From: a virus
IMG/VR virus record: IMGVR_UViG_3300015371_000013
Location: 1-64,000 of that record
DNA: 64,000 nucleotides
Strand: one strand, 5' to 3'
Shown here: piece by piece, positions 1 to 64,000 of the stretch
Layout of the letters: every line of letters starts with the position of its first letter
Numbering within the stretch: the first letter of the stretch is position 1
The notes under the pieces: model-generated
Told to the model about the DNA's origin: nothing
The model's database searches: none
What the model saw: the letters and a program-made list of their open reading frames with translations, nothing else
Translations under genes and position numbers: made by a program

Positions 1-4
1 ATGT

Positions 5-40
5 GGGAGGGGGGTCAGATTTTTTGACCCCTCCCCCCTA
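5..40. repeat. G/C-rich inverted repeat at probable right genome end (cos-adjacent)
   Basis: ggggtca-gattttt-tgacccc hairpin inside gggagggggg...cccctcccccc; follows the last minus-strand gene; resembles the sequence I recall preceding the cohesive end in this phage group. Confidence 0.5.
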
Positions 41-241
41 CCCTTTTTTCTTTCATCTTCTTTTAGTTCGTCGTTGTACTTCTCGCATCATGTGACGAAC
101 ACGTTCAGAAAAATTTTTTATTCGATCTCGTTCTCTATCGGTCATCGACCTGACATCAGTTTCTGTCCAACGAGGTCGACGGTATTGGTATTGTTTTGGT
201 TCCTCTTCTTCATCATCGTGTTCCGTCAGTAGTTACCCCAT

Positions 242-544
242 CTACCTTTGACTTTGTTTAAGTAATGAAACTTCTCCTTCTTTAACTTTACGCAAAACAC
301 CAAGAACATTCTCTTTAACAATCTCGTCTATAGCTTCTTGGATGACTTGAAGTTGATCACCTTCAGGTAGATCGTCGGAGGTACGTGCTATCCTGGCTAG
401 GAGCCCAGGGGTATGGTACCCAGCAGATTGATCCCAAGCAAACCATTCATCCCACTGCGTCCATGGGTCGTATGGATTGTCTACTGTTGTCAGCATGTAC
501 TCAGGTGGATCAGGTAAGTCATGTGTGGTGTCGGTATCTGCCAC
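242..544 (-). CDS. Conserved phage protein (MLTTVDNPYDP family), last gene before genome end
   Basis: Strong RBS GGAGGTG; motif recalled from the gene following the RNAP-like gene in related phages. Confidence 0.75.
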   Translation of the reverse strand: MADTDTTHDLPDPPEYMLTTVDNPYDPWTQWDEWFAWDQSAGYHTPGLLARIARTSDDLPEGDQLQVIQEAIDEIVKENVLGVLRKVKEGEVSLLKQSQR

Positions 545-560
545 TATCGCTCACCTCCCA

Positions 561-3440
561 TCACTCAACACCTGACTTCAAGGTGGACATGGGAATGCCT
601 AGCGAACTTGAGATCTCAGCGTATGTAAAGCCTGATGACAACATCTGCTTAGCTCTAGCTGTTACAGCATCAGTCATCACAGGCCTCTCCCTAGGTGTGG
701 CTCTCCTACGAATGGCCTCTACATCAGTATACTTAAGGATGCTCTCCATCATCTCCTTAGAGATAGCTCCAGCTTGAATAGCATCCCATTGACGATCAGT
801 TAGACCTATACGATTCTTCTTTCCTCCTGCTCCAGTACGAAGTCGAGCTTCTTTAATCGCACTGTCTCTTACCTTCTTGAGCTCATCCTTCTCCATGTTA
901 GGATTAGCACTTCTTCTCTGTGCCACCATACGTCGGGCTACAGCCTGAGCCTGGCGTTCTAGAGGAGCATTCCTCTCAGCTACTCGAACAGCTGACTTTA
1001 GTTCTTCTACCTCTTTACTGTACACCTTCTTTGCCGACTTGGACATAGGGGTAAGCTTTACCCTTACCGCCTCTCTACGTGCCTCATTAGCCATAGCCTT
1101 AAGGCGATTAGAATGATCAGCGTAGTACTGTTCCTGTATGGTACCTCTACCCTTAGAGACTAGGCTATAAGCATTAGTTGTCTCAGCCAATCTCTCAGAC
1201 TTAAACCTAGCAGGCTCATCAGTTTTAACGTACCGCTTCTTACCCGTCTTAGGATCTACCTCAGCGACACGCTTACGTTCCCCAGTATCGACGTAAACCT
1301 TTCTACCTGTCTTTACATCGATGGTCCCTACTGAAAGCCGCTTTACTCCTGGCCCTGCCGGAGCATCCTTACGTTTAACCGGGTACGTCTCAGCCCCAGC
1401 TCTGGTAATCAGTGTAGCTGCACCACCAGGTAGACCGGTCTTAGGATTAACTCCTTGATACTTTCTCTTTAGTTCCAGAATTCCGTGATGTCTCTCGGAT
1501 GCCTTGTAGTCTAGATTATGTTTCTCAGAATCAATGACCACCATCGAATGACGTACAGCACGAGACAACTCTTCTCGAGTAGCACCCCTGAGAGTCATGT
1601 CAGAGATAAGGTTTGTAACCTTACCCATCTGCAAACCCTTTTGTTGTGGGGTAATAGAAGGGGTACCATCAGGATACTTCTTAGTTTTAGGTCCCAGAGG
1701 CACCTTGTATGACTGAGGATCAAACCCCTTCAAATTCTCCAAAGGCCGAGTAGACTCGATCTTACCCCTAGGATTCGGAATGACCACCACATGGTCGCCA
1801 TCGAAATCCGCACCCGACAAACGCTCTGCCACCTTGGGATGAATGGCTACGGCATCCGGAGCTCTTCCTCCTTTTCCGATACCGAAAAGCTTCTTAGCTT
1901 CTCGCGATCGATTGTTAACCGTCAACTGTGGAATCTCAAAGGTTCCCGCATGAGGAAACCGAATCAGAGCAACTCTCTCACCATCATGAAACGTAGGGGC
2001 AAAGATCTCGTGTGGTTTTACATGGTTAGAAGGAAGAAGGACTTTTGTTGCTTGCCGATCCATACTAGCTGCCGCAAGATGTACAGCAGCCGAATCAGTT
2101 TCGTCAGAGAAGGTTTCTAGAAGCTTTCTCTTAATGAGAGGATTAGTCAACGATTTGATTTCGTCGAATTCTTCTCTTCTTCGATCATGGGTAAAATCAA
2201 GCTGAGACTTGATCAACGCAGGAGACTGCTTAGACAACATCTGACTAGAGATCCGATTCGTCCAAGTATCCCAGTCACCCTCTTCAGTGAGAAGATTCAT
2301 CACTGATTTAGGTTTACCATCCTTACCCAGAATCTGTCCACCTTCTTTGATGACAGACCCGAAGGGAAGAGTCTTATCAACTTCTCCAGTTTCCTTATCC
2401 TTCTTGAGCGGCTTCATGGCGTCGAATTTGTTGCCCGTATTCGACTTATTGGTATTGAACTGAAGATCTATACCAGCAGGCAAATCGTCCTTATAGACAG
2501 CCATACCCTTCAAGAAGTGGGTGCCACCAACTGCAATTCGAACCTGAGCATAACGCGCCTTGCCAAGACTAACATCTTCCACACCCGGACGGACATAGAT
2601 AACGCCATCTGCATCAGCGCCACCATCTTCTTTGTATTTAACTCCTACTCGTTTGGGATCAATGTGAAGCGGGGGCTTAATCCCCATGTCTTGCCAGGTC
2701 TTACCACCATCCTCAGTTTTCTCAGCGATCAATCTAATGTTATCACGATTCGTCCAGGCTTGTTTCTGAGTAACCCCCGGCTTGACCAGCACCTTGTAGG
2801 TGGTCATCTCTCCGGTAGTAACTTGAGGAGCTTTGAAGGTATGGACACCATAACCCTCTTCCTTGAGCATAGAAAGAGCGGTATTGAATTTGTCCGGGCT
2901 GATACCAATTCGTGTATCGGGATTATCGCCAATAGGAAGATCGAGATGAACTTTTGATCCAACGTCAATGATATCCTTCTCTGCAACTTGCCGCTTAAGC
3001 ATATTCGCAGTTTGTTGAAGTTCATTCAGTCGTTCAAGGCGTCCAGGCTCAAGAAGTGAACGAACCGTAGATTCATTAATCTTCTTATCAGGAGACGACA
3101 TCTGATTAGCGATTGCCGTTGGGCCCATGCCTTTGTCGCGCAGACGCTGAGCTTCACGAATCTGATTCAAGGTTACCTCGGTAGAGGCCCGAGATGTCAT
3201 TGCTCGAATGTCTGCCGAAGTCATCTGATATTTCTTGATGACATTACCATCTTTATCCACAGGAGAATACGCCTTGGCGATCTCTGCTTCGGTCATCCCA
3301 TCGACCTTTTTGTGCTGCTCAACGATGTCTAGAAATGTCTTTGAGCGCTGAAGAGGATTCTGTCCCAAACCCCAGGGGTAACGACCCGATTTTCGGAGTA
3401 TTCCGTAGTGACTCAAATAGGTTTCTTCGTCCAAACGCAC
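561..3440 (-). CDS. Single-subunit double-psi beta-barrel DNA-dependent RNA polymerase with HTH domains
   Basis: RLSGADFDGDHV catalytic DxDGD motif, upstream RFPHA motif, HTH-like segments near both termini, 959 aa. Confidence 0.75.
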   Translation of the reverse strand: MRLDEETYLSHYGILRKSGRYPWGLGQNPLQRSKTFLDIVEQHKKVDGMTEAEIAKAYSPVDKDGNVIKKYQMTSADIRAMTSRASTEVTLNQIREAQRLRDKGMGPTAIANQMSSPDKKINESTVRSLLEPGRLERLNELQQTANMLKRQVAEKDIIDVGSKVHLDLPIGDNPDTRIGISPDKFNTALSMLKEEGYGVHTFKAPQVTTGEMTTYKVLVKPGVTQKQAWTNRDNIRLIAEKTEDGGKTWQDMGIKPPLHIDPKRVGVKYKEDGGADADGVIYVRPGVEDVSLGKARYAQVRIAVGGTHFLKGMAVYKDDLPAGIDLQFNTNKSNTGNKFDAMKPLKKDKETGEVDKTLPFGSVIKEGGQILGKDGKPKSVMNLLTEEGDWDTWTNRISSQMLSKQSPALIKSQLDFTHDRRREEFDEIKSLTNPLIKRKLLETFSDETDSAAVHLAAASMDRQATKVLLPSNHVKPHEIFAPTFHDGERVALIRFPHAGTFEIPQLTVNNRSREAKKLFGIGKGGRAPDAVAIHPKVAERLSGADFDGDHVVVIPNPRGKIESTRPLENLKGFDPQSYKVPLGPKTKKYPDGTPSITPQQKGLQMGKVTNLISDMTLRGATREELSRAVRHSMVVIDSEKHNLDYKASERHHGILELKRKYQGVNPKTGLPGGAATLITRAGAETYPVKRKDAPAGPGVKRLSVGTIDVKTGRKVYVDTGERKRVAEVDPKTGKKRYVKTDEPARFKSERLAETTNAYSLVSKGRGTIQEQYYADHSNRLKAMANEARREAVRVKLTPMSKSAKKVYSKEVEELKSAVRVAERNAPLERQAQAVARRMVAQRRSANPNMEKDELKKVRDSAIKEARLRTGAGGKKNRIGLTDRQWDAIQAGAISKEMMESILKYTDVEAIRRRATPRERPVMTDAVTARAKQMLSSGFTYAEISSSLGIPMSTLKSGVE

Positions 3441-4000
3441 TACGGCACCTCCTCTCTGAGTCGATTGAGAATTCTATCGAAGTCCACAATTTTGTCCATA
3501 ATTCCTCTTATAAAATGTGGATCAGCATCATACAACAGTACTCTGCTGTCCTTGTACAAGCGAAGCTCGATGCCTCGCAGAGAAAACGGATCTATCTCGT
3601 ATTCGAGACAGAAGAGTGCAGCGTAAACTTCCAACTGATGCTCGGAAACACGTGTGACACCGGTTTTGAGATCGCTGATGCGAAGAAGTCTATACCGGTA
3701 AGCGATAGCGTCAACTGTGCCGAAAGAGTTCGGTGAGTAGAAGAGGACGACCTCGGGGGACATCTTGTACTGAATACACTGGTTGATGTACAATCCGACC
3801 GTAGTCGTTTCGTCATCTTGAACGATCCCTTCTTCGATACAGATAGCAGCGTAACGATGATGCTCCATACCCTCCAGGGCTGCTCTAAGCGCTTTGTATC
3901 GAAATCTTAGCTTCTCCTCGTCGTAGTTTATCCAGTGGTAAGAACTAGGACTGAGGAAGGCATGCTGCCCCTCGAGATGCGAATGCTTCTTGAAGCGCAG
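3440..4000 (-). CDS. PD-(D/E)XK RecB/Cas4-like exonuclease; probable CTG start
   Basis: GTVDAI...ISDLKTG...QLEVYA motifs; frame open from 3868 up to a CTG at 4000 that sits 6 nt after GAGGAGG. Confidence 0.75.
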   Translation of the reverse strand: MRFKKHSHLEGQHAFLSPSSYHWINYDEEKLRFRYKALRAALEGMEHHRYAAICIEEGIVQDDETTTVGLYINQCIQYKMSPEVVLFYSPNSFGTVDAIAYRYRLLRISDLKTGVTRVSEHQLEVYAALFCLEYEIDPFSLRGIELRLYKDSRVLLYDADPHFIRGIMDKIVDFDRILNRLREEVP

Positions 4001-4262
4001 TGATTACCTCCTCTTCATTCTCTGGATAGATAAACGCAGCGAAAGACATGTTGTTCATCTGCTGGACATAAAAAGCTTGATTAGGTCGTTCGGCCGAATT
4101 TGCCGAAGCTTTGACCTCAAGCATAGCCCAACATGGACCATAGAACAGAGTAAGATCGAGGATTCCCTGCACATAGTTCGGATCGTTTTTAAGGACTTCG
4201 CAGCCCGGGAATGTGCGCTTTAACTTACGAATGAGTTGACTTTGATACGCCGATTCAGTCAT
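3945..4262 (-). CDS. VRR-NUC-like PD-(D/E)XK nuclease / Holliday junction resolvase
   Basis: MTESAYQ...QGILDL...LEVK...RPNQ pattern. Confidence 0.7.
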   Translation of the reverse strand: MTESAYQSQLIRKLKRTFPGCEVLKNDPNYVQGILDLTLFYGPCWAMLEVKASANSAERPNQAFYVQQMNNMSFAAFIYPENEEEVITALQEAFASRGAACLPQS

Positions 4263-4402
4263 GGATCCGGATCCTCGTTTCTGAAGATCCATACCGGAAA
4301 AGTGAGATGAAGAACCAGGTACTCAATCAGTCTTTTTACCACGAATCCCCTTTCAAATAGCGAAAAAAGAGAAACCAATTTCGGATATTGTATCCCTCTT
4401 CT

Positions 4403-4426
4403 ATCATATGCTGCGATTTACACGCG
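4403..4426 (-). promoter_or_regulatory. Phage promoter element (CGCG-N14-TATGAT) upstream of nuclease/RNAP operon
   Basis: Same 14-nt spacing as the other 22 copies; hexamer variant followed by A rather than G. Confidence 0.6.
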
Positions 4427-4466
4427 TTCCAGTATCTGAAAAAAAATACGGGCATTCTGATCAATC

Positions 4467-5027
4467 TCAACGCATTTCTACCAGTTCAAAGTACTGATAA
4501 GTAGGCCATGCTGGGGTTCGATTGAGAACTGACAACACCACTTCTCGTTCCAACAGTCCGTAACGACAAGCGGCTGACAAAGAATTTGGAAACTTCTCGC
4601 CATCGCCTATCGAACGAATAGGTACCTTGAGTGGATTGTTGTAGCGATCGCCATGAAACTGACGTTTATAAAGAATAGCATACCAACGAGGACGCCACAT
4701 AAGATTGTCTACATGACAATTCTTGGGATCACCGTCCAACTGGATAGGTGTATCAAATACGTCGGAAGGCGGAGGAAGAAAAGCTCGAGCTACCAAGCGT
4801 GGTAGAGACCGAATACACTGTTGCCAATCTCGCATAAGTCCGACGTAGGGTACTCCATACTGATTGATTCTCGGAATCAACAAACGCCCGGTTGAATTTC
4901 TCGATACTTGCCCCAGCGCGTTTACGCTGTATCCGGGAAAGCCTTCTACAGGAACCCAACCATCATCGCTCTTTCTGGTGGCGAACTCGACGTCTTGCGA
5001 GGTTTCTTCAACCCACTGCTTAGTCAT
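4467..5027 (-). CDS. NUMOD4/HNH-like endonuclease (HNH site looks degenerate)
   Basis: WVPVEGFPGYSVN (NUMOD4), RLVARAF, DGDPKNCHVDNLMW. Confidence 0.7.
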   Translation of the reverse strand: MTKQWVEETSQDVEFATRKSDDGWVPVEGFPGYSVNALGQVSRNSTGRLLIPRINQYGVPYVGLMRDWQQCIRSLPRLVARAFLPPPSDVFDTPIQLDGDPKNCHVDNLMWRPRWYAILYKRQFHGDRYNNPLKVPIRSIGDGEKFPNSLSAACRYGLLEREVVLSVLNRTPAWPTYQYFELVEMR

Positions 5028-5208
5028 CGAACTTTTCTTTACTAGTCTTCCATCCCTTTCTACGCATAGTTTCCATAGCCTCTTCGAGATCTAGAACTAA
5101 AAGAGCTCCTCCATAACCATCAAGATGATTTAGATTTCCCACATCAAAAAGCTCTTTGACTAGACCTGCTACAAACTCACGATTATGTCTCAGTTCTTCT
5201 TCAGTCAT
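5020..5208 (-). CDS. Hypothetical protein
   Basis: Tightly packed minus-strand ORF. Confidence 0.55.
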   Translation of the reverse strand: MTEEELRHNREFVAGLVKELFDVGNLNHLDGYGGALLVLDLEEAMETMRRKGWKTSKEKFDD

Positions 5209-5424
5209 CTAGGCATCCGTCTTGCCCGACTCCGGGTACCTTTTCTTCAGCTCCACATCCACTCGTTCCACCGAATCGACCATACCAATGAGATGCGCAT
5301 CCGTCACAATGGCATCTGTCCAGATCGTGATTACCCACGAATATACGCCCGCCGCTGTGCGGCGCAACTCAATTGATCCACGACCAGGAACCGGATCTCG
5401 GTAAGGCTTGACCGTCTCGTTCAT
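5209..5424 (-). CDS. Hypothetical protein
   Basis: RBS GGGAG, packed ORF. Confidence 0.6.
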   Translation of the reverse strand: MNETVKPYRDPVPGRGSIELRRTAAGVYSWVITIWTDAIVTDAHLIGMVDSVERVDVELKKRYPESGKTDA

Positions 5425-5606
5425 ATCGTCTCCCTACCTTCGGGGGTCAACAAGACTGATTTCAGACCCTCGCATCGGAATTGCCAACCTTGACCAACCA
5501 CATGTAGCTCAATCGGATTACCAGTATTTATCGCAACAGTAAACCATTCTTGCAGCTCACGAGCTTCACTTTCTAAAAGTGTTGTCAATTTCATCGATTC
5601 GACTCC

Positions 5607-5834
5607 TTAATCCTCGGTCGACAACGCCTTGAGGTAGTGCCTCCCAAACTTCAAAACCACTTTGTTATGGGTCTCTACCACAATCTCCGCCAACTCTGAA
5701 GTCTCCATCGTCCCGATCATAGGGTCTTGATGATGTGGTTTTGTGATGTCATTGGACAAAAGGGCATAGATATTACGTCCCAGTTTGTAATCAGTACGCC
5801 ACAGACGCTCTCCAGGGTTATTCAGGGGGGCCAT
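5607..5834 (-). CDS. Hypothetical protein (likely start MAPLNN)
   Basis: AAGGAG RBS upstream of an internal Met of the 5607..5942 ORF. Confidence 0.55.
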   Translation of the reverse strand: MAPLNNPGERLWRTDYKLGRNIYALLSNDITKPHHQDPMIGTMETSELAEIVVETHNKVVLKFGRHYLKALSTED

Positions 5835-5899
5835 GCCTATAGATCTCCTTTGGTAAAATTTTCCTGATCCAATAAAAATGTTAGACAAGGGCTTTTTCA

Positions 5900-6370
5900 A
5901 AGTCAGACCTGCAAATCTTGGCAATCTTGGCAAAAAGGCCAAATAGATACTGGGATTTCTCGCAAATTGCGGGATTTTTTAGCGATTTTTCTTGCCAAGA
6001 TTTTCGAGGTAAAAAGTTTTTTTATAATCGCGTTTCAATATCTGAGCCAATATCTGTTTGTTTGCACATTCTATATACTTGCACGCGCCCGCGTAAAGAA
6101 AATAGGAATTAAAGGCAAGCATAAAAGACGTGTATCAGATACTGAAATCGAAAATAAAAAAAACTTTTTTGTCGAAAAATCTTGGCATGGCAATTTCATC
6201 CCTCAAACCCTTACACAGAGCCAAAAAACTTGCCAAAATCAATCTTGGCAAAATCTTGGCAATTTTGGCAAATATTCTTTAAAAACCCGCAAATTGCGGA
6301 CTTTTCCAGTATCTGAATCGATTTTGGCATCGAAAATTAACGAGTCCAATATCTGAATTTTGGCCCAATA
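5900..6370. repeat. AT-rich non-coding region with TTGGCA/TGCCAA iterons; putative replication origin
   Basis: About ten (AATC)TTGGCA copies in both orientations, two CGCAAATTGCGG, three CAGTATCT (both orientations), poly-A/T tracts, near the helicase. Confidence 0.65.
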
Positions 6371-6379
6371 TTCCATCAA

Positions 6380-6565
6380 TTAGGGCCTCCTTTCGTCCAG
6401 CGTCTTCTCCCAGCATGGTTTACACATCAAAACATCCACACTTTCAACCTTAGCCAGCCCTGAGTCCGCTGGGAAATCGCTAAATCTCAGCTTACCCACC
6501 CCTTTTCCGGTGCAGATACCCGGGGAGTTGGGATGATTGACCACACACAGGCAATAACAACTCAT
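6380..6565 (-). CDS. Small Cys-rich hypothetical protein
   Basis: CxC..C, H, CxxC; ATGA overlap with upstream gene. Confidence 0.55.
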   Translation of the reverse strand: MSCYCLCVVNHPNSPGICTGKGVGKLRFSDFPADSGLAKVESVDVLMCKPCWEKTLDERRP

Positions 6566-6789
6566 CGTTTCCGCTTAGACCCCCTGAGACGGACCAATTC
6601 CTCGCGATAGAGTCCCGTAACCAGCTCTTGGGCTCTGACCAAACGCGGAAAGTATCCTACCCGGCGTGAAAGCGAGCGTTTCTCGGAAAACAGCTTCACC
6701 GCCCCGATGAGATGCTCTTCCGCCCCCTTCAGATGCTCGGTCAGTTGCTCATCCACCGACGGCAATTTTTTTTGCGACTTAGACATCAA
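6562..6789 (-). CDS. Hypothetical protein
   Basis: RBS and ATGA coupling. Confidence 0.55.
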   Translation of the reverse strand: MMSKSQKKLPSVDEQLTEHLKGAEEHLIGAVKLFSEKRSLSRRVGYFPRLVRAQELVTGLYREELVRLRGSKRKR

Positions 6790-6888
6790 CTAGTACCTTT
6801 CCCTTAGTTTTCTCTCAATTCGCCTCTAAGGGGCCTTTACGTGGCTCTCAGAGGCCCTCTAGAGTCTGTCCAGAACCTACCAAGGCGC

Positions 6889-8145
6889 TCATCTCCCTCT
6901 CTGATATGAGAATTCCACGAATTCCTCGTCGGTCATCTCGAAATGCTTGGTCTGAAAGCTCTGTTTGCTCATCAGCGATCTCCAAATCGCCCAGTCGATC
7001 GCCGCCTGGGAGCGCAGTGTATAATAGTAAAGATGTTTGAACGGAGAATTGATGCGATCGGTACGCCCGTGAGCCTGCTCCCAGAACTTATACGAGTAGG
7101 TCAGACTCCAAAAACACGTGGCGTTGGTCTCCGTACAATTCCAACCCTCGGCTCCCGCCGCATACTGAACCACATAGATCCACTTCTCACTGTTGGGCAG
7201 CTCCTCGTGTTTGTGGCCGTTCCACTCGGCGTAGGCCCGCTCTTCCGACTCCCTCAAGGTTCTAAGAATGGCCAGCTCGTAATCAAAGTTGTAAAAGATG
7301 ATGAGCCGATCGTGCTTGTCGAGCAGCTCCCATACCGCCCTAAGGCGTGACGGATCCGTATTGGCCACCTTGCGCATCTGGTGAAAGAGATCAGAGATGT
7401 CACGGATGGGTTTATCCTCGAAGATGTTCCAGCGTCCGTGAGAGATCCGAGCCATGGTGATCTCATCAAACTCACACCACACGTTGACCGAGTGTCGGAT
7501 CTTCTCGGTAGGATAGGGCATGTGGATGAGGATCTGGTTCTTGTAGCGGACCAGACGATTTACGTTGACATATCTCTCCACCTTAAAATATTTGACAAAC
7601 GGCGCTTGAATCACATGTTCGGCTTTGAACTCGGATCGGTTCTTATAGAACCCGTTGGCGATGAACACGGGAATATAGTCCATCCACGAGTCTCCCGGAG
7701 TGGCCGAGAGCATGATCCAGCGGTTGTGTTTGGCGATCTTTAAAAACGCCTTGACCCACTTGCCCTTGCCCACCAGGCGCTGCTCGTCGAAGATGAAGAA
7801 CTGATCCGTTACGTCTTTGTATTTGTCGATCATGTTCCAGGAGTCGACGGTGATGATCCCGTCGGGGGCCCAATCAACCGGGAGCATGTGCTTATCGCGA
7901 ATTTCTTCTTCACTGGGTACGCGAGGGATTCCGAATTTAACCGCCTCGCCGATCCAATCCAGAGAATCGCGCTTCTTGGCGGTGGTGATGACGTAGAGAT
8001 CTTCATGATCTCGGGTGAGAAGATGATAGGCCAACCCCACCCGGGATTTGCCGGAGCCCACACCGCCCCAGAGAATATTCCCATCGCTTAACTTTCCCAG
8101 GGCTACTTTTTGATGATCCCTCAAGAGGGCAGATACATCTTGCAT
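6889..8145 (-). CDS. SF2 DNA helicase
   Basis: GGVGSGKS (Walker A), FDEQ (Walker B), SATP (motif III), QAHGRTDR (motif VI). Confidence 0.9.
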   Translation of the reverse strand: MQDVSALLRDHQKVALGKLSDGNILWGGVGSGKSRVGLAYHLLTRDHEDLYVITTAKKRDSLDWIGEAVKFGIPRVPSEEEIRDKHMLPVDWAPDGIITVDSWNMIDKYKDVTDQFFIFDEQRLVGKGKWVKAFLKIAKHNRWIMLSATPGDSWMDYIPVFIANGFYKNRSEFKAEHVIQAPFVKYFKVERYVNVNRLVRYKNQILIHMPYPTEKIRHSVNVWCEFDEITMARISHGRWNIFEDKPIRDISDLFHQMRKVANTDPSRLRAVWELLDKHDRLIIFYNFDYELAILRTLRESEERAYAEWNGHKHEELPNSEKWIYVVQYAAGAEGWNCTETNATCFWSLTYSYKFWEQAHGRTDRINSPFKHLYYYTLRSQAAIDWAIWRSLMSKQSFQTKHFEMTDEEFVEFSYQRGR

Positions 8146-8331
8146 ACCGTCACCTCCTTTCTAAGCTTTCCTTAGCTTGTCTACGCCTGCTTATAAAATG
8201 TTTTCTTCTATTCGTCGTGTTTTATCTCGACGCTTTGCCCATTGCAAAAGAAAAAATCCCAATACCCGTATGTAGAACGACAATAAGTATCGCCAACGAT
8301 ATTTCCATGCTTTGTCTGAATACGGTATGAT

Positions 8332-8472
8332 CTAATCCTTTCCTTTCTCTATCTGTCCCGTGCCGTTACACGCCCTGCAAGTTCGCTCCTCCATTCTATT
8401 CCCTGGATTAAGACCGAACGGACTAGGATTGACCAGAATAACGCCAGTACCCTTGCACTTAGGGCAGGTCAC
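8332..8472 (-). CDS. 46-aa DnaJ-type zinc-finger protein (not in ORF track)
   Basis: VTCPKCKGTG...TCRACNGTG, two CxxCxGxG; GTGA overlap. Confidence 0.6.
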   Translation of the reverse strand: MTCPKCKGTGVILVNPSPFGLNPGNRMEERTCRACNGTGQIEKGKD

Positions 8473-8687
8473 GTAATCACCGACACCTTTCTCGGGTCTT
8501 CGTTTAGAATCCGGCGCACCTCAGCCTCGACCTCTCGCTTACTCCCGGAAAAATCTCCCGTTAAAAACAGCATGTCCTGACCGCGAGAGCCGTAGAGCAC
8601 ACAATGCTTCGAGTTGGAGGAGACTACGATCTCCTTCGGGTTTTCCAGCAACACATCGAACATGTCCTGCAGAGTACAGTGACGCAT
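8469..8687 (-). CDS. Hypothetical protein
   Basis: RBS GAAGGTG, packed ORF. Confidence 0.55.
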   Translation of the reverse strand: MRHCTLQDMFDVLLENPKEIVVSSNSKHCVLYGSRGQDMLFLTGDFSGSKREVEAEVRRILNEDPRKVSVIT

Positions 8688-8709
8688 AGGCCACCTTCTT
8701 TCTCAAAAT

Positions 8710-8740
8710 AAAAAAGAGAAGCCGTGATGGCTCCTCTTCT
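8710..8740 (-). terminator. Intrinsic terminator of cassette type
   Basis: AGAGGAGCC-ATCAC-GGCTTCTC then T-run. Confidence 0.75.
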
Positions 8741-8743
8741 AAC

Positions 8744-8986
8744 TTATGATTCCTGCTTGGGAGGATCATTGAGCATGATCAAGTCAAACTCGTCGAACTC
8801 AACCTCCTTCTCCTTGAGCAATATGGCCAGGTACTTTATCTGGTTTTCCAGCATGTCTCTCTCAGAGCCGATGACCAGTAGGACACGGGCGATCTGATTG
8901 TACTTGCGGCGTTGCGGATAGTAGCCTAGGCCATAGGCGGCGGCGAGGGCGGTGAGGGCGGTAGCGATTTTGAATCTTTTGGGCAT
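8744..8986 (-). CDS. Single-pass membrane cassette protein (paralog of 28876..29178)
   Basis: TM segment, C-terminal VEFDEFDLIML; has its own promoter and terminator. Confidence 0.7.
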   Translation of the reverse strand: MPKRFKIATALTALAAAYGLGYYPQRRKYNQIARVLLVIGSERDMLENQIKYLAILLKEKEVEFDEFDLIMLNDPPKQES

Positions 8987-9014
8987 ACTTATGTTTCCTT
9001 TCGGTAGGATTTTC

Positions 9015-9038
9015 ATTATATGCCCTGTTTATGACGCG
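9015..9038 (-). promoter_or_regulatory. Phage promoter element CGCG-N14-TATAAT
   Basis: Consensus match directly downstream of a terminator T-run. Confidence 0.8.
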
Positions 9039-9084
9039 AAAAACGAAAGTCTCAGAATGAGACTCCCGTTTTGATACTACTTGT

Positions 9085-9333
9085 CTAAGACGGTCCAATC
9101 ATGAGCTGGACGCCGTCGGGACGAGTGATCATGGCGGGCAGGCCCGTGGTGAGGATGTCATTGACGATGTGGTCGGGAATATGCAACGTGGTGGCCGGGT
9201 TGCTGAAATTGGCTCCGAGGAGTTTCAGCGTGGCAACACAGGCTGCGGTTCCGACAACACTGCCGAACATCACCCCTTGGGCTCGCGGGTCATGAACGAA
9301 CTCGTTGAAACGGGTCTTGAGCTTGTCCTTCAT
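9085..9333 (-). CDS. Single-pass membrane cassette protein
   Basis: RBS AGGAGG, TM segment, flanked by promoter 9360-9383 and terminator 9039-9071. Confidence 0.7.
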   Translation of the reverse strand: MKDKLKTRFNEFVHDPRAQGVMFGSVVGTAACVATLKLLGANFSNPATTLHIPDHIVNDILTTGLPAMITRPDGVQLMIGPS

Positions 9334-9359
9334 GGTCCTCCTTGGGATAGTAGGTTTTC

Positions 9360-9383
9360 GTTATAGGAGGAGAAATAACCGCG
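9360..9383 (-). promoter_or_regulatory. Phage promoter element CGCG-N14-TATAAC
   Basis: Consensus spacing. Confidence 0.75.
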
Positions 9384-9389
9384 AACGAT

Positions 9390-9605
9390 TCATGGGCCTC
9401 TTTCGATAAGCTCGATTTCACGCTGTAAATACCACGCCGCTTTTCTAAGATCGGTGAGCGTATGATCTTTCTTACTCGCTCGAGAAATGTATTTGACCGT
9501 ATTTCCGAGATGGAAACCGAGTCCCCACGCTTCGATCACCTTGATAGTTTCATAAGGATCGTCGGCCCCTCCATAATGAGCGGGATGGTCTACCTGCTCG
9601 GCCAT
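9390..9605 (-). CDS. DUF3310-family protein
   Basis: VDHPAHY...GFHLGNTVKYISRA...DLRKAAWYL. Confidence 0.85.
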   Translation of the reverse strand: MAEQVDHPAHYGGADDPYETIKVIEAWGLGFHLGNTVKYISRASKKDHTLTDLRKAAWYLQREIELIERGP

Positions 9606-10895
9606 CTAATTCCTTTCTACAGGTTTACACACTCGATTACAGTTCAGACAAACGAAGAATTCTCCGGTGGTCTCGATCACCCGCATCAAGGCGGTCTGAC
9701 AACAATCGCTTGATCGAAACGCCGATCGATAATAACTGGTCCGCTCGTTACCCTGAGGAAGATGTTCTAGATGTCCACCGTGTTTTATGATCTCAGGATC
9801 GGGAAGCGAAGGCATCTAGTTACGATTACGAATATCGGCCATTATCGAAGCGATTATGAATCGATTACGATCTACTTCTGCCTGTTGACGATCCAGTTGC
9901 AGTTGAACATGCTGATTCCTCGGTGCCGCGCCTCGAGCGTGGTTAATCTGAGCCTGGACCTCGTCCAAGTTTTCTATCTCGTCGGTAAGATGAAATAACG
10001 TGGTAAGAGGATCAGTCACAATCGCCAACTCTTAAGCGCTTTGTCAACTGCGTGTTTGTGCTTGTTGGTAATAAGCACGGGACGGATCTCCGTTAGCACT
10101 CTGCGTAGAATGCGATTCTCTCTCCGCGCTAGTTCCAATTGATGATGAAGTCTATCGCGCTCCTCGATGCCCCGATTCGGGCTTCCAAATCCCTGGCTCA
10201 TCCTTGGATCTCCTTGTCAGTCCTTTCTTGGTTTAGAGTTTCATCCATCTCTTTCGCTTTATTTAGCAGAGCCTCCGGAATATCGAATCCCCCTTCCCTT
10301 ACATCCCTGACTACATCCTCATAAGTTTGGGCGTAATGAATGATCACTCGGTTCATTCTCATTCCCGGCGGAGTGATCGGCTTGAGATCGAGATTAAGAG
10401 GCATCCCCGCTTTCAAACGACGGAGGTTTTCTTCGTTGATGCCAATGATTCCAATAGGGCCTTGATTGGTCTGAAACGCGAATTGGATCATGATCCTTCA
10501 CATCCACGTCGAAAAGTCTTCAGCTCAGGATCCCACTGATACCAGCAGTAGAAATTCTCGAGGGGTTGCGACTCAAAGGTCTCGTCGAACATGGTATTTC
10601 GACCACAGTGGACGCAGAGACCTCTACGATCCAGACATGCTCGGCACAGCGCAAAAATGGCGGTAAGGGGATCCAGTCCGCAACCCGCCTGATGAGCGTT
10701 GATCTTGCCTCGTCCCGAAGGTTTACCTTTGATGATTGAAAATCCTGCTACCGCAACCCAGACAATCGGCTTTTGCTCGTCGTCGTATCTCAGCTGGATT
10801 TCGCGAGCCCCGTTACGACGGATAAGATCGATGCCCCCCATGTAACGCGGATCTTCAACTACCGATCTTAAATCGTTGGTCTCAAATATCGGCAT
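9606..10895 (-). other. Run of five small hypothetical CDSs (9606..9815, 9816..10028, 10016..10201, 10198..10491, 10488..10895)
   Basis: Abutting or overlapping starts and stops; two carry CxxC motifs. Confidence 0.6.
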
Positions 10896-11073
10896 GTTCT
10901 CCTCAAGTGAAGTGGTGTTGGCGCCAAGGGCGCCGTGTCTTGCCCGAGTGAAGTTTTATCCACGCCGAAGGCGTCCGCGAATTGAGCAAATTCAAAGAAC
11001 CCGGTTGCCAAACCCTTCCCGAGCTCCGGTTCCCCGGCCATACGAGAGTCACTCGCGTCTGGAGGGAATCATC

Positions 11074-11622
11074 TCAGCAGTTAGGCCACGCGTCGTACGT
11101 CACGCGACTGGCCACGAGATCCTGCTCAGCTTCCGAAGCCGAGCCATAGGATCCGGAACTTCCTCCGTGCGCTACCCAGGTTCGATAATCGAACTGGTAC
11201 TTACCCCAATATAGTCCGTTGGACGAGACGACCTGACTGTTACCAGACGACTCGCAATGTGGATTGACCATCGAATTCGACGATCCATTGGAGTAGGTCC
11301 GAGGATTCGACCCTCCCACCGCGCTTGCGGAGGATATCGTAGCGGTCGCACCACCGTAGACCTGCTCATACAACCCGTCAACACACCCCTGACCCGCGTC
11401 ATTGGAAAGGATGCCATCAGAACAAATCCCTCCGCCCCCACTTGAGGATCCTCCTCCGGATCCGTAAACCTGTTCGTAGAGGCCATCTGAGCAACCCTGA
11501 CCCGCGTCGTTGGAGAGAACTCCGTCGTGGCAAATCGGTGAGTCCGCCGCGGCCATCGCCGGGAGGACCATAGCCACTGCCGCCATGAATATGAGGGCAG
11601 TCATGGTCTTAGCCAAACGCAT
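11074..11622 (-). CDS. rpf: Secreted Rpf-like transglycosylase with duplicated Cys-containing N-terminal module
   Basis: Signal peptide; CESSGN...GKYQFDYRTW..GG...ASEAEQD...AWPNC; RBS GAGGA before Met at 11622. Confidence 0.85.
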   Translation of the reverse strand: MRLAKTMTALIFMAAVAMVLPAMAAADSPICHDGVLSNDAGQGCSDGLYEQVYGSGGGSSSGGGGICSDGILSNDAGQGCVDGLYEQVYGGATATISSASAVGGSNPRTYSNGSSNSMVNPHCESSGNSQVVSSNGLYWGKYQFDYRTWVAHGGSSGSYGSASEAEQDLVASRVTYDAWPNC

Positions 11623-11716
11623 AATTAATTGTCCTCGGCCATCTCTCCGATGTCTAATTGCTTTCTCAGCCCATCGGCCATGACCGGTGGACAACCTCCT
11701 TTGTTTGTGAGATTAC

Positions 11717-11760
11717 AAAAAAGGGGCGCTCTAGCCCCGGGTCGAAGTAGAACGCCCCTG
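11717..11760 (-). terminator. Intrinsic terminator upstream of rpf
   Basis: GGGGCGTTCTA...TAGAGCGCCCC-TTTTTT. Confidence 0.7.
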
Positions 11761-11863
11761 CCATCAATATATGTGAACCGTGTGGGAAAATTTTGAATTA
11801 AAGCGTAGGCCCTTTAGTGCTTCCAGCCCATGGCTACCTCCTTTCCTAAAGGGTTACAATATA

Positions 11864-12050
11864 ATGAGGTTCGGTAGAGGGAGATACAGCCCATCCTCTT
11901 TCCTTCGGGATCCTTGAGGGGACACTCAAGAATCGCGCCTACCGCATTACCGGCTATTCGACCTCATCTTTGGAGTAGGAGGGGTGAGCAGCCAGCTCGC
12001 TCATGTCCTCCCAGCGATCAACGTGGCTGGGTTTCTTCGCTTACTCCAAA
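11864..12050 (-). ncRNA. Two adjacent candidate structured RNAs
   Basis: Closing stems 11864-70/11961-67 and 11969-77/12042-50, each with internal hairpins; no credible ORF. Confidence 0.5.
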
Positions 12051-12092
12051 TTTTGCGGGTGTCTCTCCATCATCCCGCGACAGTCTACATCA

Positions 12093-12283
12093 TCAGATTG
12101 GACGTGCCATCTGAGTCCCTTCGACCTTGATCATCCTCGGATTCTCTGTCCCGTACAGATGATTAGCGGTTCGAAGTCCCATCTCGTTTGCCTTCTTCTT
12201 CACTTGCCATCGATTTATCTCACCGCGGTCATCGAGATTCTTCCGTACCCAGATCATGAGACGAGTGGATATACTTTCATGCA
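12093..12283 (-). CDS. Hypothetical protein (likely start MHES)
   Basis: AAAGGAG RBS before an internal Met. Confidence 0.55.
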
Positions 12284-12314
12284 TTATGTCTCCTTTCATC
12301 ACGCGATCCGACTA

Positions 12315-12612
12315 AGACCGGCGGGTGGGGTCCTGACCTGTTCTCCTAACCCATTTTAGGTTAGAAACATCAATCAGAAACCCCACCCTATCCCTACGCC
12401 GCACGGTTCGCAGGGAATCTTTAAGTTTGCGAGCGATTGCCTGGTCAGAGGATAACCTAAGGATGGATGTCGACACCCTTTCGATTTTACGCAAGGAATT
12501 ACAACCCCTGACCAAGTTGATAGCAACGGGTCGACGGCCGGAGTGGCTCGGCCGGGCCCTTTGGCTCTCCCCGTCGCTCCTCTATCTGCTGCGCAGACGG
12601 CCACTAACCGGA
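12315..12612 (-). ncRNA. Candidate ~300-nt multi-domain structured RNA
   Basis: Stems 12323-31/12380-88, 12442-48/12508-14, 12538-47/12600-11; overlapping ORFs look spurious. Confidence 0.5.
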
Positions 12613-12620
12613 GTTTAGAC

Positions 12621-12983
12621 CTACCGTCTCAACATCGAGACGACTTCAGTTCTTTGCCGCTGCGACAATCCCCCGATGGTTTTGAAAGGGGAAATACGGC
12701 ATTGCTGCAGGACTTTGTTGACCTTGATCCGCCCGTATTTGGGGCAAGCCATCATCGCATCAAAGAGCTTCATGGACTCGACCCACTCCGGCGGTTCGAG
12801 GAGAATATCGTGGATCGACTTACGTCGGGACTTCAGATCACGCTTCAGATTGGCTCTCAGAGAGCGGATGCGATTGGCCTCATTCAAGGCTGCCCGGCGT
12901 TGGATCAAAGATCGATCGGGTATCTTTCTTTCTACCTGTTCGGGTTTCCTTTGTTTCTGGGATTTATCCTGGGTGATCGTCAT
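12621..12983 (-). CDS. mihF: Actinobacterial integration host factor (mIHF/sIHF, H2TH fold)
   Basis: QRRAALNEANRIR..RA.LK..LK, PKYGRIKVNKVL..CRIS..KTIGGLSQRQR..V. Confidence 0.85.
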   Translation of the reverse strand: MTITQDKSQKQRKPEQVERKIPDRSLIQRRAALNEANRIRSLRANLKRDLKSRRKSIHDILLEPPEWVESMKLFDAMMACPKYGRIKVNKVLQQCRISPFKTIGGLSQRQRTEVVSMLRR

Positions 12984-12987
12984 CTAC

Positions 12988-13317
12988 TTAGGCTGCCCTT
13001 TCAGTCCTCTCGGGGTCTTCGGATGTTTCCTGGGGCTGTACCTCATCGAATGAGTCGTGGAAGGCCTTGTTGGTGTAGACCTTGTATCCCCGCTCGGTAT
13101 AGAGCAGCCAATCTCCGACAAATGCCTTCGTCTGGCGGGGGTTCTTGGGGTTGTGGACCCGGACCCGAATGAACTTCTTTGTACCCTTTCCCGGTACCTC
13201 GTCTTCTTGCACCTCGCCTTGGCACCAGTCCACCACCTCGTCGAAATTGGCGTTGGTGATTCTTACCGCATCGACGTAGAGGGGCTTCCTGATGAACTTG
13301 GTTGTGGTAACACGCAT
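12988..13317 (-). CDS. PGDYG-like (RKP...V.A / GD(W/Y)) family protein
   Basis: FIRKPLYVDAV...AFVGDWL...F..SF. Confidence 0.6.
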   Translation of the reverse strand: MRVTTTKFIRKPLYVDAVRITNANFDEVVDWCQGEVQEDEVPGKGTKKFIRVRVHNPKNPRQTKAFVGDWLLYTERGYKVYTNKAFHDSFDEVQPQETSEDPERTERAA

Positions 13318-13398
13318 AGGTACGACTCGGTGTCCTTCCATTGTATAGCGACTTTACAATGCCCGACAGTGGACTACCTTCGTTGTACTCTCCTTATC

Positions 13399-13602
13399 CT
13401 ACTGAGGATCTTGCCTGCGATACTTCTTCTTGATCTTCTCTTGTCGCTTTTCTTCAGCGCGTTCCATATACTCTTTGCGCACGCGACGAAATTTAACTTC
13501 GTCGGGGTTTGCCATAGCATGGGTATGCCCCAAGTAGTAACCATAGGCAAATATGCTGGTCATCACTGCCCCCTTACGAAGAAGTATCAGGGTTTTCCTC
13601 AC
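13399..13602 (-). CDS. Small membrane-anchored hypothetical protein
   Basis: GTGA coupling to ssb, short hydrophobic segment. Confidence 0.5.
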   Translation of the reverse strand: MRKTLILLRKGAVMTSIFAYGYYLGHTHAMANPDEVKFRRVRKEYMERAEEKRQEKIKKKYRRQDPQ

Positions 13603-14060
13603 TGCTGATCCATTTCGGCGTACTTACGTTCGAGAGCGTCCTCCTCAATGGTCACGTACATGGACTGGACGTAGGCCGTAATCCCGCTACGACCACCTTT
13701 CTCCCAAGGATAAGGCCGAACGATGAGGTCGACATTGACAATATCAGCCCAATCGAGGGTCTCCACCGTGTCCTCGGTGAGCGTGGTCTTACCCCGATCG
13801 GTGACCAAAGTGATCTTCGGAGGGCGACCTACGTCGTAGCGAACCTTGACCGGCAGCCAAGGGGTGGGGGTCTCTTCCTCATCCCGAGGGTCGAGAACCT
13901 TGACATTCCAACCGTCAGCGGCCATAGCCTCGGCAATATCCTCCGGAAGCACGACTCCGAAGTTCTTGGCTCCCTCCTGGTTGAAGGGGCCTCCTCTTCC
14001 GGTGAAATTACGGAAGATAAGACGAACACCTTCCATCACCACCGAATCATTGGCGGGCAT
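13599..14060 (-). CDS. ssb: Single-stranded DNA-binding protein
   Basis: RLIFRNFTG...KNFGVVL...LDWADIVNVDLIVRPYPW...GITAY, acidic tail; in replication module. Confidence 0.75.
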   Translation of the reverse strand: MPANDSVVMEGVRLIFRNFTGRGGPFNQEGAKNFGVVLPEDIAEAMAADGWNVKVLDPRDEEETPTPWLPVKVRYDVGRPPKITLVTDRGKTTLTEDTVETLDWADIVNVDLIVRPYPWEKGGRSGITAYVQSMYVTIEEDALERKYAEMDQQ

Positions 14061-14078
14061 TATACTCTCCTCTCACCA

Positions 14079-14288
14079 TCACTTTGCCTGTAGTTGTACA
14101 AGCATAGAATATGCCTGCACCTTGGCCAATAGCAGAGGAATCATCACCCAGTTGCCATTGGTATCCCGAAATTTTTCAGGAGTGGTGCCACTTCTCTTGG
14201 CCATCTCCTCTACTTCTTTGATCTGAACGTCGATCTGTCTCAACATCCGGATCGTGTCTCGGCGCAGAATATCGTCATTGATGATCAT
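14079..14288 (-). CDS. Hypothetical protein
   Basis: ATGA coupling. Confidence 0.55.
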   Translation of the reverse strand: MIINDDILRRDTIRMLRQIDVQIKEVEEMAKRSGTTPEKFRDTNGNWVMIPLLLAKVQAYSMLVQLQAK

Positions 14289-14653
14289 GTCTCTACCTTG
14301 GGTGGGGGATGAGCTACTGGTTCATAAGGCTCATACTGGGCTTCAAAATCGGCCGCGCTGAGCCGGTAATACCTTCCTTTCTGATCGGTGACAATATAGT
14401 CTCCAGGACAGACGATCTCTTCCCCGTTCACTCCCTCCAACAAGCCATGCTTCTGCATGATGTTGCCGCAGTCAGGACAGAATCGTCCTCCGGGGATGTT
14501 GAGCGATCGAAAATATAGAACCACCTTACCCTCGGTTAGACTCGGGGAGCCCTCAGCGCGCTTAACTGGTTGCGTGTCGTCCAGAGGGTGATCACCGTTC
14601 TTAAACCACTGGGTGGCCTCAGTGAGTACTGGCTTTTTACGATACTTAGTCAT
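14285..14653 (-). CDS. PGDYG-like protein with CxxC-H-C insert (paralog 1)
   Basis: KYRKKP..EATQWFKNGDHP, CPDCG..M.KHG, CPGDYIV. Confidence 0.7.
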   Translation of the reverse strand: MTKYRKKPVLTEATQWFKNGDHPLDDTQPVKRAEGSPSLTEGKVVLYFRSLNIPGGRFCPDCGNIMQKHGLLEGVNGEEIVCPGDYIVTDQKGRYYRLSAADFEAQYEPYEPVAHPPPKVET

Positions 14654-15090
14654 GGCTGTGCATGTTGACGATATCGGCGTATCAGACGCTTCTCGACACT
14701 CGAAAGCGGTTTCTCACCGGGACGAGGTGGAGGAGCATAGATTTCGTATTTAGATTCAAATTCTCCCCTACTGAGTCGGTAATAAAGCCCGTTTCGATCG
14801 GTGACAATATAGTCTCCGGGGCAGATGATCTCTTCCCCGTTGACCCCGTCCAAGAAGCCGTGATTTTTCATGAGATTGCCACACTCAGGACAATATCGAT
14901 TCCCCGCGGTATTGAGCGCGTCCATCGACTCCATCGCATCCAGCGAGCGGAAATGTTGCACCACCTTTCCCTCGCTTAACTTTGGGGGTCCTCCCAAATG
15001 CTCTACGAGCCTTGACTCATCTTGGGGATGATCTCCGTTTTTAAACCATTGAGTGGCCTCGGTCAACGCGGTCTTCTTGCGATACTTCAC
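14650..15090 (-). CDS. PGDYG-like protein with CxxC-H-C insert (paralog 2)
   Basis: Near-identical motifs to 14285..14653; GTG start after GAGGAG. Confidence 0.7.
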   Translation of the reverse strand: MKYRKKTALTEATQWFKNGDHPQDESRLVEHLGGPPKLSEGKVVQHFRSLDAMESMDALNTAGNRYCPECGNLMKNHGFLDGVNGEEIICPGDYIVTDRNGLYYRLSRGEFESKYEIYAPPPRPGEKPLSSVEKRLIRRYRQHAQP

Positions 15091-15688
15091 TCTCCTCCTC
15101 TCCCCAAAGCATGTCCTACGGCCAGACCTTGCAGCCAACCTGTCGAGTAGACCACGGTTTTACTGGTTTCCTGATCCAATCTCTCTCTGTGAGCGTAGGC
15201 ATTGGCAAAGGCGTAGTTCACCAGCTTCTCTGAAGGTCCCAGACCGAGTTCGTCGAGCATTCCCCACCCGATGGGGTTTTTCTGCTTCGCTGCCTCTACT
15301 CGATCAAGAGCGGCGTTGATTTCGTCCTCGCTATAGGGCATTAAACGCTTTCATCTTTCTCGCGATAGAGAATCGGCTGATATGACGGATCGATAGCCAA
15401 TCCGTGGTTTTTCGCTTCCCGGATCAGATCCTCTACCTCATACATCTTGCTGTCCGGCGTAGCCCCCAACCAGGCCACGATTTGATCGTCCTTGGGAAGC
15501 ACTAGATTATGAACCTGCAGATAGAAACTCTGAAGCGGCTGATCCCACCCGAACACCCACTTCATGGTTGCTTTCCGATTTACGACAACATGCCTCGACA
15601 CTGAGTCCTTTCTTCTCTTAACTTGGAGTACCGGATTCGACTTCGCCTCCGGATCGATGAGAATATGAATGTTGGTGATACCCATCAT
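15087..15688 (-). other. Two hypothetical CDSs (15087..15341, 15341..15688)
   Basis: Translationally coupled ORFs. Confidence 0.6.
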
Positions 15689-18600
15689 GACACGAACTTT
15701 CTAAAGGAACCAAATCCTTCGATAGCTGTGACAGCAGCATCTTTGAGCTTCTCGAAATATGACATGTCGATCTGCAAATCGTCTCCGGCTTCGATAGCCG
15801 CCTCAGATTCCATCCACAAATGACCCTTGGTTCCACTCACCGCGTAGTACTTGTCTTCAAAGCATCGATAGAGAGCTCCGCCGCCCTCTTTTACGGGTAC
15901 AAACAGCCCAGTCCTGCCCACATGCTTTAATTGTCCATCGGAGGCGCTTAGAACCCCGTTTACGGGCGTCTCAGAGCCTGTGTAGAGATACATGGTTCCC
16001 TTCTGGACGCTGCGCGCCTCGCAATAATCGTCGAAGGTTGTTCCTTCTTTTGAAAATAGGGTCTTGAACACGTAGGGATGCTGGAATTGAGCTCCCACTG
16101 CCTCCCAGTTGTACTTCGGGTATCCCTCTTCCCAGGGGACGGTCTGAATCCCGGCAATATAAACCGCATCGTTGACCAGACAGAAGCGATCGACAGTTTC
16201 CTCATGCTCGAATTCGTACCCATAAAGTGAGCCGAAGGTTTTCACCGCGCCGATGACATCAAGGTTGGCGTTCGGGATTTTCACCGAGTCGGTCTTGATA
16301 TGGATGACCTGATAGCCCTCGTCTTGGAGAAACTGCTTTAAGTCGATCATGAACAGCGCGCCACGCTTGGCTACGATGTTGTCTTTGTTGCGAACATCTC
16401 GGAATGGATTGTCGAACTTGGCAGACGTGAGACCATACACAATATTGAGAGCGATACGCAAGGCGTAGGCCAAGTCGGTGCCATGGCGTCCTGCCGTATC
16501 GTCCTCGGCGCCTTCCAAGAATTTGGCGAGTCGTCCATCGAGAAGAAACCGAGCTTTCTCGTAGTCCTCTTGCTTGATCGCCACGCGCGCTTCGGTGAGC
16601 GCAGCGTAATTCTTGGTGTAAGGGCCAAATAAGTTTAGAATTTTGATGGTCGTAGGATGCATGCTGACCACATCCAACACTGCCACGTTCTCATAGATTC
16701 CGGGTTCGGCGTAGACGTAGCCTCCCTCTCCCGGTTCCTCTCCCTTGTAATAGCTCTTGCCGAGCTCGAACTTGTAACCAGGAAACTGCTCGGAGAGATC
16801 TGTGTAGACGAACTTTTTGTGAGCCGTCTTTACATCTTTGCCAAATATGATTCGAGCGGTATGATTCTGAGTGGTGTCATTGACCGTCAATCCGGACAGC
16901 TCAGCCAGAATCTGTCGGGCCAGATAATCACCCCTACGAGCCTCGAATACGGCTTCGGTGGCCTTTACGTCATTGACACAGTACTCCACTACTCTTCCCC
17001 AGTTCGTCTCGTCTACCGGTTTATCCCAGGGAAGGTCTAACTCCATGTGAAGAATGCCGAGATCGATCTCGAATTTCTTCAAGGATTTCTTCTCGGTGGA
17101 GAAGTCCCAAATATCAGCGTAGGAGAGATTGTAAGCCTGGGCGAAGGTGGCTGCGCGGTTTCCCTCGATGATCTTGACAGTCAGACGATACAACTCTTCG
17201 TTGCTGGCACCCATAGCCGCAGCGTAGAGAATATGATTGTCAAAGCGGCGATTGTAGAACCCCACCAATTTGAACTTGAACAGTTCTGCCACATCATGCG
17301 GCTTGGGGTTGATCATTCTTGCCACGTCGGGTGATCCCTGAAACTTCCAGCACACCACGAAGAGGTTAGGATATACCTCGACATCAAAAAAGACAAGACG
17401 ATCATCAGTCACTTCCACTGATCTCTCAGCGGTGAATCTTTCTTCCTTGCTCTCTTCCGTCTCTTCCGAGGCCCACTTCATGTCCTTGACGATTCGCAAA
17501 CAGGCGGCAGCTTGATTAGACGAGTTGTTGGCAAACGCCATGATCTTGCTACGTAGATCAGTCACATCATACTTCATGCCTGATTCGTAGGCATCATCGA
17601 GAATCTTCTTGATGAAATCTATTGACGGCTTGGTGCCGGGATGAATCTCCTTGCGGAGATTTCGATTAATAAGTTCTCGCAGTCCTTGTTCGCTTTGAAT
17701 CGTCTTGGCCTTAAGCATCGTTTCCTTTCTCTCCCGCAGCGGCAAGCCTGAACTGATCTTTGCCACTGGTACCCGATTACAACGGGACAACTTCCGTCTT
17801 AGAGAGGCATCGCCCGAGTAGGTCTTAACTTCGACTCCCTCAGCGAACACAGGAGACAGTTCCGACACATCTCCGGTGTAAATATAGTGCAGGTGGATTC
17901 CCGAACCAGAACGGCTGATCTCGGCATAAGTGGCAGGCCACTGAGAGGCCGCTTCCAGATTTCGCTCTAGAGCCTTACGACCGTTTTGACCCTTGAGATC
18001 GAAATCGATCACCACGTGATTTTCCGGGATCTTTACGTAATGAATTTTACGCGTATCAATATCTGAGAGCTTGGTTTCCACATTGGCCCACCGTTTGGTA
18101 GGCATGCCCTCAGAATTGGCCAATTGCGCCGGGCAATCAGCGTAGAAATCATCAAGCAGGGACACCTTCTCTTCTAGGACCAGAGAAAATACGGTTCGAT
18201 CGTCGGTCGGGGCCTTGAACTTGTCAGCCGTAAACCCTCGGTACACACTGCGAACCAGCTCGCCATCGATTTCGACCCGGTCCTTGAACTCCTCAAAGTA
18301 ATTTCGCAGTTCTTCACGCATCTTGTACTGCGGAAGAGGCCGGTTGATCCCGCTTTCCTCACAGTAGGTCTTATACAGAAAATATGCTTGCTTTAAGGTA
18401 GTGTAATCCTGGCTCTTGAAGACGTCGTAATGGGCTTCGATGAAGTTAAAGAAGACGTCGGTCTGCAACATCATCTCCATCGGGCGATAGGTATTGTAGT
18501 AATTCTTACCCATGGACAAATAAACAGAAAGACAATGGTGAGCGATAGCGCCCAGCTCAAAGCCGATCTGGGTCATGAGCGTCTGATAACGCTTGGCCCC

Positions 18601-19509
18601 GAACTTGATACCCGTAGGATGCACATCGATCAAGCGGCGGATAATGCCCGACTTGGCGTCAGAAATTCTCACCGGCTGGTTCGAGCCCAGGAACAACATG
18701 GCATCGATCCGGGAAGAATATGCGGGCTTGTACTTCTCGTTCATCGTCATCTGCTCATGAGCGATGATCGAATTAAGCCGAGCGTTTTCCTCGATGCGGC
18801 TCAGATCGCCATCGTGCTGAATCGCCACCAGCGGATTGGACTTGAACACTTCGGTGGCAAAGGCCGAATTGGAAGACCCCAGGGCTTTACCATCAAAGCT
18901 CGTGCAATATCCCTCGAACAGCATGTTGATGATGTTCATCACCGTCGACTTCCCGGTGCCAGGAGGCCCATAGAAGACGATGAACTTCTGGATCTTCTTG
19001 GAATCACCAGCAATAATCGAACCGATCGCCCATTCGATCTTGGCTCGTTCATCTGGCGAATAAAGCGTGGACATGAGTTCATCCCACGCGGAAATATCCC
19101 CCTCGCCGATGGCATAGGGAAGCATCTTGCTGACATAATCTGATTTCTTTATCTCCGCATTGGCGAAGGTCAGATTACGATCCAGCGGTTTACTGTTATC
19201 GGAAATATGGGCCATGAACTTTCGAAATTGAGCCCAGGAGTTGGAATGGAACGATCGCATGAATTTTACGAGATAACGCTGCCCGGTCTCCCGCTGCAGT
19301 TTTTCCTTCTCCTGGGCCAGAACTTCATCGACGAGCCGTTGCACGTCGTATTCGTCTCTCGACCACAGATTCTTTTCGGGATCCCAGATGGCATAGAATC
19401 GTCCACCCTGGACCATCAGATCCTCGGAGCGCCCAACCACAAAGTCAGGATATAGCTCCAACTGCTTGTCCTTTGCTTCCCTCGCAAGGATCTGAATGAA
19501 GTCCATCAC
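15685..19509 (-). CDS. Helicase-primase-DNA polymerase fusion (SF3 helicase, prim-pol, 3'-5' exonuclease, PolB-like)
   Basis: GPPGTGKS; VIDFD and SRSGSGIHLHY; FDVEV, YNRRFD, YCVND; DVVSMHP, NIVYG, KTDS. Confidence 0.9.
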   Translation of the reverse strand: MMDFIQILAREAKDKQLELYPDFVVGRSEDLMVQGGRFYAIWDPEKNLWSRDEYDVQRLVDEVLAQEKEKLQRETGQRYLVKFMRSFHSNSWAQFRKFMAHISDNSKPLDRNLTFANAEIKKSDYVSKMLPYAIGEGDISAWDELMSTLYSPDERAKIEWAIGSIIAGDSKKIQKFIVFYGPPGTGKSTVMNIINMLFEGYCTSFDGKALGSSNSAFATEVFKSNPLVAIQHDGDLSRIEENARLNSIIAHEQMTMNEKYKPAYSSRIDAMLFLGSNQPVRISDAKSGIIRRLIDVHPTGIKFGAKRYQTLMTQIGFELGAIAHHCLSVYLSMGKNYYNTYRPMEMMLQTDVFFNFIEAHYDVFKSQDYTTLKQAYFLYKTYCEESGINRPLPQYKMREELRNYFEEFKDRVEIDGELVRSVYRGFTADKFKAPTDDRTVFSLVLEEKVSLLDDFYADCPAQLANSEGMPTKRWANVETKLSDIDTRKIHYVKIPENHVVIDFDLKGQNGRKALERNLEAASQWPATYAEISRSGSGIHLHYIYTGDVSELSPVFAEGVEVKTYSGDASLRRKLSRCNRVPVAKISSGLPLRERKETMLKAKTIQSEQGLRELINRNLRKEIHPGTKPSIDFIKKILDDAYESGMKYDVTDLRSKIMAFANNSSNQAAACLRIVKDMKWASEETEESKEERFTAERSVEVTDDRLVFFDVEVYPNLFVVCWKFQGSPDVARMINPKPHDVAELFKFKLVGFYNRRFDNHILYAAAMGASNEELYRLTVKIIEGNRAATFAQAYNLSYADIWDFSTEKKSLKKFEIDLGILHMELDLPWDKPVDETNWGRVVEYCVNDVKATEAVFEARRGDYLARQILAELSGLTVNDTTQNHTARIIFGKDVKTAHKKFVYTDLSEQFPGYKFELGKSYYKGEEPGEGGYVYAEPGIYENVAVLDVVSMHPTTIKILNLFGPYTKNYAALTEARVAIKQEDYEKARFLLDGRLAKFLEGAEDDTAGRHGTDLAYALRIALNIVYGLTSAKFDNPFRDVRNKDNIVAKRGALFMIDLKQFLQDEGYQVIHIKTDSVKIPNANLDVIGAVKTFGSLYGYEFEHEETVDRFCLVNDAVYIAGIQTVPWEEGYPKYNWEAVGAQFQHPYVFKTLFSKEGTTFDDYCEARSVQKGTMYLYTGSETPVNGVLSASDGQLKHVGRTGLFVPVKEGGGALYRCFEDKYYAVSGTKGHLWMESEAAIEAGDDLQIDMSYFEKLKDAAVTAIEGFGSFRKFVS

Positions 19510-19850
19510 TCTCCTTTCTGTTTATTACTCGTCGTCGGGTTTCAGTGGCTCATAACTGAATCCGCGGTTCTCTTCGCGATGGATTCCCCACCACGCTATG
19601 AGAAAGCAGACTACGGCAATCAATAACACAGCCACTGCCGCGTATAACAAAGTGTCTTTACTCATGGACCTCCGGTACATCGTCGCTGTAATATCTAAAT
19701 CCCACTGTGGTTTCGGCGTGAGTACTTTCGGCTAGGTTACAGTGTTTGCACAACGACCACCATTCGCCCTTGGGCTCGAACGGATGATCGGTAGTAATAG
19801 AAGGAGTTTGATCGTGTAAGACTTCCTTAGGTCTTGCTTTTCGTGAATCT

Positions 19851-20408
19851 TCAATTGCCATGTCGATGCTCCGGGTGAAGTTCTTCAATGAATGAATTCA
19901 TCTGATACCAGAGTTCGATACGAGTCTGATCGTCATCTGGCCAGGCCAAGGGGAAAAATCCACCTGTGCCGTCAGGCAAATATGTTCTCTCCATGGCAAC
20001 CTGCATGATTTCCCCGGCTTTACGCTGCTTGGGTCTGGTAAATGGGTCTGATAGTCGGTTTAGCTCCAGGTTGGTCAAGAGCTCCCATGCCCAACCCGAC
20101 GGTCGTCCTCCGGCGGCAAACCCCAATCGACGGGAAAGCCCGATCAGAACTTCCAGGAAAGACCCTGGACCCAGTTTCTCCATGTCACGATGACGAACCT
20201 GAAACTCGCGAGAAAATTCTGTCCGCAATTCCAGGCCGTCGGCAACTCGGTTGTCATCCAAGGGAACACTCCAAATAAATGGAGTATCAAACATGAAGTT
20301 GAGAAGTCCCCAATAGGTTTTTCCCTGACTTCCAGACTTATCATTGAGTTGGGGTTCCAACCAATGAAGGTATTCTTCTCTTACCTCCTCAATCGTCCTC
20401 CTGCTCAT
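19851..20408 (-). CDS. Conserved phage protein
   Basis: DDNRVADG..LR, SFLEVLIGL, GGFFPL, ELWYQM motifs recalled from this phage group. Confidence 0.75.
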   Translation of the reverse strand: MSRRTIEEVREEYLHWLEPQLNDKSGSQGKTYWGLLNFMFDTPFIWSVPLDDNRVADGLELRTEFSREFQVRHRDMEKLGPGSFLEVLIGLSRRLGFAAGGRPSGWAWELLTNLELNRLSDPFTRPKQRKAGEIMQVAMERTYLPDGTGGFFPLAWPDDDQTRIELWYQMNSFIEELHPEHRHGN

Positions 20409-21282
20409 CTCTTTCCTTCATTCGCATCCTTTCCAGATTTCGGTAAGCTGGCGAATCGTGAGTGAATCCGTGAACCTCCTCGGCGAATTTGTTCGGAGAT
20501 CTGATCACCTCATAGATGATCTCCACCTTGTCGTTACGAACATAGACGATGACAGGATCTCCTGAGCCATGACCGAAACGGAGCAGGTTGCCTTCGCCTA
20601 TCAACTCAGCACGATCGGTGTGGCCGATGACCTCATCGCGATCATTGCAGAGAACATCATCGCCTTCGTAATAGGTCACCGTGACCATGTCATAGCCTTC
20701 AGAAGCGTCGTCATACTTCTCGTCGACATGAATGACGTAGGGAATCTCCGGGGACCGGCTCTTGCGTTCCTCATGCCAGTCCCACTCAAATTCCTCTTCG
20801 ATCCCATCCTGGACGAATATGTTCTGAACTTCTGTGCTTTTGATCTCTGGCTCAACCCGAGGCGGCTGATCAGAGGGGTCATCGCTTTCGACCACTCGAG
20901 TCGGGGGCGGAACCGCCATGGGAGGCGGGGTTTCCTTCTCAGTTGGAGAATATCCCCGCTCTTTGACGATCTCCCCGACCGGACGTTTGGCTTCCTTGGC
21001 CTCAAGCGCCCGCGCCTTCTCCTGATAGTGGCGCCGCATCTCAGAAATCTCGTCGTCGGAAATCTTGGAGTACTTTGTCTCCGCTCGCGAATATGCGAAC
21101 TTGTAAGCTACGAAGGCTCCCGTAGCCGCTCCTAGAAACCATCCTCCCACTGCGTAACTGATCTTGGCCCGATTGAGCGCTCGAATCGCCTGCTCGGCTA
21201 GTTCAGCCTGATCCGAGACTTCGCCCGCCACGTCAGCGGCAACGTTGATGACAGTCTCAGCGGCTTTATCCGCAGCACTCAT
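20389..21282 (-). CDS. Conserved membrane-anchored phage protein
   Basis: N-terminal TM; PYVI..D, YYEGDDVL, VYVRN motifs. Confidence 0.75.
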   Translation of the reverse strand: MSAADKAAETVINVAADVAGEVSDQAELAEQAIRALNRAKISYAVGGWFLGAATGAFVAYKFAYSRAETKYSKISDDEISEMRRHYQEKARALEAKEAKRPVGEIVKERGYSPTEKETPPPMAVPPPTRVVESDDPSDQPPRVEPEIKSTEVQNIFVQDGIEEEFEWDWHEERKSRSPEIPYVIHVDEKYDDASEGYDMVTVTYYEGDDVLCNDRDEVIGHTDRAELIGEGNLLRFGHGSGDPVIVYVRNDKVEIIYEVIRSPNKFAEEVHGFTHDSPAYRNLERMRMKERDEQEDD

Positions 21283-22241
21283 AGATCTCCCCGCGCCTTT
21301 CGCTTGTCAATCAGATCCCAGATGGGGCCATCGACATTGAAGTCGAGAAGAATGGATCCCTCTCGACCGTTCATACCTCTGAAGAAATCGCTGCCATGTC
21401 CGTTCTCATCCCAACAACCGAAATCCACCCAGTTATCACCAGCGTGTTTCTCGTTATGTGGATCCCATACCCAGCCCACGATGGCTCCGGCTGAGGTATG
21501 TGACAATCCGATCATGGAATATACTTCATTGAGGAACAGATGGCCTCGGGAATGAAGCATGTCATTGGCCCAATTCTGCTGATCTCGCAACCACTTCCAA
21601 TTTCCGTAATCGAATGCTGGAGACTGGAAGTTAGGATTCTCCTCGTCGAACCAACGAGCATAGCCCGAGGGCTCGCCCGGCTCCACAATGACGGTATCGA
21701 CCGCCTTGCCGGTCTCCTCGTCGATGATGGTAACTTCCTCGGCCCCATATCGGAGCTCGCGATCGGTCTGTTCGCCATAGCGGTCGACCACTCGCTGTCG
21801 GTACATTCTGAAGGCATGGTCTACCGCGACATAGGCTGCCGTCAAAGCTGCGTTGCGATCCTTTAGGATTTGGTGAGACTTGGTCAAACAGACCAGTCCA
21901 ACCCCTCCGAGAATAACCGAGGGAGCATAGAGCTTGGCGATCTTGACTAGTCCCTTGGCCTTGATGATGCGGAGATCCTCTTCCATCTCTGCTTCGCTGT
22001 ACGTCGTACCTTCTCGAGCCTGGCCAGAGTCGACGTAAGCCTTGGCCTCGGCAGCCTTCTTCTTATTGGTTTCAATTTCGTCGAACACTTCTTCGAGTTG
22101 AAGGGTGGCTCGACAGGCCAGGACAGTGGAGCCCACCATGCTGACCACACCAGCGCCGAGCAAGATCGTCGGCGAATTCTTGCGAGCAACTAATACTTGC
22201 TCAGCGACCTTGCGACTGATCGCATGGGGGATGAATTTCAT
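21279..22241 (-). CDS. Conserved membrane-associated phage protein (DUF6353-like)
   Basis: KNSPTILLGAG, KLYAP, GHLFLNEVY, LDFNVDG. Confidence 0.75.
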   Translation of the reverse strand: MKFIPHAISRKVAEQVLVARKNSPTILLGAGVVSMVGSTVLACRATLQLEEVFDEIETNKKKAAEAKAYVDSGQAREGTTYSEAEMEEDLRIIKAKGLVKIAKLYAPSVILGGVGLVCLTKSHQILKDRNAALTAAYVAVDHAFRMYRQRVVDRYGEQTDRELRYGAEEVTIIDEETGKAVDTVIVEPGEPSGYARWFDEENPNFQSPAFDYGNWKWLRDQQNWANDMLHSRGHLFLNEVYSMIGLSHTSAGAIVGWVWDPHNEKHAGDNWVDFGCWDENGHGSDFFRGMNGREGSILLDFNVDGPIWDLIDKRKARGDL

Positions 22242-22593
22242 CTAAGCTCCTTATTGGGATTCTTGGTCTTCTTGGCCGATCTCTGAATTTTTCAGCAGAG
22301 AGTTACAGTTCAAGCATTGTGAGCGATACTTACCCACTCGAGAATATCCCTTGGTGCTACCACATTCGGTGCAGGGAAAGGGACGTGATTGGGGTTCTGG
22401 TTCTTGATTATCAGGCATCAGTTCTTCTCCGCCAGATGTAAGTGAAGGACACAGTAGATCGGATCAGAATATCCCTTGGGTTTGTCTTCTACGGAAACAA
22501 TGTTCGGACATCCTGGAGCATCACAGTTACGAAACTCGTGTTTGACCACTGGCTTGCGACTTGTATACACCTTCTCTCTTGGTTGTTTCATGC

Positions 22594-23250
22594 TTATAGA
22601 GATTGTGGTTCAGGAAGATCTAGCAAATATCCTTTTCCGCCTTTCATAGGTCGGACCTGAGCCCCAGGAAGAGAAGTCCATCCCCACTTGTGATCGGTGT
22701 GATCACTACGAATACCAACCATGTCGTAGAGCTCAGACACCTTTACCACGCCAAACCGAGAAAGAAATTCGAACATCTGATCGAGCACTTCAGTGGCTTC
22801 GGCTCGTGAGGAAATAACAATCTCGTCAAAGTCATGTCGAACTCTGGCCTGACGAGACAGCATACGAGTTCCTGAAGAAGTTGGCGGTCGAGTCGTACTG
22901 TAGGATTGATAATTCGTACGAGGAGGGTTGTCAGAATATACCGACTGATTGCCGTAGCGTCGTGAACGTCGTCCCTCGCCATAGATCCACCGATCGAAAC
23001 CGCCTTGGATTGCGTTGTAGACCACATCCCGAATCTCCGGAATGACAATTTCGGTCAAAGCGAAATCGACTGCGCTTCGAGGGTCTCCGGCGATGAAGAT
23101 TTCTTTAAAACGTCGTCCAACCCCTTTTCTCCGCCGATCGGCCTCGGCAGAGGTGATGCGCTCGATCCTATCCGGCCCCACATCTTGTGGAGGCCCTTCG
23201 GATCGTGCTCGTGCCTTGGCACTGTTGGCGGGAAACTCTTGCATGTACAT
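22594..23250 (-). CDS. Conserved phage protein
   Basis: SRAEA.EVL..M....FG.V.V.ELYD.VG...D.KWGW, YLLDLP. Confidence 0.75.
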   Translation of the reverse strand: MYMQEFPANSAKARARSEGPPQDVGPDRIERITSAEADRRRKGVGRRFKEIFIAGDPRSAVDFALTEIVIPEIRDVVYNAIQGGFDRWIYGEGRRSRRYGNQSVYSDNPPRTNYQSYSTTRPPTSSGTRMLSRQARVRHDFDEIVISSRAEATEVLDQMFEFLSRFGVVKVSELYDMVGIRSDHTDHKWGWTSLPGAQVRPMKGGKGYLLDLPEPQSL

Positions 23251-23305
23251 CCTTGGTTGAGGTGAAAGAAAAAAGAGAGTCCGTGATGGACCCTCTTTAG
23301 AGGTA

Positions 23306-23467
23306 CTACTTGCCAGCGTCCTTCATGGCGCGTCTAGCGACTTCCTGCTTCCAGGCCGCCGAGTTGATGAGCTTGCTTGCGGCGCCGAGCAGTGCAGCTG
23401 CGACTCCGAGAGCAAGAATGGGATTCTCTTCGGCCTGTTCCTTCAGGTTGTGGATAAACTTGTCCAT
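23306..23467 (-). CDS. 53-aa single-pass membrane cassette protein
   Basis: RBS AGGAGG; promoter 23496-23519 and terminator 23266-23298. Confidence 0.7.
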   Translation of the reverse strand: MDKFIHNLKEQAEENPILALGVAAALLGAASKLINSAAWKQEVARRAMKDAGK

Positions 23468-23495
23468 GGATTCCTCCTGGATAGGGTAGCTTTTC

Positions 23496-23519
23496 ATTAT
23501 AGGAGGGGTTTTTCCCGCG
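23496..23519 (-). promoter_or_regulatory. Phage promoter element CGCG-N14-TATAAT
   Basis: Consensus match. Confidence 0.8.
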
Positions 23520-23532
23520 ATCTCACCCGGAC

Positions 23533-23633
23533 AAAAAAGAAAGCCTGTGCGAGAATGAACTCTAAGGTTACTCACAGGTGTCTATCGCATTATTTCTCCA
23601 AAGCCTTGGATCGGCGGGCAATAGCACTCTTTC
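23533..23633 (-). ncRNA. Promoter-driven ~100-nt three-way-junction RNA
   Basis: GAAAG/CUUUC closing stem then U6; arms GUGCUAUUGC/GCGAUAGACAC and CUGUG/CACAG; no RBS-led ORF. Confidence 0.7.
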
Positions 23634-23657
23634 ATTAAAGGCTATGTTTTTCACGCG
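23634..23657 (-). promoter_or_regulatory. Phage promoter element CGCG-N14-TTTAAT
   Basis: Consensus spacing. Confidence 0.75.
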
Positions 23658-23706
23658 AATTACACAAAAAAGAGAACCTGCGTTTTAGACAGATTCTCCT
23701 TTGAGA

Positions 23707-23988
23707 TTACTTCTCCTGCTTGTCGTTCTTCTTAGCTTGGCGATTGTTCCACTTCTCGGTGAGGAAGTCGGCGGTCTTGTCGACGGCGATATCGGTGAGA
23801 CTGCCGCAGGCGTTACTTACGCCCCAGCCAACGATACCCGCTCCGATCTTGACGATCATGGCGTCCTTCTCGAAATTGGTGTTGTTGGCTGTGGTGTTGG
23901 TAACAACTTCGGCCGTCTTGATAGCGACGATCGACCTAGCGACCCACTTCGCAATGTTGCGAGCGGTGAAATCAGTAGGATCCAGCAT
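23707..23988 (-). CDS. Cassette protein with hydrophobic segment
   Basis: AGGAG RBS; promoter 24020-24043; terminator ~23666-23702. Confidence 0.7.
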   Translation of the reverse strand: MLDPTDFTARNIAKWVARSIVAIKTAEVVTNTTANNTNFEKDAMIVKIGAGIVGWGVSNACGSLTDIAVDKTADFLTEKWNNRQAKKNDKQEK

Positions 23989-24019
23989 AGAATTACTCCT
24001 AGTTTGGGGTTTGGTTCTC

Positions 24020-24043
24020 ATTATAGGCGATGAAATATACGCG
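24020..24043 (-). promoter_or_regulatory. Phage promoter element CGCG-N14-TATAAT
   Basis: Consensus match. Confidence 0.8.
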
Positions 24044-24125
24044 AGCCACGCGCTAACCCGTCCCACTGCTCGCACTCTACTGGCGCCGCCACTGGAGATA
24101 AGCCGGTCTTTCGTAGAGCTAAAAC

Positions 24126-24353
24126 TTAGAACAACTCAAGCTGGTCATCTTGATCATCTTGATCTTCTCGAATATCCCGTTCGAGTTCTTCAGGAGTCTC
24201 AGGTTTAGGCTTCTGACTATCTCTGATAAACCTGAGATAAACCGCTGTGATTCGATCTCTCGGCCAATTGGCGACCTTTTCTTGCCAGGCCAGGCCGGGA
24301 TACATCTTGGATACGTAATTTCGACGATCACGATCTTCTTTGTCTTGACTCAT
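24126..24353 (-). CDS. Conserved small phage protein
   Basis: R..V..MYPG..W..KV..W....I.AVY.R motif. Confidence 0.65.
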   Translation of the reverse strand: MSQDKEDRDRRNYVSKMYPGLAWQEKVANWPRDRITAVYLRFIRDSQKPKPETPEELERDIREDQDDQDDQLELF

Positions 24354-24356
24354 AAT

Positions 24357-24464
24357 CTATCGCCAGGACCATAGAATGGCAAAGAATATAAGGCACAGCC
24401 CCACCAGCATGATGGCCAGTACCTCACCTGGGCCCAGGCAGAGTCCAAGCCATTTGCAGAGCAT
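24357..24464 (-). CDS. 35-aa hydrophobic peptide (not in ORF track)
   Basis: AAAGGA RBS; MLCKWLG...LAIMLVGLCLIFFAILWSWR. Confidence 0.5.
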   Translation of the reverse strand: MLCKWLGLCLGPGEVLAIMLVGLCLIFFAILWSWR

Positions 24465-24579
24465 GGATTTGTCCTTTGAAATCGAGATTCTGAGCTGCCT
24501 CCATTGCCGTGCGGGATGAGCACCATGGCAATTGGCACTCCCTGCTGTTCTTCACAGCCAGGTCGCAGATCATCCCCTG

Positions 24580-24766
24580 CCCGTGGCGCCTACGTCTGGA
24601 GGGCGTACGGGTGGAGGAATGACCCCACTCAGAGTCTTTCTGAGTGGTCTTTTCCTAGAGGATATGGGGTACAAGGACGCAACTGCTTCTATCGCTGTTG
24701 TCTTTTATAGGCTAGCACTCTATGGGCTGCCGTCCTTGCCTTGCGCTTACCCCATCTCCCTAGGAG
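24580..24766 (-). ncRNA. Candidate structured RNA(s)
   Basis: 9-bp hairpin 24625-47; nested stems 24653-58/24760-65, 24664-71/24748-55, 24672-79/24731-38. Confidence 0.55.
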
Positions 24767-24770
24767 AGCT

Positions 24771-24986
24771 TTAACCCACCACGCTGATCTGGCGGATCAC
24801 GAACGCGTTCGAGGCACTTCCATGCGCGGAGAGTTCCAACCTATCTCCCCGAGGCGTGATCCTCAATCGGGCTTGTGGGTTACTTCTGCTCTCCACGAAC
24901 ACTTCTCCGCTGGGATTCGTGTATACCACCACGTCCCGGCTTTCGAAGTGAATCGGAAACTGCTCGGTTCCGATGTGAGAGGCCAT
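24771..24986 (-). CDS. Hypothetical protein
   Basis: AGGAGG RBS. Confidence 0.6.
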   Translation of the reverse strand: MASHIGTEQFPIHFESRDVVVYTNPSGEVFVESRSNPQARLRITPRGDRLELSAHGSASNAFVIRQISVVG

Positions 24987-25064
24987 GCATCCTCCTACTG
25001 TGGTTTAAGCCACCACATGGGCTTGACTACCTTTTGAAGCCATAGTTTTAAATATGCAAGCCAC

Positions 25065-25300
25065 GGGTCCGAACTATCCTACCCTGCCTGCTCTCTACCG
25101 GCGCCTGACTATTGAACGAACGAAGCCAAGAATTCAATAGTCGGTATTTTGTAGAGCGTCTTACCTCTAGTTTGGGTTTTGGTTATGCGTCAAATATGAC
25201 CGTGAGACCGTATAGTTTGCTGGCTCCCGGTGTTCGACGACGAATATGAGGTCAATCAAATCCGGTTACTTAGCCTATTATTTGGTCGTTGCACGGACCC
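25065..25300 (-). ncRNA. Candidate ~235-nt structured RNA
   Basis: Terminal stem 25065-71/25294-300, 10-bp stem 25107-16/25133-42, stem 25093-98/25151-56. Confidence 0.5.
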
Positions 25301-25325
25301 CTTAACAGGTACCAGCTTTAAAGAT

Positions 25326-25961
25326 TTAGGCCAGCTTGAAACGACCGGCAGCTAGACCGGTCTGAAGATCGGATGAATCCATCTCTACGACTTCGGCCTG
25401 GGTGAGAGTGACCGGATTATTAGAAGTGGCTGAGGCAATCTTTTTATCTCGATCAGCCTTCGTCTCGGCTATAGATCTCTGAGCAACCGCCGGTCGGGGA
25501 CCCATAGGTGTCTGAGCTCCATCAGCTTGAGCCTTCTCTGCCTGGGCTCGAATATCACCGGCAATCTTCTCAAGGTTGCTGGGAACCACACCGTTCATGA
25601 ATTCGGCGGCAGCTCCGGCGTCCGTACACAGCTCGAAGAGCAGCTGGGAAAAGGCTTCGGTAGAGGCAAATTCTTCCCAGATGACCGATGACTTGCGGAA
25701 GCTGTCTCCGTCTTTTCTGCCATAGGCTCGACGAATAATATCCTTGATCTCGGTCATGATGGCTTTGCCATCTTCAGAATCGACGATACGCTGAAGCTTG
25801 GCCTGCATACCCGTAAGCGTCTCGCCATCTTTGACGTATTTCACGCCGTGTTCTTCCATCTCCATCTCGACCAGATCAGCCTTGGAAATATGAAAGTAGT
25901 GTTCCTCCGTCACCTCCTCTTCGGTGAACGGGTTCTCGTAGGTGATGGTCTTCTTGAGCAA
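25326..25961 (-). CDS. Conserved phage protein (MLKKTITY family; possibly tail assembly chaperone-like)
   Basis: TTG start after AAGGAG; YFHISKADLVEME, AYGRK.G..FRKS, F..TEAFSQL. Confidence 0.7.
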   Translation of the reverse strand: MLKKTITYENPFTEEEVTEEHYFHISKADLVEMEMEEHGVKYVKDGETLTGMQAKLQRIVDSEDGKAIMTEIKDIIRRAYGRKDGDSFRKSSVIWEEFASTEAFSQLLFELCTDAGAAAEFMNGVVPSNLEKIAGDIRAQAEKAQADGAQTPMGPRPAVAQRSIAETKADRDKKIASATSNNPVTLTQAEVVEMDSSDLQTGLAAGRFKLA

Positions 25962-26022
25962 CGCGCTCCTTTCAACAAGGGAGCCTCCGTGCTCTGGATA
26001 ATTGCGTCCTTTCGAAATATAA

Positions 26023-26093
26023 GGCCATAGCCGGTCGCTGGGATTGCGCCAACTTGTTACATAGCGGTAGCGAACCGTACCGGCATTATGGCC
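26023..26093 (-). ncRNA. Candidate ~70-nt structured RNA
   Basis: GGCCAUA/UAUGGCC plus GCCGGU/ACCGGC, followed by UUAUAUUU. Confidence 0.5.
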
Positions 26094-26328
26094 CAGGGGT
26101 TACTTGTTCAGCAGCTTCGGCTTGCGCTCAAACCACCATGCGAGTCCGAAGGCACCGAGGGTGGTAGCGAGGATGATGAAAAACGGCTTCATGGCATCGA
26201 CGGGGACGGCTCAGGGGTTGATGGCGATGACGAAGGCGGTGACGGCTTCTCAGGCGCGCTCTTGCCCAGAAAATCGTCGATGATGTCACTGAGCATGTAG
26301 CCAACGGCTACTCCGAGCAGGAACTTGG

Positions 26329-26909
26329 TCATCGATTTCCCCCATTGGGATCGACCGTTTGGGCGGCCTTGGCCGCTGCCGTCGCTGCCTCGGCCCGCAG
26401 GGTCTTGCTGCCAAAGCGGTTGAGCGTGAACAGGAGGCCTACTCCGACCACCAAGCCTCCCAGCGCGCTCTGCTTGAAGACCTTCTTGCCGTGCTCGGTG
26501 ATGATGAGACGCGCGATCTCGTCCTCTCCCAGCGGTGTGGTGAAACCCTCACCAGTCTTAAGGGTCTTGAAACCCAACAATGTACTCTCCTTTGTTTTAT
26601 ATGACGATGTTCAGACGGTCAGGACTTGACGCAACCGGCTCTGAAACGGAGCACGCCGACGACGAACATGCTCGCGCCCAGCCCCATGAAGGTGGTCCCC
26701 CACGCCAGGTTTTCTTTGGCGAGCATCTCGGGCGTCTTGTTGATGGTGGTTCGGTTGATCACCGGGGGCTTGACGGCCGCCTTCTCGAGCAGCTCGTTGT
26801 ACCTCTCGACTGCGATCTTGACGGTACCGTCGCTTGCCGTCTTGATGGTCTGGACGTTCTCACTGGATTCGGCCATTGTACTCTCCTTGTTGTTATGAAT
26901 ATAAATCAA
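26329..26909 (-). other. Two membrane-protein CDSs (26329..26580, 26619..~26876)
   Basis: Both preceded by the same AACAA(A)GGAGAGTACA leader; C-terminal TM segments. Confidence 0.65.
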
Positions 26910-27122
26910 CGGAGCCCCCGATCCAGTACCGGGCCCTTAGGCAGACCGGCTACTGAACCGAGGGCTGTGATCCGTCGAGGCCGGTTCCCATCCGACCATC
27001 CCTCCTGAGGGATACTTGAAATATGTGGTCCGCGCTGAGGGAGAGGCATCAAAGTCCTTATGCCGACCACTCTCGATAGCCTCTTGCCTATTACCGTTGA
27101 TTAGATAATAGGTCTATCGAGT
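26909..27122 (-). ncRNA. Cluster of long intergenic hairpins, candidate RNA(s)
   Basis: Nested stems acgga/tccgt, gccc/gggc, cagta/tactg, ccgg/ccgg; ctcgatag/ctatcgag with cctatta/taatagg. Confidence 0.45.
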
Positions 27123-27134
27123 ACTACTTCAGAA

Positions 27135-27230
27135 CTACTTCTGCTTGGCCCACTTCTCCATCATCTGGAGCAAGGCGTCGGCCAGACGTTGCTTTCGATT
27201 CCTCTTACGACGAAGAAATGGGATGCGCAT
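27135..27230 (-). CDS. 31-aa basic peptide (not in ORF track)
   Basis: AAGGAG RBS; MRIPFLRRKRNRKQRLADALLQMMEKWAKQK. Confidence 0.5.
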   Translation of the reverse strand: MRIPFLRRKRNRKQRLADALLQMMEKWAKQK

Positions 27231-27541
27231 CTTGGGGTCTCCTTATTCTGGATCAAGAAAATATGACTGACTTAACGAGAGGGATGGATCGCCGTATTCA
27301 TTAGTGATCACAAACTGCGCTTCGTCGAATTTCTTTAAGATCCGATTTCGTTTCTGACTATTCCGCATTCGACGTCTATACAACGACGATCGTTTAGGAT
27401 AGTCCTGTGTTACTTGATGATTCTCTGCTATTTCCATCGGCCGAGAAACTTCAGACCGACCCCTCCGATGATGCCACTGGCGATGAGCATAAATATGCTG
27501 ATACCAGGGCATCAACCGGAGCTCGGGTGCTTCAAGTCGAT

Positions 27542-28351
27542 CTAGTAGTGCTTTGGGATGTAGTCCGGCTTGGGGAGTACCTGGAAGTCGATTGACAGAC
27601 AAGGTCTTCCGTCTGGAGATGTAACCGTATCGTACTTGAGCTCCAGAAGCTCATCGGTGTTCCACCCCATATCGTCGGTCCATGAGGTGGCGGGCATTCC
27701 GAGACGCTCGTAGAAGGCGGTAGCATTGACCCAACCTCGATCGTTGAGGATCTCGGCGTTGGTGTCGTTGACTGCCTTCTTGATCTTCTCCATGGTGCTA
27801 TGGAAATATCGTCCGGTCGGCTCATCAAAACAGAGAACCTCTCCCTCGACCACGACGATTTTCTGATAGCCGTCGGTTCGATTCACCCGATCCTGAGAAA
27901 TCTCCGCCTCGATGGATTGCTTCTTCGGACCGGTGAGCTTCTCGGAGACCTTCTCCTTGTACTCCGAGAGATTGCGTTCAGCCAGACCATAGGCCGCCGC
28001 CAAAGCTGCCGCTTTCTGAGCCGACATGCGATGGGAGAATATGATGGCACTGATCGTGAGACCTCCGGTGACGACAGGAGGCACGAACTGCGGCCAGACC
28101 AGCTTGATCTTCTGAGACGGGCTGAGTCCCATGGTGGCATTGCTTTCACCATCGATGACGTCGGTCACGCCTTCGGGATGAATATGCTCGAGCTCCTTCT
28201 CGCGGATGATCTCCGCGGCTTTAAAGCCAGCTCGGCCGGTGAGGACTGCGGTGGCAACTGTGCCAACAACACCTCCCGCGGTGAGCAGAACGGTCGCGTT
28301 CTCAGAAACGAACTGGGCGCCCTTCTGCTTTACTGCATCAAGAAACTGCAC
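27542..28351 (-). CDS. Conserved membrane-associated phage protein (DUF6353-like, second copy)
   Basis: ENATVLLTAGGVVG, ALAAAY, LCFDEPTGRYF, GW, DGRPC; ORF-track start lies inside the upstream promoter. Confidence 0.75.
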   Translation of the reverse strand: MQFLDAVKQKGAQFVSENATVLLTAGGVVGTVATAVLTGRAGFKAAEIIREKELEHIHPEGVTDVIDGESNATMGLSPSQKIKLVWPQFVPPVVTGGLTISAIIFSHRMSAQKAAALAAAYGLAERNLSEYKEKVSEKLTGPKKQSIEAEISQDRVNRTDGYQKIVVVEGEVLCFDEPTGRYFHSTMEKIKKAVNDTNAEILNDRGWVNATAFYERLGMPATSWTDDMGWNTDELLELKYDTVTSPDGRPCLSIDFQVLPKPDYIPKHY

Positions 28352-28383
28352 TCTCCTAGGCCTTTCTCGAACTTGGGTGGACG

Positions 28384-28421
28384 AAAAGAAAAAGAGATTC
28401 CGAATCAACGGATCTCTCTTC
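28384..28421 (-). ncRNA. Minimal cassette: promoter followed directly by hairpin and U-run
   Basis: GAAGAGAGAUCCG-UUGAUU-CGGAAUCUCUUUUUCUUUU. Confidence 0.55.
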
Positions 28422-28445
28422 ATTATAGGGGATGTTTTTCCCGCG
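28422..28445 (-). promoter_or_regulatory. Phage promoter element CGCG-N14-TATAAT
   Basis: Consensus match. Confidence 0.8.
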
Positions 28446-28450
28446 AATTT

Positions 28451-29613
28451 TCAGCGGTCGTTCTTCCGATGGATTTCGAGCCTCTCGCCAGGCTTGAATC
28501 GGCATCGCCCTAATTTTCCCTCCAAGGTGGTAAGGCCTATCTCACTGGGGGTAACCCATCTCACAGACACCACGTCGGTGACTGCGAAAACGACCTCCTC
28601 GGTTTCCTCATCGACAAATATGAGTTCGAAGGTCATCGAGACTTTCCGCGAAGAATGGCGGCGAGAGCCAGTAGTTTCTGAGCTTGGTCCTCGCATGACT
28701 GAGCAATCTGATCAGCGGTCATCGTCGCATCTCCCGGCAGAATATCCAGATGAGCCAGAGCCCCCCTGTGACAACTGTCAACATGACGTCGAACACAAAG
28801 GAAAAGAAGCCATAGCGCTTTCGCGGCTCTCCGAAGTAGACATGGCGAGAATATGTCTGATTGTCACGAAAGAACTCACGCATTGTCGTCACGCTCATTG
28901 TACTTGTTCTGGATCTCAATCAGCTTGGCCGACATGCTGTCGAGAATAACTTGATCGAACTCGCTGAGCTCGATACGATTATCATCCACGATTTGCAAAA
29001 GCCGATTGCGCTGTCTGATCGTCTCTTCGAGAGCGGTAGCCAGATCCTCTCGATGTTCAATTACGATATCAATGCTTTTGAGCAGTCGCTTGACCTGAAC
29101 TATCGATACAATGTTGGTGGCGAAGAGACCAGCAATGATGGCGTAAAAGTAAATATCACTATTGAGAAATTTACGCATCCCGCTTTATCCCCTTGGCTGT
29201 GGGGTGAAACTTTAAAGCGCGCCTCTCGGCGAGTTCTCGGGTGACGGCCCGGACTTTGACGGTTCGAGTCATCCCGTTCTCATACTCCACGGTGACGTGA
29301 TACAAGCGCTTCGACTTCTTGGTCTGCACGGCAGGCTCTTTCTGTTGAGGGTAAATATGACTTACGGAAGAAGATCTCTCAGAGCAGCGTAAGCTTCTCG
29401 TTGATTTGGAGTGAGCGAGAACTCAGCATACTCATTTGCGAGTTCTTTGATTTCCTGACGTTCTTCGGGGGTGAACTGTTCACGCAAAGTGCTCGCCATG
29501 CGACGAGCATCGTTGTGAATCGTCATGATCACTGTGTAATGGATGAGAGCTTTGTCTCGTGACTTCATCAGATTCCTTTCTGAGAAAAAAGAGAGAGAAG
29601 GGAATCTATCCAA
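28451..29613 (-). other. Run of small CDSs (28451..~28636, 28719..~28883 membrane, 28876..29178 membrane, ~29171..29329, 29362..~29568)
   Basis: Coupled small ORFs; the one ending at 28719 has LTVVTGGLWLIWIFCRE. Confidence 0.6.
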
Positions 29614-29664
29614 TTCAATGGCGTATTCCTTTGCAAGCCAACAGTCAGTTGGCTCTTCTCTCTC
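29585..29664 (-). ncRNA. Promoter-driven ~80-nt three-way-junction RNA
   Basis: Perfect 10-bp GAGAGAGAAG/CUUCUCUCUC then U6; hairpins AGCCAAC/GUUGGCU and GGAAU/AUUCC. Confidence 0.75.
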
Positions 29665-29688
29665 ACTATACGGCGTGTTTTCCCCGCG
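29665..29688 (-). promoter_or_regulatory. Phage promoter element CGCG-N14-TATAGT
   Basis: Consensus match. Confidence 0.8.
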
Positions 29689-29691
29689 TGA

Positions 29692-30072
29692 CTATGCGGT
29701 CACTACATCCGGCTTCCTGGCCACCCAGGTCGAGCTGATGAGATAGAGCCCAGCCAGGGTCGACAAGAACAGACCCCAACCCGGCTGAACCAGATCGTTG
29801 ACTCCCGCCTCACTGAGATGGAACCAGACATAGGCCACTTGAGACAGGACTACGAGACCGACGAAGATCGAGACGATCCTCATGTAGAGACCGGAGACGG
29901 CGGACGCGATGACGAGTCCGATGCCTGTGAATATGGCGACCGCCACCTCGGTGAAGTTCATCGGCCCGGCGCTGATGACTCCGAGAAAGCTGATCCAGGG
30001 GCCAAGGGCACCAAAGATAAGCGCGATAGCGCCAATGGTGAGCGCGGTGGGACGGTTGAGCTTGGTAGTCAT
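29692..30072 (-). CDS. Four-TM membrane protein
   Basis: Four hydrophobic helices, GPW and PGWGL motifs; AAGGAG RBS before MTTK. Confidence 0.7.
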   Translation of the reverse strand: MTTKLNRPTALTIGAIALIFGALGPWISFLGVISAGPMNFTEVAVAIFTGIGLVIASAVSGLYMRIVSIFVGLVVLSQVAYVWFHLSEAGVNDLVQPGWGLFLSTLAGLYLISSTWVARKPDVVTA

Positions 30073-30097
30073 GATGACTCCTTTATGGATTGTGGAT

Positions 30098-30185
30098 AAA
30101 AAAGAGAGACCCATCTCCTCCTGCTGTCGTAGCATGGCTTCGTTGGCAGGTCGCGTAGCATAGCTTCGCTGTGGAGATAGGTCTC
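30098..30185 (-). ncRNA. ~85-nt RNA with two copies of hairpin CGAAGC(U/C)AUGCUACG
   Basis: Stem GAGACCUAUCUCC/GGAGAUGGGUCUC then U-run; repeats at 30128-42 and 30154-68. Confidence 0.7.
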
Positions 30186-30195
30186 AAAATATAAA

Positions 30196-30314
30196 GAAAC
30201 CCCAGCACATTGCTCTACCTGGGCGCAATGCACTAGATAGAGTTAGGTGGGCACTCGAGGTACTTTTTACACCGTAGCCTGAGCGCAATGCATCAGACTA
30301 ACTGCTGGGGTTTC
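30196..30314 (-). ncRNA. Promoter-driven ~120-nt RNA with duplicated UGCAUUGCGC(U/C)CAGG
   Basis: Perfect 12-bp terminal stem 30196-207/30303-314; repeats 30218-32 and 30278-92. Confidence 0.75.
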
Positions 30315-30338
30315 ATTATACCACGGGTTTTCTACGCG
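30315..30338 (-). promoter_or_regulatory. Phage promoter element CGCG-N14-TATAAT
   Basis: Consensus match; overlaps stop codon of upstream gene. Confidence 0.8.
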
Positions 30339-30739
30339 AATACGGAATTCGGCAAAGCCGCAAACCGTTCTTGTAACCCGTGAATATCCTGAGCAATCTC
30401 ACGAGCGTTTTTGCCAACAACGGCTGCAGCTCGATTGATGCTCGGATAAGGTTCGCCAGTCAGCTTGTCCAAAACAGGAATTGGCTCACGACAAGCTCTT
30501 TTTACGAGGGCTATCTGGGTGATCTTGGGCTTCCAGATAATCAACGCCGTATTCTTTGCTTTCTGCTGTATCTCAAGCGGCAAACCGTTGAGACGAAGTA
30601 GAATGGTGGTCGCAGTGACAGAAGAGCCCACCGCGAGACATCCTGCGCCGACGAGATACACCTTCTTGTTCTCCTGCAGATGCTGCTTAACCCGCTCGAT
30701 CTTGGTACGATCGTCCTGCTTTTCTCCTTCCTGACTCAT
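30332..30739 (-). CDS. Membrane-anchored protein with C-terminal NUMOD1-like HTH (paralog of 34325..34705)
   Basis: KQHL..NKKVYLVGAGCL; PVLDKLTGEPYPSINRAA. Confidence 0.65.
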   Translation of the reverse strand: MSQEGEKQDDRTKIERVKQHLQENKKVYLVGAGCLAVGSSVTATTILLRLNGLPLEIQQKAKNTALIIWKPKITQIALVKRACREPIPVLDKLTGEPYPSINRAAAVVGKNAREIAQDIHGLQERFAALPNSVFA

Positions 30740-30922
30740 AGTCCCTTCCTTGGGTTGAACACTGATTTACAAATATGAGCGATGGTGACAGCGGTGATGA
30801 TCTTTATCACTGCGTCCGTCGTCTTGTCAATCACTCGTTCCACGTCTTCGGTGGGGATGTTGATGTTGATGTTTACATCATCTTCGATCTTGTGCTTCAC
30901 GACTCTCCTTGTCGCCCGAGGG

Positions 30923-30984
30923 AAAAAATGAAAGAGATCACAATTTCGAATATGCGATTACAGGAGCCTTTCTCCTTCTCTTTC
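30923..30984 (-). ncRNA. Promoter-driven ~60-nt three-way-junction RNA
   Basis: GAAAGAG/CUCUUUC stem then A-U6; hairpins AGGAG/CUCCU and AUCGCA/UGUGAU. Confidence 0.65.
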
Positions 30985-31008
30985 ATTATAGGGGCGGTTT
31001 TTCACGCG
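30985..31008 (-). promoter_or_regulatory. Phage promoter element CGCG-N14-TATAAT
   Basis: Consensus match. Confidence 0.8.
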
Positions 31009-31010
31009 AA

Positions 31011-31373
31011 TTATTCACCCTCAATATCTGCTTTGATATCCGGCAATTCCTTCGGGCGTTCTCGTCTTTCTGAGGTGACGATCACGGTTATGGTGGGCAA
31101 TTCCCACCGGCGTTCGGCCAGAGGATCGATCTGCATCTGGCGAAGATCCTCAGGCGTTAAAGAGAACTCGTATACTTCAGGCGTGATGACCTTGTCTCTG
31201 TCGGCCAGCACCGAGTTGAACTTCATCGCCTTGTAGGTAACCGCCGATCCAACCATGGCTCCAAATATCCCGGTGGCGGCGTAAGGATGATCGGTAGCGA
31301 ATCTGATCGAACGAGACAGCAGAAGCAACCAGTTTATCTGGTTCATCTGCTCTTTCATCTGATCTTGCTCCAT
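31011..31373 (-). CDS. Single-pass membrane protein (paralog of 36936..37184)
   Basis: TM followed by LTPEDL....DP....W motif. Confidence 0.65.
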   Translation of the reverse strand: MEQDQMKEQMNQINWLLLLSRSIRFATDHPYAATGIFGAMVGSAVTYKAMKFNSVLADRDKVITPEVYEFSLTPEDLRQMQIDPLAERRWELPTITVIVTSERRERPKELPDIKADIEGE

Positions 31374-31994
31374 CTAGCCAACCTCCTTGCTGGCCTGTAT
31401 CGAAGCGCTTACACCAATGATTCTGCAGAGAAGATTGATCGAATCGTGAGAATGCAGCGGCTCGTAATGCGGATTGAGCTTGTCTTGCTTTACCAGATCA
31501 ACGATGCCCTGAATATCCGTACGCCATTGAGAAGACGTATAGTAATCGGCCAGCCCGCGATCCGTACGCTTAAGCGTGTCAAGGAACTTATCCTCGGCAA
31601 TCTCCTTAATACGATTTGCCCATTCCGAGGTAATTTCCATAGTCGCCCCTGTGCCCTTCTGAACGAAGGGCGAATTGTCGACGTACTGCATAGCGTCGTT
31701 GTAGATTCGAGCAACCACGATCTCCTTGAGGGCATCCTGACCATAGATCAGGACAGCATAACCCAAGGGCAGATTCCAGATCTTCTCCGGACGACCATGA
31801 TGAACGCCCTGAGTGAGGCAGTTGTAGCCCCACTCGATTTCCTTCTGAGACTTCTGAGGACCCTTTACCTTGATGAACTTCACCATATTCTCAGCCTCGT
31901 ATTCCGAGACATCAAGTTCTTTGGCGATTTCACTGATAGAACGGTCTTCGCCTATCATCTGACGAGTTCGAGCTAGTTTCTCTTGGGTGTTCAT
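31374..31994 (-). CDS. N-terminal HTH protein
   Basis: RSISEIAKELDVS; AGAGGAG RBS. Confidence 0.6.
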   Translation of the reverse strand: MNTQEKLARTRQMIGEDRSISEIAKELDVSEYEAENMVKFIKVKGPQKSQKEIEWGYNCLTQGVHHGRPEKIWNLPLGYAVLIYGQDALKEIVVARIYNDAMQYVDNSPFVQKGTGATMEITSEWANRIKEIAEDKFLDTLKRTDRGLADYYTSSQWRTDIQGIVDLVKQDKLNPHYEPLHSHDSINLLCRIIGVSASIQASKEVG

Positions 31995-32099
31995 TACTCT
32001 CCTCTATACGCTTGATCTTTTGCTCCCAGAATGTCCAGTCCCGCCACCGCTGTTCTAGCAAATATAGCCGTTCTGGAGTCAACCACGGAGCAATCAACT

Positions 32100-32569
32100 T
32101 CATTGATCTCCAAGTCCGGTATCGCGCAGAATTTTTCGCGAGATTTCCTTCGGATCAGTCAACCCTTGCCATTCTGTTCCTTCGCGGATGGCAAACAGGA
32201 CGTCAATCACGGCCAGATTGTATCCGACAAACTTAGCCTGATCCTCCGGAGAAATCTCTAGGTCGCCAGGCACAGGCTCAGCAATCTGCATGAAAGTATC
32301 TTGAAGCTCTTTGAGTCGAGCTTTTTCGGTTTCGGTGATCATTGCTCTCCTAAATATAGTGATTAATCGTCGATAACCAGAGGGTCAAACCATCGACCAT
32401 CTAGATCATGACGAAACCCTGCCTCAAGCATACGTTGTTCGATAATCTCCGGATGCTCGGCCTCCATGTGCCGCACCTCTTCGTGCGTATTGTTGGCAAC
32501 TGCTCCACAATATGGGCAATGCCTCACACAATAAGGTCCGGAGCTCATGGGGTAATCCTCGTCATACAC
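32100..32569 (-). other. Two small CDSs (32100..32342; 32363..~32548 with CxxC/HxxxxH zinc finger)
   Basis: RBS; CPYC...HM..EH. Confidence 0.55.
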
Positions 32570-33021
32570 AGACTGATTCCACTCTGGGTACTCATGTAGC
32601 GCGCATCAGGCCAGATTCCCTTGCGATGAAGATCCAGCCGGTCGGCGTCCCAACAGGTGGCGATAGTGGGATTGATCGCTCTTTGACCAGAGCTATGCTC
32701 CACACAGGCCTCGAACAGTAGTTCTATTTGCTCATCGAAAATATAGCGATGGAGATGCTCTTGCGTCTTGTAGAAGCGTTCCCACAATCGATACCCTCGA
32801 TTTCCATGATCAGGATCTTTACCATCGTTTACCCGCATGGAGTCGTGAAATAAAGCGTACAACGCCACAACTTCCATGTCGGCGCCGGTTTCATACCCGT
32901 TTAGCATCTGAGCGTTCTGCCAGACCCTAAACCAATGGTCAAGACCATGGAGTCGACTCTGGAGAACGTTCAGGGTTATAGACTCGCCCAAGACAAAGGG
33001 AACGCAATGACTGGCGAGCAT
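32545..33021 (-). CDS. HD-domain phosphohydrolase
   Basis: HG..HW.RV, ALFHD, H, CWDADRLD. Confidence 0.85.
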   Translation of the reverse strand: MLASHCVPFVLGESITLNVLQSRLHGLDHWFRVWQNAQMLNGYETGADMEVVALYALFHDSMRVNDGKDPDHGNRGYRLWERFYKTQEHLHRYIFDEQIELLFEACVEHSSGQRAINPTIATCWDADRLDLHRKGIWPDARYMSTQSGISLCMTRITP

Positions 33022-33047
33022 GGTTACTCCTGCGGGTTGGCCGTTGA

Positions 33048-33320
33048 TTATAAACTTTCCTTTGCTTTCTTGCGCTTTCGTCTCTTGTAGGCACGATCCA
33101 CGGTTCGTCTAGCGCAGATATCGCTACAGTACTGTGCATCGTTTCGAGGCTTTCTTGTTTTCGAGAGAGGCTCTTGGAATAGAAATTCCTTTTGACAGGT
33201 TTCGTCAGCACATCGCTTGATCTCGACATCAAGTAAAGTCAAGATCGCATCTGTGAGAGTGCTGGTTTGAGTATAGGAAAGGGCAGTCTGAACTACTACG
33301 TCGGGTACATCTTGGTTCAT
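33048..33320 (-). CDS. CGNR-like zinc-finger protein
   Basis: CADETC..EF...AQYCSDIC.RR, basic tail. Confidence 0.6.
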   Translation of the reverse strand: MNQDVPDVVVQTALSYTQTSTLTDAILTLLDVEIKRCADETCQKEFLFQEPLSKTRKPRNDAQYCSDICARRTVDRAYKRRKRKKAKESL

Positions 33321-33872
33321 CACGACTGCAAATATGCGATGTCGCGAGCCTGCTTGAGATCGCGAGCCTGCTCGATGGTCAGACCAAGAAGCTCGGTCTT
33401 GGTGAAGCTCAGCTCGTCGCTGAACCACGGGAAGACAAACTTCTCAGAGCCGTCTTCCATAGTGGCGATGGCCTCCTTGTCACCGTAGCGGTGATTGGAG
33501 TCTTGAAAGATTACTGACTTGATGCGCATAACTCTCCTAGTTTGGGTTGCCGAACAGTTCTTCCAGACGTGTAGCCAGATACTCCTGTCGAACTTCGTGA
33601 TGAACGTCTTTCAACTCTTCAAGAATATCGTGAGCAATCTGCTGATACTCCTGGCTGCTCGTAGTCTCGACGGGGAACCAGCGGTTAAGCTTCGGGTAAG
33701 GCCCTTCGCTTCTAAGGGCGTTTTCCCGCTTGAGTCGTCCGAGCATGGTGGTGATCTGGAGTGGCGGGCCCTCGAAAGAAATCCCAGCAATGATCTCAGA
33801 TCGAGCGGCTCCAGGATTGGCACGGACATATTCTATGATTTGATGTGTAAGAGTGTTGTTGGTTTGTGACAC
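33320..33872 (-). other. Hypothetical CDS (33320..33529) and winged-HTH CDS (33537..33872)
   Basis: RBS; QIIEYVRANPG..RSEI...LGRLKR pattern. Confidence 0.55.
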
Positions 33873-33937
33873 AAAGTCTCTCAGGTTGTGGGGTCTCAGA
33901 AAAAATGAGAACCCACGAATGGATTCTCATTGAAATA

Positions 33938-34144
33938 CTACGACTTGTTGAGCTTGGCGGTCTCGAGGTTGAGCTTGGCGGTCTCGAGCTGCATCTGGTT
34001 CACCTTGAGGCCTGCGTACACGGACGCGCCGGTCAGAGCCACGGGAATGACGATCCACGCGGTCATGATGGCGGCATCCTTGATGCGCTGCTTCTTGGTG
34101 GGCTTGGGCGGCTCGACGACCTTGGGGGTCTCGGGCTCGGACAT
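33938..34144 (-). CDS. Single-pass membrane cassette protein
   Basis: AAGGAG RBS, TM, LETAKLN repeat; ORF-track extension runs through the upstream RNA. Confidence 0.7.
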   Translation of the reverse strand: MSEPETPKVVEPPKPTKKQRIKDAAIMTAWIVIPVALTGASVYAGLKVNQMQLETAKLNLETAKLNKS

Positions 34145-34193
34145 GCAACACTCCTTTTGTAGTGGTTTCATTATGAACTGTGAAATATCCGCG

Positions 34194-34298
34194 AAAGAAA
34201 AGAGAGAGCCACCTACCAACGACTTATAGAAGTTGGGATCCGACCCCCTTAAAGGGGATCTCGTCAAGGCGACTTAGAGAAGCCTAGATGACTCTCTC
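34194..34298 (-). ncRNA. Promoter-driven ~100-nt four-way-junction RNA with duplicated CUUCU(C/A)UAAGUCG
   Basis: 14-bp terminal stem with two G-U pairs; three hairpins, the outer two sharing the motif. Confidence 0.78.
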
Positions 34299-34324
34299 AC
34301 TATAAAGCGTGAATATGGCGCGAA

Positions 34325-34705
34325 TTATATGGTGATACGTTCGAAGTGCAACCCATTCGCATGCGGGTATTTACCGTTCAGATGCTGTGAAAGGTTAGTT
34401 TCCGAGATGCCCTTCGCCAAAGCGGCCTCTGCTTGGCTGCTCCACTTCTCCAGAGTTTCGAGACATCGTACTGGATTAGCCGGGTAATTGCGCTGGTTCA
34501 AATACTTGATGACCACGTCGACATTCTTTGACTTATTGACTATCAGACCAATGTTGTCAGTACCATTGAACGTCTGAATTACATTGGGGCTTGACACCCC
34601 GCGCAGCAAATATCCCGCGGTAAGACATCCTGCACCAACCAAGTAAACCTTCTTGTTGTCCTTCAAATGCTGCTTGATCTTCTGATAACGCGTAGACTCT
34701 TCCAT
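34325..34705 (-). CDS. Membrane-anchored protein with C-terminal NUMOD1-like HTH
   Basis: KIKQHLKDNKKVYLVGAGCL; PVRCLETLEKWSSQAEAA...SQHLNGK...GLHF. Confidence 0.7.
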   Translation of the reverse strand: MEESTRYQKIKQHLKDNKKVYLVGAGCLTAGYLLRGVSSPNVIQTFNGTDNIGLIVNKSKNVDVVIKYLNQRNYPANPVRCLETLEKWSSQAEAALAKGISETNLSQHLNGKYPHANGLHFERITI

Positions 34706-34760
34706 GATTTCCTTTAGTTCGTTTGAATAAAAAAGGAAAGCCCCTTTTCGGGGCTCGCCT

Positions 34761-34922
34761 TTAGGCGTAGATCTGAACGACGCCGGGGACGAGGGTGGTC
34801 TCAGCCAGCTTGGCCTGGGACTTGGTGATCATTCGCTCGTACTTGTACACCGCACGGATAGTGCGGAGAACGTTGACGTTTGCGTTGATCTCGGTCTTAA
34901 CGGCCTTGATGGGATGGAACAT
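34761..34922 (-). CDS. 53-aa cassette protein (not in ORF track)
   Basis: AAGGAG RBS; MFHPIKAVKTE...QIYA between promoter and terminator. Confidence 0.7.
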   Translation of the reverse strand: MFHPIKAVKTEINANVNVLRTIRAVYKYERMITKSQAKLAETTLVPGVVQIYA

Positions 34923-35009
34923 AATGGTCTCCTTTGGTGGTTTAGGTCTTCATTATGTACCATGTTTTTCACGCGAAAAAGGAAAGCCCGTGCGGACTCT
35001 CCTTAGAAA

Positions 35010-35207
35010 TTACTTCACCTGGTTGGAAGCTGCCTTGAGGGTTTCGAGGACGATCCTCTTGTCGAGCATCTTGTACGAGATGAATGAGTTGGCGACTGCG
35101 GTAGCACAGTAGATGGAAAAGCATCCGAGTACTAGCTTTTGGCTGCCAGTCATCATCATGATACGAGACCTCCTAAGAGGCTCACGGGTTTCGTTTGACT
35201 CGGGCAT
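35010..35207 (-). CDS. Cassette membrane protein
   Basis: Between promoter 35235 and terminator; an alternative start near 35159 has AGGAGG. Confidence 0.65.
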   Translation of the reverse strand: MPESNETREPLRRSRIMMMTGSQKLVLGCFSIYCATAVANSFISYKMLDKRIVLETLKAASNQVK

Positions 35208-35295
35208 AACTCTCCTAGAGTTGATAGTGGTTTCATTATAGCCTGTGAAAAGTATGCGAAAAACTGAAAGCCCGGGTTAGGGGCTCTCAGTTTGA

Positions 35296-35433
35296 TTAGC
35301 TGCTCTTCTTCGAAAGCAGATGATCGGCGATGACGATTGAACTCGTTGCCAGCGTAAGCCACGCACTGGCCCGAGTGGCCCGATGGGCGTGGGGGGCGGT
35401 GACGTGGATGACGGCGGCGAGCTTGTTCTTCAT
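35296..35433 (-). CDS. 45-aa cassette protein (not in ORF track)
   Basis: AAGGAG RBS; MKNKLAAV...SKKSS. Confidence 0.7.
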   Translation of the reverse strand: MKNKLAAVIHVTAPHAHRATRASAWLTLATSSIVIADHLLSKKSS

Positions 35434-35531
35434 GGCAAATCTCCTTCTGATAAGAGGGTTTACTTTTCATTAGAAGCTATGAAATATCCGCGAAAAACCT
35501 AGAGACCGGGTTAGGGTCTCAGGGTTTTGAA

Positions 35532-35723
35532 CTAGAACTTACGGGCGATGATGACTTGGGAGTTCGGCTCGAGTGCGGCCAGAGCATCGACATGTTCCTG
35601 GATGCGGCGCTGACGCTCCTGCTCTTCCCCAGCTGCAGCGAATGCAGTGAGGGTGAACAGAGCGGCGCCACCCAGGGCCTTGCCGGTGTTGCGGGCGTAC
35701 TTCTTGGCGGTTTCCTTGGTCAT
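35532..35723 (-). CDS. Cassette membrane/secreted protein
   Basis: RBS, hydrophobic segment. Confidence 0.7.
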   Translation of the reverse strand: MTKETAKKYARNTGKALGGAALFTLTAFAAAGEEQERQRRIQEHVDALAALEPNSQVIIARKF

Positions 35724-35823
35724 GGTTTTTCTCCTTTTGAGTTTGATTTAGTTCTCATTATAAGACATGAAAATTACGCGAAAAAAGAAAGAAAGAGAAT
35801 CCGATGCGGACTCCCTTCTTGAT

Positions 35824-35955
35824 TTAGACCTGCGAGGTGTACTGGTGACCAACGTCTTGTAGACTGGCGTACACGTCCATTGCAAATATGCTTCCCATCG
35901 CGAGGATGGTGAGCAGGATTACAACGAACATGAGGCGTCCGAGGGACAGGGTCAT
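35824..35955 (-). CDS. 43-aa membrane cassette protein (not in ORF track)
   Basis: AAGGAG RBS; MTLSLGRLMFVVILLTILAMG... Confidence 0.7.
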   Translation of the reverse strand: MTLSLGRLMFVVILLTILAMGSIFAMDVYASLQDVGHQYTSQV

Positions 35956-36043
35956 GAGGTATCTCCTTGTTTAGGTTTGGTTTCATTATACTCCATGAAA
36001 TATGCGCGAAAAAGGAAAGCCCGTGCGGACTCTCCTGTTGAGG

Positions 36044-36262
36044 TTACTTCTTGGGGTTAATGTTCTCGACAGCGCGCCTGGCGGAAGTGAGAGCGATCTG
36101 CTCCTCGAGGTACATGATGCGGGCATTGACCTTGTTGGTGTGGCTCTCGCTAGCGGCAGGGCTAGCGGAAAGCTGCCAACGAGTCATTTCGGCATTCAGG
36201 TACTCGAGGATGGCATCAAGCTTCTCAACTTCTGTAATAGGCTTACGGGTCTTGAAAAACAT
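36044..36262 (-). CDS. Cassette protein
   Basis: RBS, own promoter and terminator. Confidence 0.7.
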   Translation of the reverse strand: MFFKTRKPITEVEKLDAILEYLNAEMTRWQLSASPAASESHTNKVNARIMYLEEQIALTSARRAVENINPKK

Positions 36263-36343
36263 GTTGACTCCTTGATAGTGGTTTCACTATAATCCATGAA
36301 ATATGCGCGAAAAAGGAAAGCCTGGGTAGGCTCTCCTGTGAAA

Positions 36344-36520
36344 CTAATTGTTCTGCTGGGAAACGTCGGCTTCGAACTTGCGCTTATTTCGGCGGTCCAG
36401 ATAGTTGACGAATCCGATACCCACGACGATCAGAGTAGCGTTGAGGGCAACGTACTGAACGGGGTGACTACGAATCCAGTCGTACTGGACCTCCTGAGAC
36501 TTGCGGTAAAGCTTGAACAT
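36344..36520 (-). CDS. Cassette membrane protein
   Basis: GGAG RBS, WIRSHPVQY followed by TM. Confidence 0.7.
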   Translation of the reverse strand: MFKLYRKSQEVQYDWIRSHPVQYVALNATLIVVGIGFVNYLDRRNKRKFEADVSQQNN

Positions 36521-36614
36521 TGGAGTTCTCCAGTGTAGAGGTTTGGTTTCATTATAACCCATGAAATATGCGCGTAAAAAAAGAGAAGCCGGGTTAGGAC
36601 TCCTCTCTAACGAT

Positions 36615-36848
36615 CTAATCGATGGGAATCAGGTCGTAGTGAAATCGCGGAAAGCCGATACGTCTCATCTGGAAACGATAACGACCGGGCGGCACGGTGC
36701 GGAAATCTCCGTCCTGACACATGTTCATGAAAGTTCCGTGAAGAATCTTTTCTTTTTGTGTCGGGTCAGAGGTGACATAGGCAACGTGGGCCACATCGTC
36801 GTCGTTTATAGTGACGAGAATATAGGGTTTTGACGATTTTCGAAACAT
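36615..36848 (-). CDS. Cassette protein
   Basis: GAAAGGA RBS, own promoter and terminator. Confidence 0.7.
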   Translation of the reverse strand: MFRKSSKPYILVTINDDDVAHVAYVTSDPTQKEKILHGTFMNMCQDGDFRTVPPGRYRFQMRRIGFPRFHYDLIPID

Positions 36849-36935
36849 GATGTTCCTTTCGGGTAGGTGTCATTATAAGCTGTGAAATGTTCGCGAAAAA
36901 AGAAAGTCCCGGATTGAGACTCTCTTTTTGACTAC

Positions 36936-37184
36936 TTACACGACAGGACTCGCTTCGTTGAGGACGAAGATGTTGAGGCGATCAGAAGTCCACTTGAGAG
37001 CATCTCCTGGATTGTCCAGCAGCTTCTGGAGATTCTCAGGGCTGACCGAGAGGAACAGATCGCTGGTGTTGTTGGACATCAGGCGATGTGCTCCTACGGC
37101 TCCTGCAATAACTCCAGCACCGTAGACGATGACAGTGTGATGCTTCCGATAGAACTTCTTAGCACGTTGGTACTTGTCGTTCAC
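36936..37184 (-). CDS. Cassette membrane protein
   Basis: GTG start after AAGGAG; TM followed by VSPENL...LDNP. Confidence 0.7.
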   Translation of the reverse strand: MNDKYQRAKKFYRKHHTVIVYGAGVIAGAVGAHRLMSNNTSDLFLSVSPENLQKLLDNPGDALKWTSDRLNIFVLNEASPVV

Positions 37185-37278
37185 GAAATACTCCTTTGAG
37201 TAGTAGGTTGTCACTATACCCCATGAAATATGTGCGAAGACAAAAAGAGAAGCCGCGTTAGGGCTCCTCTCTTTGAGA

Positions 37279-37500
37279 CTACTTCACCATGTAGATGGCG
37301 TAGCCGTGTCCAACGACTTTGACACTCATCTCGAACAGGTCATCGTGGTCAATGATCCTGTGGTTTGTGGTATCGGTGGGGCCATCGATCTCGAAGACGA
37401 ACCAGGTATGTTCTTCTTCAATCTCGGGACGGACGCCACCGTTCAGAACCTGGATCAAATCCAGAGTGTTCTGTTCGATGGGAATGGCGTATGTGGACAC
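37279..37500 (-). CDS. Cassette protein
   Basis: GTG start after AGGAGG. Confidence 0.7.
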   Translation of the reverse strand: MSTYAIPIEQNTLDLIQVLNGGVRPEIEEEHTWFVFEIDGPTDTTNHRIIDHDDLFEMSVKVVGHGYAIYMVK

Positions 37501-37695
37501 GAAAATCCTCCTTTGGTTAGGTGTGGTTTCACTATAAACCATGAAATATACGCGCCAGTATTTACAGTAAATGCGAGTCAGTATCTGGACTTTTCACCAA
37601 AATTACCCCCCGGGAATTTTTTGATAGTGAAAAAAAGAGAGGCTGTGTTTTTCACACGAACCTCTCTCTTCGATAACTTATTTCAGGATTTGGCG

Positions 37696-38046
37696 TTACG
37701 ATCGAGGCTTCATCACGAAGCCAAGCGCGGATCTGCTTCTGATCACATGTTCGCGCTCGTAGCGGGCCAACCAGAGGATCCCGAAGATATTGGCGGCGAC
37801 GACAAGCACGGTGTCCGGGCTGATCTGCTTGCTGAATCCGAATCGTCGTTCATCCGCCAGTTCCTGCTCTTGTTTTTTCAGTTTGGCGGTCTGTTCGACT
37901 TCTTCGATCTTCAGTTTGTGCAGCTCGGAAATATGCTTGACAATCGATGCGTATTCCTCGGAGGTCTTCGCATGGTTTGGCAGCTCTTTGAGGGCGGCTT
38001 GGATCTCAGCATCGAGCTTGGTCTCGATTTGAGTCTTGATAAACAA
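37696..38046 (-). CDS. Conserved membrane protein heading the early region
   Basis: SEEY, ISPDT..VVAANIFGIL..ARYE...VI.S.ALGFV motif. Confidence 0.75.
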   Translation of the reverse strand: MFIKTQIETKLDAEIQAALKELPNHAKTSEEYASIVKHISELHKLKIEEVEQTAKLKKQEQELADERRFGFSKQISPDTVLVVAANIFGILWLARYEREHVIRSRSALGFVMKPRS

Positions 38047-38181
38047 TTACTCTCCTTTGATAGGGTTGTCATTATAGGCTGTGTATCAGCCGCGAAACCC
38101 TATAACCCAGGTAGCCAGGCAATGAGGAAGATGGTCACCACCGCAAATATGCCGATGATGCAGATGACCAAGATCCCTAAC

Positions 38182-38499
38182 CTATTCACGTACCACCTTG
38201 AACGTCACTTCGTCTTTCTTCTCAAGCAATTCTGGATCGTCGTTGAGTTCTAAAGAGAATATCTTCTTATCCCCTACCTCTTTTACAACAAGGTCTCCTC
38301 CTGTAGCATCCTTTTGGTATTTGCTGGAGGACAACTGCAAAAGCACTCCGATAAAGGTATCCACCGCTACAATGGTTCCCACGACTTGTTCCGCCGCCGG
38401 TAGGCCCCAAATCCCTGCCAAGGTGAAATATAACGTTCCCACCGCTGGGAGGGCAATCTGAGCCAGAAACTTGAGTCGATCATAAAGAGTATTGCTCAT
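38182..38499 (-). CDS. Holin (Dp-1-like)
   Basis: [45 protein letters not shown]. Confidence 0.85.
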
Positions 38500-38858
38500 T
38501 CCTTGAAACATACGTAGAGGGTCTCCTGGCCTCCTGGGTGATTGATGATGAGACGACCAAATACAAATCCGGCCGGACAAGTAGTACCCCCAGGTTCACC
38601 CTTAGGCCCCGCTGGACCCGGCTCGCCTTTCTCGCCTTTCTCGCCTTTCTCTCCTTTCTCTCCTTGTTCGCCTTTGGGACCCGGTGGCCCGGCTGGGCCT
38701 GGTGGTCCTGGCTCCCCATTTTTGATAGTGATGGTCCTTGTCGGCCCTTCATCGGTTTGGGATACAGCTTGGCTGGCGAAAAATCCTGCGGCCCCTGTGA
38801 GTGCCAGTCCGCTGGCGAGCATTAACGCTGTGATTCGGCTACTCATCAGCCTCTCCAT
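38496..38858 (-). CDS. Membrane-anchored collagen-repeat protein
   Basis: N-terminal TM, Gly-X-Y run, C-terminal CP.GF...C. Confidence 0.75.
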
Positions 38859-39069
38859 ACTTTAGTCGTAGTTCTCGGAGCTCCTTTGAGAGTTTCTCGG
38901 TAGTACGTTCTTCTTCCAGTAGTCGTTCGTGGCACTTACGACTGGCTTCTTCAGCTGCGTTCTTACGGGTTGAAATATGACTTAGGACGGCCATGGCAAT
39001 CCCCATAAGGGAGCAACCCGCCGCAATGATCCCGAATATTGTGGGTTCTGCGATTGCCAACACCATCAT
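38839..39069 (-). CDS. TM plus coiled-coil protein in lysis cassette
   Basis: Hydrophobic N-terminus, charged helical C-terminus. Confidence 0.65.
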
Positions 39070-40281
39070 TCACGTTCCCGCCTCCGGGTTAATAACCGCG
39101 ATCGTTGGGTATTCCCGTTCTCCGCTCTTGTCTTGTGATCGAATATACTCAGTAACTCTAGACTTGGTAATCAGTCCAGTGATGCCCTTGAGCTCAATTA
39201 CGTCTCCCAGCCCGTAGTTCACTCCGTACTTGTAGTCGTTGTTAGGCGACGTCTGACCGTCGATGGCTCGAATATAATTGTGATTGGCCAGAGCGTCCTT
39301 GGCGTTTTGGTCAATAAAGGCTAGGATCTCGTCGGGACCGACAACATACTCTGTCCATCTTTGAAGAACCCCTCCATATATTGTAACTTTTCGACCCACC
39401 GGCTCACCCTCAGCATCGGTTACCATCACCCGTCTCGCAAACCCCTCGGGCTTGGGAAGCGTAGGTTCAGCGTATCGAGTATATAGCTTTCCCTTGTACC
39501 ACACATAGATGACGTTCTTGTAGTCCGCATTGGATCGAATCTCTTTGAGATCCGACAGTGAATCCATGTCAGGCACCAAGCGAACCAGAGGATATGCGCT
39601 GCCCGTGGTGTGATCCACGCCTTTATAAGTCTTGAACTTTAGGACATAGCCCTCATCGATGGTAGCCGAGTCCAAATATAACGAGAGCCCAACTCCCTCC
39701 TGCTGAGCCAGATGGACTATGCCGTCATACAACGGCCCGGTGGGAATCGTGAGTCGTTTGGCGGTTCCCGAAGTATCGGTATCACCCAGTTCAAGATGCT
39801 CGATCGTTTCATAAGGCCAGTCAAGGTTGACCACGTTCTGAAAATCAGTGTACCCGGTACCAGTCATGGGCACCGGATGAATAACCATCTTGTCGACTAC
39901 ATAAGATATGAATTCGCCCGGCTTCTTGGCGTTTGGTTGATCAAGCGTAAAGTCTACAATCTTTGGAGAATTTTCGTCACTGGGATTGTAGTCAGGATTC
40001 TTAAACCATACAAGCCGATTATTGAGAAATTCTATCAGCGACGAGCCTAGAATCGTCATCAGCCGTTCCTCAATCGACTGAGTATGCAAATACATGACCT
40101 CTTTGGTCCCCCGCAAGGCCAGAAACGTACCTGGAGTCAACTTTTCGATGTTACTTGGCGTAGCAGGCACCACCAGTTGTACATCTCCTGCTGAATAATA
40201 TCGTTCTGTCCAGATGGCGGAGACAAATTCGTCAATAACGTCCTTGGGGAGAAAGGTGTCGGTGAGAGTATAGAGATCCAC
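39070..40281 (-). CDS. Minor tail / baseplate hub protein (Pepy6 Gp37-like)
   Basis: SAIWTERY..AGD.QL, YGVNYGLGD.I, RVTEYIRS.D..G...YPT. Confidence 0.8.
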   Translation of the reverse strand: MDLYTLTDTFLPKDVIDEFVSAIWTERYYSAGDVQLVVPATPSNIEKLTPGTFLALRGTKEVMYLHTQSIEERLMTILGSSLIEFLNNRLVWFKNPDYNPSDENSPKIVDFTLDQPNAKKPGEFISYVVDKMVIHPVPMTGTGYTDFQNVVNLDWPYETIEHLELGDTDTSGTAKRLTIPTGPLYDGIVHLAQQEGVGLSLYLDSATIDEGYVLKFKTYKGVDHTTGSAYPLVRLVPDMDSLSDLKEIRSNADYKNVIYVWYKGKLYTRYAEPTLPKPEGFARRVMVTDAEGEPVGRKVTIYGGVLQRWTEYVVGPDEILAFIDQNAKDALANHNYIRAIDGQTSPNNDYKYGVNYGLGDVIELKGITGLITKSRVTEYIRSQDKSGEREYPTIAVINPEAGT

Positions 40282-41129
40282 TACAACCCACCGAACCGGT
40301 TGTAATAGGCCATGACCCAATTTTGCCCCGTCTCAGCTGCTGCTACCGACAGCAGATTAGTCCCCGGACGAATCTCGGGCCACACCGAATCCGCCGTCAT
40401 CTTCGACAATACGTTCGTGACCGCGCCATCCTCTCGAGATACTACCTGGGCCCGCTTTTCGTTTCTCACGGAGCTGAGCTTGAAATATCTCGTCGCATCG
40501 ACCAATACGCCTTCCACCTCAAAGTGTTGAGGATCTTCGGGAGCCTTGGTCTGGATAGTAATATCCCCGGTATAGGTCGGCTTGGCCACTGATCCATCGA
40601 CTCGAAGCTCAAATCCGGTGGATACAGTTCCGACATACTCAAACTCCAACTCAGAGGTGCCATCGTCGACCACGCCTTCATAGAGAGTAGCATCGATGTC
40701 GATGAAATCCGGACGATGACACAGGATGGAGATTTGGATCTCCGGGTCCTCTGAGAATATGTTCGGCTCGAAACTCTCGACCACGCCTTCGATGTCGACC
40801 GTAGGCAAGTCTTCACTGAAGAACCGAAGTTTGGTCCACGCCTCGGGAAGAAAATATGCATACAACTGATGACGAAGATTGGTCATGGTCTGATCGACCC
40901 AGTTCGGGTTTAACCCAAGATTTAAGACGATGTTTCGTTTACCGATAGAGCTGCCTTGAAACAGTTCTCCACGTCCCGAGGCGAAGGCGGTAGAGGCCAG
41001 TTCGGCCTTGACCGGTCCCAATCCGTCGATCGTACGAAGTTGCACTGGGTCATCGTTCGGCATGAAACCGCCCAGCGGGAGCTCTGGCGCGGACGGATTC
41101 GAGCTAAACACTTCCAACCTTCTTAGCAC
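40281..41129 (-). CDS. Distal tail protein (Dit)
   Basis: IDGLGPVKA, RNIVL, G.VES.EPNIFS, W..I.PG.N; follows the TMP. Confidence 0.8.
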   Translation of the reverse strand: MLRRLEVFSSNPSAPELPLGGFMPNDDPVQLRTIDGLGPVKAELASTAFASGRGELFQGSSIGKRNIVLNLGLNPNWVDQTMTNLRHQLYAYFLPEAWTKLRFFSEDLPTVDIEGVVESFEPNIFSEDPEIQISILCHRPDFIDIDATLYEGVVDDGTSELEFEYVGTVSTGFELRVDGSVAKPTYTGDITIQTKAPEDPQHFEVEGVLVDATRYFKLSSVRNEKRAQVVSREDGAVTNVLSKMTADSVWPEIRPGTNLLSVAAAETGQNWVMAYYNRFGGL

Positions 41130-41157
41130 GCTCAGACCTCCTTTCGGAATATGAGTA

Positions 41158-41356
41158 CCTCAGCCAGGCCCCGCAAGGCGATTTCCCACACATTCCTCGA
41201 GGGAGTATGTAGTCCTCACGAGACCTGGCCAAGCTTCCTCAGCCGGGCCCTGGATGACGCGAAGGCAGAGTCGCGGGCGGGCGCAACCCTACCTTTTCCA
41301 GGACCCGGCCAAGTTGATGGCGCGGAGCCCAGAGCTTTGACACCCTGGGCCCCGCG
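41158..41356 (-). ncRNA. Tandem structured RNA units between TMP and Dit
   Basis: Two ~76-nt units with shared CUUGGCC.GG...CC.GGCUGAGG ends, plus a long hairpin. Confidence 0.55.
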
Positions 41357-41362
41357 TACGGG

Positions 41363-44300
41363 CTAGGACACAAGCCCCAGCGCCGACTTGACTTGCGCCA
41401 GTTGATTCTTGGTTTGACGGTAGATCTCCACATCCGACAACTTCTCCGGAGAGTAGTTGTTCTGCGTGTATTCGAAGGTGGGACCCGCTTGGCCACCTTG
41501 GGTGGTTGCAGTCGTTTCCACCCTCGCCTTCTCGGCAGATATAGTGGCTGCTTGCCCAAATGAAGCAGCTGCGGTTATCGGAGTAACGTTGGTGAGACCG
41601 TCTAGATTCTTTGCTTCTCTTTGAACCTTGGAGAGATCGAGCACCGGAGTGATGACCGGATCAACCTCGATGTCATCGGTGATAGCGCTGGATATGGCTG
41701 ACAGGGTGTCTTTGCCGAGCTGTGCGGCCGCAACAGCCGCATCCGAGGAATCCAGCCCTCGAGCCAGACCCTGAGATATGAACTTGCCGATCTCGGCAAA
41801 CACCTCGGACGGCGACTTGATCTTCAGTTGCCGCTTGATGGAACGCACCATCATGTCGGCAAGATTGTCCATCTCCTTCTGAAGATCGGCTCGCTTCGCC
41901 TTCAGACCGTCGACCAGACCCTGAGCTGCTTGAATACCTGCCGCGTAAAGTTCCTTCACGGCTTGGTTTGAGATATTTGTGGCCTGAGCCAACATCTCAG
42001 AATTCAGCTTGTTGATCTCGTCGACCCCACTCTTACCCGAGGCGAGAAGTTGCTCGGCAAATTCTTGCCCAGATGTGCCCTTCTCCAAGAGCTTCTTGTA
42101 GGTTGTATCGTCCAACCCAAGATCTCGTAGCCTTTGCAGAGTCTCATTGTACTTTATAGTGGCGTTAATCTGTTCTTGCAGGGCCTTCTTGTACAAGGCA
42201 ACCTGGTCGATCCTCCGCCGAGCCTCTGCCTTCTTTCGAATTTCGTCGAGCTTCTCTTGACGCGCTGTTTCAGTAAGCTCGGCTTCAGCTACTGCGTCGT
42301 CTACAAGACGATCAATATCCGGCGTACCTGAATACTGATCAAACCTGGACTTACCGTAAGACTCGGCTTCCCCCTTCAGCCTGTCTAGCTCCTGCTGAGC
42401 TGCTTCCAGCTTCTTGGTGACCTTCTCGTAGTCCTTAGAGAGTCCTATGAGTTCCTGCTTCTCTTCTTTGAGCCCTCGATTGAGAACTCGACGAGCCTCG
42501 GACAATTTGTTAAGATTTGCTGTATTCTGACGAATCGAGGCCTGAAGCTCTGCGATCAGTTTCGGATCGCGCTCTTCACCTCGCTTTTTCAGTTCTTCCT
42601 CGAGCTGCTCCTTGTCGGACTTGACTTGGTCTCGAGTCGTCTTGATATCCTGGTTAAGCCGATCTCTCAAACTGGCGAAGGCACTACGAATATCGGACGC
42701 AGATCCGTGAATTCCTTGAGCAAACCCTCTTCCCACTTCTTTGCCGATCTCACGCATGACCTCGGAGGGCGAGTGAACTCCGAGAATATCCTTGATCTGC
42801 TTGATCATTCCCACGGCCGACTGCTCGCCTGACTTTTGAACCATCTTAGCGTTGTCATCGACGCCCTTGGCAAAGCCCTGCATGGTGAACTTGCCGATCT
42901 CCATGAACACCGAGGAGGGTGAATGAATGCCAAGAATCTTCTTGGCCCAGCCCGGAAGCTTTCCGAACACGGCATCGAGAACTCTCTTCAAAAGTCCGCT
43001 GAGCTTTCCGAACTGATCGACAAGCCCGTCAATGATGGCGTCAGCCACTCCGGCCCCTGCCGAGAACAAATCGTCGAAATTATCCCGAATAGATTTCTCA
43101 AGACCGTTGAGGAACCTGATGATGGCCCTGAACCCGACATTGGCCAGCCCTGAGAGACCATCGGCAATGCCGTTCAGGAACTTGCGTGCGACTTCAAGTC
43201 CCTTCTGAACCAGTCTCGGAATTGCATCCCCGATACCATCCATGAACTTGAGAATAAGATTGGTACCAGCGGCGATAATCCTGGGGACCTGAGTCGCAAT
43301 CGAATTGATGAACTTGATGACCAGATTGGCCCCGGAGGCAACAATCTTCGGAATATGCGACGCCACCGAATTGATATAGAGGGTGATCATCTTGGCCACA
43401 AGGGCAATGATCCGTGGAATCTGAACCGCGACCCCGGCCAGGAACTTGAACAGCAGATTGCCGCCCGCTTGCGTGATCTTGGGCATCTGCATGGCCAAAG
43501 CGTTGAGGAACTTGGTAACGATCTCCCCTACCTTGGTCACCACTTGACCAATATTCTGAGATATACCGTTGAGCAGGCCCAACAACAATTTCATACCTGC
43601 TGCTTGGATCTTTGGCACATTCTCTATCAGCACCTGGAGAATGGAATTCACCAGGACCCCGATACCGATGGCCAGCTTGGGCGCGTTCTCAGTGACAAAT
43701 TTGATAATGAAATCAAGCATCTTCCCCAAGGCTTCAAGCACCTTGGGTGACAGCTTGGTCAACTCTTCGACAATGCTCAGCAAACCCTTGACAAAGGTGA
43801 TGACCAGTGTCGGTATTGCCGCGACGAAGGCAGTCAAAGCCGTGACCATGACGGCTATGCCTTTTCCACCTTCTCCGGCCAACAGAGAAAGCGCCTTGGC
43901 GAATATGAACACCGCCGTGGCGGTTAGGAGAAATACCCCAGCCAACGGCAATAGGGCTACGCCCAGAGACACCAACCCAGGTCCGGCCAGCAGACCCGCT
44001 ACCGCTAGCGTACCCAGAGCCAAAGCCACCGCGGCCAATCCCTTAAATATGGTTCCCCAATCCAAGGTCCCCAAGAAAGCCAGAGTAGGAGCCAGCAGAG
44101 CTAGTGCCACCGAAGCCGCCAGCAAGGCTACTGAACCGGCGAGAGTACCTGTCATGGCCGTGAGACCCACGGCAAGAATAACCAGCGCCCCGGCCATGGC
44201 GACCAATCCCTTGACCAAGGTGTCTACGCCCAGATTACCGAGAATTCCGATCGCCTTGGCGAGAACCACCATGGCTCCTGAAACGATGAGCACCCCAGCC

Positions 44301-47278
44301 GCGGTTAGGGCAATGTTGGGAGGAACCAGCCACATGGCGACGCCAATACCGGCAATGGCTGCCGTCATAGCGCCCAAGCCTTGGACCAGCTTGAGAATAT
44401 CCATCTCCCCGAAGGCTCTGACCGCCGCGGCAATCGCTGACAGGCCAACCCCCAAAATAACCAGACCGGCTGCCGTGATAGGCAAAGTCGGAGGTATGAG
44501 GACCATGGCATTACCGATCAGAGCGATAGCACTGGCCATGCCGAGAAGACCCTTGACCAAGTCTTCCCAAGACATACTGGCAAATACTTTGACCGCTGCG
44601 GCAATCAGATTGATTCCGATAGCCAGCGGAATAAGCGCCAGGGCCACGGCCATGATCCGAGGTCCACCTACGAGATTCATGGATACGCCAATAGCGGCGA
44701 TGGAACCGGCGACACCTACCATACCCTTGGCAATGTCTTCCCAGCTCATGGTGGCAAATATCTTCATCGCTCCGGCCAAGATGGTGACCGCGATGGCCAG
44801 ACCAATCATGGATCCGGCGATAACCGGAAGCTGGAGAAGACCCAGCTTACCCATTCCGCCCATCATCAACTTCATAGCGCCCATCAATTCGCCCAGACCC
44901 ACGGCTACAGCGGTCATAGCCTTGGCCAACTTATCGCCATCGATGGTCGAGAGAATATAGACACCCGCTGACAAAGCCAGAATGGCGGCAGCGATGGTCA
45001 AGATGGTTTGGGCTTGGACCTTCTTCTGCATAGCTTCGAGATTTCCAGTAAGGCCTTTGAATACCCCACTGATAGAGTCGAGAGTTCCGGTGAGAGAGCC
45101 GATAACCCCCTTATCCCCCAACGCCTTTCTCAAAGTCAAGAGAAGGCCCGCCAGAAGTCCGGTTTGAAGAGCGTCCAACGCCTTTTCGAAGTCAAGATTC
45201 TGAAATACTTCGGCCAAAATATCGCCGAAGCCTTTGAGCTTGTCAACAAAGCTCGAGAAGAACGGTTCAAGAGCTTGCTTGGTCCTCTCAAATGCCCCCA
45301 CCAATTTGGCCCAAGCATCTTTGACTCTGATAACCAGCCGCTCCATCGGAGTGAGCACCTTGCCGAAGAGAAGCAATTCGTGATTGCGCTCACTCAACTT
45401 TGTCGTGTCTTCGCCACCGCCGAACAAGCCACCAATAGCCTGAGCCAGCTTGCCAATGAGCTCCAGCGGTACCTTGAGAACTGACTTTAACCCCTCGAAA
45501 AATCCCTTGAGCAAACCGCCCTTGGTAAGAGCAGTATCCACCGACACCAGAAAATCGCCGATACTGGCGATGAAGCCCAGGAATCCCCCGGAGCCCTTTC
45601 CAACTACCCCAAGAAGATCAAATATGACTCCGACAAATTCCTTGACAATGGTCCAACCGATGTGGACAATGGCGAAGAATCCGGCAAACGCGCGCTTAAT
45701 TTTGTCCGCTGTGTCTTTGCCAATAATCAGATTTCCCATCAACTCCCGGAAGGTCTTGGTTATCTCAGCCAAGTCCTTACCGGTTTGAGCCGGAAATATC
45801 TCTCGAAAGGCATCCTTGATTGGTTTCAGAACGGCGAGGATCGCCGCGAACATGTTCTTCAAGCCCATGAGGAGATCGGTACGACCTCCCAGTTCTTTCC
45901 AATCGCCAAGAACCTTGTTTCGGGCATCTGAAACCCTGCTTATGAACCCATTAACGACATTGCTGACCGTCGTGAACAGAGCTTTGGCTTCGTTGAAATC
46001 GCCGAATATGAGTTGAAACGTTTTCGACCAACCAGAGCCAATCGACTCCCGAGCCACATCAAAGACTTGAGGCAAAGTCTTGACTTCGGTAGCCGCCTTC
46101 TGAGCCGTAGTAGCCGTAGCCTGGATGGCCTTGATCTGCTCAGCGGAGAATCCTTGCGCGGCCAGTTGAGCATCGGTCATATCGCCTGTGAACTGACCCA
46201 GCGTCTTGGTAAGCACGTCTGAAGTCAACCAGGATTGCTCACCTGGCTTGGCCATGATCGAGTCTCGGAAAGACTTCCCGTTGACCGTAGCCTTACCCGT
46301 GGCCTTGTCGATCTTGACCGCGCCTTTCTCAAGCGCGCCCATATTCTCGGCCGTACGCATGAGCGACTGCTGGAATTTAGCGCCACCCATACCCGCGTTG
46401 ACCACCGAGTTCCAGTCCTGCAAACCCACTCGTCCCGAGGCAATGGCCTGAGACAGCTGATACATGGCGGTGGACGCCTGTTGCGAGCTAGCGCCCGACA
46501 ACGCAGCCAAGTTGGCGATACCCTTGATCGACTCGACCGATTTGGGAAGATCGACACCGGCAGCTGTGAAGGTGCCGATGTTCTTGGCCATCTGGCCAAA
46601 GTTGTAAATCGTCTTGTCCGAATATTGATTCAGCGCGCCCAGAGCTTTGTTGGTGGCGCCCAGACCCGAAACCTGTTGGCCCTCAGTATTGGCCATAATG
46701 GTCTGGATCGACTGAAGATTAGTCTGGTACTCCTCAAAGCCCTGTTTGGCCGGACCAAAGGCAAACGACTTGGCGAACGAAGCGCCCTTCGAAACCGCCT
46801 GAGAAGCGATGTTACCCAAAGCTACCGAAGCTGCGCCCTGAAGCACGCTGAACTTCTGGGTAACGTTGTCCAAAGCACTGGTCAGACCCTGAAGTGAGAT
46901 TCGACTCGACGCCTTCTCAATATCCGTGAAAGTCTGCCCAGCATTGAGCTGACCCATCTTGCCCTGCAGTTTGTCCACCGCTCGGGAGGGCCCTTCCAGA
47001 GTGACCTTGTTACCCGCCCGATCAATCTCGCCCAGACCTTGGGCCGCGCCTTCCCCCGAGTGGCCAAGCTTGGCTCGAAGCTTATCCAGCGCCGACATGG
47101 GACCTTGCAGGGTGACCTTGTTGGCCGATTTTTCGATGTTCTCCAGCCCACTGGTCCCACCGACGTTCTTGACCGCCGTATCCAGCTTGGTCAGCGTGGT
47201 CATGGTCTGAGCCACACGCTGCTCGAACACCTGGTTCTCAAACGCGATAGAGACAACGCGCTCATCAATACTTGGCAT
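41363..47278 (-). CDS. Tape measure protein
   Basis: ~1970 aa; LNQYSDKTIYNF, LQDWNSVVNAGMG, LGIHSPS repeats. Confidence 0.95.
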   Translation of the reverse strand: MPSIDERVVSIAFENQVFEQRVAQTMTTLTKLDTAVKNVGGTSGLENIEKSANKVTLQGPMSALDKLRAKLGHSGEGAAQGLGEIDRAGNKVTLEGPSRAVDKLQGKMGQLNAGQTFTDIEKASSRISLQGLTSALDNVTQKFSVLQGAASVALGNIASQAVSKGASFAKSFAFGPAKQGFEEYQTNLQSIQTIMANTEGQQVSGLGATNKALGALNQYSDKTIYNFGQMAKNIGTFTAAGVDLPKSVESIKGIANLAALSGASSQQASTAMYQLSQAIASGRVGLQDWNSVVNAGMGGAKFQQSLMRTAENMGALEKGAVKIDKATGKATVNGKSFRDSIMAKPGEQSWLTSDVLTKTLGQFTGDMTDAQLAAQGFSAEQIKAIQATATTAQKAATEVKTLPQVFDVARESIGSGWSKTFQLIFGDFNEAKALFTTVSNVVNGFISRVSDARNKVLGDWKELGGRTDLLMGLKNMFAAILAVLKPIKDAFREIFPAQTGKDLAEITKTFRELMGNLIIGKDTADKIKRAFAGFFAIVHIGWTIVKEFVGVIFDLLGVVGKGSGGFLGFIASIGDFLVSVDTALTKGGLLKGFFEGLKSVLKVPLELIGKLAQAIGGLFGGGEDTTKLSERNHELLLFGKVLTPMERLVIRVKDAWAKLVGAFERTKQALEPFFSSFVDKLKGFGDILAEVFQNLDFEKALDALQTGLLAGLLLTLRKALGDKGVIGSLTGTLDSISGVFKGLTGNLEAMQKKVQAQTILTIAAAILALSAGVYILSTIDGDKLAKAMTAVAVGLGELMGAMKLMMGGMGKLGLLQLPVIAGSMIGLAIAVTILAGAMKIFATMSWEDIAKGMVGVAGSIAAIGVSMNLVGGPRIMAVALALIPLAIGINLIAAAVKVFASMSWEDLVKGLLGMASAIALIGNAMVLIPPTLPITAAGLVILGVGLSAIAAAVRAFGEMDILKLVQGLGAMTAAIAGIGVAMWLVPPNIALTAAGVLIVSGAMVVLAKAIGILGNLGVDTLVKGLVAMAGALVILAVGLTAMTGTLAGSVALLAASVALALLAPTLAFLGTLDWGTIFKGLAAVALALGTLAVAGLLAGPGLVSLGVALLPLAGVFLLTATAVFIFAKALSLLAGEGGKGIAVMVTALTAFVAAIPTLVITFVKGLLSIVEELTKLSPKVLEALGKMLDFIIKFVTENAPKLAIGIGVLVNSILQVLIENVPKIQAAGMKLLLGLLNGISQNIGQVVTKVGEIVTKFLNALAMQMPKITQAGGNLLFKFLAGVAVQIPRIIALVAKMITLYINSVASHIPKIVASGANLVIKFINSIATQVPRIIAAGTNLILKFMDGIGDAIPRLVQKGLEVARKFLNGIADGLSGLANVGFRAIIRFLNGLEKSIRDNFDDLFSAGAGVADAIIDGLVDQFGKLSGLLKRVLDAVFGKLPGWAKKILGIHSPSSVFMEIGKFTMQGFAKGVDDNAKMVQKSGEQSAVGMIKQIKDILGVHSPSEVMREIGKEVGRGFAQGIHGSASDIRSAFASLRDRLNQDIKTTRDQVKSDKEQLEEELKKRGEERDPKLIAELQASIRQNTANLNKLSEARRVLNRGLKEEKQELIGLSKDYEKVTKKLEAAQQELDRLKGEAESYGKSRFDQYSGTPDIDRLVDDAVAEAELTETARQEKLDEIRKKAEARRRIDQVALYKKALQEQINATIKYNETLQRLRDLGLDDTTYKKLLEKGTSGQEFAEQLLASGKSGVDEINKLNSEMLAQATNISNQAVKELYAAGIQAAQGLVDGLKAKRADLQKEMDNLADMMVRSIKRQLKIKSPSEVFAEIGKFISQGLARGLDSSDAAVAAAQLGKDTLSAISSAITDDIEVDPVITPVLDLSKVQREAKNLDGLTNVTPITAAASFGQAATISAEKARVETTATTQGGQAGPTFEYTQNNYSPEKLSDVEIYRQTKNQLAQVKSALGLVS

Positions 47279-47658
47279 TACTTGGTCACCTCCCTCCACA
47301 TGTCGGCTATGATCTGGTCAAATATAGGCCGCATGGCCGGATTGATGTAATCTATGCCTGTGACGTATCCACCGGTACGGGTAGCATGGCCATACTGGAT
47401 GATCGCAGCAATAGAAATCCTTCCCGGGTCTTCCACGTGGGAGTTGTACCAGTGGATGGCGAAATATCCCTGACGATTGACGGTTTCGTAATACCATGCC
47501 GCTGCGGTTCCCCCACTTTCTACGGGGGTAGCCGCACTCAAAGCCGCTACGCCTATGGGTCCATACTTCTCCAAGACTTTGAACTGTTCCCGATTGACCA
47601 TACGCTGCAAAAATGCTTGCGACTTGGCAAAGGAGCCGCGGCTCGTCACCTTGATCAC
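47278..47658 (-). CDS. HK97 gp10-like tail completion protein
   Basis: GV.AL..ATP..SG.TA, IA.IIQYGH.T..GGYV.G.DYINPA. Confidence 0.7.
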   Translation of the reverse strand: MIKVTSRGSFAKSQAFLQRMVNREQFKVLEKYGPIGVAALSAATPVESGGTAAAWYYETVNRQGYFAIHWYNSHVEDPGRISIAAIIQYGHATRTGGYVTGIDYINPAMRPIFDQIIADMWREVTK

Positions 47659-47671
47659 GGCTCCTCCTCTC

Positions 47672-49054
47672 TCAGATAGGCTTGGTAAGACGCATCACCA
47701 CATGGCCGTTTGGATTATAACCTGCGGCCCTAGACCCATAGGGGTACTTTCTAAGCGCTCTTACTCCGCCGCCGCCTCCGGCTACATACTTCGACGTAGT
47801 TACGCTTGTAGATTCGCTTTGAAGTTCGCCTGTATTAATATTGTAGGTACGCTTTATACGAACCCAGTAGGACCAAATCTCTCCTCTTCCGTATACTGAA
47901 GTGTCAGCATAAGACATGGTTCCTCGTCCACCGCTGGTGGCATCTCGCGTCGGATCTACTCCCGTGGCAACAGCTCCGCCTCGGCCACCTCCGCCGCCTT
48001 TACCGATCCCATTGATCCAGGTGCCCTCTTTACCAGGATTGTAGTCGGTACTTCCTGCCGCTCCTCCTCCGGCTGGAAGTCGACCCCCAACGCCCCCATC
48101 TCCTCCAGAGCCATCGATCTTCTTTACTCCTCCCTCCCAAATAAAGGCAGGTTTTCCACCCCTACCTCCTGAAGCTAGACAAATATTCCCAGCAAACGAC
48201 GTAGAACCTCCGTCTTCTCCTGGCTGCGGCGGCATAAATTGAGGTAGCGGTTCCACGAAGCTATATTGCCATTTGGATACGATATGAGACACCTCTACCA
48301 ATCTTCTTGCGTAGCCGCTTCCGTAAAGCGTGTCCAAATCTCCAACTTTATCTTCCTTCGGCGGCATCCATAAACCGTTAGCCCGTTGCTGTCCAGGCGC
48401 CGCATCCTTCCCGGCCTTTCCTATAACGATGGGAGAAAAATCCGGAAGAATAGAAAGCTCTCCACTCACCACATGGGTTCCGCCGCCTCCGCCTCCGCCT
48501 CCGAGACCAAACCGCAAAGGTATGTAAGGAGATGCGGTATCAAGTTCTTCTTCAAGAATCGGATCTACTTTGTAGGTTATCGATTGGATGGGATTGCGAT
48601 TTGGATACAAACGGTCTGCCCAATGCACCCAATAATCAGTAGCCCCATAGGGAAACAGATCAGGCCTTCCCGGATACCAACCTGGAGTATCGATCATACG
48701 TCCGTTTTCATGCCACCAGATTCCGTTGTAGCTCTCAAACTGGGACCCAGACTCCCATATAAGAACATCTTGTTCTTTGTAGGCATCCCAAACATTGACA
48801 GGCATAGTAGGATTGGTCTGAGAATCCATCTCGATCCATTGTGGTCGTCCGGGGGACCCTCCACGACCCCCAGCCGCTCCCACACACCAGACTTCGAAAT
48901 GAGTAAACCCCAGATTGGTCCACCATTCCTTGTCAAATATGTCTCCATCCTCGAACTCGATAACCGTGGAAGGCAATTCTCCTAACAGGCTGGGATCGGG
49001 AAGCGCCAGAATAGGAATCGGATCGCCTTTTCCTCCTAACTCAATCCGGGTCAT
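47672..49054 (-). CDS. Glycine-rich minor tail protein
   Basis: VWCVGAAGG, several poly-G motifs, G.VV.R at the end. Confidence 0.7.
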   Translation of the reverse strand: MTRIELGGKGDPIPILALPDPSLLGELPSTVIEFEDGDIFDKEWWTNLGFTHFEVWCVGAAGGRGGSPGRPQWIEMDSQTNPTMPVNVWDAYKEQDVLIWESGSQFESYNGIWWHENGRMIDTPGWYPGRPDLFPYGATDYWVHWADRLYPNRNPIQSITYKVDPILEEELDTASPYIPLRFGLGGGGGGGGTHVVSGELSILPDFSPIVIGKAGKDAAPGQQRANGLWMPPKEDKVGDLDTLYGSGYARRLVEVSHIVSKWQYSFVEPLPQFMPPQPGEDGGSTSFAGNICLASGGRGGKPAFIWEGGVKKIDGSGGDGGVGGRLPAGGGAAGSTDYNPGKEGTWINGIGKGGGGGRGGAVATGVDPTRDATSGGRGTMSYADTSVYGRGEIWSYWVRIKRTYNINTGELQSESTSVTTSKYVAGGGGGVRALRKYPYGSRAAGYNPNGHVVMRLTKPI

Positions 49055-49689
49055 ACGTCCACCATGTTCAAGAGATCAACCAGAGAGGGAAGAGAGGGGT
49101 TCGTCGTAGAAGAACCATAGAGAAGCTTTTCAAGCGTATTAAGCATAGTGGAATCAATTCGGCGTGAATCCAGAGAAATATGGCTGGTAGGACGAATGCC
49201 GAACATTTGCGCAGGAGTTCCGGAGATCGTCCACTCAAAGGTCTGAGGATCTATCGATTCGGCATTGGTGCTGTAAGTGACGTCGCCTGGAATAGCCAAC
49301 AAGTTGTAGAGAATATGAACCTTGTAGGCGTGATCCAGACCTTCCAAATCGTTACCAACCAAAGTCCGGTAAGAAAGATTGAACAGCTTTGGAGAGCGTT
49401 GATCGTGAACGAAGACCCCCGGAACAAATTCCTGAGTCCCGCCCAGCTCATCCATCTCGTCCGGGTAGGTGAAGGCCGAGAGTTTTGCCGAATACGATCC
49501 CGGAACATGATGATCGAGAAACTTGACACCATCGATAAAATATGACTTGACCTCACGGCTGACTGTCTCGTTGACCGAGATCAATCCGTTCCAAGGTACG
49601 GCAATCCCATTGGGCGGATACAGGACGCCGCGATCGACGCCTGTCTCGTAGCGACGTTCACCCGCTTGGTCCCAGACCAGTGCAGTCAT
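49051..49689 (-). CDS. Major-tail-like paralog
   Basis: WDQ.GER.YETGVDRGVLY...WNGL...AFTYPDE shared with 50393..51274. Confidence 0.8.
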   Translation of the reverse strand: MTALVWDQAGERRYETGVDRGVLYPPNGIAVPWNGLISVNETVSREVKSYFIDGVKFLDHHVPGSYSAKLSAFTYPDEMDELGGTQEFVPGVFVHDQRSPKLFNLSYRTLVGNDLEGLDHAYKVHILYNLLAIPGDVTYSTNAESIDPQTFEWTISGTPAQMFGIRPTSHISLDSRRIDSTMLNTLEKLLYGSSTTNPSLPSLVDLLNMVDV

Positions 49690-49701
49690 ACGGCCTCCTT
49701 T

Positions 49702-50244
49702 CTATCCTCTTGTCCCCAACTGCGCTTTACGCTGGGCGTTGAGTTCTCGGTTACGAGCTGCAACCTCAGCCCGACTCATCTTCTTGGGCTTAGCCTGTTT
49801 GACATTGCAGATTCGGATGAGGGTGAATAAACGATTGAGATGCCAGGTTTCACATTCGAAGGGAATCTGAAACACGGTCATCCAGTAGTAAACCAACTCT
49901 GAGGTAATGACCTCACGTGATCGAGGCGCTCCCGGTTGATCTGAAAACCAAGTAGCCGTCATCTTACGCTCAATGTAGGCGTTAATAGTTTCCAGATTCT
50001 CTTTAGAAAGCCTCTGGAGAAAATCCCCCGGAGGATCTTGACCTAACACCATACAGCGAATGTAGGCCAGCGTCTCTTCCAGAGTTTTAGTGTCTTTGCC
50101 CAAAAACGGCTTTTCGAATTCCGACTCCCATTTTGAAAGAGAGACCAGAGAATGCTCCAGATCCAAGGTGATGTCGCCAATAGAAACGAATTGTTCTAGC
50201 TTTTCGTCGTAGGATTCAACCCCTGAAACTGTGATAGTGAGCAT
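49702..50244 (-). CDS. Conserved tail-region protein (tail assembly chaperone-like)
   Basis: LEHSLVSLSKWES..KPFL, ITSEL.YYWM, WHLNRL. Confidence 0.7.
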   Translation of the reverse strand: MLTITVSGVESYDEKLEQFVSIGDITLDLEHSLVSLSKWESEFEKPFLGKDTKTLEETLAYIRCMVLGQDPPGDFLQRLSKENLETINAYIERKMTATWFSDQPGAPRSREVITSELVYYWMTVFQIPFECETWHLNRLFTLIRICNVKQAKPKKMSRAEVAARNRELNAQRKAQLGTRG

Positions 50245-50267
50245 TCTCCGGTCCTCTCTTTAACTTT

Positions 50268-50390
50268 TTGGCGCGCGCGGTGGCCCGGTTACGAAATCTC
50301 CCACCGAATTACGAGCGATCCCGGAGAGTAAGAGGATCATAGTGCTCAACGGCGCCCCGCGACCCTTACCTGGGAGTCACGACCGCGCAC
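50268..50390 (-). ncRNA. Candidate structured RNA downstream of the major tail gene
   Basis: 9-bp terminal stem followed by GCCA; internal hairpins with loop-loop complementarity. Confidence 0.5.
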
Positions 50391-50392
50391 TC

Positions 50393-51274
50393 CTAGTAGT
50401 CGAACGTCCAGGTGTCGTCGCCTTCGAGGTTGTAACCTGACTGGGCCACGGCCTGAACCTCGGCAGTCTGCCCAGCAGTAAGGGGAGGCTGGGCACCCGA
50501 AGGCTTGTTGACCCCATTGACCTTCCACTGGACCCCGGTGACGGCCGGGAGGGTCACGACATGGGTACCGGCGCTGTAGGTCGGCTGATTGGCTGCGGTA
50601 CCCAGATCGACGTCGACCACCCCGGCCCCGAAGATGGAAACGACCTCGTCAGGGCCGGGCAGCCGGGCATCGTCACCCACCGTTCCGAACAAAATGTCCT
50701 CGAGCGTCTGGAGATCAGTGGCATCCGACTTGGTGGAATCGACGGTGATGACTGACGTCGGCCTTCCGGTTCCGTAGGTGACAGGGGTAGTCGTAAACTC
50801 CCACGAAAATGCGATGGCCTCGGGCGAATCGTTGACTGTGGCGTAGGCCTTCTCTGACGGCGAGGCCTGCGCTCCGTAGATGAGATGCAGCTTGTAGCCG
50901 TACTCTTGGCCTTCGGAATCGTTGCCCACGAGGGTGCGATAGACCAAACCGAAGGGACGACGTCCCTGCTGACCGAAAGACACACCCGGAGCAGGCGCAT
51001 TCGTACCGTCGTTTTGTCCGAACTCGTCCGGATAGGTAAAGGCCTCGATCGTACCGCCGAACTCCTCGGCCGAGATGAGGTTCACGTAGATGATGTTGTC
51101 TGCGTACTGCTTGTTCGATTCGGCGCCCGACGGCGACTCGGTGACGGTTGTGAGACCGTTCCACGGGACGCCATCGACGTACTCACCGTTCGCGTCGAGT
51201 TGGTAAAGGACTCCGCGATCGACGCCCGTCTCGTAGAAACGCTCGCCGACCTGGTCCCACTGCAGGACTGTCAT
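50393..51274 (-). CDS. Major tail protein
   Basis: YADNI.Y, IEAFTYPDEF, GYKLHLIYGA.ASPSEK.Y.TVNDSPEA. Confidence 0.9.
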   Translation of the reverse strand: MTVLQWDQVGERFYETGVDRGVLYQLDANGEYVDGVPWNGLTTVTESPSGAESNKQYADNIIYVNLISAEEFGGTIEAFTYPDEFGQNDGTNAPAPGVSFGQQGRRPFGLVYRTLVGNDSEGQEYGYKLHLIYGAQASPSEKAYATVNDSPEAIAFSWEFTTTPVTYGTGRPTSVITVDSTKSDATDLQTLEDILFGTVGDDARLPGPDEVVSIFGAGVVDVDLGTAANQPTYSAGTHVVTLPAVTGVQWKVNGVNKPSGAQPPLTAGQTAEVQAVAQSGYNLEGDDTWTFDY

Positions 51275-51292
51275 TACTGAAGGGCTCCTTTT

Positions 51293-51592
51293 CTAAAAGA
51301 AGATGTTGAAGACGTAGTGGTTGAGATCGTCGGCTGCGAAAGCTCGTTCGAAACTTGAATATTGCAGCGCCTCGATCTGATCTGCGAGCTCGGTGTCGGG
51401 GTCTCGATCAACCACCGTAACCTGATACCGCTTGGCGTGTCGATACAGTCTGTTGTTCGCATGATCCGTCGAAGTTCCATCCCGTACATAGATGATGCAC
51501 GGATACTCCATATGGATACTCGCCGGAGGCTGAAAATATACGTTCTCGGTCACCTCTTGAAGAAGTGACTGAAGCTCAAGCCGTGGGGCCAT
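51293..51592 (-). CDS. Tail terminator
   Basis: NVYFQPP...YPCI.Y, Y.VTV.D.DPD, DDLNH.VF. Confidence 0.75.
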   Translation of the reverse strand: MAPRLELQSLLQEVTENVYFQPPASIHMEYPCIIYVRDGTSTDHANNRLYRHAKRYQVTVVDRDPDTELADQIEALQYSSFERAFAADDLNHYVFNIFF

Positions 51593-51899
51593 TGTACACC
51601 TCCCCCAACTGGAGGATAAGACGGGGGAGTTGGACTTCGACATCATTTACAGTCCAAAGCTCCCCCGCCCATTCCACGTATCGAATGGCGAAGAAATTGC
51701 CACGCGCATAAGCGTTGGCCACGATACTGATCGAAATGCCGACAGAGACATCTTTGTTCAGATTCTCTTCTTGTCGGAGAATCCTCCTATTTTGAACAAT
51801 GTCGCCATAGTAGGTATACTCCACAATGTTATCGGCAAACACACCCGGCGATCCTTCAACAGATTCACCGAACCCGATCCGACCGTGAAACTTCGCCAT
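51576..51899 (-). CDS. Head-tail connector (stopper)
   Basis: MAKFHG.IGF, YYGD, ISIVA, IRYVEW.G..W.V..VEV..PRLIL. Confidence 0.75.
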   Translation of the reverse strand: MAKFHGRIGFGESVEGSPGVFADNIVEYTYYGDIVQNRRILRQEENLNKDVSVGISISIVANAYARGNFFAIRYVEWAGELWTVNDVEVQLPRLILQLGEVYNGPTA

Positions 51900-51914
51900 G
51901 GTCAGATCAGCGAA

Positions 51915-53978
51915 CTAGGAGCCTGCCGTGCCGCGGAAGGTCCACTCGTCTTCGACATTGTTCTCGAAGAAGTATCCTGCGTTGGAGACAGCGTAGATCG
52001 TGAGGTCCACGCCTTCGTCGACGGTGTACGGCGAGCCCGATGCCGTCACAGCCGCGTTGGTATCGCCGCGACGGTAGGTGACACCGGTGGTGTCGACGAT
52101 CGAGAACGTCGAGTTGTCGGGGTCGAAGGTCGGCTCCTTGGGAGTGACCTTGGTGGCGCCCGCCGCAGCCTGCTTGATCACCAGGGCCGATCGGATCTTG
52201 GTGAGGGCTCCGGACGACCGGGCCTCGATCAGGTACTTGTACTGGTTGTAGTCGATGTCGAAGTCGTCGAAGAACGACACCTCGCCACCGCGATCGGCAC
52301 CGACCGTATAGTCCTGGAGGTTGACGATGATCCCGACCAGCTCGGGCTCGTCCTCCATGACCTCCACGGGCACGACCGAGGACACCCCCAGCTCGGAGGC
52401 CAGCTCGGACCCCGTCCGGTAGTAGCGACGTCCCTGGGAGTCACGGGCCAGGAGCATCTGGGTCATCACGGGCAGCGTGGTGTAGAACGTCGGCAGCCCG
52501 GAGCCCTTGTAGAAGCGCATGGACTCGAGAATCTTGTCCACGAGGTCCGTCTTGCGCAGGTCGCCATCGACGTCGACCATGATGGTGGCCGCATAGAGAT
52601 CGTCGTCGTTGAGGATCGAGCGAATGCCCGCCCCGTCCGTGGCCCCCTTGGGATCGCGGATCTTGTCCTCGTCGTCGACATCGCGACCGTCACCGATGAG
52701 AATGGCTCGCGCCAGCTCCTCGTCGAGCATGAGACGCATCTCGGCCTTCAGCCACAGCACGACGTCGAAGTCGGTGATGTCGATGATGTCGTCACGGTCG
52801 AGTCGTTGCTTCTTGTAGATCGTGCTCGGCGTGGTGACCCGCTTCATCAGGCCGAAGAACTCCTCCTTCTTCAGCGTGCCCTTGATGTATCCTCGGGCCC
52901 GGGCCTCGGCGTGGGTGATGTCCGCCGTGAGCGACTTGATCCGAGAGAACGGGCTCTTGCGCACGCCCGAGAGAACCGCTGCGACCCACTCGTTGCGACG
53001 CCTGTCGAACTCGGGGGTGTCGGTAATGGTTCGCGCATCCGGGAACAGGGTGTCGATGTTCTCGATGCCATGCTTGAAGGCGTAGTCCTCCACCGCCTCC
53101 TTCAGCGAGCCACGCTTGACGGCGTCCGCGGCGATGCCACGCATGGCGTCGTGGGAAAGCACGGTCCGGGGACCGCCATTGCCGTTGGAGGCGGCTTCGC
53201 TCGCCTTTTCGAAGACGTTGCGTCCGCTCATCTCGTTCTCGTCCTTGTCCTCGTGGGTGACGCCCTCCTCTTCGGAGGCGCTGGTTTCGGTGCTGGTTTC
53301 AGAAGTTGCGACACTCTCCAGAGCCGCGCCCACCATGTAGTGGACGACTTGCTGCTGATCTTCGGTCATCGACTCGTAGACATCCTGAACGGTCACATCG
53401 TCGTCATCCGACGAAGTCTCCGTCTCGGTCGTCTCGGTCGTCTCGGAGTTGTCGGCATGCTCGAGTTCGAGACCGGTGTAGATGATCGCTTCGTCAGAAA
53501 CGATGTCGACCTCTCCGTCAGCATGCGCGATCTCGATGTTGTCGATCAGAGCTCCGGGATTGGCTCCGGCCAGGACGAGTGAGAGCTCGCGAATGATCCC
53601 GTGAGAAACCTGCTTGGCCTTCTCGACGAGCGAATTAGCGAAGATCGACAGCGCGTTGATATCCTCGTGCTGCACCAACGTCTTCGCGTTCTTGCCCTGG
53701 GTTGTTTCGTTGAAGAACCCGTAGCAATATGTACCCTCGTTCTTGTGCTCGAGAACCGCGTGGCCCAGAACGTTTTCGGGTGAGTTGTGACCGTGCTGCC
53801 AAACCAGCGGAACCCGCTCGCCATCTTGGTGCTGAAAAGCGCCGCTGAGGATGGTTCGTCCGTCCGAGCACCTCAGGCCATACTTCGTAGCCCAGCCACT
53901 GAAATCAGGGACCGAGTGCATCAAGCTGTTCTCCGGCGAAGAGTCACCGAAGACCAGTCGGCGGGACTTTGCTCCCAT
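51915..53978 (-). CDS. Prohead protease-scaffold-major capsid fusion
   Basis: DFSGWATK...CSDGRTI, VPLVWQH, ELSLVLAGANPGA; acidic linker; SPFSRIK, LDEELARAILIGDGR, FDDFDIDYNQ. Confidence 0.9.
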   Translation of the reverse strand: MGAKSRRLVFGDSSPENSLMHSVPDFSGWATKYGLRCSDGRTILSGAFQHQDGERVPLVWQHGHNSPENVLGHAVLEHKNEGTYCYGFFNETTQGKNAKTLVQHEDINALSIFANSLVEKAKQVSHGIIRELSLVLAGANPGALIDNIEIAHADGEVDIVSDEAIIYTGLELEHADNSETTETTETETSSDDDDVTVQDVYESMTEDQQQVVHYMVGAALESVATSETSTETSASEEEGVTHEDKDENEMSGRNVFEKASEAASNGNGGPRTVLSHDAMRGIAADAVKRGSLKEAVEDYAFKHGIENIDTLFPDARTITDTPEFDRRRNEWVAAVLSGVRKSPFSRIKSLTADITHAEARARGYIKGTLKKEEFFGLMKRVTTPSTIYKKQRLDRDDIIDITDFDVVLWLKAEMRLMLDEELARAILIGDGRDVDDEDKIRDPKGATDGAGIRSILNDDDLYAATIMVDVDGDLRKTDLVDKILESMRFYKGSGLPTFYTTLPVMTQMLLARDSQGRRYYRTGSELASELGVSSVVPVEVMEDEPELVGIIVNLQDYTVGADRGGEVSFFDDFDIDYNQYKYLIEARSSGALTKIRSALVIKQAAAGATKVTPKEPTFDPDNSTFSIVDTTGVTYRRGDTNAAVTASGSPYTVDEGVDLTIYAVSNAGYFFENNVEDEWTFRGTAGS

Positions 53979-54015
53979 TTTGACTGTTCCTTTCGTCATT
54001 TGGATCTTCGGCGCT

Positions 54016-54636
54016 CTAGAGCGCAGCTAGCTTTTGTTTGGCGACTGCGATTTGTCCTTTCATTTTGGTAGCCAAAGTCTTGAGTGAAGAGATCTTATGG
54101 GCTCTCTTCTTAGACTCTGCCTTATCCCCCTTGGACTTGTCGCCGTCCTTCTTATCTTTGGACTTCTCTGTCTGCTGTTTCTTGGCTCGATCTTTCTTGG
54201 CCTCACGGGCCTTTTCAGCCTTTTCGGCAGCGGTATCTGGTTTTTCTCGCTCTTTGGCTGCACGCTCCTTTTTGGCCGCCGACTTTCGGTCTTCACGAGC
54301 CTCTTCATGCTGCAATTCTCGAATCCGGGCTTCAATCTTTTGAAGTTTCCCCTCGAGAGATCGGATTTGAGTGGACAGTTCCTTGCGTTGCTTGGCTATG
54401 GCTTCCTTATGGATCTGGTCCATAGTCTTGCCGGTACGAGGATCGATCCTACCGACTTTAGCCCGGGCTCTACGCTGCTGGGCTCGATTCTCTGCCCGGG
54501 TATCGACATCGAAATCCTCGGCTCTGCCCTTACGACGACCTTTCAACTCTCGGGTTCTCAGATAATATTGATGAGCTTTGATCGGATCGTAAAGGGGACC
54601 GTGACGAAGCTCGAATTCAGTGGGAGTTCGCATCAT
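54016..54636 (-). CDS. Basic coiled-coil head-associated protein
   Basis: LRHG..YDP.KAH.YY.RT..LKGR. Confidence 0.7.
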   Translation of the reverse strand: MMRTPTEFELRHGPLYDPIKAHQYYLRTRELKGRRKGRAEDFDVDTRAENRAQQRRARAKVGRIDPRTGKTMDQIHKEAIAKQRKELSTQIRSLEGKLQKIEARIRELQHEEAREDRKSAAKKERAAKEREKPDTAAEKAEKAREAKKDRAKKQQTEKSKDKKDGDKSKGDKAESKKRAHKISSLKTLATKMKGQIAVAKQKLAAL

Positions 54637-55961
54637 TCACCCGCCAATGCTGCGTCGGCTTCGGCTCCCGTTGCCGCAAGCTCCTCGATCATGGCTTGGG
54701 CTGCTGGATCACCTTCATCAGTGATGTCTTCCGCCGTGGAATCAACGACCTCAACCCCCGTATCCCCCTGAGGCATGTTGGCATTGATCAACTTATCGGC
54801 CTTAGGCTCCTGAGACGGCTTCATCCCGATGGCCTGTCGGATCTCGTTGGACGAGGTGATCTCGTTTCGGGTGAACTTGTCGGCGATGTCAGCGATGCCA
54901 CCTTCGCCACCAATGGGCACGAACTTGAATGGATCTCGGAAGTACATGATCGACTGACCCTGAGTACGTGCCGTCTTGGTGAGAAAGACTCGGATCATCG
55001 ATTCCACGATTGAATCCAACAGAGGCTCGATGGTACGAGCGTAGTAGTTCAGCATGACCTTCTCATCAGCCGTGCCGTTCATAACCTCCGGAGTCAATCC
55101 CAGCTCACCGTACAGCTGGGTTTTAAGTTCTTGAATTTGCGGTAGGAGGTTGTTGTCTACGGCACGATTAAGTTGAACGATCTTCTCAGTACCATCAGTA
55201 TAGGCGATGCCATACTGACTTCCCTTGAGCTGAAACTCAATATCCTTTCGCCTTTGTTCGGCCTGCTGACGACGAGCTTCCGACTTGATGACATAAGGAA
55301 GCTGAATGATGAGGTCGAGCTTGCCCGAAGCCGACTGTTCATCCACGGTATCGAGAAGATTGAGCTTACGAATCAATCGTTGCAAGGTCGAATTCGGCTC
55401 ATTCATCACCGAATATAGAGGATTCTCGACGATGGCCACCGTCTTCTTGGGAAGTGTGATCTCTTCTCGAGTTCCCCGATTTTCATCGTACAGAGAAACT
55501 CGAACATGGTGAGGAAACCATGTCATGATGCGACCCACACGCATGGTCTTGATGTCGTAGCCCCCTGATTCCTCTGGAGACAAGGTGGTGTCTACGGGGA
55601 CAATGGCAGCCACACCTTCATCCAGGATGGTCATGGCGATGTCTTGACGAAATGCTCGACCCGCCTGATCGACATTGGCCTCCAAAGTCAAACAGTTGTC
55701 GAGACCACTTTCGATGTCTTCCAAATATCGGCGTTGCTCATCAGTACGGACATGCCTCATAGGCACCGAAGCCACATCGATACCAATCCGGGTATAAATC
55801 GAGGAGATGATCGATCGCTCATTCGAAAACCGAGGACGAATTCGATCGGGCCGTCCACCAAAATATGATCCGGACACGATCTCCATCGGGCGATCTCTCA
55901 CGCTGTCACTATCTGTGAACGCGTTCCAAGCGTGTCTCAGCCGGTCTCCGAGCTTTGCCAT
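54633..55961 (-). CDS. Portal protein
   Basis: HAWNAF, ENPLYSVMNEPNSTLQRL, GKLDLIIQLPY, GIAYTDGTE. Confidence 0.9.
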   Translation of the reverse strand: MAKLGDRLRHAWNAFTDSDSVRDRPMEIVSGSYFGGRPDRIRPRFSNERSIISSIYTRIGIDVASVPMRHVRTDEQRRYLEDIESGLDNCLTLEANVDQAGRAFRQDIAMTILDEGVAAIVPVDTTLSPEESGGYDIKTMRVGRIMTWFPHHVRVSLYDENRGTREEITLPKKTVAIVENPLYSVMNEPNSTLQRLIRKLNLLDTVDEQSASGKLDLIIQLPYVIKSEARRQQAEQRRKDIEFQLKGSQYGIAYTDGTEKIVQLNRAVDNNLLPQIQELKTQLYGELGLTPEVMNGTADEKVMLNYYARTIEPLLDSIVESMIRVFLTKTARTQGQSIMYFRDPFKFVPIGGEGGIADIADKFTRNEITSSNEIRQAIGMKPSQEPKADKLINANMPQGDTGVEVVDSTAEDITDEGDPAAQAMIEELAATGAEADAALAGE

Positions 55962-55976
55962 ACATCACCTCCTCTC

Positions 55977-56207
55977 TCATCGTGGCCAGATTTGACCGAC
56001 GTTGGGCTCCAGGTACTTCCCTTCTACACTAACCGCGCCTTGCACCACATAGGGGGATTGCAGTTTATAAGCTGGAAAGGGCACCGCATTTTCGCCCTCG
56101 GTCAAGAACGCATAAGCTGTGGGTGGCACTGTAAATATAATCGATCTCGGAATAACCTGACCCGAAGTTATACCCAAAGGAGAAGTTACATTGGCTATGA
56201 TTGCCAT
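55977..56207 (-). CDS. Small accessory structural protein (paralog of 57203..57508)
   Basis: Ends LEPNVGQIWPR; TGATG coupling. Confidence 0.65.
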   Translation of the reverse strand: MAIIANVTSPLGITSGQVIPRSIIFTVPPTAYAFLTEGENAVPFPAYKLQSPYVVQGAVSVEGKYLEPNVGQIWPR

Positions 56208-57187
56208 CAGGCTGATACTCCGGTATCCCACATACGACCATCGGCAGCATTATAAGGAACCCACAACCGGCTTTGAAGCACGTAGCCATCACCGAAAGAA
56301 AATCCTACCGGAGGCACTGTGGTGTTGACTCGCATGCGCTTCACTTTTCCTACTGCCCAACCCATCGTAGGATACCCTCGCGAATCAGATGCTCCAAACG
56401 CTTGATAAAGAGTAATTCCTTGTTCTGCGACTAGACGTTGACCACCTTGAAGAGCATCATTTAGTTTGAGATCACCCTCGAAACCCAAAACTGGACCATT
56501 AACCGAAGTCAAACTAAGCATGTTCATCAAAGCACAGCCAAAATGACTGATTCCAGCCACGGCAGGATTACGAAGCATATGTCCTTGAGCAGAGCTCGGT
56601 GCTGCAGACCCATAACAATGAACCGGCATGGCGATGGGAAGAGTCATGATCGGAGTATAGGTGCCACAATGGAAAAACCCGTTGGAAGCCCCACTAAACG
56701 CCACGGCAAACCCATCATCAGCTACGATGATCCAATACTTGGTTGAGCTTCCACTAGGTGCCCATGAGTTAAAATACGGAGTACCCTGAGCAGATCCGTT
56801 AGGGACTGTGGTACTCAGAATATAAGTAGTAGCATCAGGAATACGACCTAGTGAATCGTATACTATCGCTCCAGTAGTAGCAGAAGCCGAACAGAACTTC
56901 GCCACCGTATGCGTCGCTAAGGTATAACTCTCACAAATAAAGAAACGAAGCGATCCGTCACCCAAGGTGCGCCCGATGACCACGAAATAATCAGAGGGTA
57001 ACCCCGACTGAGAAGCCAAGCACTTAAATACATACCAACGCACGAGACCGCTAGCCGGAGTAAACTCCTCGACTAGATCCCAGGCAGCGTGAACAATGAG
57101 ATCGTCACGAAGCTGCTCAACCATAGCCAATCCAACCGACCCCGCATCGGGCTGATTGATGGTACCGGTGGTAAACGCGAGTGCCAC
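56207..57187 (-). CDS. Accessory structural protein (paralog of 57508..58479)
   Basis: TGTINQPDAGSVGLAMVE...WDTGV. Confidence 0.75.
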   Translation of the reverse strand: MALAFTTGTINQPDAGSVGLAMVEQLRDDLIVHAAWDLVEEFTPASGLVRWYVFKCLASQSGLPSDYFVVIGRTLGDGSLRFFICESYTLATHTVAKFCSASATTGAIVYDSLGRIPDATTYILSTTVPNGSAQGTPYFNSWAPSGSSTKYWIIVADDGFAVAFSGASNGFFHCGTYTPIMTLPIAMPVHCYGSAAPSSAQGHMLRNPAVAGISHFGCALMNMLSLTSVNGPVLGFEGDLKLNDALQGGQRLVAEQGITLYQAFGASDSRGYPTMGWAVGKVKRMRVNTTVPPVGFSFGDGYVLQSRLWVPYNAADGRMWDTGVSA

Positions 57188-57202
57188 TCTTTACCTCCTC
57201 TC

Positions 57203-57508
57203 TCAGCGGGGCCAGATTTGTCCGACGTTGGGTTCCAGAACGTCAAGCGTAGGACTAAGAATGCTATTAATAGATCGAGTAATTCCTGGACCAGGAAGAA
57301 CCCATCCTGGATCAGCTTCTAGAGTAGTGTCTATAAGAAATCCTCCTGCCATAGGAGCAGTCGGAAATCGATTCGTGATAGGGCCTGAAAGAAGATCGAT
57401 CGAAGTCAGAGTGGTCCGATCAATCAAATCCCCCGTAGGAATTGGAGGGAGGAATTCAAGCGTGGTTATAAGAGGAGTTACTTCAACTAGGTTGCCCTGA
57501 ACCGCCAT
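57203..57508 (-). CDS. Small accessory structural protein
   Basis: Ends LEPNVGQIWPR. Confidence 0.65.
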   Translation of the reverse strand: MAVQGNLVEVTPLITTLEFLPPIPTGDLIDRTTLTSIDLLSGPITNRFPTAPMAGGFLIDTTLEADPGWVLPGPGITRSINSILSPTLDVLEPNVGQIWPR

Positions 57509-58479
57509 CAGGAAGCCGCCACTCCGGTGTCCCAGACCCGATAATCAGTAGGATGAAAAGGAACCCACAGCCGGTTCTGAAGCACGTAAGCATCTCCAAA
57601 AGCAAATCCAGGAGGAGTCTGGCCTCCACCCACCCTAAGACGCTTATGCTTCCCCAGAACATAGCCAAATCCTGGAATCCCAATCTGCGGTTGATACTGG
57701 AGAGTAACCATTCCAATCTCGGCGACCGCTCGTTGATTACCTTGCAGTTTGTCATTGTAATTCATATACGAGGCAAATCCGAGAATATTCTGAGTCGGCT
57801 GACTTGAACCTTGCCCTCCGGTGAACCCCAAAGCACCCCCAAACATATTGCTAACATTGGCTACCGCCGGATTACGACAGAAAATCCCAATACCGTCATA
57901 ACCCATAATCATGATAGGCAAGGTCATGGACAACTGGGTAAGGGGAATAAACGCCCCACCATGGACATATCCGTTGGACGCGCCATTGAAGGCTACTGAA
58001 AATCCGTCATTATCGACAATCAGCCACCACTTTGTTGACGTACCACTGGGAGTCCAGGTAGTGAAATTGGGGAAAGGACCTCCTCCAGTGTTAAACGGCC
58101 CAGTAGCCAACACAAAAGTATTTGGTACAGCCAATCGTCCTAGAGAATCATAATTGTAACTAGAAGTATAGTTTTGCCCGATGGAAAAATATGTCATGAT
58201 ATGGGCAGCCGCGGTATACTCTTCACAGATAGAAAAGCGAAGCGATCCGTCACCGAGGGTACGAGAAATAACCAAAAACCAATCAGCCGACATACCGGAT
58301 TGCGAAGCCAGACACTTGAACACATACCAACGCACGGTACCGCTAGCTGCGGTAAATTCCTCGACCAAATCCCAGGCTACGTGGGCAACGAGCTCATCTC
58401 GGATCTTCTCAACCATGGCCAATCCAACTGATCCCGCATCCGGTTGGTTGATGGTTCCGGTATTAAAGCTAATTGCCAT
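57508..58479 (-). CDS. Accessory structural protein
   Basis: TGTINQPDAGSVGLAMVE...WDTGV. Confidence 0.75.
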   Translation of the reverse strand: MAISFNTGTINQPDAGSVGLAMVEKIRDELVAHVAWDLVEEFTAASGTVRWYVFKCLASQSGMSADWFLVISRTLGDGSLRFSICEEYTAAAHIMTYFSIGQNYTSSYNYDSLGRLAVPNTFVLATGPFNTGGGPFPNFTTWTPSGTSTKWWLIVDNDGFSVAFNGASNGYVHGGAFIPLTQLSMTLPIMIMGYDGIGIFCRNPAVANVSNMFGGALGFTGGQGSSQPTQNILGFASYMNYNDKLQGNQRAVAEIGMVTLQYQPQIGIPGFGYVLGKHKRLRVGGGQTPPGFAFGDAYVLQNRLWVPFHPTDYRVWDTGVAAS

Positions 58480-58480
58480 A

Positions 58481-59184
58481 TTACTCCGTCCTGAAGTAGT
58501 GGTAGGTGACGGAAATCGAATTTGCCGTGAGACCAAGATTTGTTACAGTGGAGTAAAAATTCGAATCGAACGCATCCTGAGAAGTCATGTCCACGGCAGG
58601 ACTAAGAATCAGCTCGAGCAGCCCTACGTAAGTCACTACCTCAAGCAGACGACCGTGATTACCCTGAGGCTTGATTCCGATGGATCGTGTAATATCGGCG
58701 TCACGTGTAGCACTGGTGGGATAGAGCCGTACCCGAGCTGGACGATTGGTGGCAATCTTGTACAACCTCACTGACGGATATAACTCAAGGGTGTCAGTTT
58801 CCGTCGAACCCGCGTTCAATACTGCAGTATTCTCGGTCTTAATCACCCGAGTAGAAAACCCACCACCAATCATGAGTGGTTCGCCCAACTCATTAAAAAG
58901 TTGTAGCTTCTCCGGCAAGAGATTGGGATCTTGGGGATCGCCCGACGTGAGGAGCATCTGACGAGTTCGCTGCTGGGTAACTCTGGCCATCAGACCTCCT
59001 TCTTTAGTTTCGATATCGGCTGATCTCCAATGAGCTTTAAAACGTCTTCTGGTGATGCCCCTTCAATGAGAATGGGTGTAGTCGAGAATGGAAGCGTAGA
59101 ATATACCCAGTCACCCGCTTCTTCGTTCTTTCTCGCTGCGGCTTCCAACCTCTCGACCGCCTTCTTATCAGCCGGAGCGCTCAT
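58481..59184 (-). other. Two CDSs (58481..58990 fibre-like; 58990..59184 hypothetical)
   Basis: Coupled ORFs; the first has the PARVRLY motif seen in fibre C-termini. Confidence 0.6.
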
Positions 59185-60629
59185 CTAACCCCTCCCATTT
59201 CATCAAATAGAGCTTTGGCCGCAGTTAGCTGTTTCGTCGTAAGTTTACTACGCATCTCAGGAGTAAAGTAATGTCCGGACAATTCCGCCAATGCCTCAGC
59301 CGGTTCTGTGGCTCCGTATGGACTCAATTTGCTCAACTCTTTAAAGCTCAAACCATGCTTTTTGAGAATGGCTTTGTGAGCGTTGTGTTTGCTCTTAGAC
59401 CATTTGAGCTGAGATCTGACCTGAGCTGTAATACTACTACCACTTCCTGAACCTGACATCATATCCCAGGCATCCGGAATCTCACCATGTGCCACAGCCA
59501 GCATATGACCCATTTCGTGATAGCCCAGAAACTTCTTTGTGAAGATTCCCGGTTGAAGTCGCTTCACATACTCGGCTTCACTAGGAGAATATCCATCAAA
59601 CAGATCGTTGTACATCAAACGAGCTTCACCCTTCTTGATTCCCATTACCGCAGCCGGTGACTTTCCAGCCAAAAGTCCTTCCATTCCCGGAACCTGCGAC
59701 ATGGGTACAACTTCGACTGCCAGATCCCTTACTGACGGATATCGCTTTCGCATGTCTTCGAACGTATCGATAAGTTCGGCATGATGCCGAGCTACCATCT
59801 CGTTGGCAAACCCAGTCTTTGGGCGAATATCAGCATAGCCTTTGCTAAGATCTACTACCAGATCTCCAGGCCGCTTGAGCTGAAAGGCTGGATTGTCTCG
59901 CCCTAAGCCTTTCAGCAGAACCTCAGGATTAGCTGGTTTCCGAGGGCCCAGACTGCTGATGTTAAATCCGGCTCCCCCACTTGAATACGCCTTGTACGCT
60001 ACGAATCCGACTACCGAAGCCGCTCCGATACCGAGAGCAATCTTTTGATTTCGAGTAAGACCCTTCCTCTTTCCACCCTGTTCTTGAGGTGGTAAAGTCG
60101 GATCTATTTTTTCCGAAGTCTGCGATGACGATTTAGTCGCAAGCTTGAGATTCGGCTTACCTACTGCCAATTCTGCAGCTCGTTGTCGTTTCTCGGATTC
60201 GTTTCGAGCCACGGCCTCCCGAGACGAAGTCTCCTCCTTCTTTTGGATTCCCCAGCGCATGCCTTTGACGCCGTGATGAGCCAAAGACTCCGGGGGCTCC
60301 TCATCCAGCTGTGAGTAATATCGTCTCAGCGCGTTGGCGGCTTTTTTCTTCTCTTCATCAGAGACCCCCTTGAGCCCGCCTCGAGCGCCTGCCAAAGCCG
60401 CAGCGGCAGCATGCACGCCGTTTCGATTCAGAGAGCCGTCTGGCGTCTTGACCGGTAACTTGCACTGACTCTTGGAGGTCGGTTCTCCATCGTGAATATG
60501 AACTAGACATGCCGCATGCCACTGCTCAAGCGTGTAGTCCGCTTTGGTCCAATTGCTCCACGGCGTCTCGGAAATATGGGCGAGTGCCTCTTCTGGGGAG
60601 GCAAACACTTGATTACCTCCCTGGTACAT
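59181..60629 (-). CDS. Head-associated protein with HHGVKGMRWG motif and C-terminal zincin metalloprotease
   Basis: LAHHGVKGMRWG; central TM; YHEMGH...LSPYG...EALAE. Confidence 0.75.
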   Translation of the reverse strand: MYQGGNQVFASPEEALAHISETPWSNWTKADYTLEQWHAACLVHIHDGEPTSKSQCKLPVKTPDGSLNRNGVHAAAAALAGARGGLKGVSDEEKKKAANALRRYYSQLDEEPPESLAHHGVKGMRWGIQKKEETSSREAVARNESEKRQRAAELAVGKPNLKLATKSSSQTSEKIDPTLPPQEQGGKRKGLTRNQKIALGIGAASVVGFVAYKAYSSGGAGFNISSLGPRKPANPEVLLKGLGRDNPAFQLKRPGDLVVDLSKGYADIRPKTGFANEMVARHHAELIDTFEDMRKRYPSVRDLAVEVVPMSQVPGMEGLLAGKSPAAVMGIKKGEARLMYNDLFDGYSPSEAEYVKRLQPGIFTKKFLGYHEMGHMLAVAHGEIPDAWDMMSGSGSGSSITAQVRSQLKWSKSKHNAHKAILKKHGLSFKELSKLSPYGATEPAEALAELSGHYFTPEMRSKLTTKQLTAAKALFDEMGGVR

Positions 60630-60642
60630 TCAAGGCCTCCTT

Positions 60643-61620
60643 TTAGAGAGCGGAAAGATCGATCGGGTTCCCATCGTGATCAAACAACTTCAGTCGAACT
60701 TCCTCACGATCACCACGTTGACGGTGACCAAATATGTGAGCATAGCTGCCCGGAAGATCGATCAGATTTCCATCGGAATCAAACAACTTCAATCGAACTT
60801 TCTCACGATCTCCACGATGGCTACGACCAAATATGTGCGCATCGCTACCTGAAAGATCGATTCGATTTCCCTCACGATCAAATACCTTCAGTCGAACTTC
60901 TTCACGATCACCACAACGACGTCGACCAAATATGTGAGCATCGAATACGTAGCTTGGCTCGCCTCCTGGTGAAGAAACCTCAGGCACGCTGTTGAAAATG
61001 ACGTTTCCGTCAACTTCCAGATAATCCCATTTCACAACTGCTGAGCGAGGAGTTCCCTCTTCCCAGTCTCCCCAGTCATCAGGACTTTCCGAGTTGGCAT
61101 AGACATCAACTTCGATTTCGCCCTCAGTAATCAGAGTTCCGTTCCACGGAATACTACCTAATTCCGTAAAGACATCACCATCTTCAGAAACTTCCCAATA
61201 AAGAGTTCCCGACTCTACCCGAGCTCGCCACCACGGAGTAATCGCCGGATCAATGGCCGGATTCGGAGAAATCCCTACGTTTGTTTCACCAGCGACCATA
61301 CGCGCATCACAGATTGCTGTGCCCAGATACGAATACCAATCAAACTGTATCCAACGCCAATTGCTATTAATTTCACGATTACGTAGGAAAGCCACAACAT
61401 CCAGATCGTAGGCTCCATCTCCAGTAGGAGCGGGTAGTCTCACCGTGAACTGAAAATCTCCTGTAATCGGACACATCGGACTGATAGTACCCGCATACCA
61501 CTGATCAGGTGGATTATGAGTATCAACCGTCAACAGAATCCCCTCTGTAGGAGAGAACTCGACGATGGTGTCATCGCTTCCTTTCACCCAACCAGTTGGA
61601 TCAACAGGAATCTGTGGCAT
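60643..61620 (-). CDS. Beta-rich (lectin-like) protein with three C-terminal 33-aa repeats
   Basis: AHIFG....DREEVRLK.FD..GN.IDL x3 (99-nt period). Confidence 0.7.
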   Translation of the reverse strand: MPQIPVDPTGWVKGSDDTIVEFSPTEGILLTVDTHNPPDQWYAGTISPMCPITGDFQFTVRLPAPTGDGAYDLDVVAFLRNREINSNWRWIQFDWYSYLGTAICDARMVAGETNVGISPNPAIDPAITPWWRARVESGTLYWEVSEDGDVFTELGSIPWNGTLITEGEIEVDVYANSESPDDWGDWEEGTPRSAVVKWDYLEVDGNVIFNSVPEVSSPGGEPSYVFDAHIFGRRRCGDREEVRLKVFDREGNRIDLSGSDAHIFGRSHRGDREKVRLKLFDSDGNLIDLPGSYAHIFGHRQRGDREEVRLKLFDHDGNPIDLSAL

Positions 61621-61637
61621 CTACTCGAAGACCTCCT

Positions 61638-63263
61638 TTATACGATGGCTCGATAACGAAGTACAGAACCCGTGTAAACCAGAGTAGGACTACCTGCTGT
61701 CTTGGTATTCTGTGCCCACCGGAATTTGAACAGACCGCCGTTGCCAACGTGATGAGCCAGACCTCGACATACTCGCTTTGCCGCCGCGGTTCCAAAGGTA
61801 GCACTTACACCACCCACGTCAGTAGTGGTAAGCGTTTGTGCCGCATCTGCAGTACTCAGACCAACCCACATGGTTGAGCCACGTGCAGTAGCATCCTCGG
61901 ACAGCTCACACTTAATATCAGGAGTCCCACTACCAGCAGGCGAAGCATAAAGCAAAAGCAGCTCGATTTCGTATGCCGTACCCGCCACCGTCTGAAACTG
62001 CAATTCGTTATCGTCTTGAAGGACGTTGTCGTTGTACGACTCGTCAACCGCTTTACGCACTACCGTCCAGCCAGCCGTATTAACGATCCACTGACTATCG
62101 TAGTCAGTATCCGATTTCTTGGAAAGAACTTGTCCAACCGTTCCCCCGGCGGCTACGCCAGGACCAGTAGCTCCCTGAGCACCGGTATCACCCTTAGGCC
62201 CTTGAGCACCGGTATCACCCTTCGCCCCCTGAGCACCGGTGTCACCCTTAGGGCCTTGAGGACCCTGCGGACCAGGGGATCCATCAACTCCTGGAGGTCC
62301 TTGGATAGCGCCTCCGTTGACCCACTGGTCGCCATCCCAAATCCACAGCGAATCGTCGGCCTCGACCAGGTAAGCGTCGCCGTTTTTCAGATTGCTAAAG
62401 GTCTGGGAACTAGGCAAGTCGGCCTCAGTCGGAACCGATCCCTTAAACGTTATGCCTGTGCCCGTCGCGCCCTGCAGACCTTGCGGTCCAGTCGGACCAG
62501 GATCACCCTTATCGCCCTTCGGCCCCGCCGGACCCGGTACCGTAGAATCAGCACCAGACGGACCAGGATCGCCTTGAGGCCCCTGAGGACCTTCCGGACC
62601 GGGCATCGTAGAGTCTTCTCCGGGAGGACCAGTTGGCCCCGGATCGCCCTTCAATCCCTGCGGCCCTTCCGGGCCCTGAGGACCAGGTACAGTCGAATCA
62701 GCACCAGGAGGACCTTCGGGACCAGTATCACCTTGAGCACCCGTAGGACCAGGAACGGTTGAGTCAGCCCCAGCAGGGCCAGGATCGCCTTGAGGCCCCG
62801 CAACTCCAGTGTCTCCCTTTGGCCCTGCCGGTCCTTGAATTCCGGCGGGACCGGCCAAGCCCGTATCACCAGTATCTCCCTTTGGACCTTGTTGACCCGG
62901 TTCCCCCATAGGTCCCTGAGGACCTTCGGGACCGGGCTCGCCTTGAAGTCCTTGCGGTCCTTGAGGACCTTCGACTCCTTGTTGACCTGGCTCGCCTGTG
63001 GGCCCCGGAGACCCGGTATCTCCCGTATCTCCCTTTGGACCTGGAGGGCCAGGCTCGCCCTTTGGGCCCTGAGGTCCTTCCGGACCTTCTGGACCCATCG
63101 GGCCTTGAATACCTTCGCCAATCGACTCGGAAGTCAGATCAACAAAGTTGTTCAAGTCGATGGGAGTCATATCTGGCTTGTACAGCGCCACTCGAATGTA
63201 TTCCTGGCCCTCACGTGGCTTTGCGTTAGGAATAACAATGGCTTGCATGGGTCCTGCTGGCAT
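61638..63263 (-). CDS. Collagen-like fibre protein
   Basis: Long Gly-X-Y tracts, GDAYLV..D.LW.WDG..W.N.G.IQGP, GGT.GQVL.K.S.TDYD..W. Confidence 0.85.
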
Positions 63264-63282
63264 TACTCGAAGGCCTCCTGAT

Positions 63283-63864
63283 CTATAGAATTCCACTAGC
63301 AGGTATGAAAAATGCACTGGCAGAAGAAACCAGTACTTCGCCTTCGGTTCCAACTAAGAGTTCCGAAGATTGATCAGTGACCAGTCGCCAACTAAGCTTA
63401 GCTGTAATTGGAGAAACCGGGATACACGTATCGTATCCATCGATATAAATTTCTCCAGAACTTGATTCAGACGTTTGAGTAGTTTCGAGATTACCTGTCT
63501 CTTGTACAAATGGAGGATCCGGAGCATCTTCGATAATCATACTCAGTTGAAACAACGGAACAATTTCATCAGGACTTACCGGATTGGGTTCGGGACCAAA
63601 CATAAAAAACGCAATCTCACACGGACGAGCAGGAATTGTCAAACTCCCCCATTCTACCCAAGGAGTGACATGAAAATAAGGAGGTGATTGTTCTTCCCCA
63701 AACACTCCTTTACAACTTCCCGAAAGCGTAGCTTCAGAGCTCTGTACTGATAGACCCCCTCTACCATCTACGCCTAACGGATTACCCTCTTTGTCGAACA
63801 ACTTCATTCGAATTTCTTCTCGATCTCCAAATCTTCGGCGACCGAAAATATGAGCATTGAACAT
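63283..63864 (-). CDS. Accessory structural protein with N-terminal AHIFG module
   Basis: [30 protein letters not shown]; TAATG coupling to terminase. Confidence 0.7.
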
Positions 63865-64000
63865 TACTCGAAGGCCTCCTGGTTGGCTTTGAACGCGATG
63901 TAGGCATCCATCATAGCTGCTACATTGTCAATCTTCTCTTCTTGACGTTTCTTGAGCAGCTTGCGATTACCGTTGGTATCCTCCAGAGTAATAGCATTGC
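63864..64000 (-). CDS. terL: Terminase large subunit, C-terminal fragment (truncated by window)
   Basis: NAITLEDTNGNRKLLKKRQEEKIDNVAAMMDAYIAFKANQEAFE*. Confidence 0.85.
   Translation of the reverse strand, partial: NAITLEDTNGNRKLLKKRQEEKIDNVAAMMDAYIAFKANQEAFE

Follow-up and report, generated by a model that had tools for sequence, protein, structure and literature searches.

A 119-nt element on the minus strand of an uncultured soil phage genome, here called M1, is by its fold and its conservation among relatives a genuine, tightly folded non-coding RNA gene. Its two ends are closed by a 12-bp clamp, and two of the three arms within the clamp carry the same hairpin motif. We tentatively propose that M1 is a stand-alone, self-terminating small RNA that serves as a bivalent hairpin ligand for a putative, probably dimeric, binder, and put the chances of this reading somewhat short of even. 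The structured non-coding RNAs that phages encode have so far been poorly catalogued, and none of the clamped RNAs of this lineage is annotated or contained in Rfam.

Location and fold of the M1 RNA

The window, i.e. the whole 64,000-nt stretch analysed, corresponds to the initial 64 kb of a siphovirus record in IMG/VR that is complete at 80.5 kb. Among the gene products of the phage are a YonO-like two-barrel RNA polymerase (561-3440, phrog_4291), a primase-polymerase and a 1978-aa tape measure protein, and nearly all genes lie on the minus strand. The nearest cultured kin of the phage, with 49% identity in the polymerase, are phages of Gordonia, Streptomyces, Arthrobacter and Curtobacterium. 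The following features are referred to by their positions in the window:

30196..30314, minus strand: module M1, a 119-nt four-way-junction RNA, from folding, covariation and a covariance model
30315..30340, minus strand: promoter-like element with TTCGCG (30335-30340), a 14-nt spacer and TATAAT (30315-30320)
30303..30314, minus strand: 5' arm of the clamp, GAAACCCCAGCA, whose start is the first base after TATAAT
30275..30300, minus strand: arm hp1 with motif copy 1 (30278-30292), a 6-bp stem, a bulged U and an AUUGC loop
30246..30273, minus strand: arm hp2, in which the GGUG...CACC stem is invariant, the internal strand is YAAAA(A) and the tip varies
30213..30242, minus strand: arm hp3 with motif copy 2 (30218-30232)
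30208..30212, minus strand: junction strand CAAUG linking hp3 to the clamp, invariant in 9 of 9 aligned RNAs
30196..30207, minus strand: 3' arm of the clamp, UGCUGGGGUUUC, an inverted repeat with the 5' arm
30186..30195, minus strand: U-rich tail and linker UUUAUAUUUU, the terminator tail of M1 and spacer to M2
30106..30185, minus strand: module M2, an 80-nt three-way-junction RNA with a 13-bp clamp (z = -6.52)
30096..30105, minus strand: U-tract after M2, UCUUUUUUAU
30332..30739, minus strand: upstream gene, whose 135-aa product has a single predicted membrane helix and, at the C-terminus, a NUMOD-like helix-turn-helix fold (phrog_27818)
29692..30072, minus strand: downstream gene for a 126-aa membrane protein, with a ribosome-binding site near 30078-30084 and ATG at 30070-30072
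~34202-34298, 30930-30984, 29591-29664, 28389-28421, 23540-23633 and 4366-4402, minus strand: six other cassettes without an open reading frame

The sequence-only reading of this stretch had described a promoter-driven RNA with a 12-bp clamp and a 15-nt motif occurring twice, 60 nt apart. Both the clamp and the motif pair were recovered at exactly the positions claimed, as parts of a minus-strand RNA, in the order clamp, arm 1 with motif copy 1, arm 2 and arm 3 with motif copy 2. Each arm of the clamp is single-copy in the 80.5-kb genome, even with two mismatches allowed, and a repeat search extended the inverted repeat, which encloses 95 nt with the three arms, to 18 nt at 94% complementarity. 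The motif UGCAUUGCGC(U/C)CAGG could likewise be extended to a 20-nt repeat with 85% identity at the same 60-nt spacing. A third copy with up to two mismatches was not found on either strand of the 80.5-kb genome, and a pattern scan gave 0.40 matches expected at this stringency in the whole window. By our own estimate, the chance of finding two copies with at most one mismatch within one 119-nt element is about 3e-4.

The predicted minus-strand fold has a free energy of -57.1 kcal/mol (z = -5.08), and none of 200 shuffled sequences folded as well, whereas the fold of the plus strand is weaker (z = -3.72). The minimum free energy structure is identical to the centroid, and each motif copy has a separate partner strand. 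Together with the covariation that backs the junction, this leaves the earlier suggestion of alternative folds without support.

The promoter is predicted from its motif, as the 26 nt upstream of M1 fit a promoter-like family, TTCGCG-N14-TATAAT-GA(A/G)ACC, with about 24 copies on the minus strand between 4402 and 38070 of the window (for example at 36550, 35984, 34169, 30314 and 24019). With this qualification, the description of an RNA running from a promoter to a U-tract, with a closing clamp and two motif copies, stands. The whole promoter-like motif is 30-35 nt long and falls into two sub-classes by its spacer, ATATTTCA... or GAAAAAC.... The TTCGCG box in front of M1 consists of the last two codons of the upstream gene, whose TAG stop codon (30332-30334) thus falls inside the promoter. 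The promoter core CCTATAATGAGACCCC is also present in Gordonia cluster DJ phages, Rhodococcus phage ReqiPepy6 and Streptomyces phage Rima, all of which encode a YonO-like polymerase. The promoter of this polymerase was undefined as of a 2017 study (PMC5467207), and the family described here may be that promoter, with transcription starting at the G after TATAAT.

Behind most copies of the motif stands a small gene with its ribosome-binding site and a short leader. Seven copies, including that of M1, are not followed by a gene, and the bases right after TATAAT pair with the bases before a U-tract. Since the pairing begins at the first base past TATAAT in all seven, irrespective of the identity of the bases, the start of transcription is probably located there, which provides a start-site prediction for the promoter family of phages with YonO-like polymerases. 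If M1 were instead served by an ordinary sigma-A-type promoter, the start would fall about 7 nt inside the clamp, which would thereby be shortened. The cassette at 34 kb again forms a four-way junction with twin CUUCU(C/A)UAAGUCG arms and differing basal stems. Between these two RNA-bearing regions lie, both on the minus strand, a gene for an HD-domain-like protein (32545-33021; a weak match below the Pfam cut-off) and one for a 206-aa protein with an N-terminal helix-turn-helix-like stretch (31374-31994).

M2 directly adjoins M1 downstream. Its two hairpins are copies of CG-A-AGC-YAU-GCU-A-CG (30154-30168 and 30128-30142), a 15-mer repeat with an A.A mismatch, and the G-U pairs of its clamp are possible only in the minus-strand RNA. 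M2 lacks a separate promoter box, so transcription probably continues into it from M1 through the AU-rich linker. The gene for the 126-aa membrane protein also has no promoter of its own after M2, and therefore M1 and M2 could act as a leader of this gene in this phage. An in-frame AUG at 30114 (minus strand) follows a GGAGG inside the 3' clamp arm of M2, upstream of the likely start at 30072, and is probably unused because the spacing is too short for a normal start.

Searches for a known identity of M1 returned no match. Rfam 15 gave no hit in the whole 64-kb window, and a permissive Rfam scan of 29950-30450 listed only P26 (15.8 bits vs. 36) and sR38 (11.9 bits vs. 50), both below threshold. 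ARAGORN found no tRNA or tmRNA gene in the window. A retron msr-msd RNA, to which the clamp would be suited, was rejected as the whole 80.5-kb genome has no RVT_1 match and hence no reverse transcriptase. No tandem array was found and the downstream 126-aa membrane protein has no family match, so that a type III antitoxin RNA of the ToxI kind was rejected as well. Two further candidates, a hammerhead ribozyme suggested by CUGAUG in arm 1 (without an Rfam match) and a small open reading frame of 8 codons starting at an AUG in arm 1 (without a ribosome-binding site), are not conserved among relatives. The whole 119-nt RNA, including the 45-nt segment between the motif copies whose comparison with phages had been suggested earlier, had no match in the phage and plasmid collections (blastn, E <= 10).

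Fixed frame and exchangeable hairpin tips among relatives

A search of the protein collection gave 34 homologues of the 135-aa protein, and a profile scan of metagenome contigs with this protein provided 10 loci from soil and sediment. Each of the ten has the same promoter motif downstream of the gene, and then one to three clamped modules. The order of gene and RNA is thus kept in all relatives, the promoter motif stands upstream of every RNA, and every clamp is followed by a U-rich tract. In most of them, the module lies between its own promoter and a second promoter serving the next gene and is therefore a separate transcription unit.

Covariation was analysed in nine M1-type RNAs of one clade, each downstream of a homologue of the same gene. 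They align with 48 invariant positions and share a frame made up of the clamp, the UAGC/GCUA base of arm 1, the GGUG-YAAAA...CACC arm 2, a UAA strand, the CUC.../...GAG base of arm 3 and the CAAUG junction. Compensatory changes are seen in 9 of the 27 consensus pairs. Paired cells amount to 96.3% compared to 85.5% in shuffled alignments, and double-change cells to 25 compared to 7.4. The observed score was reached by none of 500 shuffles, and slid controls dropped to 30-58% paired. In the clamp, GAAACC/GGUUUC of the window is replaced by GAGACC/GGUCUC in relatives, which is one of these compensatory changes. The basal pairs UAGC/GCUA of hp1 covary with CAGC/GCUG in the loci L119 and L120, columns 80-82 of the alignment covary with 101-103 in the basal helix of hp3, and columns 46-49 and 70-73 in hp2 are invariant. 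The frame is nearly invariant although the adjacent gene shows only 58-65% DNA identity and 39-62% protein identity among relatives. The third module (M3) of L128, for example, is 88% identical to M1 as an RNA, even though the neighbouring protein is only 39% identical.

A covariance model of this family, R1, has a single M1 match in the genome, with 114 bits, and M1 shows all features of the type: the clamp, the UAGC/GCUA arm base, the GGUG-YAAAA-CACC arm and the CAAUG junction. Besides the nine full members, the family includes L122:489-602 (49 bits), the truncated L122:1044-1099 (44 bits) and the first module of L128 (38 bits). No member was detected in the genomes of ReqiPepy6, Conley, Artorias and Petito, and by these scans R1 is found only in this uncultured clade. 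A pattern scan of IMG/VR for the frame returned no match. The same pattern had seven matches from unrelated taxa in the genome collection, which were discarded: two (L129 and L131) scored 13-14 bits and are chance matches, and the other five gave nothing at E <= 1. An exact-pattern scan of IMG/VR for the 15-mer yielded at least 117 single chance matches and none with two copies. In viral contigs, neither single-protein scans for the two flanking genes nor a profile scan found anything, and four DNA sequencing runs contained identical low-depth contigs without variants and thus no population-level covariation.

While the frame is fixed among relatives, arms 1 and 3 differ by complete replacement of their distal parts, which are the most variable part of the RNA. 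The hairpin types include GACGUUCCGUCGUC, GAUCUUCGUGA, GUUGGUUCGCC, CGUGGCUAUGCC and CAUUGCG, with loops such as AUUGC, YAU, UUC(G) and similar. In about 21 of the 27 modules examined, an identical distal block including the loop occurs in two or three arms; L124 M1, L119 M2 and modules of the phages Avazak and Gravy have non-identical arms. Most RNAs have the twins in arms 1 and 3. L119 and L120 have them in arms 1 and 2, and L126 and the first module of L128 carry the shared hairpin in three arms. From this distribution, multivalency rather than the position of the arm is what is kept.

In at least 12 related modules, the identical block comprises the distal hairpin with loop and bulge, and the basal stems below it differ and still pair. 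Examples are the second module of L127 (GGAA/UUCC vs. CUCU/AGAG) and L126 (GA/UC, AU/AU and CU/AG), in which all stems are complementary. Identical tips over differing but paired stems therefore speak for the hairpin tip as the selected RNA structure, and against double-stranded direct repeats. Alternatively, the twins could be kept alike by gene conversion instead of selection. The hairpin type of the window has an AUUGC pentaloop closed by C-G, then a covarying G-C or U-A pair, and then a bulge or 1x1 mismatch. It occurs on four unrelated frames, namely that of M1 and L128 M3, that of L126 with three copies, and those of modules M1 and M2 of the cultured Gordonia phage Conley.

The sequence-only reading had proposed a comparison of relatives in which the segment between the repeats would vary and the repeats would stay fixed. 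The opposite was observed, as the repeats vary most and the segment between them is partly invariant. In this alignment, the behaviour of the hairpins is the opposite of a CRISPR-like repeat-spacer pattern.

Proposed function and competing readings

Three hypotheses had been offered for the repeated motif, and two binding sites fit best, given the identical distal hairpins over differing yet paired basal stems in at least 12 modules. In the reading we prefer, a discrete, stable RNA of about 120-130 nt would be made from M1, probably starting at the G right after TATAAT and ending at its own clamp and U-tract, where the transcript of the upstream gene would be terminated as well. The first transcribed bases would pair with the last bases before the U-tract, so that the 5' and 3' ends are locked in the 12-bp clamp. 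M1 would then act in trans through bivalent display of one hairpin ligand, and would bind or titrate a protein that recognises hairpins and is probably a dimer, encoded by the phage, its host or a competing element. In this picture, the frame would be a socket for exchangeable distal hairpins, and the hairpin plugged in would determine the partner. Such a design, with a locked frame and tips that are swapped between phages yet present in two or three identical copies, is unusual, and the single repeated hairpin type offers a concrete handle for a partner search by pull-down.

Known RNAs resemble M1 in part. CsrB, RsmY and RsmZ are also small, terminator-ended RNAs with several copies of one short hairpin motif, and a dimeric protein bridges two of their hairpin copies. 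In contrast, M1 has only two or three copies, its ends are locked by a 12-bp clamp and its hairpin identity is exchangeable between phages; a CsrB/Rsm-type sponge was rejected since the hairpin loops contain no GGA motifs. To our knowledge, Actinobacteria lack CsrA. The lambda boxB/nut site and the MS2 and PP7 operators are small hairpins recognised by a cognate protein, with either a pentaloop or a bulge located two pairs under the loop. They vary among related phages and are the same at both sites of one phage. M1 differs in that both copies reside in one self-terminated RNA, no boxA is present and no N-like or coat-like partner is known.

A wider version of this proposal is that the modules form a plug-and-socket RNA arsenal whose exchangeable ligands titrate proteins of host defences or rival phages. 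Each ligand type would titrate a different hairpin-binding protein, and the cassettes would be shuffled like anti-defence genes. This is speculative and rather unlikely as it stands; if true, it would mean that actinobacteriophages possess an RNA-based counter-defence repertoire.

Of the rival explanations, which are taken here in order of weight, the strongest is that M1 acts only in cis, as an elaborate intrinsic terminator or insulator combined with a recombination cassette, in which the inner hairpins merely stabilise the structure and have no partner. The stable 12-bp clamp stem directly followed by the U-tract UUUAUAUUUU has the form of an intrinsic terminator, as have clamp and U-tract in every relative, and the genome is built of promoter-gene-terminator cassettes in which U-runs continue into the next promoter. 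M1 does not form a simple terminator hairpin with a loop of 3-8 nt, and a consensus terminator scan made no call. Modules also change their site. The second module of Conley recurs in the phages Artorias, FortCran and Perkunas with 88-98% identity at two genome positions, 38.9 kb in Conley and 32.3 kb in Artorias, without an annotated feature. The gene upstream of the RNAs in Conley, gp54 (L137:2983-3411), is nearly identical in its first 28 residues to gp55, the 38-kb paralogue of Artorias (L145:4340-4738), but has only 40% identity to it overall. To gp44, the 32-kb paralogue of Artorias (L139:1198-1599), it has 59% identity over the whole aligned length, and the RNA of gp44 also follows gp54 in Conley, where the 32-kb paralogue has been lost from its usual site. 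Conley gp54 thus looks like a chimera with the N-terminus of the 38-kb paralogue and the C-terminal domain and following RNA of the 32-kb paralogue, which argues for cassette mobility and for a linkage of the C-terminal domain with the RNA.

Such shuffling is mediated in T4-type phages by PeSLs, 'empty' promoter-terminator units that resemble the present cassettes as repeated composites of a variable early region (PMC2839356). The cargo of M1 differs from that of PeSLs in being itself a conserved structured RNA, and its terminator stem consists of the RNA's own two ends (PMC2839356). A terminator would need neither the invariant unpaired junction (CAAUG, YAAAA and UAA) nor identical hairpin tips over compensatory stems, and ordinary cassettes of the same genome are terminated by short, simple hairpins. 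The occurrence of one hairpin type on unrelated frames in distant phages is also left unexplained, and a role in cis only is therefore considered unlikely, though to be taken seriously.

Lambda nut regions follow the order promoter, pentaloop hairpins, terminator and genes. M1 has the same layout and could be a cis-acting antitermination or polymerase-modifying site, like nut (boxB) or HK022 put, that lets polymerase read through its own and later terminators. The downstream gene has no promoter of its own in this phage, and boxB-like hairpins vary between related phages together with their cognate protein. Nevertheless, this reading is improbable, since a full promoter after the module in most relatives makes read-through needless and the clamp between the 5' and 3' ends forms only once the terminator has been transcribed. 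Seven such cassettes are furthermore scattered across the genome, and no N-like or Q-like gene was recognised.

It is quite improbable that M1 regulates by base pairing, with its twin loops contacting two sites of a host RNA or kissing another RNA. The display of the loops on rigid arms speaks for it, but the loops comprise only 3-5 nt once the stems are counted. Complements to the loops and the junction were sought among the transcripts of the phage itself, which gave chance matches of 8-9 nt at best, none of them at a ribosome-binding site.

The repeats could also function as DNA, i.e. as 15-bp operators, iterons or a membrane-tethering site for the upstream NUMOD-like protein, or as hairpin priming or origin signals. 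The C-terminal domain of the 135-aa protein has a beta-beta-alpha-alpha-beta order and is weakly similar to the DNA-binding modules of I-TevI and I-HmuI (E 0.1-0.3), while a Foldseek search with the protein model (pLDDT 66.6) gave nothing at E <= 0.001. A paralogue with 31% identity (34325-34705, minus strand), likewise a small protein with a single membrane helix and a NUMOD-like fold at its C-terminus, precedes the twin-hairpin four-way-junction RNA at 34 kb, and both paralogues end inside the promoter of such an RNA. The same two paralogues with the same RNA linkage are found in Gordonia DJ phages, and the order of gene and repeats is kept as far as the Gordonia and Rhodococcus phages. The C-terminal domain seems to have been transferred jointly with the RNA in Conley, and RNA-based origins exist in actinophages (PMC7157519). 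Simple adjacency would predict the same linkage, and double-stranded sites would need no compensatory basal stems, closing clamp, promoter or U-tract. The G-U pairs of the M2 clamp work only in the minus-strand RNA. The putative recognition helix of the protein does not match the hairpin type one-to-one, and by our reading of the charges under the positive-inside rule its folded domain may face the cell exterior. For these two reasons, the 135-aa protein is not named as the partner of M1. Overall, a DNA-level function is very doubtful.

M1 is located in the variable early region, which is the usual seat of counter-defence genes. A Racr-like mimic, the remaining one of the three earlier hypotheses, would imitate a CRISPR repeat of the host, or else a type III antitoxin unit, to sequester Cas proteins or a toxin and is a special case of the decoy reading. 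Racrs are promoter-driven, solitary repeat units encoded by phages and thus, like M1, hairpin-unit RNAs that may be decoys of a hairpin-binding protein; M1 differs from this description in repeating only 15-20 nt instead of a full repeat, in varying among close relatives and in conserving the frame and not the repeat (PMC10651486). CRISPR repeats have 28-37 nt, different hairpins are carried even by phages isolated on one Gordonia rubripertincta strain, and neither tandem units nor a toxin-like neighbour are present, which makes this the least probable of the readings, and a far-fetched one.

Related RNAs in cultured phages

By sequence comparison, the undescribed RNA class is also present, unannotated and on other frames, in cultured Gordonia and Rhodococcus phages. 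In ReqiPepy6 and the Gordonia cluster DJ phages, the homologue of the upstream gene is followed by unannotated gaps of 130-365 bp. The promoter motif recurs in these gaps, together with clamped modules that have other frames and, in most cases, twin or triple hairpins. In Streptomyces phage Rima, which shares the promoter family, no clamped cassette without an open reading frame was found in the gaps inspected. The announcements of the cluster DJ phages Vardy and Conley reported a 43-50-bp intergenic TATAAT motif and large gaps between central genes (PMC9671010, PMC10868162). These are the promoter-like motif found upstream of M1 and the same gaps, but the motif was taken as the promoter of protein genes, and the RNAs in the gaps were neither described nor annotated (PMC9671010, PMC10868162). 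This actinobacteriophage lineage devotes several strongly promoted cassettes per genome to RNAs rather than proteins. Gordonia phages isolated in classrooms belong to it and are amenable to cultivation and engineering.

Two further groups of RNAs were observed in these genomes. A conserved clamped RNA without twin arms is shared by Gravy (L140:~1600-1720) and module A of ReqiPepy6 (L136:3393-3500), with common stretches around CGCUAAYCCUUGARUCGC and UUGGAAGGUA, and is probably another undescribed RNA family. Hairpins framed by GCCACC...GGAGAC are found with CUUUAUGAG in Artorias (L145:4753-4855) and in module C of ReqiPepy6 (L136), and with CGCCUAUCGG in Petito (L141), and the proteins encoded upstream of them in Artorias and Petito are closely similar.

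Follow-up and report, generated by a model that had tools for sequence, protein, structure and literature searches.

A predicted actinophage small RNA with a duplicated hairpin on a closed clamp, located behind an HTH protein gene

Described systems and the position of this locus

The CsrB/RsmZ RNAs have their own promoter and terminator, present one short motif on several hairpins with unrelated stems, and bind protein multivalently. In lambdoid phages, phage-specific protein-hairpin pairs (N-boxB in nut, and Q-qut/pR'-6S-tR') diverge among relatives, and a regulator gene lies beside the promoter of a short terminated transcript ahead of promoterless genes. Type III toxin-antitoxin systems (ToxI/ToxN) place a repeated RNA unit beside a protein gene with a terminator between the two, and the repeats bind the protein stoichiometrically. 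To our knowledge, phage-encoded small RNAs are still little charted, and almost nothing is known of them in actinophages. For the promoter described below there is a direct precedent, as a 43-50 bp motif containing TATAAT has been reported in the cluster DJ phages Vardy and Conley (PMC9671010, PMC10868162).

The window (the whole stretch of 64,000 nucleotides that was analysed) is part of an 80.5-kb IMG/VR record rated complete by CheckV and originating from rhizosphere and soil metagenomes. The virus is a soil actinophage. Every gene of the phage (G000) is carried by the minus strand, and its primase-polymerase and a 959-aa two-barrel RNA-polymerase-like protein are ~60% and ~48% identical, respectively, to their counterparts in cluster DJ Gordonia phages (Deejayvirinae). 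The 959-aa protein (561-3440, minus strand) matches PHROG 4291, labelled 'RNA-dependent RNA polymerase', and has homologues in ~250 phage records (Arthrobacter, Gordonia, Streptomyces, Lactococcus P118, Faecalibacterium FP_oengus), usually under an HTH-protein annotation. The primase-polymerase co-occurs with it, as does the promoter motif in the cases that were checked, and it is present in all carriers examined.

The element considered here is a predicted small RNA from the cassette at 34298-34202, called RNA A, which lies behind a gene (p126) for a helix-turn-helix (HTH) protein. RNA A resembles CsrB/RsmZ in presenting one short motif on hairpins with unrelated stems, and, with its own predicted promoter and putative terminator, would also share the multivalent binding of a protein, but its box (CUUCUMUAAGUCG) is without GGA, and only two to three sites are presented, on a clamp-closed junction; moreover, in the class to which RNA A is assigned below, even close phages have hypervariable motifs, and the candidate partner is not of the CsrA family but an HTH-fold protein encoded by the adjacent gene. 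As no Rfam CsrB/Rsm match was obtained either, a CsrB/RsmZ sponge was rejected. The comparison with the lambdoid modules holds for the proposed protein-hairpin pairing, for the divergence between relatives and for the placing of a candidate regulator gene beside the promoter of a short transcript with a putative terminator. In contrast to N, which is an arginine-rich peptide, and to Q, which binds promoter DNA, the protein here joins a hydrophobic helix to a NUMOD-like HTH; the hairpins of RNA A lie inside the loop of the putative terminator, and a promoter follows RNA A. A repeat RNA beside a protein gene recalls ToxI/ToxN, but relative to that system the gene order is reversed, no ToxN/AbiEii-like endoribonuclease fold is present, and the repeats are hairpins on a scaffold, not processed tandem units. 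The promoter belongs to the same family as the cluster DJ motif (TCGC-N14/15-TATAAT-GAGA) and occurs in the same central small-gene array, but in the cluster DJ reports the motif is described only before genes, and neither RNA cassettes nor a link to an HTH gene is mentioned. Within the literature searched, neither RNA-carrying cassettes nor their association with the protein gene appear to have been reported, the promoter itself being already known.

Other identities were also considered. ARAGORN found no tRNA or tmRNA gene in the window, and a tRNA or tmRNA was rejected on geometry (a clamp of 14 bp relative to a 7-bp acceptor, with arm loops of 11 and 3-5 nt). Rfam 15 gave no hit at gathering score in the window, none at E <= 10 in 34100-34420 and none in 16 related loci, and blastn of the locus against GenBank phages gave no match. 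A phi29 pRNA (wrong phage type, no packaging context), a Y RNA/YrlA (no Rfam match), a retron ncRNA (no reverse transcriptase nearby) and a CRISPR-repeat mimic (no resemblance by eye) were likewise rejected.

Fold and promoter of RNA A

An initial annotation of this DNA had described 34194-34322 as a minus-strand cloverleaf RNA. The locus was resolved into the following features, given in the direction of transcription.

34325..34705, minus strand: p126 gene, 126 aa, with an N-terminal hydrophobic helix and a C-terminal NUMOD-like HTH; phrog_27818
34299..34323, minus strand: RNA A promoter, with TCGCG, a 14-nt spacer and the -10-like box TATAGT at 34304-34299
34285..34298, minus strand: clamp 5' strand, GAGAGAGUCAUCUA; the first base after the -10 box is the clamp start
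34268..34284, minus strand: arm 1, a GGC/GCC stem with UUCUCUAAGUC (box copy 1, 34270-34282)
34242..34260, minus strand: middle arm, GAUCCCC-UUUAA-GGGGGUC, without a box
34216..34236, minus strand: arm 3, a CCAAC/GUUGG stem with UUCUAUAAGUC (box copy 2, 34220-34232)
34202..34215, minus strand: clamp 3' strand, UAGGUGGCUCUCUC, with two U-G wobbles against the 5' strand
34194..34201, minus strand: U-run, UUUUCUUU, directly 3' of the clamp; putative terminator tail that merges into the next promoter
34163..34196, minus strand: next promoter (nhmmer E 1.3e-9), preceding the 68-aa gene
33938-34144, minus strand: predicted gene for a 68-aa single-pass membrane protein; homologous promoter and gene in the relative G002

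RNA A (34298-34202, minus strand) was predicted by RNAfold to form a four-way junction, in which a 14-bp clamp containing two G-U pairs encloses three arms (-45.8 kcal/mol, z = -3.3), and none of 200 dinucleotide shuffles folded as well. The cloverleaf proposed in the initial annotation, with arms GGC..GCC, GAUCCCC-UUUAA-GGGGGUC and CCAAC..GUUGG, was reproduced as both the minimum free energy (MFE) and the centroid structure. The 14-bp stem likewise reads as had been claimed, and the argument that its G-U pairs fix the minus strand fits the fold of the plus strand, in which the clamp is reduced to 7 bp. Of the span given earlier, the folded part stood, but 34299-34322 belongs to the promoter and lies outside the fold, and the U-run takes up 34194-34201.

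The 13-nt box CUUCU(C/A)UAAGUCG occurs in exactly two copies in the window, the two that had been noted in the RNA, where 0.17 matches were expected with one mismatch allowed and at least two were obtained in none of 100 shuffles. No third copy with at most one mismatch was found on the same strand of the whole 80.5-kb genome. The copies are identical at 12 of 13 bases, the stems on which they are mounted (GGC/GCC and CCAAC/GUUGG) share no bases, and both copies form the same hairpin (outer stem, U-U/U-C internal loop, 2-bp inner stem and 3-nt loop). The earlier reading of the region as a structured minus-strand RNA element rather than coding sequence is supported. The open reading frame 33938..34267, already suspected of being a misreading, is an artefactual upstream extension of the 68-aa gene, the real start of which is the ATG at 34144, preceded by AAAGGAG and a promoter of its own; the G002 homologue is arranged likewise.

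RNA A is a singleton in sequence. Motif-pair scans for homologues in IMG/VR and JGI metagenome contigs returned only unrelated tandem or coding repeats, and a covariance model of RNA A searched against 426 kb of related phage DNA matched only itself, so that its own structure is without cross-species covariation. For RNA A itself the evidence for a structured RNA is internal, namely the box on two unrelated stems and the G-U fit to a single strand. No RNA-seq runs carrying the RNA A sequence were found, and in four DNA runs covering 29000-38500 there was no usable variation at 34194-34322 among the matches listed.

The promoter motif (TCGC(G/A), a fixed spacer and a TATAAT-like box followed by G/A) is located on the coding strand in intergenic positions. 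With an HMM built from seven copies, 16 minus-strand sites and no others were identified in this genome, and two related IMG/VR records gave 18 and 10 same-strand sites. A regular expression matched the minus strand 22 times and the plus strand not at all. The RNA A promoter was matched by nhmmer at 34323-34297 with an E of 1.9 and is the weakest copy by HMM score, but it has the spacing of the strong copies; it is one of the 22 regular-expression sites and is spaced like the other 21, by which it was classed as a cassette promoter, and it ends immediately before the clamp start at 34298. At 15 of the 22 sites an RBS and the start codon of a small gene follow within ~10-25 nt, and then a plain terminator hairpin. 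Six sites are followed by a clamp-closed RNA instead of a gene, while the remaining one, at 74734, is weak and probably false.

Cassettes were called clamp-closed when no RBS or start codon lay within ~40 nt and a helix joined the first bases past the -10 box with the bases before a U-run; in RNA A this helix is 14 bp long and begins at base 1, and the U-run occupies 34201-34194. In all six cassettes the bases right after the -10 box pair with those right before the U-run, with one to three hairpins between them. The G that follows the -10 box is located at 34298, 30984, 30314, 29664, 28421 and 23633, and the helices measure 14, 8, 12, 10, 10 and 7 bp. The same design was found in the relatives G001, G002, G005 and L152-L154 and in the cultured Gordonia phage Kerry, and since a terminator precedes the promoter in G001 and G002, the units there stand alone. 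Of the six, the four RBS-less, promoter-driven cassettes other than those of RNA A and of the paralogous module described below (29588-29672, 30930-30984, 28389-28421 and ~23270-23633, all minus strand) have a helix extending from the -10 box to the U-run, and three of them precede promoterless genes and look like attenuator-type leaders.

In the six cassettes and in relatives, the clamp begins at the first base past the -10-like box, with sequences that differ and covary with the 3' strand. If a host sigma factor uses TATAGT as a normal -10 element, transcription would start 6-8 nt inside the clamp, leaving only an 8-bp stem set back from the U-run. Conceivably, transcription begins exceptionally near the box, should the promoter be read by the polymerase that the phage itself encodes; nothing fixing the start site was found in the literature on promoters of YonO-type polymerases. 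Alternatively, the full clamp may form mainly in transcripts that read through from upstream, which are to be expected given that p126 is without a terminator of its own.

The RNA and the HTH gene across actinophages

The TAA of p126 (34327-34325) abuts the TCGCG of the RNA A promoter. The gene has an RBS but no cassette promoter, begins 33 nt behind a terminator (34756-34738), and has no terminator other than the putative one formed by the RNA A clamp. The paralogous p135 gene and Kerry gene 54 are likewise located behind a terminator-like structure. Being promoterless behind terminators, the HTH genes seem to depend on terminator read-through. The Pfam family I-HmuI_NUMOD-like matched 12 of 27 p126-family members (best E 6.5e-6). 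In an AlphaFold (AF2) model of p126 the C-terminal domain reached pLDDT values of 78-96, and the long N-terminal helix, with hydrophobic residues 18-38, was of low confidence; some depositors label the homologues as membrane proteins. The structures closest to the C-terminal domain in Foldseek were I-HmuI (1u3e), sCTP-23166 (a small DNA-binding protein) and the I-TevI DNA-binding domain (1i3j).

A second such module is present in this phage.

30098..30739, minus strand: paralogous module, comprising the p135 gene (30332-30739), a promoter, RNA B1 and RNA B2
30196-30314, minus strand: RNA B1, closed by a 12-bp clamp; two different stems bear UGCAUUGCGC, and the middle arm is unique
30098-30184, minus strand: RNA B2, with a 13-bp clamp and two CGAAGCYAUGCUACG hairpins

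The hairpins of RNA B2 (CG-A-AGC-YAU-GCU-A-CG) contain an A-A mismatch, and the hairpin type of RNA B1, with an AUUGC loop, recurs in Conley and Perkunas.

Searches with phmmer and tblastn identified p126 homologues in the metagenomic relative L152, 24 Gordonia DJ records, Rhodococcus phage ReqiPepy6 and the Arthrobacter phages Qui and Paella. Metagenomes encode homologues that are 60-82% identical (P0002-P0015), and the contigs of these should carry true RNA A homologues; a search of IMG/VR for related loci gave no relative, whether p126 or its aligned homologues served as the query. Sixteen p126-family loci were examined, two in G000 and one each in L152, Kerry and 12 other cultured Gordonia, Rhodococcus and Arthrobacter phages. 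In all 16, the stop codon overlaps the promoter, and ~90-370 nt of unannotated sequence follow that contain one to three clamp-closed domains with two to three repeated hairpins. The display of one loop on different stems, which the initial annotation had taken as a sign of selection, recurs both in the second RNA of this phage (RNA B1) and behind every homologue of the upstream gene examined in other phages. In our estimate, which is a judgement and not a formal test, an RNA behind every family member in at least six independent lineages is not due to chance, given that about a quarter of cassettes carry RNAs. Located directly 3' of a p126-family gene and carrying two box copies on different stems within one clamp, RNA A can be placed, on position and architecture but not on sequence, in a previously undescribed class of RNAs in actinophages. 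The promoter, the set of six cassettes and the tie to the upstream HTH gene had not figured in the initial annotation.

Covariation was assessed in an alignment of eight three-arm RNAs (model R1; Captrips, Artorias, Perkunas, Pherobrine, Rickmore, Petito, Odesza and ReqiPepy6). In this subfamily 96% of cells were paired, relative to 78% in shuffles and 32-48% with slid partners, and compensatory changes were found in 16 of 33 pairs; evidence for RNA-level structure in the class is thus strong, as judged from these comparisons. The R1 RNAs are like RNA A in lying behind the HTH gene and in having a clamp with three arms, a repeated inner hairpin and a U-run, but there is no detectable sequence homology between them, and RNA A carries boxes on arms 1 and 3 only. 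Searched against the window, the R1 covariance model gave no hit with default filters and, with filters off, a non-significant one of 9.0 bits (E 0.4) at RNA A, on the plus (wrong) strand.

Within one three-arm RNA the inner hairpin is identical on all three arms, and among phages it varies (loop types UUAUA, UUAUG, GUUUG, CCUAU and UGAUAAA), a non-canonical C-A or A-A pair usually being retained at the same hairpin position. In ReqiPepy6 the differences among the three boxes are compensatory, which argues for selection on an RNA hairpin and not on a DNA word. Captrips and Artorias are 93-100% identical across 1.7 kb save for one ~240-nt patch at 58-87% (L162 ~945-1183), which spans exactly the HTH-domain coding region and the RNA; in this patch Artorias groups with Perkunas and has the same box. 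The boxes are confined to the RNA, with no other occurrence in four genomes. Which type of RNA domain adjoins the gene follows the HTH subfamily, with Kerry, Odesza and ReqiPepy6 on one side and Captrips, Artorias, Perkunas, Rickmore, Pherobrine and Petito on the other. The HTH domain and the RNA lie within ~250 bp, however, so that their joint divergence may reflect linkage in a recombined patch, not co-adaptation. In addition, ReqiPepy6, Odesza, Perkunas and Conley have two to three RNA domains of differing box types and one HTH homologue each, so that a strict pairing of one protein with one box cannot apply to all of the domains. In ReqiPepy6 (L166 1086-1380, the gp065-gp066 spacer) three tandem RNA domains (one of Kerry type, one with GCCAUUGGGY boxes and one with CCUUUAUGAGG boxes) accompany a single HTH gene, and Odesza has two such domains; both contain orphan domains without a matching HTH subfamily in the genome.

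Proposed function, rival explanations and annotation

We tentatively favour, as an explanation somewhat short of probable, that RNA A is a small early RNA with paired hairpins recognised by a specific factor, for which the p126 protein encoded upstream is the leading candidate. The gene would specify an early phage RNA of ~100-105 nt, its transcription being predicted from the repeated early promoter. The clamp, three pre-folded arms and U-run may double as an intrinsic terminator that ends both the RNA's own transcript and p126 read-through, in which case RNA A would also be the 3' end of the p126 message; a consensus scan for terminators did not call this one, its 'loop' being a three-arm junction of 69 nt. 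The two identical hairpins could be sites for two copies of one factor, the p126 HTH protein being the likeliest candidate. Protein and RNA would then form a phage-specific pair, in which the RNA titrates the protein, assembles or organises it, or feeds back on it; alternatively within the pair, the p126 protein may modulate termination at the clamp. Against this explanation stands the fold of the partner, a dsDNA-binding HTH, and we know of no RNA binding by a NUMOD-like HTH domain. A more specific version, which we regard as speculative and rather doubtful, is a fast-diverging protein-RNA pair in which a homing-endonuclease-type DNA-binding domain has been recruited to read RNA hairpins, two or three at once, for self-recognition or in competition during co-infection, with the orphan domains as decoys for a rival's protein. 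If an HTH domain does read RNA hairpins, a homing-endonuclease DNA-binding module would have been put to an unexpected purpose.

An element acting mainly in cis, as a branched intrinsic terminator or attenuator that ends p126 transcription and insulates the cassettes, with the hairpins as folding aids or antiterminator sites, appears unlikely. It would account for the U-run directly after the clamp in every cassette, for a p126 gene and a family of HTH genes placed, respectively, without another terminator and without promoters behind terminators, and for the promoterless RBS and gene after B2 and C of G000, in L152-L154, at Kerry 15642 and at G002 5338; by analogy with lambda pR'-6S-tR'/Q or N/boxB, read-through of the clamp might control the downstream gene where no promoter follows. 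Ordinary cassettes of the array, however, end in simple hairpins of 5-12 bp, so that 100 nt of covarying arms with duplicated boxes would be unneeded, the full promoter after RNA A (E 1.3e-9) makes the next gene independent of read-through, and hypervariable boxes argue for specific recognition over mere folding. That same hypervariability bears on a trans-acting decoy or regulator of some other target (a host RNA-binding protein, a defence nuclease, the HTH protein of a co-infecting phage or a base-paired mRNA), which we consider quite unlikely: boxes that differ among close relatives infecting the same Gordonia strain are hard to square with a conserved host target. A base-paired target CGACUUA(G/U)AGAAG had been suggested at the outset, but the search in the phage gave no match better than chance, with 40 matches at up to three mismatches (29 +/- 6 expected) and, at up to one mismatch, none on the transcript strand and only the box's own complement; nor was any similarity to Rfam families, tRNA or tmRNA found. 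Sponge RNAs are nevertheless known to display one hairpin multivalently (CsrB-, Racr- and ToxI-like logic), the extra RNA domains of Odesza and ReqiPepy6 without a matching HTH subfamily would suit a decoy, and abundant ncRNAs of unknown function are expressed by other actinophages (PMC10986025).

The boxes might instead act as DNA, as direct-repeat operators or centromere- or iteron-like sites for the NUMOD-HTH protein, the fold being a by-product. We judge this improbable, although the partner domain is a sequence-specific dsDNA-binding fold, the sites adjoin the gene as in many repressor-operator, ParB-parS and Rep-iteron pairs, and the boxes recur nowhere else in their genomes. Against it, the stems of scaffold and clamp show covariation in which G-U pairs fit only the sense strand, the box changes in ReqiPepy6 keep the hairpin but alter the DNA word, and the box spacing is irregular and out of helical phase (25-26, ~30, 50 and 60 nt). 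A chance fold or a decaying remnant, such as a duplicated piece of terminator with no present function, would explain why RNA A is a sequence singleton with the weakest promoter copy by HMM score, but is very improbable in view of the fold and motif statistics and of the same layout behind the paralogous gene and all 16 homologues examined.

The recognisable unit consists of a promoter, a clamp, two to three identical hairpins and a U-run behind one protein family. Rfam does not contain it, and dozens of cultured SEA-PHAGES genomes leave it unannotated, some of them with small ORFs or wrong starts mis-called at these places. Carriers such as Kerry, Captrips, Artorias and ReqiPepy6 grow on laboratory strains of Gordonia, Rhodococcus and Arthrobacter, and there are near-isogenic pairs distinguished by nothing but the HTH domain and the boxes, which makes the protein-RNA hypothesis directly testable in existing phages.

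The 44-aa ORF annotated as gene 76 of Arthrobacter phage Qui (L160 1159-1293), in which the peptide VKKIALTIT is repeated, lies within an RNA cassette of 160 nt with a 17-bp clamp and is probably not a gene. The annotated GTG starts of Captrips gene 55 (L162 1177) and Artorias gene 56 (L163 1177) lie inside the 3' strand of the RNA clamp, and the real start looks to be an ATG 15 codons downstream that matches the homologues in Kerry and Perkunas. Kerry (L159) also contains, at 13756-14024 between genes 51 and 52, an unannotated element of ~250 nt with a 27-bp perfect closing stem, which is located behind a terminator and has no match to the promoter motif.
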